From: a virus
Lineage: Duplodnaviria > Caudoviricetes
IMG/VR virus record: IMGVR_UViG_3300005512_000264
Location: 1 to 27,761 of that record
Length of the DNA stretch: 27,761 bases
Direction: 5' to 3' (one strand)
In this document: positions 1 to 27,761 of the stretch, piece by piece
Layout of the letters: each line of letters begins with the position of its first letter
How positions within the stretch are numbered: position 1 is the first letter of the stretch
The notes under the pieces: model-generated
The model's input: the letters and a program-made list of their open reading frames with translations, nothing else
Database searches by the model: none
Told to the model about the DNA's origin: nothing
Made by a program: the position numbers and the translations under genes

Positions 1-123
1 AGCATAAACCAGAGTCGGAGGACTAAACATGAAAGGGTTGCTGGCAGTATTGGGGTTATGGTCAGCGGTAGCATTTGGTCAGACAGTCATCCTTTACGAT
101 GACGGAACGCAATACACGCTCGG
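1..123 (+). repeat. 123-bp direct terminal repeat, left copy (probably assembly overlap)
   Basis: 1-123 (AGCATAAACC...TACACGCTCGG) is identical to 27639-27761 and cuts through coding sequence. Confidence 0.95.
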
Positions 124-445
124 ACACGGCGAGTATATTTATATAAGCATCTACGACACCCTTTACCAAAAGAAAGAATACAGAAACGGTGACTACTACG
201 TTCGCAACTATCCATCCGAAAAGCGCGACTATGTGCCTGACTATGAGAGCACTAGCGAGGTAGGCACTCAAGAATGGTGCGAGGCGTTTGAACCCGCAGA
301 CTCTTTTTCATTTTCGACGATTTCATGGGATCGCTACTGCGACACTAATGATGACGGCGAATACAATATGTGCGACTGGTACGAGCCTACTGGAGTTATG
401 ACGTTTCAAGAAATTGAATATCAAAAGCAATGCGGCGATGGATAG
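29..445 (+). CDS. Hypothetical exported acidic protein with Sec-type signal peptide
   Basis: SD GGAGGA upstream. N-terminus MKGLLAVLGLWSAVAFG|Q. Asp/Glu/Tyr-rich mature part with four Cys. Confidence 0.8.
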   Translation: MKGLLAVLGLWSAVAFGQTVILYDDGTQYTLGHGEYIYISIYDTLYQKKEYRNGDYYVRNYPSEKRDYVPDYESTSEVGTQEWCEAFEPADSFSFSTISWDRYCDTNDDGEYNMCDWYEPTGVMTFQEIEYQKQCGDG

Positions 446-466
446 GCTAATAGAAGGGATATTGGT

Positions 467-757
467 ATGTTCGTTATTGAGCCTGGCGGTCGTCGTATTG
501 GTTTTCGCCTCTGCCGCTATGGGCTGCGCGTGGGCAATGCAATATCTCAGCTAATCAACACGCTGGTCGGCGGGGACAATCCGAACGAGTCGGTCAGTGG
601 GCGCGCCTGGAGAGAACGGCGGAGGTTTGGCTGGAAGCAAACCCGAATCGTCATCGATTTCCTTTTCTCGCCATTTCACAAAAATCACTGTCAAACGTCA
701 GCTCGAAATGATGTGCGGCGCGCCAGGTCTTTAATCGCAGATTCGGTCGATCATTAG
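467..757 (+). CDS. Conserved phage hypothetical protein (lysis-module associated, basic)
   Basis: Motif SQLINTLVGGDNPNESVSGRAW...IDFLF...HC resembles a small-protein family I recall near phage tail/lysis genes. SD-like AAGGG upstream. Confidence 0.7.
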   Translation: MFVIEPGGRRIGFRLCRYGLRVGNAISQLINTLVGGDNPNESVSGRAWRERRRFGWKQTRIVIDFLFSPFHKNHCQTSARNDVRRARSLIADSVDH

Positions 758-778
758 GGCCGGACAATTATTTGACAT

Positions 779-806
779 TTGAATGGATGGGGTCGGCTGG
801 TAGAAT
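779..806 (+). promoter_or_regulatory. Candidate sigma70 promoter for lysis genes
   Basis: TTGAAT (779-784), 16-nt spacer, TAGAAT (801-806) with extended -10 TG at 798-799. A TTGACA also sits at 772-777. Confidence 0.45.
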
Positions 807-832
807 CCAGCAAACTCCTGGGGGCGCGCGTT

Positions 833-1012
833 TTGGTTACTGAATCCACAAAACAAGCGATTGATGCTGCAAGTATAATGACGATGATCGGATCAATGGG
901 CGCAATCTTGCCGCCTATGGCTGCGCTGTTCACGATCGTCTGGACTGCTATCAGAATCTACGAAACCAAAACGATCCAGGCACTACTCGGCAAGGACGAC
1001 GATGCCGGCTGA
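833..1012 (+). CDS. Small holin-like membrane protein (59 aa, TTG start)
   Basis: Hydrophobic core IMTMIGSMGAILPPMAALFTIVWTAIRIYET. GGGGG SD at 820-824 favours TTG 833 over 779. Lies upstream of the endolysin. Confidence 0.65.
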   Translation: MVTESTKQAIDAASIMTMIGSMGAILPPMAALFTIVWTAIRIYETKTIQALLGKDDDAG

Positions 1013-1064
1013 TATCGGTCAACATAACACCCGCAACAACAAACCATGATCACCAGGGGGCGTC

Positions 1065-1508
1065 GTGTCTTTATTGGGAAAACTGTTCGGATCAAGTAAG
1101 GCGACCGGCGACATCATCGACAGGACATTCGGCCTGATCGATAAATCCTTTTACACCAAACAAGAGCAAGGCGAGGCGCTAATGAAGGCCGAAGCCGACG
1201 CTCGCCAGATGACGATCAAATGGCTCGAGTCGACCAGCGGCTCCAGACTGGCGCGTCGCGTTATCGCCTTTGGGATCACCGGGGTGTGGCTCTTTATGTT
1301 CCTGGCTGCGACTGTCAGCTCCCTGGTGGCGATCTGGGTGACTGACGACGCAGCGGCAAAGCTCGCAGATAGCACAGCCATCCTCGATGGTCGGATCGAT
1401 ACCATGACCCCGGCGGTCATGCTGATCCTGGGCTTTTATTTCGCAGCGCCCTACATGGGCGACCTGGCGAAGGGCGCGCTCCAGAAGTTCGGGAACACTG
1501 AAAGATGA
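1065..1508 (+). CDS. Holin, GTA 3TM-holin-like
   Basis: Amphipathic N-terminus MSLLGKLFGS, coiled segment, then two hydrophobic helices ending ILGFYF. ATGA overlap with the endolysin. Confidence 0.7.
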   Translation: MSLLGKLFGSSKATGDIIDRTFGLIDKSFYTKQEQGEALMKAEADARQMTIKWLESTSGSRLARRVIAFGITGVWLFMFLAATVSSLVAIWVTDDAAAKLADSTAILDGRIDTMTPAVMLILGFYFAAPYMGDLAKGALQKFGNTER

Positions 1509-1939
1509 CGGCCGGCGTCGACTTCAAGGTTTTGACCAAATGGCTGGAGCTCGACGAGGGCTGCAAGCTGAAGCCTTACTATTGTACCGCTGGGAAGCTA
1601 ACCATCGGCGTCGGGCGCAACCTCGAGGACACTGGGATCACCAGGGCCGAGGCGCAGTTCATGCTTGAGAGCGATATTGTGCGGTTGATGAAGGAGCTCG
1701 ACGAGCTTTTTCCAGAATGGCGCGACCTATCCGAAACCCGGCAAATGGTCGTGCTCAATATGTGTTTCAATATGGGGACGTTCGGATTCCTCAACTTCAA
1801 GCGAACAATAGCGTATATGCGCGAGGAAAGATTCGCGGAGGCAGCGGACGAAATGTTGCGGTCCCAATGGGCCGAGCAAGTGGGGGCAAGGGCGCACAGA
1901 CTGTCGGATGCAATGCGGGAGGATAAAGCGCCCGTTTAA
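1505..1939 (+). CDS. Endolysin, GH24 (T4-lysozyme-like) muramidase
   Basis: Catalytic E-X8-C-X5-T (EGCKLKPYYCTAGKLT), TIGVGRNL, NMCFNMG, EMLRSQWAEQVGARA. Confidence 0.93.
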   Translation: MTAGVDFKVLTKWLELDEGCKLKPYYCTAGKLTIGVGRNLEDTGITRAEAQFMLESDIVRLMKELDELFPEWRDLSETRQMVVLNMCFNMGTFGFLNFKRTIAYMREERFAEAADEMLRSQWAEQVGARAHRLSDAMREDKAPV

Positions 1940-2083
1940 TATCTGATCAGATCGGTCGAACAGGCTCGGAATAATGGGGCCGCGTATTACTTCACCGGGA
2001 AGCCCTGCAAGTTCGGGCACCTGGCGCCCAGGTATACCGCCAATAAATGCTGCACAACGTGCAACGCCATCAAATGCACCGTA

Positions 2084-2515
2084 TTGAGCCCTGAGAAACG
2101 CGCAGAAAAGCGCGCATACTGGCGCGAATATGACCAGGAGCGCGGGTCTCGAGCCGAATACTGGCGCGATCATTACCGCAAAAACAGGGCTCATATATAC
2201 CCGGCGCGCTACATCCGGCCGAAGTACAAAAGCACGAACAGAAAATGTCGCGAGAGGCGCCGGCTTTACATTGAGCGCGCCAACATACTGCGCGAAAATG
2301 ACCTGGTGCAGGCTGAGATCGATGAGGTTTATCGCCAGGCGCGAGAAGTCACCGCCGAAACCGGCGTCCCGCATTCGGTCGATCACATCGTCCCGCTGCG
2401 CGGCAAATTGGTTTGCGGCCTTCACGTTCCCTGGAATCTGCAAATACTGACCGCGAGGGAAAATTCAGTAAAAGGCAACCGCTGGGATGATCAAACTGGT
2501 AACGGAACAAGGTGA
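2084..2515 (+). CDS. HNH endonuclease (true start probably upstream, near 1943)
   Basis: [36 protein letters not shown] motif. The frame stays open back to 1940 and encodes [11 protein letters not shown]...CTTC. Confidence 0.88.
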
Positions 2516-2729
2516 TCTCTACATCCGATCGGGCGAGATTTTGATGCTTTTACCCGAGCGCGGCCGCTCTGGCTGTTCGATGATTTACACGCAGCTATTC
2601 CCGGAGGGGCTATCGATCGACATGAACCCCGAGGAGATATACGCCGCAGTTCTCGAGGAGGAAGGCTGGGAGGTCGAGACGGTCGACGAGTATGAGATCG
2701 AAGTCGAGGACGGCGAGGAACACTTCTAA
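2487..2729 (+). CDS. Hypothetical small acidic protein
   Basis: 80-aa ORF overlapping the HNH end, phage-like codon usage, Glu-rich C-terminus. Confidence 0.7.
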
Positions 2730-2759
2730 AAAAAGGCCGCTGTCAAAAGACCAGCGGCC
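2728..2759 (-). terminator. Intrinsic terminator for the minus-strand exonuclease transcript
   Basis: Stem GGCCGCTG (2735-2742)/CAGCGGCC (2752-2759) with A7 at 2728-2734, read as U7 on the minus strand. Confidence 0.75.
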
Positions 2760-2804
2760 GAACCTTTAGGAGTGGTTGATCCCGCAAAGGGAGAGCGGGA
2801 TCGG

Positions 2805-3740
2805 TTAGATACTACTCCGAATAATCAAAGACTTCAAACGAATGGTGCGCGCCTCTTTGGCGGCGACTACGCGCTCCGGCTGGGCTTTGTAATTCCTGAC
2901 CGGCCATTCCACCCGGTAGGGTCCAGCCTGCCCGAGTGTCGCGTCACCCATCGCGGTCATCACCTTGACCTCCAACTCCTCGATCTCGTCGTTCAACTGG
3001 CGCCGGTGATCGCGTAACAGCTCCAGGTGATAGATATCGTTCTCGAGGCCGTTAAGCTCGACCGGAATTTCGTTTTTCTCCGCCGGCGCGATCACCGCAT
3101 CGTCGACATTCACCGGCGGGTAGTAATTTTCAGAAATCACGCGCAGCCGGAAGTCGGTGCAAAGTAGCCCGATCTCGGCCTGAATATCCAAATCCGCGCG
3201 CATGATGGTGATCCGACGCTCAATGCCCCGATGCAGCGTGACAATAATCCCGGTGCTGGCGCCGATCGCCATCATTTGCGCCTGGAGCTGAATGGGTCCG
3301 CGATAAAGTGGGATTTCATCGCTCGGCGGTGCGGTCGTGACCTTGCACTCGATGGGGATACGACCCTGGAGGGTGATCTCGTCGGCGCCTTCAATGCGGA
3401 CTGTTGCGCCTGACGCAACAAGTAGCGGTTCGTCGATCGTGGCAATGCCATCGCATGAGACCTCGAAATCCTCGAGCTTAATCACCGGAGGCGATTGCTC
3501 GACCTGGGTGATGCCCAGAACGTCGCAGGCGTTTTGTATCAGCACCGGCTCGAGCAGATTGCCGACGATGCCCGGCTCTCCGATGTCGGATTCCTGACGC
3601 TCTCCGCGCGCTGCCTGGATCGATTTGCGGAGCTCGTCATTCGGCGTCGACCAGGGATGCCCGACTCCATGATTCCAGCAGTAAAGGACCGGGATGCGAG
3701 ACCCGGACATTTTGGTGTCGTCTGATAATTTTCCGACCAT
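2805..3740 (-). CDS. YqaJ-like viral recombinase / lambda-exonuclease-family nuclease (311 aa)
   Basis: Motifs SGS, STP, GNLLEP, SCDG, IECK, IQLQAQMM. ATG 3740 has an AGGGG SD. The longer 3806 start runs through the promoter region. Confidence 0.85.
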   Translation of the reverse strand: MVGKLSDDTKMSGSRIPVLYCWNHGVGHPWSTPNDELRKSIQAARGERQESDIGEPGIVGNLLEPVLIQNACDVLGITQVEQSPPVIKLEDFEVSCDGIATIDEPLLVASGATVRIEGADEITLQGRIPIECKVTTAPPSDEIPLYRGPIQLQAQMMAIGASTGIIVTLHRGIERRITIMRADLDIQAEIGLLCTDFRLRVISENYYPPVNVDDAVIAPAEKNEIPVELNGLENDIYHLELLRDHRRQLNDEIEELEVKVMTAMGDATLGQAGPYRVEWPVRNYKAQPERVVAAKEARTIRLKSLIIRSSI

Positions 3741-3750
3741 GTTGATCCCC

Positions 3751-3802
3751 TGTTTAATAATTTGACACCCGCCCATGTTACGCGCTAGGCTCGCCGAGTC
3801 AA
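3751..3802. promoter_or_regulatory. Overlapping divergent sigma70 promoters (exonuclease / cro-like)
   Basis: Plus strand: TTGACA 3762-3767, 18 nt, TAGGCT 3786-3791. Minus strand: TTGACT 3802-3797, 16 nt, TAACAT 3780-3775. Confidence 0.6.
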
Positions 3803-3820
3803 TCAAAAAGAGGGGCCAAC

Positions 3821-3982
3821 ATGAGCCTGGAGGACATTATCAAATCGTTCGGCGGTGTATCCCAGACTGCTCGCGCGCTGGGCGTCACCCGGCAAACGAT
3901 CTATCACTGGCGACGCAAGGGCGATATCCCGGAGGCGCGCAGAATCCAGGCGGAGGTGATTCTTGCCCGAAGTGCAGACTAA
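3821..3982 (+). CDS. cro: Cro/YdaS-like HTH transcriptional regulator (53 aa, not in ORF track)
   Basis: Hand translation MSLEDIIKSFGGVSQTARALGVTRQTIYHWRRKGDIPEARRIQAEVILARSAD. SD GAGGGG. First gene after the divergent promoter. Confidence 0.88.
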   Translation: MSLEDIIKSFGGVSQTARALGVTRQTIYHWRRKGDIPEARRIQAEVILARSAD

Positions 3983-4211
3983 TCGGCTCGGCCACATCAT
4001 CGACAATATGTTTCTGATGTTTGTCGGTTTGCGCTTGGCGGAGATCATCACCTGGTCATGGTGGTGGGTGACGGCGCCATTATGGGGGACCATACTTCTC
4101 GCGTTTCTGTTTGCGTTTGCAAAGTCATGGCGAAATCAGGTCAAGCGCGAAGCGTGGAAGAACATGAAAGAACAACGCGCGGAGGTGAAACCGATTCATG
4201 GGGGCGAGTAG
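3963..4211 (+). CDS. Small membrane protein with WSWWWVxAPLW motif
   Basis: Two hydrophobic segments around ITWSWWWVTAPLWG, a motif seen in phage membrane hypotheticals. SD GGAGGTG 3952-3958 before TTG. Confidence 0.75.
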   Translation: MPEVQTNRLGHIIDNMFLMFVGLRLAEIITWSWWWVTAPLWGTILLAFLFAFAKSWRNQVKREAWKNMKEQRAEVKPIHGGE

Positions 4212-4584
4212 TCGCAACAAGGGCGCCGCTGGAGAGCGAGAGCTGATCCTCGAGATCGAGCAGTGGACCGGCATCCGCCTCGAGCGAAATTTATCCCAAG
4301 CATTCGGCGGCGGTCACGATCTGATCGGGCTCGATCATTGGGCGATTGAGTGCAAGCGATATCGAGAGATCACCAGCGCCGACAAGGCCGATTTTTGGCG
4401 CCAGGCAGTCGCCCAGGCGAACAAGGTGCACAAGGTGCCGGCGGTATGCTTCCGCGCTGACCGGCAACCCTGGCGCGTCCTGGTGCCATATCCGACTGAC
4501 ATATACCGACTCGAAGATTTCAAACGCTCGGCGGAGATTTCGCTCGAGCTTTTTTGTGGGTTAATAACGGAGAAAATCTTATGA
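4198..4584 (+). CDS. Holliday junction resolvase, Hjc-like PD-(D/E)XK nuclease
   Basis: SRNKGAAGERE...GGHDL...AIECKR...PAVCFRADRQPW pattern. Confidence 0.85.
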   Translation: MGASSRNKGAAGERELILEIEQWTGIRLERNLSQAFGGGHDLIGLDHWAIECKRYREITSADKADFWRQAVAQANKVHKVPAVCFRADRQPWRVLVPYPTDIYRLEDFKRSAEISLELFCGLITEKIL

Positions 4585-4835
4585 GCAATAAAAATCCGGG
4601 TTCCCGGTATCTACTGATCGACCTCTACACCGGGATGATGGATGGGATGTATTTTGATCGCGAGGTGGCGGAGATAGCGCGCAGATCTTTAAACGAGGAG
4701 TATGAGGGGAGTATTTTTTGCATATTCGAAGGGCTATCAGATCCGGGTCATTTCGATGGGTTATTTCCCCCCAACCATCTTTTCCACGCCAACCTGCCGA
4801 AAGGCCGGCGCCTTCCAACGGAGAAAATACTGTGA
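4581..4835 (+). CDS. Hypothetical protein
   Basis: ATGA-coupled to the resolvase with GGAG SD. Somewhat AT-richer than its neighbours. Confidence 0.7.
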   Translation: MSNKNPGSRYLLIDLYTGMMDGMYFDREVAEIARRSLNEEYEGSIFCIFEGLSDPGHFDGLFPPNHLFHANLPKGRRLPTEKIL

Positions 4836-5173
4836 CCGAGAAGGCATTCATCATCAAATGCCCGGCGTCCCTGACCGATGTTCACAATTTCGTCGAGGAG
4901 CTTTTCGCGACGACGGAATTACATCGCGAGGACCGAGGGCTCGACATAAGAACGATGGACGCCAGGACAGTCCTGACCGTCCGAATTTACCGTTTTATTA
5001 GTGACCAATGGAGGAAAACCGATGCAATTATCAGAGATCAAATCGACAGCCGGGATGATAAGTCCGCCGAGGGTGCTGATTTACGGACCGGCGGGGGTCG
5101 GGAAAACGACGTTCGCGGCGTCAGCGAAAAAGCCGATCTTTCTATGTCTGGAGGATGGGCTCGGGACCATTGA
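4832..5173 (+). CDS. Hypothetical protein (GTG start)
   Basis: GTGA overlap and GGAG SD at the junction. Fills the gap before the ATPase, but the 3' 152 nt overlap it. Confidence 0.5.
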   Translation: MTEKAFIIKCPASLTDVHNFVEELFATTELHREDRGLDIRTMDARTVLTVRIYRFISDQWRKTDAIIRDQIDSRDDKSAEGADLRTGGGRENDVRGVSEKADLSMSGGWARDH

Positions 5174-5756
5174 GGTCGACGCATTCCCCAGGGCGAAAAC
5201 CTACCTCGAGGCGCGCGGCGCTCTCGATGCGCTGATCAACGAGGAGCACGATTATCGAACCCTGGTCGTCGATTCTCTGGATTGGCTCGAGCCGATGATC
5301 TGGCTGCACACTTGTGAGCAAAACAAATGGCAGTCGATTGAGCAACCGGGCTACGGGCGCGGATATGTGGAGGCGCTGCGCTATTGGCGGGAATTCCTCG
5401 ACCGGGTAAATTATCTGCGCGATGCGAAGCGGATGACGACCATCCTGATCGGTCACTCGGCGATCAAGCGGTTCGAGGCACCCGACGCGGAGAGCTTCGA
5501 CCGCTATGTAATAAAACTTCAGGCGAAAGCATGCGATCTGGTCTCGGAACATTCCGACGCGATTCTGTTCGCGAATCATCGATACCAAACGATCAAGACC
5601 GAGGACCGGGGCCGAACAAGGACGCGCGGCCACGGCCAGGGGGATCGCGTCATGTATACCGAGGAGCGCCCGGCATGGCTGGCTAAAAACCGCTACGGGC
5701 TGCCGCCAGAAATGGCGCTCGATTGGGCTGAATTTGCGGGAGCCCTGAAGAAATGA
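5022..5756 (+). CDS. AAA_24 / Sak4-like ATPase (single-strand annealing recombinase)
   Basis: Walker A YGPAGVGKT, Walker B LVVDSLDWLE, YGRGY, LIGHS, AKNRYGLP. SD GGAGG 5010-5014. Confidence 0.88.
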   Translation: MQLSEIKSTAGMISPPRVLIYGPAGVGKTTFAASAKKPIFLCLEDGLGTIEVDAFPRAKTYLEARGALDALINEEHDYRTLVVDSLDWLEPMIWLHTCEQNKWQSIEQPGYGRGYVEALRYWREFLDRVNYLRDAKRMTTILIGHSAIKRFEAPDAESFDRYVIKLQAKACDLVSEHSDAILFANHRYQTIKTEDRGRTRTRGHGQGDRVMYTEERPAWLAKNRYGLPPEMALDWAEFAGALKK

Positions 5757-6007
5757 TCGAGCCGGTATATCGTCCCTGGGCGGATACGCCGCCAACGGAG
5801 GCGGAGCTGGGCGAGACTCTCGTCCTGTTATGGGATCACACTCCGGGACCGCATTTCTGCGTTGCCCGGATCGTCAAGACTCGCGGCGAATTCGTTATGG
5901 CCGCAAGTGTCGCCGATTTCCGGCGGCTGTTTCACCTGGGGCTCGATCCAATGACCCCAGATTTTTGGACCTACTACCCGAAAGGAGTGCGAAAAAATGG
6001 CATTTAA
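5753..6007 (+). CDS. Hypothetical protein
   Basis: ATGA-coupled to the ATPase and overlaps the next gene start. Confidence 0.65.
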   Translation: MIEPVYRPWADTPPTEAELGETLVLLWDHTPGPHFCVARIVKTRGEFVMAASVADFRRLFHLGLDPMTPDFWTYYPKGVRKNGI

Positions 6008-6452
6008 TGCGAAAGATTGGGCAAGCGAAGGCGGTTCCGTCGAGCTGAAAGAAGGCTGGACCGATGCGGTGATTGATGAGGTCGTTCAGAAAACGAGCGG
6101 CGCAGGAAACCAGTATGTGTCGGTGCGGTTTAGCCTGACCGAGTTCAACGGGAAAAAGCTCTGGGAAAATCTCAACGTCTGCCATCCGAAGGAAAACGTC
6201 AGAGAGATCGCATACCGCATCTTGGCGAACATAATGAACGCGGTCGGGATTAACTCCATCCGGGACGAGAAAAACCCCGGCGAGCTTCAGCTCCATGAGC
6301 TTCGCGTCCTGGTGGGTCGCGACAGGGAGGGAGATTGGGCCGTCAGGGCGTTCGAGCCGAAACAGGGGTCAGCGGTCGCCCCGGAGTTTAGAACGCCCCC
6401 AGGGGCCGCTCCGGCGCCTCTAGCGACGGATAACGACGACATCCCATTCTGA
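5997..6452 (+). CDS. Single-stranded DNA-binding protein, DUF669-like
   Basis: KTSGAGNQY...KKLWENLNV core, acidic C-terminal DDIPF tail typical of SSBs, next to a Sak4-like gene, SD AAAGGAG. Confidence 0.82.
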   Translation: MAFNAKDWASEGGSVELKEGWTDAVIDEVVQKTSGAGNQYVSVRFSLTEFNGKKLWENLNVCHPKENVREIAYRILANIMNAVGINSIRDEKNPGELQLHELRVLVGRDREGDWAVRAFEPKQGSAVAPEFRTPPGAAPAPLATDNDDIPF

Positions 6453-6877
6453 TGAAAGGCGACCCGACGCGGGTCGCTGATGCGCTGGGTCTGAGGCGGA
6501 TCGGCTCCGAATACAAGGGGCCATGTCCGCTATGCGGCGGAACAGACCGATTCCACGTTAAAACGGGAAAATCCGCCGATGTCCTGGTTCACTGTCGCCA
6601 CGGGTGCAAATACAGCGACCTCGCGAGAGAGCTGGAGCGCCGGGGCATTGTGGACCGGGATGATTACGTCGCACCCACGCATCGCAGGGACGACCTCGAG
6701 CTGGCTGATCACATGATTCTGGTCATGGAAAGCGCCGCCAGGCGCGGCGAAAGAATAAACCCGAGCGACCGCGATGCGGTCACGCGGCTAATAATGAAAG
6801 TGGACGAAAAAAGGGGCGCGCGATTGCGCGAATTGAGGCGACAAATGGGGACCGAAAATGGAGTGGGAAAAGGATGA
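6452..6877 (+). CDS. Stand-alone primase-type zinc-ribbon protein
   Basis: YKGPCPLCGGTDRF...VHCRHGC (P4-alpha/Prim_Zn_ribbon-like). No TOPRIM or AEP motifs in the remaining helical part. Confidence 0.8.
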   Translation: MKGDPTRVADALGLRRIGSEYKGPCPLCGGTDRFHVKTGKSADVLVHCRHGCKYSDLARELERRGIVDRDDYVAPTHRRDDLELADHMILVMESAARRGERINPSDRDAVTRLIMKVDEKRGARLRELRRQMGTENGVGKG

Positions 6878-7946
6878 ATTCTTCTGGGAGCGATTCAAGG
6901 CGAGCAAGCTCGCGAAGTTCGACCCGAATGCCGGCTGGGATTTCAAGATTGAGCAGCCGCAATGGGTGCTCAAGAAGCTGATCCCGGCGCGCTCGATTGG
7001 CATGGTCTACGGGCCGAGCAACTCGGGGAAGTCGCACATCATCTGCGATCTGATCGCCGTCATGCTGCACGGCAAAACCGAATGGCAGGGTCGGGAATTG
7101 CGGCCGGGGCCGGTGCTCATGTTTTCGGAGAGCCTGGGGCATATCCAGGCGCGGATGAAAGCATACGTCACGGCGATCCCCGGCGAGCTGGCCTTTCCTT
7201 TTTATTCGCTGCCGAATCTATCGCTCGACATTCGCGACATTGATCTCGTTCAGGCATGGATTGCATCGATGGACGAGCCGCCGAGCTTGCTGATATTTGA
7301 CACACTGGCGACGGCGTTTTCGTTTGACGAGAACGACAACCGGGAGGCGTCGAAACTGATCGCGATGCTCGAGAGCAAAATCCTGCCACTACTGCCGCCA
7401 CACTCGACGATCATCATCGTACACCACACCAGCAAAGTGTCCGAAGGGCGATCCGCCAGGGGCGCGTCGGCGCTGATTGGGAACATCGATTATTCGATCA
7501 ATGTCATGTATGACAAAAAGCAAAACCTGACGATTGCGACCTGGGAAAAAGATCGCTGGCGCCTGGTCGAGGAGCCGCCGGTCTGGGCCGGCACCATGCA
7601 CCGGGTGCCGGTCGAGTTCGAGAACGGTTCCGCCGATATCTCTATCCTCGATTGGAAGCCATACGACTCCGAGGCTGCCGAGCTCGCGGATCGGCTCGCT
7701 GAGGAGATAAAAAACCAGAACATTCGCGACGAGGTGATTGAATTGGTGGAGCAAAATCTCGGCGGGTATGTTCACACCAAACCGGGCGCCAGGGTGCCGG
7801 CGGGTCATTCCGCGATCACGTTCCCCGACAAATACAAAAACCGCCGCCAGGAAATTCACGATTTTATTCGCGAGAAATTCGACACCGCTGACGTCGTGAC
7901 GAGTCACGGTAATGTCACCGGCTTTACGGTCATCGGGAGGCGTTAA
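6858..7946 (+). CDS. Replicative helicase, AAA_25 / RepA-like SF4
   Basis: Walker A YGPSNSGKS, Walker B LLIFDTL, DEND, IIVHHTSK, RGASAL. Confidence 0.9.
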   Translation: MEWEKDEFFWERFKASKLAKFDPNAGWDFKIEQPQWVLKKLIPARSIGMVYGPSNSGKSHIICDLIAVMLHGKTEWQGRELRPGPVLMFSESLGHIQARMKAYVTAIPGELAFPFYSLPNLSLDIRDIDLVQAWIASMDEPPSLLIFDTLATAFSFDENDNREASKLIAMLESKILPLLPPHSTIIIVHHTSKVSEGRSARGASALIGNIDYSINVMYDKKQNLTIATWEKDRWRLVEEPPVWAGTMHRVPVEFENGSADISILDWKPYDSEAAELADRLAEEIKNQNIRDEVIELVEQNLGGYVHTKPGARVPAGHSAITFPDKYKNRRQEIHDFIREKFDTADVVTSHGNVTGFTVIGRR

Positions 7947-7979
7947 AAACGGCGTAGGTATGCGGAAAATCAGGGTAAG

Positions 7980-8110
7980 TGTAAAATATGTTTACGAAAT
8001 GTTGTCGAAGTATCAATTCCCTATATATATATATATATCGACAACATTTTCACAAGACACCCTAACCGGGGGCTTTATCAGCACCCCGGCGCCCTTGGGG
8101 GGCGCCTGGG
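7980..8110. other. Putative replication origin
   Basis: AT-rich non-coding stretch directly after the helicase. 12-bp inverted repeat (7997-8008/8038-8049) around (TA)8T, followed by GC-rich hairpins. Confidence 0.55.
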
Positions 8111-8171
8111 GGAGCAGACAAACCCTATCCCGGAAAGGAGTGTCTAGTGTCCCCGGCGGAACAAATTAGCG

Positions 8172-8417
8172 ATGAGCCTGGACGTCGACACAATCGCGGT
8201 GATCAAGGCGCTCGACGAGGCGACCGGGCGCTCGACCAGCTACACCGAGATTCGCCACACGTTTCAGTTCTACGGCGGAAACCGCCGCGCTCTGGCGGAA
8301 ACACTCGAGCGCGTCGTCGCGCAGTTCCCGGACTGCGTTGAATGGGATATGCGGCTCGGTCATGGTCGGCTGCTCGAGACCTGGGTCCGGGTCAAGGCGC
8401 CCATCGGGCCGATCTGA
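8172..8417 (+). CDS. Hypothetical protein
   Basis: 81-aa ORF with genome-typical codon usage (CTC GAG, ATC). Start uncertain, see findings. Confidence 0.65.
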   Translation: MSLDVDTIAVIKALDEATGRSTSYTEIRHTFQFYGGNRRALAETLERVVAQFPDCVEWDMRLGHGRLLETWVRVKAPIGPI

Positions 8418-8420
8418 AAA

Positions 8421-8440
8421 TACTGTATGAATTAACAGTG
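8421..8440. promoter_or_regulatory. LexA (SOS) box, gamma/betaproteobacterial type
   Basis: TACTGTATGAATTAACAGTG matches CTGT-N8-ACAG with AT-rich centre and TA flank. Intergenic and next to promoter elements. Confidence 0.75.
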
Positions 8441-8449
8441 TGAAAATAA

Positions 8450-8478
8450 TTTACAGGGGGAGGGGAGAGGAGTAGATT
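8450..8478 (+). promoter_or_regulatory. Sigma70 promoter for small-gene operon
   Basis: TTTACA (8450-8455), 17 nt, TAGATT (8473-8478), with AT-rich upstream sequence. Confidence 0.65.
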
Positions 8479-8524
8479 TAACACATGGCCGGGGTGGTCT
8501 CGGTCAAGAAAGGGAGAGAACGAA

Positions 8525-8758
8525 ATGAAATTTGAAGTCGGAACAACTTACAAAACCCGAAGCGCCTGCAACCATGATTGCATCATTGAAGTGCCGGTTC
8601 TGAAGCGCACAGAAAAAACGATCCGCACAATCGTACACGGCAGAGAAAAGACCCTTCGCATTGGCTTGACTAGCCAGGGCGTTGAATTTGTCTGCCCCTG
8701 GGGTCGTCACTCAATGGCGCCTCTGGTTGACGCAACCGACAAGAATCTGGCCGCGTAA
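8525..8758 (+). CDS. Conserved phage hypothetical protein
   Basis: Strong RBS AAAGGGAGAG. MKFEVGTTYKTRSACNHDC...KRTEKT...SMAP pattern familiar from phage hypotheticals. Confidence 0.85.
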   Translation: MKFEVGTTYKTRSACNHDCIIEVPVLKRTEKTIRTIVHGREKTLRIGLTSQGVEFVCPWGRHSMAPLVDATDKNLAA

Positions 8759-8786
8759 GCGGCCTCAACCAAAGGGAGAGAAAAAA

Positions 8787-8966
8787 ATGCCAAACATCGG
8801 AGAGCACTGGATCGCCCTGGCGGTCGTCGCGATCATCGCGGCATTTTCGATCGCCGGCAATGGCGACCTCGAGGAAGCGGAGCGAGCGCAGGCTGAATAC
8901 TGCGTGAATGTTGAGTCGGGCGCCTGGCCGGATTATCGCGGAGTATATGGGGAGGTGTGTCAGTGA
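8787..8966 (+). CDS. Small membrane-anchored protein (59 aa)
   Basis: RBS AAAGGGAGAG at 8771-8780. TM segment WIALAVVAIIAAFSIAG, then YC...WPDY...C. Confidence 0.8.
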   Translation: MPNIGEHWIALAVVAIIAAFSIAGNGDLEEAERAQAEYCVNVESGAWPDYRGVYGEVCQ

Positions 8967-9112
8967 AGCTCTGCCCAGAATGCGGCCAGGTCAACGGCCA
9001 TCATCCCAACTGCCCAGACTATGACGAGCGTGATTTCGTCGAGGAGCCTGATATATTTGACGCCTACAGAGAACAGCGAGACAGAGAGGGCGACAATGTA
9101 TGTCAGCGATAG
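8963..9112 (+). CDS. Small zinc-finger-like protein (49 aa, not in ORF track)
   Basis: GTGA overlap, SD GGAGGTG 8951-8957. MKLCPECGQVNGHHPNCPDYDERDFVEEPDIFDAYREQRDREGDNVCQR. Confidence 0.75.
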   Translation: MKLCPECGQVNGHHPNCPDYDERDFVEEPDIFDAYREQRDREGDNVCQR

Positions 9113-9302
9113 GCTGCAAAAGATTCTTGCAACGATGGGAAGCGAGGATTGCGATATTGCGATCCGAGCTGGTCATGCGATGGCGGAGAGGTTCCGCGAG
9201 GATATGGCAATCACGCAAGACCTCAGAGTCGTGAAGCTATCAGAATGCAAGGAGCCGCCGCTCGAGATTATCCGATTCCAAAGGAGACCAGGGGATGAAT
9301 GA
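9096..9302 (+). CDS. Hypothetical protein (68 aa)
   Basis: ATG 9096 with GAGGG SD. Overlaps both neighbours in the coupled operon. Confidence 0.7.
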   Translation: MYVSDRLQKILATMGSEDCDIAIRAGHAMAERFREDMAITQDLRVVKLSECKEPPLEIIRFQRRPGDE

Positions 9303-9558
9303 TTCCGTCAACTCGCCACAGCATTACCGCACCGGCGACATTGAATGTATTGCTGCCATCGAGTCGGCGATGACACATGAGGAGTTCGCCGGGTATTTGC
9401 GCGGTAACGTGATCAAATATATCTGGCGTTACGATAAGAAACACCGCCACGACATTGAGCTGGCGCGGCAAGACCTCGAGAAAGCGCAGTGGTATCTCCA
9501 TCGACTGATTCACCTGGGCATAAAAAAATGGGGGGTGGGGGGTTCCGATCCTGACTGA
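9295..9558 (+). CDS. DUF3310 family protein (T7 gp1.7/SaV-like, putative nucleotide kinase)
   Basis: DSVNSPQHY...IECI...GNVIKYIWRY...DLEKAQWYL signature. Confidence 0.88.
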   Translation: MNDSVNSPQHYRTGDIECIAAIESAMTHEEFAGYLRGNVIKYIWRYDKKHRHDIELARQDLEKAQWYLHRLIHLGIKKWGVGGSDPD

Positions 9559-9593
9559 TATTATTGATACCCCCCCCCACCAGGTCGCACAGA

Positions 9594-10244
9594 ATGATCA
9601 CCGCGAAATCAGACATCGGAAAGTTCAAGTCGCTGCTGCCGAAGATCAGAAAAAAGATCATGTACGCCGAGAGCGAGGCACTCAACCAGACCGCGAACAT
9701 TGCGGCCAGAGCTCAACGCGCGCAGGCTGAAAAGGTATTCGACAGGCCGACGCCGTTTTTGCTGAACGGGATATTCCGTCCGGGCGGGAAGATGGGATTC
9801 ATCGGTGTTTTTTCAAGATGGAACACGCTGCGCGCCGAGCTGATTCCTGGCGGACCTCGAGGGCGGTTCGGCGTCCCTGGTCGTCGGATCAATGACGTCG
9901 TGCGCTTGCAGGCAATGGGCGGGACGCGCACACCGCAAAAGCGCGCGCTGCCGGTCCCCACGCTCAAGATGAGAAAGAACAAATACGGAAACCTGAGTCA
10001 GGCGGCAGTCCGCAGTCTGTTAAATAAAAAAGATCATGTGCAGCTCGGTCTCCGGGATGGTGTGGCACCGGGCATATATCGCCGATATAGGGACGGGCGG
10101 CTGGTGATGCTGATCGCCTGGGAGCCGGTCACGCAATATCGGAATATCTTTCCTTATCACCGGATCGCCGACGGTGTGTTTAGCAACAACTTCACCAAAG
10201 AGCTCGCAAAGGCGTTCGACTCTGAAATGTCGCGATTGAAATGA
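9594..10244 (+). CDS. Basic neck/tail-completion-like protein (lambda gpZ / HK97 gp10-like, tentative)
   Basis: ALNQTA...VFDRPTPF motif, very basic. This type of protein is often encoded just upstream of terminase. Confidence 0.55.
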   Translation: MITAKSDIGKFKSLLPKIRKKIMYAESEALNQTANIAARAQRAQAEKVFDRPTPFLLNGIFRPGGKMGFIGVFSRWNTLRAELIPGGPRGRFGVPGRRINDVVRLQAMGGTRTPQKRALPVPTLKMRKNKYGNLSQAAVRSLLNKKDHVQLGLRDGVAPGIYRRYRDGRLVMLIAWEPVTQYRNIFPYHRIADGVFSNNFTKELAKAFDSEMSRLK

Positions 10245-10627
10245 AAAAAAACTTTTTTGTTGCGGATATGCCCCAGGGGGGGGCGGGGCTTGTTCCCGAG
10301 CGCGCGGGGGGGTTGAGGGGGTGGCCGGGGTCGAGGGGCAAAGCCCGGCGGCCGATCGCGATGCTGCCGCATTCAGCTCTCAAGATTCTCGGTGATGAGT
10401 AACAACGCAAGCCGACGACTCGGCTCCGATCGAGCCGGGCCGAATCGCACCGCAATCCCCGGCGCAGCGAATAACCTGCTCGGCCCACTCAACCCGCCGC
10501 CACAAGGCGCCGCACAAGCCGCAGGAGCGACGCTGGCGCAAGCAGCACCGGAACACTCGCAAACCGAGAAAGTCGACCAGAGAGCTGCTCAGGGCTTCAG
10601 GGGGTGCGGGGGGTGCGGGGGGGCTGC

Positions 10628-10776
10628 AAAAGGTACTATGACAGGCAAAGCGTCGCGGGTGATTCGCGAGCGCGGTCTTTGCATTCTGCGAGGAAATTGC
10701 ATTTCGGGAATAATGAAGTGTTACCAAAAGTAACGGGAGTGTGAATGCCGGTAACAACAAGGGGTAAAAACGTAAC
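10628..10776 (+). other. Putative cos packaging region
   Basis: AGGTACT (cosQ-like), GACAGG and TCGCGGGT..TTCGC about 80-115 nt upstream of the small terminase, resembling lambda cos flanks. Confidence 0.5.
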
Positions 10777-11248
10777 ACGCCAAGAGGTCGCCGACCTGTT
10801 TGGTGTGTCACATACTACGGTCGACGCCTGGATCAAGCGCGGGATGCCGGTCTCCGAGCGCGGCAGTCGCGGCAAGCCCTGGCGGATCAACACGGCGGAG
10901 GTTTCCGCATGGCTCGAGCAACGTGCCAAGGAATCCGCCGCCGGTGGCGACCAGGCCGACGAGCGCGAGCTGAAGCGCCGCAAGCTCGCAGCGGAGACCG
11001 CAAAAGTCGAGCTCGAGCTGGCGAAGGTACGCGGCGAGGTCGTGCCACTGGCGCAACTAGAGCGCGCTCTCGCCAATACATTCGCCGAGATTAAAACGAA
11101 CATCCGCTCGGTCCCGAGCCGGGTGGCGACCGCGATCATCGGCGAGTCAAACGAGACTCGGATCAAGGCCGTGATTCTGAAGGAGCTCGATCAGGCGCTC
11201 GAGGCGCTCGGCGACTTCGACCTGGAGCCGGATGACGATGACGAGTGA
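10745..11248 (+). CDS. terS: Terminase small subunit (lambda Nu1-like)
   Basis: N-terminal wHTH (VTRQEVADLFGVSHTTVDAWIKRGMP), coiled coil ELELAKVRGEVV, directly upstream of terL. Confidence 0.92.
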   Translation: MPVTTRGKNVTRQEVADLFGVSHTTVDAWIKRGMPVSERGSRGKPWRINTAEVSAWLEQRAKESAAGGDQADERELKRRKLAAETAKVELELAKVRGEVVPLAQLERALANTFAEIKTNIRSVPSRVATAIIGESNETRIKAVILKELDQALEALGDFDLEPDDDDE

Positions 11249-13070
11249 GTTCGACAACTTCGACGGATTGCGGCGGACTATTGGCGCCGCTGCGCGTCAT
11301 CTAAAGCCGCCGCCGAATCTGAAGCCGAGCGAATGGGCGGAGCAGAATGTCCGCGTCCCGATTGGTAACGCGGTCCCCGGCTTGATTCGATTCGATCACG
11401 CGCCATACCAGCGCGAGCCGCTGGATATGACCGCTAACCCGGAATGCCAGCGAATCACGCTCATGTGGTCCGCCCAGGTCGGGAAAACGATGCTCGCGCT
11501 ATGCGCCCAGGCGTTCAAGATCGGGCAAGACCCGCAAAGCCAAATAATGATGCAGCCGTCGCAAGGTGATCTTTCGACTTGGATCGAGACCAAATTCAAT
11601 CCGTTGGTGGAGAGTAACGACCAGCTCCAGGCGTTGATCGCGAAGCCGCGCGGCCGGGAGGGCGTGAACAATCAGCGCATGAAGTCATACCCCGGCGGCT
11701 TTTTGATGTTCTCCTGGTCGGGATCACCCAAAACAATGCGCGGCCGTTCGGCGCCTTTCATTGTCTGCGACGAGACTGACGGCTATGACAAAAGCCAAGA
11801 GGGTCATCCGGTGTCGCTACTCTGGCAGCGCGCAGCCACATTTGGCGACCGGCGGAAGCTCCTCGAGATCAGTACGCCAACGATCAAAAATGCAAGCTGG
11901 ATCGAGGACTCTTATGTCCAAGGGGATCAGCGACATTTCTACGTTCCGTGTCCGAGCTGTGATCACCGCCAGCAACTGGTCTGGTCGAGCGTCATCTGGG
12001 ACGAGGATCAACCGGAGACCGCAAAATACGCTTGCACCGGGTGCGGCGTTATGTGGTCAGACGGCGAGCGCATCGCGGCGATCAGGCGCGGCGAATGGCG
12101 AGGGGCGAGAGAGTTCCGAGGCCATGCCAGCTATCACCTGAACGAGCTATATTCGTGTTTCAGAAAGCTCGGCGATATCGCGCAATCATTCCTCGAGAAA
12201 AAGCGAAGCGGCGATCTCCAGACCTTTGTGAATGTTTCCTTGGCGGAAACTTGGGAGGAATCGGGCGACAGCGTTGATCAGGATATGCTCGAGACTCGCG
12301 CGGAGGATTGGGGCGAGACCTGGCCGGCGGAGGTCGTTACGGTCGTCGCCGGGGTCGACGTCCAGGACGACCGGCTCGAGCTGGAGCTGGTGGGTGTCGG
12401 GCGGGACGAGGAAACCTGGTCGCTTGAGTATATGGTTCTCCCCGGCGACCCCAGTGCCCCCCAAGTGTGGGCTGACCTGGACGCGGTACTGTTCGCCAGC
12501 TATGAAACCGCCGACGGTCGCGAGCTGGGCGTTCGCGCGACTTGCATCGATACCGGCGGACATCACACCCAGGCGACTTATCGATACATCAAAACGCGCG
12601 AGGCGCGGCGGGTGTTTGGGATCAAGGGTGTCGGCGGTGAAGGTCGTCCGCTGGTCGGGCGCCCGAGCAAAAACAATATCGGCAAGGTGAGGCTATATCC
12701 GGTCGGGTCGGACACTGCGAAAGAGCTGGTTTATGGCCGGCTGAAGATCACCGAGCCCGGACCTGGATACTGTCACTTTCCCGACAATCGTGATCCCGAG
12801 TATTTTCTCCAGCTCACGGCGGAGCAGCTCGTCACTCGATACATTCGCGGCCATGCGAAACGCCAATGGGTAAAGAAACGCCGAAGGAATGAAGCTCTCG
12901 ACGTTCGATGTTATGCTATGGCGGCGCTATATATTTCCGGTCTCAATGTCAATATACTAGCGGACAAAATCGCGGACCAGCGAATCAATGGTAGCGGTGA
13001 AAGACCCGAGCGCAAAAAGCAACCGGCGAATTCAAGAAAATCGGGCGGATTCGTTAATAACTGGAGGTAG
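11232..13070 (+). CDS. terL: Terminase large subunit (lambda GpA family)
   Basis: PYQREP, Walker A SAQVGKT, CDETDGY, ISTPT, nuclease motifs AGVDVQDDR, IDTGG, RNEALD. Confidence 0.96.
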   Translation: MTMTSEFDNFDGLRRTIGAAARHLKPPPNLKPSEWAEQNVRVPIGNAVPGLIRFDHAPYQREPLDMTANPECQRITLMWSAQVGKTMLALCAQAFKIGQDPQSQIMMQPSQGDLSTWIETKFNPLVESNDQLQALIAKPRGREGVNNQRMKSYPGGFLMFSWSGSPKTMRGRSAPFIVCDETDGYDKSQEGHPVSLLWQRAATFGDRRKLLEISTPTIKNASWIEDSYVQGDQRHFYVPCPSCDHRQQLVWSSVIWDEDQPETAKYACTGCGVMWSDGERIAAIRRGEWRGAREFRGHASYHLNELYSCFRKLGDIAQSFLEKKRSGDLQTFVNVSLAETWEESGDSVDQDMLETRAEDWGETWPAEVVTVVAGVDVQDDRLELELVGVGRDEETWSLEYMVLPGDPSAPQVWADLDAVLFASYETADGRELGVRATCIDTGGHHTQATYRYIKTREARRVFGIKGVGGEGRPLVGRPSKNNIGKVRLYPVGSDTAKELVYGRLKITEPGPGYCHFPDNRDPEYFLQLTAEQLVTRYIRGHAKRQWVKKRRRNEALDVRCYAMAALYISGLNVNILADKIADQRINGSGERPERKKQPANSRKSGGFVNNWR

Positions 13071-13073
13071 GAA

Positions 13074-13661
13074 TTGGCAAACCTATTTGATGCCGCAGCC
13101 GCGCCGGAGGGCGAACCGTCCGAGATCGTCGTCGGCGACTATATTCAATGGAAGCGGTCAGACCTGACGACCGACTACCCGACCGCCGACTACACCGCCA
13201 CATATGTCGCCCGGATTACCGGCGGCGGGGCAAGTGAGATACAGATCACCGGCACCGCGTCGAATGGCGCCTATCTTTTCACGGCTGACTCGACCACATC
13301 GGCGGATTTCAATCCGGGCTATTATCACTGGCAACTCGAAATTGTCCGCAATTCCGACAGCAATCGGATCGTGGTGGATCGCGGCGCGTTCACGGCAATC
13401 GTTGACCTTGATGTCAACAACAGCGACCCGCGCACTCATGCCGAGAAAATGCTGACAAAAATCGAATCGCTGCTCGAGGGTCGAGCCGACTCCGACGTCG
13501 CAAATTATTCGATCCAGGGTCGCAGTCTGACCAAACTCTCCATCGATGAGCTGGTCAAATGGCGCGACTATTATCAATCCGAGGTCAACAGAACCAAGCG
13601 CCTCGAGGAAATCAAGCTCGGTCGCAAAACGTCGGCCACGGTTAAAGTGAGATTCATCTGA
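13074..13661 (+). CDS. Head-tail joining protein (gpW-like C-terminus with beta-rich N-terminal extension)
   Basis: Between terL and portal. C-terminal YSIQGRSLTKLSIDEL. TTG start with GGAGGT SD. Confidence 0.75.
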   Translation: MANLFDAAAAPEGEPSEIVVGDYIQWKRSDLTTDYPTADYTATYVARITGGGASEIQITGTASNGAYLFTADSTTSADFNPGYYHWQLEIVRNSDSNRIVVDRGAFTAIVDLDVNNSDPRTHAEKMLTKIESLLEGRADSDVANYSIQGRSLTKLSIDELVKWRDYYQSEVNRTKRLEEIKLGRKTSATVKVRFI

Positions 13662-15169
13662 TGGGAATGTTTGACATTTTCCGCCGGAAGCCGAAGCCGA
13701 TCAAAAAGCGCGGATTCGATGGCGCTTCGACCGGGCGGCTGTTTTCTGATTTTGTGACTTCGCAACGCTCGGCGGACTCCGAGCTGCGTTATTCACTCAA
13801 AACGCTGCGAAACCGCTGTCGGGAGCTGGCGCGCAATAACGAATATGCGCGGCGGTATTTGCATCTAGTAAAAACCAACGTCGTCGGCGAACGCGGCGCG
13901 ACGCTTCAGGTCAAGGCAACCAATGTCGACGGCAGCCTGGACACGATCGGCAACTCGATCATTGAGCAGGAGTGGGCGCGCTGGACGCGCGTCGGAAATT
14001 GCACTGTCGACGGGCGTCTGTCATTTACCGACGCTCAGGCGATGGTCGCGGAGTCTATGGCGCGCGACGGCGAGGCACTGGTGCGCTTTGTCAATTATGA
14101 CGGCAACCAGGACCGATTCGCTCTCGAATTCCTCGAGCCTGATTTGATCGACGAGGAGAAAAACGAGCGCGCGCCAAATGGTAACGAGATCAGAATGGGC
14201 GTCGAGTTCGATCAATACCGGCGCCCGGTCGCTTATCACATGATGACCGAGCACCCTGGCGACTACCAATTCCACCAGTATGATCGCCGCACTCAGCGGG
14301 TCGAAGCGGATAGCATCCTTCATTTGTATATGCCAGACAGAGCCCAGCAAACGCGCGGGGTTCCCTGGATGTCGACGGCGCTGACATCGCTGAAAATGCT
14401 GCATGGCTATCGCGAGGCGGAGCTGGTTGCCGCCAGGACAGCGGCGAGCAAGATGGGCTTTTTCATCTCGCGCTCTGGCGATGGGTTTATGGGTGACGAT
14501 CTCGAGGACAATGTGGTCCCGATCACTGACGCGGAGCCCGGCACGTTTTTCCAGCTCCCCAGAGATGTCGAATTCCAGCCCTGGGACCCATCGCATCCGA
14601 CGACCGCGTTCGGCGATTTTGAAAAGTCGATTCTGCGCGGCATCGCGTCCGGGCTGGGGGTTTCATATCATTCTCTGGCGAATGATTTGACGCAAACCAG
14701 CTACTCCAGCATCCGCCAGGGTAGCATCGAGGACCGCGATTTTTACAAAACGATCCAGAGCTATATGATCGCGCATTTTGTCATGCCGGTTTATCAGCGA
14801 TGGCTGACCAATGCTTTCACGATTGGGCGGGTGAATCTGCCCATCGATAAGTTCGACAAGTTTTATGATGCTTCGCAGTTCCGACCGCGCGGCTTCCAAT
14901 GGGTCGATCCGCAAAAAGAGATTTCCGCCCATGTTGTCGCACTGACAAACGGGCTGATCTCAATGCAGGATGTCGCGAACATTTACGGGCGCGATGTCGA
15001 GGAAGTATTCGCGCAGATTGCCAGAGACAAACAGCTCGCCGAACAGTTCGGCCTGAAGCTGGCATTCGAGCCGTTTGGCGGCGGCCAATCGCCATACGGA
15101 CCCGGCAAGATCAACTTAATGACCGGCGAATCGTTTGACGCGATGACGGAGGAGCCCGATGGCGACTGA
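13661..15169 (+). CDS. Portal protein, lambda family
   Basis: LRNRCRELARNN, DGEAL, QTRGVPW, SYSSIRQG, WVDPQKE. Confidence 0.95.
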   Translation: MGMFDIFRRKPKPIKKRGFDGASTGRLFSDFVTSQRSADSELRYSLKTLRNRCRELARNNEYARRYLHLVKTNVVGERGATLQVKATNVDGSLDTIGNSIIEQEWARWTRVGNCTVDGRLSFTDAQAMVAESMARDGEALVRFVNYDGNQDRFALEFLEPDLIDEEKNERAPNGNEIRMGVEFDQYRRPVAYHMMTEHPGDYQFHQYDRRTQRVEADSILHLYMPDRAQQTRGVPWMSTALTSLKMLHGYREAELVAARTAASKMGFFISRSGDGFMGDDLEDNVVPITDAEPGTFFQLPRDVEFQPWDPSHPTTAFGDFEKSILRGIASGLGVSYHSLANDLTQTSYSSIRQGSIEDRDFYKTIQSYMIAHFVMPVYQRWLTNAFTIGRVNLPIDKFDKFYDASQFRPRGFQWVDPQKEISAHVVALTNGLISMQDVANIYGRDVEEVFAQIARDKQLAEQFGLKLAFEPFGGGQSPYGPGKINLMTGESFDAMTEEPDGD

Positions 15170-17849
15170 CTTTCCGAAGAAAGGCGACGACCAGAAGATA
15201 TCGCTTCGCAATTCCGAATATCCGCAATTCGACCGTGAATTCGCGGAGAACATCAAGGAATTCAACTCCGAGGTTTGGGCGCTCGGCGGGAATGTCCGGG
15301 GCAATGATGCGTTCCGGCTGTGGGGAAGCGCGCGCGATGGCGATGAGGCTGGCTCGGTGTTGGACTGGATCAAAGAGCGGGAAGCCTGGGCCGCGCGTCA
15401 TTTTGAGGATGGCGCCCATCTATCGAGCGAGGAGCCGAACAAAAGCAATATCGCCGGCGTCGTCGCTCAAATGAAATGGGGTGTCATTGGCACCCTGGGC
15501 GAGCAAGGCATGAAGGACGCGATTCTCGAGCTGATCAAAAAGCTGGAAGGCAAGAAAGAGGACCGCCAGCTCTCCGATCAGGTCGAGACCGCACTCGAGA
15601 ATAAGCGCGACGAGCACAACGAGGAGGTGGGCGACGATCCGCTCCGCCGCGTTACGCTTGCCATGTTGCGCGAAGTAATGGAGCGCGGGATCGGCGCGTA
15701 TAAGACAAACCCCGGCTCGGTTCGCCCTGGCGTGAGCTCCCCGGAACAGTGGGGATATGCCAGGGTTAATTCGTTTTTGTTTGCAATGAAGAACGACCGA
15801 TTCCAGGGCGGCAAACATGACACCGACTTATTCCCCGACGGTCATCCGCTGGCGTCAGATGATGAAAGCGAGAAAGCGGCGGAGTATACTGGCAAGATGG
15901 AAGAATCAGGAGATCGCGCAGTGGAACAGCGACATATCAAAAACGTCGTCGAGACCGACGACGAGATCATCATCACATTCGGGAAATCTATGCCCGAGGA
16001 GGAAGCGGCGGACGAGCCTGATATCGTGGAGGCCGTCGACGATTACGACGAGGAGCGCCTCTCGAAATCCGAGGTATTTCATCGGATGGAACACGCCGAG
16101 GTCGAGGAGAAAGACGACCGGCGCGTTCAAATGTCCGTCTCGAGCGAGCAGGAAGTCGAGCGATCATTCGGTCGCGAGCTGATTGTTCACACCGAGGAAA
16201 CGCTCGACCTTAAATTTTTACGATCCGGCAGCGCGCCGCTGCTATTAGATCACGACCCCGAACGACAAATCGGGGTCATTGAATCCGTAAATCTCGACGG
16301 ATCGGCCCGGCGTCTCCGGGCGACGGTGCGCTTTGGAAAGGGTGCGCTTGCTGACGAGGTTTATCAGGATGTGCTCGACGGCATTCGCTCGAATGTCTCG
16401 ATCGGGTACAAAGTTCGGCGAATGGAAAGGGACAAGGACGAACAGGATTTGTTCCGAGTAATCGATGCCGAAATCATGGAGGTCTCTATCGTTTCACTTC
16501 CCGCCGACCCGTCGGTCGGTGTGGGGCGTTCGGTCGAGGTATCCGACACCGCTACCATTAAACCCATCGAAAAGGAGGTTCCTATCATGGAACAAGAAAA
16601 CCAAATCGATTTGGATCAGGTACGCGCGGAAGCCGCTGCCGAACGATCCAAGGAAGTAAACGAAATGCTCGGCCTGGCCGCCAAGCACAATCAGCGTTCA
16701 TTCGCTGACGACGCTATCCGCCAGGGCATGACATTGGCGCAGTTCCGGGGCGCTTTGTTGGACAAGATTGCCGACAAGCCGCTGGACGTCGCTGACGTTG
16801 AGCTGACACCAAAAGAGGAGCGACAATATAGCTTGATCAACGCAATCCGATCAGCGCAGACAGGCCGATTTGACGGCTTCGAGCGTGAGGTATCGGAGGA
16901 GCTTGCCAAGCGATATGGCAAGGAGCCGCGCGGTTTCTACGTTCCTTCCAGCATCTTCAAGCGGGATTTGACGGTCGGCACCAACGCCGCCGGCGGATTT
17001 TTGAAGCCAACCGACCACCTTGGCGGTGAGTTCATCGACGCGCTTCGCGCGAACCTGGTGATCTCTAGCCTGGGCGCTCGCATGATGCAAGGACTGAAGG
17101 GCGACGTCGCCATTCCTGCACTGAATGCCAAGACCTCAGTCGGCTTTGTCGCTGAGAACGCGGCGCCCGGTGCTGAAGGCGCTCCGACTTTCCGACAGGT
17201 AACGATGTCACCCAAGACTCTGGTTCAGTACGTTGATATCTCTCGCAAGCTGTCAATGCAATCTGATCCCAGCGTCGAGCAGGTGATCCGCGACGATCTG
17301 ACCCGCCAATTCGCGGCGAAGATTGACGAAGTGGCAATCGAGGGCGGCGGTTCTAACGAGCCGGAAGGCATCACCCAGACCAGCGGCATCGGTTCCGTTG
17401 TAATGGGCAACAACGGCGGTGCGGTTACTTACGCCAAGCTGGTCGACCTCGAGAAGGAAGTCGCCATCGACAACGCGCTGGCTGGAAATCTGGCATACCT
17501 CACCAACCCGAAAGTGGTCGGTGCTATGCGTCAGACTCCGCGCCAGGCGAGCGGTGTTGAGGGTAACTTCATCCTGAACGACAGCAACACCCTGCTGGGT
17601 TACAACGTAGCAAGCTCGACGCTTGTTCCTTCGGATTTGACCAAAGGAACCAGCTCTGGTGTTTGCTCGGCTATAATCTTCGGAAACTTCAATGACCTGA
17701 TGATCGGCATGTTCGGCGGTCTCGATGTGCTGGTTGATCCCTACACCGGATCAGCTACCGGCGCGACCCGAATCGCGATGTATCAGGACATTGATGTCGC
17801 TGTCCGTCATGCGGAATCGTTCGCTGCGATTCTGGACGTCACGACTTAA
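15159..17849 (+). CDS. Fusion of N-terminal accessory domains, HK97-type prohead protease and major capsid protein
   Basis: Protease motifs LLLDHD, NVSIGY, EVSIVSLPADPSVGVGRS. HK97-fold capsid motifs GGFLKPTD, GNFNDLMIG, DVAVRHAESF. Confidence 0.93.
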   Translation: MATDFPKKGDDQKISLRNSEYPQFDREFAENIKEFNSEVWALGGNVRGNDAFRLWGSARDGDEAGSVLDWIKEREAWAARHFEDGAHLSSEEPNKSNIAGVVAQMKWGVIGTLGEQGMKDAILELIKKLEGKKEDRQLSDQVETALENKRDEHNEEVGDDPLRRVTLAMLREVMERGIGAYKTNPGSVRPGVSSPEQWGYARVNSFLFAMKNDRFQGGKHDTDLFPDGHPLASDDESEKAAEYTGKMEESGDRAVEQRHIKNVVETDDEIIITFGKSMPEEEAADEPDIVEAVDDYDEERLSKSEVFHRMEHAEVEEKDDRRVQMSVSSEQEVERSFGRELIVHTEETLDLKFLRSGSAPLLLDHDPERQIGVIESVNLDGSARRLRATVRFGKGALADEVYQDVLDGIRSNVSIGYKVRRMERDKDEQDLFRVIDAEIMEVSIVSLPADPSVGVGRSVEVSDTATIKPIEKEVPIMEQENQIDLDQVRAEAAAERSKEVNEMLGLAAKHNQRSFADDAIRQGMTLAQFRGALLDKIADKPLDVADVELTPKEERQYSLINAIRSAQTGRFDGFEREVSEELAKRYGKEPRGFYVPSSIFKRDLTVGTNAAGGFLKPTDHLGGEFIDALRANLVISSLGARMMQGLKGDVAIPALNAKTSVGFVAENAAPGAEGAPTFRQVTMSPKTLVQYVDISRKLSMQSDPSVEQVIRDDLTRQFAAKIDEVAIEGGGSNEPEGITQTSGIGSVVMGNNGGAVTYAKLVDLEKEVAIDNALAGNLAYLTNPKVVGAMRQTPRQASGVEGNFILNDSNTLLGYNVASSTLVPSDLTKGTSSGVCSAIIFGNFNDLMIGMFGGLDVLVDPYTGSATGATRIAMYQDIDVAVRHAESFAAILDVTT
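16587..17849 (+). CDS. Major capsid protein from nested in-frame start (420 aa)
   Basis: AAGGAGGT at 16572-16579, 7 nt before in-frame ATG 16587, at the protease/capsid boundary. Confidence 0.7.
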   Translation: MEQENQIDLDQVRAEAAAERSKEVNEMLGLAAKHNQRSFADDAIRQGMTLAQFRGALLDKIADKPLDVADVELTPKEERQYSLINAIRSAQTGRFDGFEREVSEELAKRYGKEPRGFYVPSSIFKRDLTVGTNAAGGFLKPTDHLGGEFIDALRANLVISSLGARMMQGLKGDVAIPALNAKTSVGFVAENAAPGAEGAPTFRQVTMSPKTLVQYVDISRKLSMQSDPSVEQVIRDDLTRQFAAKIDEVAIEGGGSNEPEGITQTSGIGSVVMGNNGGAVTYAKLVDLEKEVAIDNALAGNLAYLTNPKVVGAMRQTPRQASGVEGNFILNDSNTLLGYNVASSTLVPSDLTKGTSSGVCSAIIFGNFNDLMIGMFGGLDVLVDPYTGSATGATRIAMYQDIDVAVRHAESFAAILDVTT

Positions 17850-17859
17850 TAGTCGAAAC

Positions 17860-17887
17860 GGCGCCCTTCGGGGCGCCTTTATTTTTT
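17860..17887 (+). terminator. Intrinsic terminator after capsid gene
   Basis: GGCGCCC-TTCG-GGGCGCC followed by TTTATTTTTT. Confidence 0.9.
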
Positions 17888-17898
17888 GAGGTCATAAC

Positions 17899-18096
17899 AT
17901 GAAAGTGAAGCTCGTTAGTTCAATCGCCTGGAAGGGCGAGCACCAGGAGGCCGGCAGGGCGCTCGAAGTAAGCGACGCCGATGCTCACTGGCTGATATCT
18001 CGCGGTCGGGCGGTAGCCTGGACCGAGGCAAATGAAGTCGACGCGGATACCCGCGCAGCAAAGCCGAAAGCAACCAGGAAAAAGGCGGCGAAGTAA
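17899..18096 (+). CDS. Small virion-associated protein with Lys-rich tail
   Basis: GAGGT SD. Post-capsid position. DAHWLISRGRA motif typical of this slot. Confidence 0.8.
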   Translation: MKVKLVSSIAWKGEHQEAGRALEVSDADAHWLISRGRAVAWTEANEVDADTRAAKPKATRKKAAK

Positions 18097-18408
18097 GTGG
18101 CCGTTGAGACAGACACCGAGCGCGCGGTATTTTTCGATTCCGATGATTTCGCCGTGTCTGCAACTTATACCCCGGCGGGGGGAGCTGCGACGACGATCTC
18201 CGGCATATTTGACGACGCATTCGAGCCGGTAGAGGCCGGCGGATTTGTCCCGGTTGCATCAAGCGCGCCCATTTTCCAGTGCAAAACCAGCGATGTCGCA
18301 TCGGCGGCGGAAGGTGATGCGCTGACAGTAAACGCGACAAGCTATCTGATCCGGGTCGTAATGGACGACGGGACCGGCGTTACGATGCTCCAGCTCGAGA
18401 AACAGTAA
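18097..18408 (+). CDS. Head-tail joining/closure protein (gpFII-like)
   Basis: FFDSDDFAV...ISGIFD...GDAL...DDGTGVTMLQL and position in the neck block. Confidence 0.82.
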   Translation: MAVETDTERAVFFDSDDFAVSATYTPAGGAATTISGIFDDAFEPVEAGGFVPVASSAPIFQCKTSDVASAAEGDALTVNATSYLIRVVMDDGTGVTMLQLEKQ

Positions 18409-18852
18409 ATGGCTCACGTTCGCAAACAAATCCGCGACAATGTAGTGACGGCGCTGACCGGGCTGACGACAACCGGGAGCAATGTGTTCCGCTCCAGGGT
18501 TTACCCTATGGAGACCAGCAAGCTCCCCGGCCTGGCGATTTATACCGATTCCGAGGAGATCGCGCCGCAGACAATCAACCCCCCCAGGACCCAACTGCGA
18601 ACGCTGACGGTTACTGTCGATTGTTATGTCAAGGGGGTCTCGAATTTTGACAACGATCTCGATACAATCAGCGAGGAAGTCGAGGAGGCACTCGCGGCGG
18701 ATTTAACTCGAGGCGGACTCGCGAAAGATACGCGGGTCTCTAGTTTTCAGGCCGATTTTTCCGGCGAAGGTGAGCAACCTATCGCGACCGGGAAAATCAG
18801 CATCGAGGTCGATTATGTGACCGTCGAAAACGCGGTCGGTACTGCCGCATAA
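18409..18852 (+). CDS. Tail terminator protein (gpU-like)
   Basis: HVRKQIRD...VFRSR...LPGLAIYT...LDTISEEVEEAL, upstream of tail tube. Confidence 0.8.
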   Translation: MAHVRKQIRDNVVTALTGLTTTGSNVFRSRVYPMETSKLPGLAIYTDSEEIAPQTINPPRTQLRTLTVTVDCYVKGVSNFDNDLDTISEEVEEALAADLTRGGLAKDTRVSSFQADFSGEGEQPIATGKISIEVDYVTVENAVGTAA

Positions 18853-18865
18853 AGGAGAGCAAGAC

Positions 18866-19036
18866 ATGGCGAAACGAATTCAGGTGTGGCCGCCTAAAGG
18901 TGGCGACCCGATAACGGTTTATGAAGTCGATGCGGGTCGGCTCATAATGAACGGCTGGACAACTGAGCCGGCCAGCAAACCAAAGGCAAAATCGAAAGAT
19001 CGAGCCGCAACACCGAAAGCCGAGGAGGCAAACTAA
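18866..19036 (+). CDS. Small hypothetical protein (56 aa, not in ORF track)
   Basis: SD AAGGAG. MAKRIQVWPPKGGDPITVYEVDAGRLIMNGWTTEPASKPKAKSKDRAATPKAEEAN. Stop abuts the next ATG. Confidence 0.8.
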   Translation: MAKRIQVWPPKGGDPITVYEVDAGRLIMNGWTTEPASKPKAKSKDRAATPKAEEAN

Positions 19037-19429
19037 ATGGCAACACTAACGGGCAACAGCGGGACCGTTAAAGTCGGAGCCAACGCGATTGCGGAGATCC
19101 GATCTTTTAGCGTAGACGAGACAATGGACACCATCGAGTCGACTTCAATGGGCGACACTTATCGCACATTTGAAACATCGCTCAAAAGCTGGAGTGGTTC
19201 CGTCGATGTATTTTTCGACGATACCGACACCAGCGGCCAGGGCGCTCTCACCGTGGGGAGTGAGGTCACTGTAAACTTTCAGATCGAAGGATCGACAGCT
19301 GGCGATCACTTGCTGTCTGGTGCGGCGATTGTTACTGGTCGCACGATCAACAGCTCATTCGATGGCCTGGTCGAGGCATCCTTGTCTCTCCAGGGCGACG
19401 GTGCATTGACTGAAGGCACAGTGCAATAA
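19037..19429 (+). CDS. Major tail tube protein
   Basis: IAEIRSFSVD...LKSWSGS...SLSLQGDGAL. SD GAGGAGG. Precedes the chaperones and tape measure. Confidence 0.88.
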   Translation: MATLTGNSGTVKVGANAIAEIRSFSVDETMDTIESTSMGDTYRTFETSLKSWSGSVDVFFDDTDTSGQGALTVGSEVTVNFQIEGSTAGDHLLSGAAIVTGRTINSSFDGLVEASLSLQGDGALTEGTVQ

Positions 19430-19785
19430 TGGCCGCCAAGGGTGAAAAGTCTCGCGTCATATCGCGCGCGACCGATCATTTCAAGGCAAAGCCATTAAAG
19501 CGCATCGAAGTCGAGGAATGGGGTGACGAGGACGGGCCGCTGGTCGCGTACTCGTCGCCCTTTACCTTGCGCGACCAGGGGCGACTCCAGCATTTGACGG
19601 AGAAGCAATCCCACGCGGACACCCTGGCCGAATTGTTGATTATGAAATTGGTCGACGAGAACGGCGATAAGATCTTCACAATCGAAGATAAGCGCGCACT
19701 CCGAGAGGATGTTGACGCAACTATCGTCGCCAGAATCGCGAACAAAATCATGTCTACCGATGCTGAGGCGCTTGAGGGAAACTAA
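19429..19785 (+). CDS. Tail assembly chaperone (gpG-like)
   Basis: Between tube and tape measure genes. Ends in slippery G GGA AAC TAA. Confidence 0.85.
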   Translation: MAAKGEKSRVISRATDHFKAKPLKRIEVEEWGDEDGPLVAYSSPFTLRDQGRLQHLTEKQSHADTLAELLIMKLVDENGDKIFTIEDKRALREDVDATIVARIANKIMSTDAEALEGN

Positions 19786-19991
19786 AGGAATCGGCCGACA
19801 GGCGATTTCGTTTTGTGCTGGCTGAGAAACTGGGCAAGACCGTCGCCCAGCTCGAGGCCGAAATGTCGGTCGAGGAGTTCATCGAATGGTCAATTTTCTT
19901 TCAGCTACAAGCGGAAGAAACTGAAAAGCAAAGAAAAGAGGCGATGAATGGCGGCAAATCAGGTCATAAAGGTCATATTCGAGGGCGTTGA
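19779..19991 (+). CDS. Tail assembly chaperone -1 frameshift extension (gpT-like)
   Basis: -1 frame reads KLKESADRRFRFVLAEKLGKTVAQLEAEMSVEEFIEW...GR* after heptamer GGGAAAC (19776-19782). Confidence 0.85.
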   Translation, partial: KLKESADRRFRFVLAEKLGKTVAQLEAEMSVEEFIEWSIFFQLQAEETEKQRKEAMNGGKSGHKGHIRGR

Positions 19992-22900
19992 TCAGACCTC
20001 GAAAGCCGTCAAGAATGTCAAAAAGGGATTGGGCGATACCGATAAGGCTATCGGCAATCTAAAACGCTCACTCGGCGGAATGACCGGGGCGCTGGCCGCA
20101 GCAGCCGGCGCCGCCGGTTTCGGTCTCATGGCGCGCAATGCGCTCCAGACTGCCGATGCTCTCGGCAAGACATCACAAAAGCTCGGCGTTACTTCGAGCG
20201 AGCTTTTCAAATTCCAGACTCAGGCCGAGCTTGCCGGTATCTCCACCGATACGGCAAACATGGCACTCCAGCGATTTGTCCGCAGGACAGCGGAAGCCGC
20301 CCAGGGGACGGGCGAGGCGAAAAATGCCCTTATCGAGCTGGGGATTAGCGCCGAAGATATCCAGAAGCTGCCACTATCCGAAAGGATGAAGGTTCTCGCG
20401 GACGCATTCAAAGGGGTCAAAAACCCGGCGGATCGTTTGCGTTTGGCGTTCAAGCTATTCGATAGCGAAGGCGCCTCGATGGTCAATATGCTCGAGGGCG
20501 GCAGCGAATCGCTGGAAGAAACCGAGCGCCGAATGAAGGAGCTCGGCCTCGAGATCGACGACACTGCTGTCCCGGCGATTGAAGAATTCAACGATACGAT
20601 GGAGCTGATGAAGCGCCAGGTCCAGGTCGCGATGATTCAAGGGCTCGGCGAGGCGACCCCGGTGTTGCAGGAGCTATCAGAAAAGCTCGCGCCGGTGATT
20701 GTTCAGATCACCGAGGGATTGCTGACCGGCCTTCAGTGGATGCTCGACAACCTGGGGACGATCGTGACGGCGGTGAAGGCGTTTGCCGCAGCCTGGGCGG
20801 CGATAAAGTTCGCCGGGGTAGTCAGCGGTCTCGTTTCTTTAACGACCGCGCTCGCAGGGCTGGCCGTTGCAGCGGCACCGGCCGCGCTTCCGATTCTGGC
20901 AATCGGCGCGGCCATCGCGGCGGTGACTGTCGGGGTCGCGGCATTTACTGGCGACCTTCAAAAGATAGCGGAAAAATTCGGGCTCCTCGAGAAAAGTACC
21001 GAAGGCGCGGAAGTTCAGACCGATGAATTTGCCGGAGCGGTTGAAGAATTGCAAGAGATCGTCGTCACGGCCGAGCGGCGAGAGCTCCCGGCATTTGCTG
21101 ACGCGGTTGACCATGTTGCCGACGAGGAAATCGACGCAACATTGCGGACCAATGAGTTCCGCGTCGCGCTCGAGCAACTGCGCGAGAAAGCACTAAAACC
21201 GAAGAAAGACCTCGAGGATTACACCGCCCAGATGGCGATCCTCAAAAATCAGTTTGAAACCGGAAAGATCGGCATCGAAGAATACCGAGCGATGGTCAAG
21301 GTTTTGGCGAGCGACTTTACCGGCGTCGAAAGCGAGGTCGAGAAGATACGCCAAAAAATCAGCAACTTGAACGTGGTTCTCGCCGATTCGAAAGAGATAT
21401 TCGGCGAAAATTCGGACCAAGTTCGCGCCCTTGAGATGGAGCTGGAGTCTCTCGGTGGCGAGCTGGTCGAGGCGATACAAGCGACCTCGACAATGACTGA
21501 AAACCAACGGGAGTTACTCGAGGAAGCGACGGCGGTCGAGCGAAAGATTGCCGAGCTGAACCAAGATCTCGCGGACTATGACGCATTGCTGGCAAGCGGA
21601 GCCATTTCGGCGGATCAACACGCGCGAGCCGTGAAGGGCGTACGAGAGGAAATCACCGAGCTTAACGATTCCACGCTGACCGATTTCGAGCGCATGATAA
21701 AAGATTCATTCGACGCGACCCCGGTCGGTGAATTCCTGAACGAGATTGATGGCATTGTTGGCGGTTCTGGCGCGCTTGGAGGTCTGATCGATGAATTGCT
21801 CGGCGCCGGGGGCGTAAAACCCGCGATCGACAACTGTTTCGGCACGGCTCCGGTGACTGCGTTTGGCGATGCAGTTAAAGGTTTATTCGGGGGGAGCGGC
21901 TCGGCGCTGGGAGGATTTGGCGCCGCGCTTGGAAATCTGACCAATGCGCTGGGCGGTTTTTTCTCTGGCGCGCTGAGTAGTTTTTCCAGCTTCAAGGATG
22001 CGATCATCCGCACACTTGAGCAGATTGCCGCCGCCGCGATCGCGTCGGTTGGTCTTAGCTTTCTGAAAAACCTGATCCCAGGATTGCGCGATGGCGGCAT
22101 GGTTGAGGGATTTGCTACCGGCGGGAGAGTGAGCGGTCCGGGTGGGCCGACGGCGGATCGCGTCCCGGCTATGCTGTCCGACGGCGAATATGTTATTCGA
22201 GCAAGCTCGGTCAGCAAGTTCGGCTCATCTTTTTTTGATGCAATCAATTCCGGCAGAATGCCCGGCTTCGCATCGGGCGGACTATTTGGCGGCTTTTCTG
22301 GGTCGATTGATAACTTCGATTGGTTCGAGTTTTTCAGTCAGTATTTCGGAAACTTTGGACCGGCGGGAAATATCGAGGGAATCCAGAATGTGATCAAAAC
22401 GATCCTGGTCACGATGGAGACATTCCAGCAAGCAATCAAGGACGGCGTTACCGGGGCAATCGATGCGGTGACCGAGCAGATATTCGGCGGGACATCCGTT
22501 TTTGATGTTAGTTATGTGACGGAGATCGTCGATAAAATTCTCGAAGGTGTATTCGGCGGTCTGGTGGATATCGCACAAAGCGGAGAAGCACCGACAGACG
22601 GCAATATCTTCGACCGCATCCGAGAGGCCATTTTCAAGGGTGGCACATTCCCGAATGTGAGCGATGAATTTTCGGAACCATTTTCGCAGAGCATGATCGA
22701 CGAGCTGATTAAGATGATCACAAATCTCCAGAACATGATTTTGGATTTTAGCTTCGATGATCATGTAAAGACCTTATTCAACAAGGCCGACGCGGTGGCG
22801 GGTGGGTCTCTATATGTCCAGGGCCGACAGTTCGGTGGACCGCTCGAGCGCGGCCAGGCGTCGATAGTCGGAGAGGATGGTCCGGAGCTGTTTATCCCCG

Positions 22901-23049
22901 GTCGAGGCGGCACGGTTTCCCCAATCAATGACCGGGGCGGCAAGGACTTGATCAAGGCCGTGAATGAGGTGCGCGACGAGATCGTCGACCTTCGCAGGCA
23001 ATTCACCAGAATCGAATCGGGTCGTGCGCTGGCGGGTGGCCGACAATAA
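19948..23049 (+). CDS. Tail tape measure protein (1033 aa)
   Basis: Long Ala/Gly-rich helical protein with a hydrophobic segment, plus FATGG...VPAMLSDGEYV and VGEDGPELF motifs. Confidence 0.93.
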   Translation: MAANQVIKVIFEGVDQTSKAVKNVKKGLGDTDKAIGNLKRSLGGMTGALAAAAGAAGFGLMARNALQTADALGKTSQKLGVTSSELFKFQTQAELAGISTDTANMALQRFVRRTAEAAQGTGEAKNALIELGISAEDIQKLPLSERMKVLADAFKGVKNPADRLRLAFKLFDSEGASMVNMLEGGSESLEETERRMKELGLEIDDTAVPAIEEFNDTMELMKRQVQVAMIQGLGEATPVLQELSEKLAPVIVQITEGLLTGLQWMLDNLGTIVTAVKAFAAAWAAIKFAGVVSGLVSLTTALAGLAVAAAPAALPILAIGAAIAAVTVGVAAFTGDLQKIAEKFGLLEKSTEGAEVQTDEFAGAVEELQEIVVTAERRELPAFADAVDHVADEEIDATLRTNEFRVALEQLREKALKPKKDLEDYTAQMAILKNQFETGKIGIEEYRAMVKVLASDFTGVESEVEKIRQKISNLNVVLADSKEIFGENSDQVRALEMELESLGGELVEAIQATSTMTENQRELLEEATAVERKIAELNQDLADYDALLASGAISADQHARAVKGVREEITELNDSTLTDFERMIKDSFDATPVGEFLNEIDGIVGGSGALGGLIDELLGAGGVKPAIDNCFGTAPVTAFGDAVKGLFGGSGSALGGFGAALGNLTNALGGFFSGALSSFSSFKDAIIRTLEQIAAAAIASVGLSFLKNLIPGLRDGGMVEGFATGGRVSGPGGPTADRVPAMLSDGEYVIRASSVSKFGSSFFDAINSGRMPGFASGGLFGGFSGSIDNFDWFEFFSQYFGNFGPAGNIEGIQNVIKTILVTMETFQQAIKDGVTGAIDAVTEQIFGGTSVFDVSYVTEIVDKILEGVFGGLVDIAQSGEAPTDGNIFDRIREAIFKGGTFPNVSDEFSEPFSQSMIDELIKMITNLQNMILDFSFDDHVKTLFNKADAVAGGSLYVQGRQFGGPLERGQASIVGEDGPELFIPGRGGTVSPINDRGGKDLIKAVNEVRDEIVDLRRQFTRIESGRALAGGRQ

Positions 23050-24548
23050 TGGTCGCCACAACTCTCGCCGAATTGGTCGAAAATCCATACGCGGCCAAAT
23101 CGTATATTGTGATTTTGAAGCCCTACGACCCCGGCACATCGTCGACGGTCACGGTTTACCTATCGGATCGCGGCTATGTATCGGCTCCGTCTGAAACCCC
23201 GGCGAGCACTTACTTCGAGCCCAGAGTGATCGAGGCGCTGAATTTTGAACGCGCGATGTTCACATCCTCGAAGATCGGCGGAGAATCAAGGCCATCGTTC
23301 GGGGCGATTGAGCTGGCGAATGCCGACGGCGGTCTGGACGCATTTGCTGGGTATGCCTGGGACAACCGCGAGGTCGAGGTTAAGGTCGGCGAGAAGGGTG
23401 CCAATCTGTCGCAGCACTTCACCATATTCAAGGGACAATCGAAGTCAGTCGACTTCGACGACCTTGTTCTCCGGGTCGTGATTCGCGACGGCCAGGATAA
23501 GTTCACGCGCACATTTCCGCCGAATACCTACGCCGGCACCGGGGGGAATGAGGGTTCGGCGATTATGGAGGGCGTCGCGAAACCGATCTGCCTGGGGGAG
23601 GTATTCAATATCACGCCGATTCTGGTCGATGACTCGAACGCGGCCGCGAAGGTGTACCAGGTGCATGACGGGCAGATCGAATCGATTGTCGCGGTATATG
23701 AGAATGGAGTCGCGACGACCAACCTCACCGCCGACCTGACGAATGGGCGCTTCACCATGACGGCGGCAGTCGCCGGGAATTTAACGTGCGACGTTAAAGG
23801 CGCCAAGCCGGGCGGCACATACAAGGAGACCGCTGCCGATATCATTCGGTTCCTGGCGGCTGAATATGGCGGACTGACCGATCCCGATGATCTCGATACC
23901 GCATCATTTGCCGATCTCAATACGGCGAACAGCGCGCCGGTGGGCGCTTATATCCCCACCAGGTCGAACATCCTGAACACGCTCGACAATATCGCCAATA
24001 CAGTCGGCGCATTTTATGGATTCGACCGATCCGGCAAGCTCAACGTCGGCCGGGTGGCGGTTGCCAGCGGTACGCCGGACCTCGAGCTGGACTCGACCAA
24101 TATCATCGAGCTGGAGCGACTGCCAACCGAAATCCCGACGTCGACGGTCATCGTGAAATACAAGAAAAATCACACCGTATTCGACGAGGACGCGCTCGAT
24201 AGTGGCGCAGCGGACCCTGATTTTTTCCAGCGGGAGGGCGCCAGCGTAGTCGCGACCGACTCGGCCGTTGCGGCGATTTACCCAAATGCGAAGTTTCTGG
24301 AGCTCGATTCGGCATTTGCCGCATCGGCCGGGGCATCGGCGGAGGCGACCCGGCTGCTGAATCTTTACAAGGTGCAACGGGACATTTATCGAATCCGCTG
24401 CAAGGCGCAGCCGTTTACGCTGAAGCTCGGGGACGTCGTAAAGGTGACGTTTTCGCGGTATTCTCTCGATTCGGGGAAATTGTTTTCGGTTGTGTCGCTT
24501 TTTGAGGACGCGGCGGTCAATGAAGTAGAGCTGGAGCTGTGGGGCTGA
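23049..24548 (+). CDS. Tail tip/baseplate hub-like protein
   Basis: Directly after tape measure. Beta-rich. C-terminal LKLGDVVKVT motif typical of hub proteins. Confidence 0.7.
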   Translation: MVATTLAELVENPYAAKSYIVILKPYDPGTSSTVTVYLSDRGYVSAPSETPASTYFEPRVIEALNFERAMFTSSKIGGESRPSFGAIELANADGGLDAFAGYAWDNREVEVKVGEKGANLSQHFTIFKGQSKSVDFDDLVLRVVIRDGQDKFTRTFPPNTYAGTGGNEGSAIMEGVAKPICLGEVFNITPILVDDSNAAAKVYQVHDGQIESIVAVYENGVATTNLTADLTNGRFTMTAAVAGNLTCDVKGAKPGGTYKETAADIIRFLAAEYGGLTDPDDLDTASFADLNTANSAPVGAYIPTRSNILNTLDNIANTVGAFYGFDRSGKLNVGRVAVASGTPDLELDSTNIIELERLPTEIPTSTVIVKYKKNHTVFDEDALDSGAADPDFFQREGASVVATDSAVAAIYPNAKFLELDSAFAASAGASAEATRLLNLYKVQRDIYRIRCKAQPFTLKLGDVVKVTFSRYSLDSGKLFSVVSLFEDAAVNEVELELWG

Positions 24549-24549
24549 T

Positions 24550-25404
24550 ATGTCGAGCATGATGATTTCAAGCGAAAACCGCATCGATGATGCGACATCG
24601 CTGACGGCTGATTCGGAGGTTTCAACGCTGCCGATCGCAAACGTGCAGGATCGCCAGCTCGTCAAGGTTTACCGCTCCGATGCGGCGACAACGATCCAGA
24701 TCGACGCGAATTTTGGGTCCGGCAAGGTGATCGATTTTGTCGCAATTATCCGCCACAACATCACGCAGTCGGGAACGGTGCGGGTCAGATTGTCTACGGT
24801 GTCAGATTTTTCGACAACTGTTTATGACAGCGGAACGGCGAAAGCCTGGCCGATCATCGAGGAGTTCGGAACGCTTCCCTGGGGTGTTTTTTCCTGGGGC
24901 GGATTCCTGAACCCATCGGTTGCGGCGGATTATACGATCTCGACTTATCGAGTATTGACGAGCCCGGTCGTCGCCCAGTATTTGCGGATTGATATTGTCG
25001 ACCCCACCAACACCGATGGATATATTGAAATCGGGCGCCTGATATCCGGGCCGGCATATAGACCGTCACAAAATTATTCATTCGGCGCTGAATTTGAGTT
25101 CGTTGACGAGTCTCGGGTGGTAAAATCACGAGGGGGGCAGACGTTCATCGATGAGGTCGAGCGATTCCGGCGGGTGTCTTTTGAGCTGATAAACATCCCG
25201 GAGGCGGAGATTTTCTCGAACGTCTTTAATAGCATCGACCGTCGGCGCGGGATTGCGAAAGATATCCTAGTGATCCCGCAGCCGAATGATGAAGCGACAT
25301 TTGTCACGCAGAACATATACGGGCGCCTAGTCTCGACGACCCCGATCCAGAATCGAACGATGGAGTATTACGGGCGACAACTTGAAATAGAGGAATTGAT
25401 CTAA
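24550..25404 (+). CDS. Minor tail protein (distal tail / carbohydrate-binding-like N-terminus)
   Basis: AQYLRIDIVD...YIEIGRL and D.S....SRGG motifs. Position between hub and fibre. Confidence 0.7.
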   Translation: MSSMMISSENRIDDATSLTADSEVSTLPIANVQDRQLVKVYRSDAATTIQIDANFGSGKVIDFVAIIRHNITQSGTVRVRLSTVSDFSTTVYDSGTAKAWPIIEEFGTLPWGVFSWGGFLNPSVAADYTISTYRVLTSPVVAQYLRIDIVDPTNTDGYIEIGRLISGPAYRPSQNYSFGAEFEFVDESRVVKSRGGQTFIDEVERFRRVSFELINIPEAEIFSNVFNSIDRRRGIAKDILVIPQPNDEATFVTQNIYGRLVSTTPIQNRTMEYYGRQLEIEELI

Positions 25405-27323
25405 TGGCATATCCGGTCACATTAAACGGCAGAACGTATACCCTGGCGGATTTCGAGGGTACCAATTACGTCGACGGATTACCCGACGCATTCGAGGATT
25501 TTGTCACTCACGCCGGGGACATCTATAACGACACATCGACGACTTCCACCTCCATCGGCACCGGATCAAAAACCTTCACGGTGAGCTCAGGGAAGCCATA
25601 CCAGGCCGGCACTCCGCTGCGAATCGCGGACGCTGCTAACCCGGACACCAATTTCCTCGACTGTATTGTGACCAGCTACAGCGGGACAAGCCTGGTCGTT
25701 GATGTTTTTGGGTTTGCTGGAAGCGGGACGATCGCGTCCTGGACGGTCAATATCGGCGGCGCTAAAACTGTCGACGGCACTCTGGCGGTCGCCCAGGGCG
25801 GCACCGGGGCGACAACCGCATCCGATGCCCGGACAAACCTTGACGTCTACTCGAAGGCGGACGCGGATTCTCGGTTCCTCAACGTATCCGGCGAGGCGTC
25901 CAATGTCACTATGACCGGCGACGTCACCATCGGAGACACTTCCGGCGATACACTGACCGTTAACGCGACGGCGACATTCGCGAACGGCGTCTCATTCGGC
26001 GACAACGTGATCTCGGGCGATGACATTGACGGCGGAACAATCTCGAATTTTGCGTCAACAGGCATCGACGATAACGCCACTTCTACGGCACTAACGGTGA
26101 CTGATTCTGGAATAGCAGCAACGCTGACAACCGCTGCACAGCCAAACATCACTTCTGTCGGAACGCTGACAGGGTTCACCTCCACAGGCATCGACGATAA
26201 CGCCACAAGCACTGCGATTACGATTGATGCGTCTGAGAATGTTGGTATTGGTACGATTTTGCCTACTGTGGCCTTGGATGTGGTTGGCACTGCAAAAATC
26301 CTGCGTAACACTGGAGCAACCAACACTGGCGACCAAAATAGCATCGTAGCCGGAGTCACCACAACTGGTGTGTATAACGCCTCTTATGGCGCTGGACTAC
26401 AGTTTCAGATCACAAATTCGTCGGGTGGTTACGCTGGCTCACGCATTGTCAGCAGGCTAAACGCAGACAACAACACCGCCAACTTGGTGTTCCAAGCCAG
26501 AAACTATGGTTTTTCTGACAGCATGACGCTAGATGCCAGCGGCAACGTGCTGGTTGGGAAAACTTCAGACGACATTACGGTTGCGGGCTGTCAACTTAAC
26601 GCCGACGGTGCTTTGTTGGGAACCCGCGCAAGCGGCCAGCCTATGACATTAAACAGGACAGGCACTGATGGCGACGTTGCACAATTCCGCAAAAGCGGCA
26701 CCACTGTGGGGAATATTGGTGTTATAAATTCAGATAATTTATTTATAAGCGGTTCTGTCGCAAACCATGCTGGCCTTCAATTTGGTACTAATGCAGTTGC
26801 ACCAATGGTTGCAGGCGCAAGTGTAGATGATGTAATTGATTTAGGGGCTCCATCAGAGAGATTTCAAGACCTCTACCTCTCAGGCGGCGCATACCTTGGT
26901 GGTACTGGTGCGGCTAATCATTTAGACGATTACGAGGAAGGGACATTTACACCAACAGTTTCTGGTTCCACTACAGCAGGAACGACCACATATTTACTGC
27001 AAACTGGAAGCTATACAAAAATTGGTCGAATGGTTTATGTTAACCTGATCGTCCAATACTCGTCTGCCACAGGCACAGGCTCATATCGTATCGGCGGACT
27101 GCCATTTACCTCTAGCAATGGCATTAGTGAGAATTATGCTGTTGGATCTATGTTGCCTAGCGAACTAAATTGGACTGGTGGTAGTAGCTTGATGCCACTA
27201 CAGTTTCAAAACACAGATTACATCATTCCGTATTACGTCGCAGATGATGCGGGCGCGTCTCCACAGCAAATTGTCAACGAATCGGCAAATGCAAGAATTA
27301 CCTTAGTTTATCAAGTAGCTTAA
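25404..27323 (+). CDS. Tail fibre / receptor-binding protein
   Basis: Thr/Gly/Ser-rich. VAQGGTGATTASDARTNL, NVGIGT, LDDYEEGTFTP...YTKIGRMV...IGGLPFT. Confidence 0.88.
   Translation: MAYPVTLNGRTYTLADFEGTNYVDGLPDAFEDFVTHAGDIYNDTSTTSTSIGTGSKTFTVSSGKPYQAGTPLRIADAANPDTNFLDCIVTSYSGTSLVVDVFGFAGSGTIASWTVNIGGAKTVDGTLAVAQGGTGATTASDARTNLDVYSKADADSRFLNVSGEASNVTMTGDVTIGDTSGDTLTVNATATFANGVSFGDNVISGDDIDGGTISNFASTGIDDNATSTALTVTDSGIAATLTTAAQPNITSVGTLTGFTSTGIDDNATSTAITIDASENVGIGTILPTVALDVVGTAKILRNTGATNTGDQNSIVAGVTTTGVYNASYGAGLQFQITNSSGGYAGSRIVSRLNADNNTANLVFQARNYGFSDSMTLDASGNVLVGKTSDDITVAGCQLNADGALLGTRASGQPMTLNRTGTDGDVAQFRKSGTTVGNIGVINSDNLFISGSVANHAGLQFGTNAVAPMVAGASVDDVIDLGAPSERFQDLYLSGGAYLGGTGAANHLDDYEEGTFTPTVSGSTTAGTTTYLLQTGSYTKIGRMVYVNLIVQYSSATGTGSYRIGGLPFTSSNGISENYAVGSMLPSELNWTGGSSLMPLQFQNTDYIIPYYVADDAGASPQQIVNESANARITLVYQVA
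26058..26206 (+). repeat. 23-bp exact direct repeat within tail fibre
   Basis: ACAGGCATCGACGATAACGCCAC at 26058-26080 and 26184-26206, encoding STGIDDNATSTA twice, 42 codons apart. Confidence 0.9.
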
Positions 27324-27367
27324 TTACCTCACTCGGATGATTGAGGTGGACTAAAGAGGAAACGAAA

Positions 27368-27664
27368 ATGGCATTAACAGAAAGAACAGAAGTAGACAAA
27401 ATTGAAATCGTAGGGCCGTATCGTGCTGTACAGGTGCGTACCGCTACGGTTATCTATCGTGATGACGTAGAGCTAAATCGCTCGTTTCATCGTCACGTTA
27501 TCCAAGCGGGTGAAGATTACTCCGCAGAGGATGCAGAGGTTCAAGCAGTCTGCGAGGCAGTGCATACGCCGGAAGTCATCGCGGCTTATGAGGCGCATAA
27601 AGCGTCTTTGCAACCAGAAGCGCCGGCAGAGGAGCCAGAGCATAAACCAGAGTCGGAGGACTAA
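27368..27664 (+). CDS. Tail-fibre-associated small protein (putative chaperone)
   Basis: MALTERTEVDKIEIVG...VQVRTATVI..D..EL.RSFHRHV motif, commonly found after fibres in aquatic phages. SD GAGGA before ATG 27368. Confidence 0.78.
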   Translation: MALTERTEVDKIEIVGPYRAVQVRTATVIYRDDVELNRSFHRHVIQAGEDYSAEDAEVQAVCEAVHTPEVIAAYEAHKASLQPEAPAEEPEHKPESED

Positions 27665-27761
27665 ACATGAAAGGGTTGCTGGCAGTATTGGGGTTATGGT
27701 CAGCGGTAGCATTTGGTCAGACAGTCATCCTTTACGATGACGGAACGCAATACACGCTCGG
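27639..27761 (+). repeat. 123-bp direct terminal repeat, right copy
   Basis: Identical to 1-123. Contains the duplicated start (ATG 27667) of the 29..445 gene. Confidence 0.95.

Follow-up and report, generated by a model that had tools for sequence, protein, structure and literature searches.

The window, a stretch of 27,761 nt, represents a complete circular genome of 27,638 bp with a 123-nt terminal repeat, and carries siphovirus head, tail and lysis genes. The RusA, Sak4 and SSB genes lie on the plus strand, together with a Cro-like gene, a primase gene and a helicase gene; the sole minus-strand gene recognised encodes an exonuclease. The main landmarks of this region are as follows.

2805..3740, minus strand: RecE/YqaJ-like exonuclease of 311 aa (phrog_434, by translation), inside which the putative sRNA promoter sits
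3762, plus strand: TTGACA of a divergent promoter
3802-3775, minus strand: the partner of this divergent promoter
3821, plus strand: Cro-like HTH gene
6452, plus strand: primase zinc-finger gene
6858 (ATG), plus strand: AAA_25 helicase gene

The two sigma70-like promoters at 3762-3802 overlap between the exonuclease and the Cro-like gene, giving a lambda-like switch region in which the exonuclease and sRNA are found in place of cI. The genome has 201 open reading frames of at least 45 aa, of which 47 were scanned against PHROGs, 20 against Pfam and 50 more against Pfam; an integrase, a CI-type repressor or a partition protein was not matched in any of these scans, and the further 50 frames gave no Pfam match of any kind. 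A search for a tyrosine integrase was also negative in all five related records, two of which are at least 90% complete. Cultured phages are distant matches only (the MEP301 exonuclease, at 31.6%, followed by an ERF gene; the terminase at no more than 56%). Among the structural genes, an 896-aa protein (15159-17849) matches major head and head-protease families over its C-terminal two-thirds, whilst the N-terminal residues, approximately 315 in number, have no family match.

The 77 nt beyond the exonuclease stop codon (2728-2804) had been described in a first-pass annotation, made from the letters alone, as a structured 3' UTR RNA folding into three hairpins, the loops of which are antisense to the ribosome binding sites of the phage. 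All the strings it quoted were found where it had placed them, and the three hairpins are recovered with a folding energy of -35.8 kcal/mol (z -5.6), a stability attained by none of 200 shuffled sequences. The plus strand folds with equal stability, hence the strand is not given by folding alone; comparison of G-U counts (68 vs 50) and of energies (31 vs 21) likewise left it undecided. The element and its flanking signals comprise:

2832..2837, minus strand: -35 element TTGAAG, in Leu-Lys codons near the exonuclease C terminus
2809..2814, minus strand: -10 element TAGTAT, 17 nt from the -35
2728..2802, minus strand: predicted sRNA of about 75 nt, with its putative start 7 nt behind the -10
2778..2802, minus strand: hairpin 1, with an 8 bp stem and the loop UCUCCCUUU (seed 1), the predicted partner of which is AAAGGGAGA at 8509 and 8771
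2760..2777, minus strand: linker or weak hairpin 2, bearing CCACUCCUAAAGGUUC (seed 2), the predicted partner of which is the helicase start
2728..2759, minus strand: one-way intrinsic terminator, with a 10 bp bulged stem and 7 U

The conservation of these features was assessed in relatives identified through the exonuclease. Scans at a threshold of at least 45% identity entered 75 loci, same-contig duplicates and loci lacking the 3' end being left out; one was too short, and the remainder collapse to 54 distinct 3' regions, 28 in clade A (including this genome) and 26 in clade B. The sRNA unit is kept in all 54, down to 45% exonuclease identity, each having a sigma70-like promoter, a 5' hairpin, an unpaired C/U-rich anti-SD seed and a one-way terminator, with predicted RNA lengths of 50-82 nt. 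A scan of GTDB revealed a single 3.8-kb contig, assigned to an uncultured Thermoplasmatales (archaeal) bin, which is the clade B member L084; as its promoter is of the sigma70 type, this assignment is probably an instance of mis-binning.

The promoter appears to be written into the exonuclease codons. In clade A, the Leu codon of an R-L-K motif is TTG in all 28 regions, and the -10 hexamer has A at its second and T at its sixth position in 28 of 28 and the form T-A-N-N-N-T in 27, in spite of eight spellings between which the encoded residues vary. In clade B, the first Leu is TTG in just 9 of 26 regions, with no -10 behind it; the TTG constraint instead applies three codons further on (26/26), followed by a -10 core at 17 nt in 22 regions and at 16-18 nt in all 26. 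Hence the constrained Leu and the -10 have shifted jointly by three codons between the clades. As A and B each form one clade on the exonuclease tree, this is a single event, and the constraint has been maintained over long branches. By comparison, TTG accounts for 178 of 1,259 Leu codons overall (14%); it occupies the -35 Leu column in 24 of 24 sequences, the next Leu in 11 of 24 and each of 13 other conserved Leu columns in no more than 5 of 24, and no other conserved Leu column among 49 full-length proteins combines TTG with a -10. With few exceptions across the 54 regions, the putative transcription start coincides with the foot of hairpin 1 or lies within a few nucleotides of it; L040, with a start 9 nt before the hairpin foot, is the clear outlier.

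At the other end of the unit, all 54 regions have at least five U residues behind the last stem on the exonuclease strand, a count that owes something to how the ends were defined, and none of the 54 has them on the opposite strand. Together, the promoter and the one-way U tract fix the strand as minus. This bears on an alternative raised by the first-pass annotation, that the plus strand presents GGA loops as a sponge for CsrA/RsmA in the manner of CsrB/RsmZ. Both loops do show GGA on this strand in the window, and at least one unpaired GGA is found in 40 of 54 antisense folds; however, just 13 of 54 have two or more, the GGA follows directly from complementarity to the anti-SD seed, and the promoter and U tract lie on the opposite strand in all 54, making such a sponge very improbable. 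Separately, a sib-like role was considered and rejected, the long plus-strand stem it relied upon (2722-2731/2765-2774) being absent from most relatives' folds, and a small plus-strand open reading frame at 2772-3017 had no PHROG or Pfam match.

Since the element has a promoter of its own, it is more than the 3' UTR product that was originally proposed, and on sequence grounds looks like a stand-alone gene. A promoter and an intrinsic terminator around a non-coding unit of 50-250 nt, as in the general class of trans-encoded sRNAs, are present here on comparative evidence. A consensus scan called neither signal, as the window's promoter, with 8 of 12 matches, lies below the cut-off and the terminator stem is bulged. 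Assembled contigs from four RNA runs included one of 269 nt from a relative less than 90% alike, covering 3001-3269, and none over the element. Hence we infer expression from the codon constraint and the one-way terminator. Overall, there is strong comparative support for a genuine, family-wide sRNA gene, apparently undescribed.

The late operon converges on this unit, and the stop codon of its last gene (2487-2729) overlaps the A-run of the terminator (2728-2734). As no plus-strand terminator was found here, late transcripts would run antisense through both the sRNA and the exonuclease gene; with the U tract absent from this strand in all 54 regions, the read-through would be fully complementary to the sRNA. 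The RNA might therefore act in cis alone, as an antisense buffer against late read-through into the exonuclease gene, its motifs being incidental. We consider this quite unlikely, as cis pairing needs no conserved sequence, yet ACUCC (27/28 in clade A) and CAU (26/26 in clade B) are kept while the stems drift, and the seeds co-vary with distant translation starts, as described below.

Beyond the family, the position is occupied differently. Of 38 more distant loci bearing the exonuclease, 33 have a protein gene whose start lies no more than 5 nt from the exonuclease stop codon; 8 of 13 such proteins, picked by eye and standing for 14 of the 38 loci, are stand-alone LexA DNA-binding domains. 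These genes encode around 70 aa, lack a peptidase domain, and lie directly behind the stop codon in L055, L057, L058, L065, L067, L072, L077 and L080. Searching IMG/VR with the clade A promoter-hairpin-seed pattern returned 17 contigs, all within the family, and the clade B pattern gave 115 matches; of 112 new loci checked, six proved to be family members already known by sequence, one was terminator-like without an exonuclease, and the rest were taken as chance. A scan with the helicase found no new locus carrying both RNA and target, and supplied two held-out joins considered below.

The structure of the RNA is evident from its folding and from two-sided changes in the stem of hairpin 1 (U-A/C-G, A-U/G-C and C-G/G-C), the loop of which varies. 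Stem pairs were taken from single folds, since 22 RNAs aligned with MAFFT matched too poorly within the hairpin for pairs to be counted. The loop word CCCUUU is kept in 20 of 28 clade A RNAs. The second hairpin described in the first-pass annotation (AACC/GGUU) does form in the 77-nt fold, but it is weak, is replaced by a longer stem once the flanks are included, and is not general, this stretch being single-stranded or shut by another short stem in most relatives. The ACUCC it contains is the most conserved seed of clade A, and CUCC has an unpaired probability of 0.98 in this genome. Every one of the 54 RNAs has a UCCC, CUCC or CCCU word, and in 43 accessible pairing with a canonical SD is better than that of shuffled bodies. 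Clade B RNAs additionally contain CAU (26/26), mostly as (G/U)UU?CAU (23/26), so that most are the reverse complement of an SD, a spacer and a start codon. The few plus-strand SD and ATG combinations this implies that were inspected by eye opened only short, unrelated frames.

Predicted pairing with the phage genome was scored by a custom IntaRNA-like heuristic, which sums the hybrid energy and the opening energies. Among 3,065 windows from both strands, the four best were the spacer of the promoter at 8460, the RBS of gene 8525, the helicase start and the RBS of gene 8787; hence three of the four are translation starts. All are at a distance of 4-6 kb from the element and on the opposite strand.

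6849..6866, plus strand: helicase start, the predicted main target, at which GGACC and GGAGUGG pair with the linker
8423..8438, plus strand: LexA-box-like palindrome upstream of the promoter of the 8525 operon (8450-8478)
8509..8517, plus strand: RBS of gene 8525, predicted loop 1 target, 9 bp (-11.6 to -11.8 kcal/mol, rank 2 of 3,065)
8770..8780, plus strand: RBS of gene 8787, predicted loop 1 target (-8.7 to -9.6 kcal/mol, rank 4)

The duplex at the helicase start has a predicted energy of about -11.6 to -11.7 kcal/mol. The identity noted in the first-pass annotation between the plus-strand sequence of loop 1 and the RBSs of genes 8525 and 8787 was borne out: AAAGGGAGAG has exactly three copies in the genome, all on the plus strand, at 2786 (loop 1), 8509 and 8771, the latter two located 6 nt ahead of the start codons of genes 8525 and 8787. 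AGGAGTG, the second motif it listed, has four copies (2768, 5983, 8136 and 13968). Those at the SSB gene and at 8136 are present as it stated, but pairing at the SSB start is weak (-3.5 kcal/mol), and 8136 does not qualify as a conserved RBS, since in L003 GTA replaces the GTG that follows. Shuffled seeds equalled the predicted energy in 12 of 300 trials for the helicase, 7 for gene 8525, 3 for gene 8787 and 45 for SSB. The central proposal of a trans-acting, minus-strand anti-RBS RNA is consistent with the ranks of 8509 and 8771, though the most conserved seed proved to be the ACUCC linker and the co-varying target the helicase start, which had not been listed.

In order to relate seeds to targets, we compared the window and 30 of the 35 loci having both the RNA and the helicase gene, five near-duplicates being dropped, in 20 hand-defined groups (8 in clade A, 12 in clade B). 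Helicase starts were picked by eye and others by script, which mis-picked the 8787 start of L009, and the cognate and non-cognate fits were calculated after double-centring. In clade A, the helicase start has a cognate fit of -7.8 against a foreign fit of -5.6 kcal/mol (z -3.2, p 0.0017-0.0026, 8 groups), the lower value being narrowly below the Bonferroni line for 15 genes. Every leave-one-out p value is at most 0.017, masking of the SD leaves p 0.0018, and the helicase is the best of seven core starts in 10 of 18 clade A loci. Weaker scores were found for SSB, the exonuclease and RusA (p 0.005-0.017), while no pairing was seen for the clade A primase, a gene that in most cases lacks an SD and is coupled to SSB. 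In clade B, cognate fit was detected for the primase (p 0.0012), Sak4 (0.0001) and the exonuclease (0.0015). With the SD masked, Sak4 (p 0.0001) and SSB persist, whilst the primase signal is lost (p 0.26), because anti-start pairing is common to the whole clade rather than co-varying. The genes for Cro (p 0.89), lysozyme, HNH, 2487, 9096, 9295 and 9594 showed no co-variation. As A and B are each one clade, contrasts between them count as single events.

Individual loci illustrate how the predicted pairing changes. In L040/L041, GUCUGGCGUUCUCCC pairs with GGGAGA-CA-AUGCCAGA, giving 18 bp over the helicase SD; in L019/L020, CUCCUAAGAGUC pairs with GACUCAUAGGGG and UAAGAGUC lies against GACUCAU; L167 places AUUCAUGG against CCAUGAAU; and L042 has 19 bp over the SD and start of the primase gene, GUGAACUC. 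On the target side, the anti-start tract GUUCAU requires a second codon of the form RRY: in clade B this is present in 10 of 12 groups for the primase, 11 for the helicase and 8 for Sak4, as against 0-4.5 of 12 for other genes, and in clade A in 2, 4.2 and 2 of 8 groups respectively.

Other measures were less clear-cut. Energies calculated from duplexes alone, with accessibility disregarded, are noisier (helicase p 0.010 in clade A, with RusA above the helicase in the window), as are unconstrained duplex energies, and for nine out of 23 RNAs, that of the window being one, whole-body shuffles equalled the cognate value in at least 10 of 60 trials. The held-out joins gave middling results for a conserved, unpaired seed complementary to distant translation starts, the other feature of trans-encoded sRNAs present here: the L023 RNA on the L218 helicase (the same phage, with 99.7% overlap) scored -7.6 and ranked 15 of 54 RNAs, and the L110 RNA on L228 scored -6.7 for the primase (rank 17 of 54) and -10.6 for Sak4 (rank 5).

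These comparisons also weigh on the possibility that the RNA serves chiefly to silence, by way of loop 1, the LexA-adjacent 8525/8787 operon. Perfect matches of 9-11 nt occur at these RBSs only, they rank second and fourth genome-wide, the sites persist in the window's own group and L007, and good fits are found in L003 and L007, as well as for the first post-origin genes of L028, L030, L036 and L100. However, the expected co-variation of the loop with these RBSs did not clearly emerge: the AAAGGGAGA RBS is fixed in clades whose loop 1 has become UUACCCUUU, and remains unchanged in L009/L011/L016, where loop 1 is mismatched and no site below -6 exists at annotated starts. Furthermore, the loop motif is missing from L014, L022, L026 and L027, the clade A p value for 8787 is 0.06, affected by the mis-picked L009 start, and the LexA-box-like palindrome upstream is confined to 8 of the 25 loci with enough sequence, being at the same position only in the three groups nearest the window. 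Hence this operon is improbable as the main target.

A stronger competitor is that the RNA is real but acts mainly on host mRNAs, or by competing for Hfq as VpdS does, with the fit to phage RBSs reflecting an SD style shared with the host. Several phage genes co-vary simultaneously, and since these include the SSB and exonuclease starts, part of the signal may indeed stem from an SD style that the host imposes on all of them. Moreover, the short anti-SD seeds of AbcR and NfeR1 pair with many RBSs (PMC7143759), and Hfq and host mRNAs are the targets described for VpdS and PreS (PMC12197685). Against this, the helicase signal of clade A and the Sak4 signal of clade B outlast masking of the SD, Cro SDs are strong and yet show no co-variation (p 0.89), and the anti-start tract fits the second codons of three replication genes; we therefore regard a predominantly host-directed role as unlikely, albeit less so than the other alternatives above. 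There is moderate support for the phage replication genes being the targets, the relationship being that of a multi-target seed with lineage-specific preferences centred on these genes, and not of a one-to-one antisense pair.

No match at the Rfam gathering threshold was found for the window or 14 relatives, a check proposed in the first-pass annotation. The weak scores were to anti-hemB (RF02837, 27 against 49.5 bits), suhB (RF00519, 16.5 against 41) and Spot 42; the P4 CI and P1 C4 families are not among these three, and no other anti-SD family appeared up to an E value of 10. These scores for anti-hemB, suhB/MmgR and Spot 42 reflect a shared anatomy. MmgR/SuhB, AbcR1/2 and NfeR1 (alpha-r14/cuckoo) are anti-SD sRNAs of Alphaproteobacteria, and anti-hemB is found in Burkholderia. 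The present RNA resembles these in size and in the succession of a hairpin, an unpaired anti-SD stretch and a terminator, and, by prediction, resembles the alphaproteobacterial examples in having several RBS targets (PMC7143759). It differs from them in being phage-encoded, in having seeds that track phage replication genes and, in clade B, in its anti-start-codon tract. DapZ and MicL, which are chromosomal and unrelated in sequence, have a similar build, whereas here the promoter lies within exonuclease codons and has moved three codons between clades.

Among phage RNAs, the P4 CI and P1 C4 immunity RNAs form one group with the N15 CA RNA. P4 CI keeps replication genes off without a protein repressor, and is processed from the leader it controls, acting through premature termination at seqA/seqC (PMC4825925). 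The likeness to P4 CI that was originally suggested thus holds for purpose but not for predicted mechanism, a block to translation initiation: the present RNA has its own promoter rather than being processed from a leader with target sites on either side, is encoded 4 kb away from its predicted targets on the other strand, and would pair imperfectly with translation starts. Short phage RNAs controlling phage mRNAs, as predicted here, include P22 sar, lambda OOP, aQ and BTP1 STnc6030, which are antisense to antirepressor, cII, Q or tailspike mRNAs and shape the outcome of the lysis-lysogeny decision or of superinfection (PMC12197685); unlike these, the RNA would be trans-encoded, with short, imperfect pairing to multiple replication genes. 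VpdS, PreS, 24B_1 and svsR are also trans-acting phage sRNAs, with Hfq, host dnaN, a phage antirepressor and host maltodextrin genes as targets (PMC12197685, PMC12803456), whereas the predicted target here is the start of a phage helicase or primase gene. The excerpted text of a 2025 review, which covers sar, OOP, aQ, 24B_1, VpdS, PreS, DicF, STnc6030 and sas, includes no trans RNA against a phage's own helicase or primase start (PMC12197685), and excerpts of PMC12803456 and PMC5737381 contain nothing closer. No publication on this element appeared among the titles and abstract openings returned by a literature search, and six motif strings were absent from seven supplementary files of PMC10690425.

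Taken together, we favour, with reasonable though not high confidence, an independent, trans-acting sRNA expressed from a promoter-like signal within the exonuclease gene, which is predicted to pair with the starts of phage early genes, the helicase foremost, and so would damp replication. Host sigma70 RNA polymerase would start at around 2802 and stop at the U tract at 2728, with the 5' hairpin and the terminator protecting a short RNA that displays one or two C/U-rich seeds; assistance by host Hfq is plausible in view of this anatomy. The linker seed is predicted to nucleate on the SD or first codons of the helicase mRNA and to extend into a second short helix, while loop 1 is predicted to bind the AAAGGGAGA RBSs of the 8525 operon, and in clade B the 5' GUUCAU tract would also cover the start codons of the primase, helicase and Sak4 genes. 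On balance, then, the promoter is probably a constitutive one of the sigma70 type, and the RNA probably occludes the helicase start and, depending on the lineage, those of the primase, Sak4 and early genes with strong SDs. Ribosome loading would presumably be lowered and a threshold for replication set, which may, speculatively, postpone the lytic burst or restrain superinfection by related phages.

That neither CI nor an integrase was matched in the sequence scans is compatible with an RNA taking over the role of a protein repressor. It is more doubtful that the RNA is the sole repressor of the phage, an RNA-only switch in a family that does not integrate. Under such a scheme, RNA made from the start of infection would hold down translation of the helicase and primase, so maintaining the phage in a low-copy carrier state in which related phages would be shut out as well; the SOS-controlled 8525 transcript, with its several perfect loop 1 sites, would titrate the RNA and lead to lysis, and late read-through, being fully antisense, would also titrate it and commit the cell to lysis. 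The sRNA occupies the slot behind the exonuclease gene that holds a LexA-type gene in many distant relatives, so that a protein regulator may have been replaced by RNA. The carrier state, superinfection exclusion and titration, whether by the SOS-box operon or late read-through, are speculative.

Most characterised phage RNAs that act on phage genes are either cis-antisense or derived from leaders; the trans-acting examples described in excerpts of PMC12197685 act on host mRNAs, Hfq or an antirepressor. The uncultured family studied here appears to keep a trans RNA that co-evolves with the starts of the phages' own replication genes, and neither CI nor an integrase could be recognised in these genomes. 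If confirmed, this would provide a testable way in which lysis could be delayed, or carrier states and superinfection exclusion arise, with no protein repressor. It would also offer naturally occurring seed-target pairs that could be assayed in E. coli reporters with no need for phage culture, and a clean case of a promoter that is embedded in coding sequence and has shifted its position there.

Further features were observed around the early genes. Directly behind the helicase gene, a (TA)8 tract flanked by a 12-bp inverted repeat (7997-8049) is likely to be the replication origin, and TA tracts are found at the same place in 11 of 25 loci. At 8423-8520, the three groups nearest the window share the LexA-like box, a promoter with a purine-rich spacer and a leader composed of a hairpin plus AAAGGGAGA, whereas the N terminus of the first gene to follow differs in each of the seven loci shown; this is an exchangeable gene slot, possibly under SOS control. 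Lastly, a near-invariant GC hairpin with a GUAA-type loop (8749-8764) precedes the RBS of small post-origin genes by 5-25 nt, with no U tract behind it, in 11 of 25 loci across both clades, namely the window, L003, L007, L009, L016, L020 (three copies), L022, L027, L100, L167 and L169 (two copies), and may be a processing, stabilising or protein-binding cassette.
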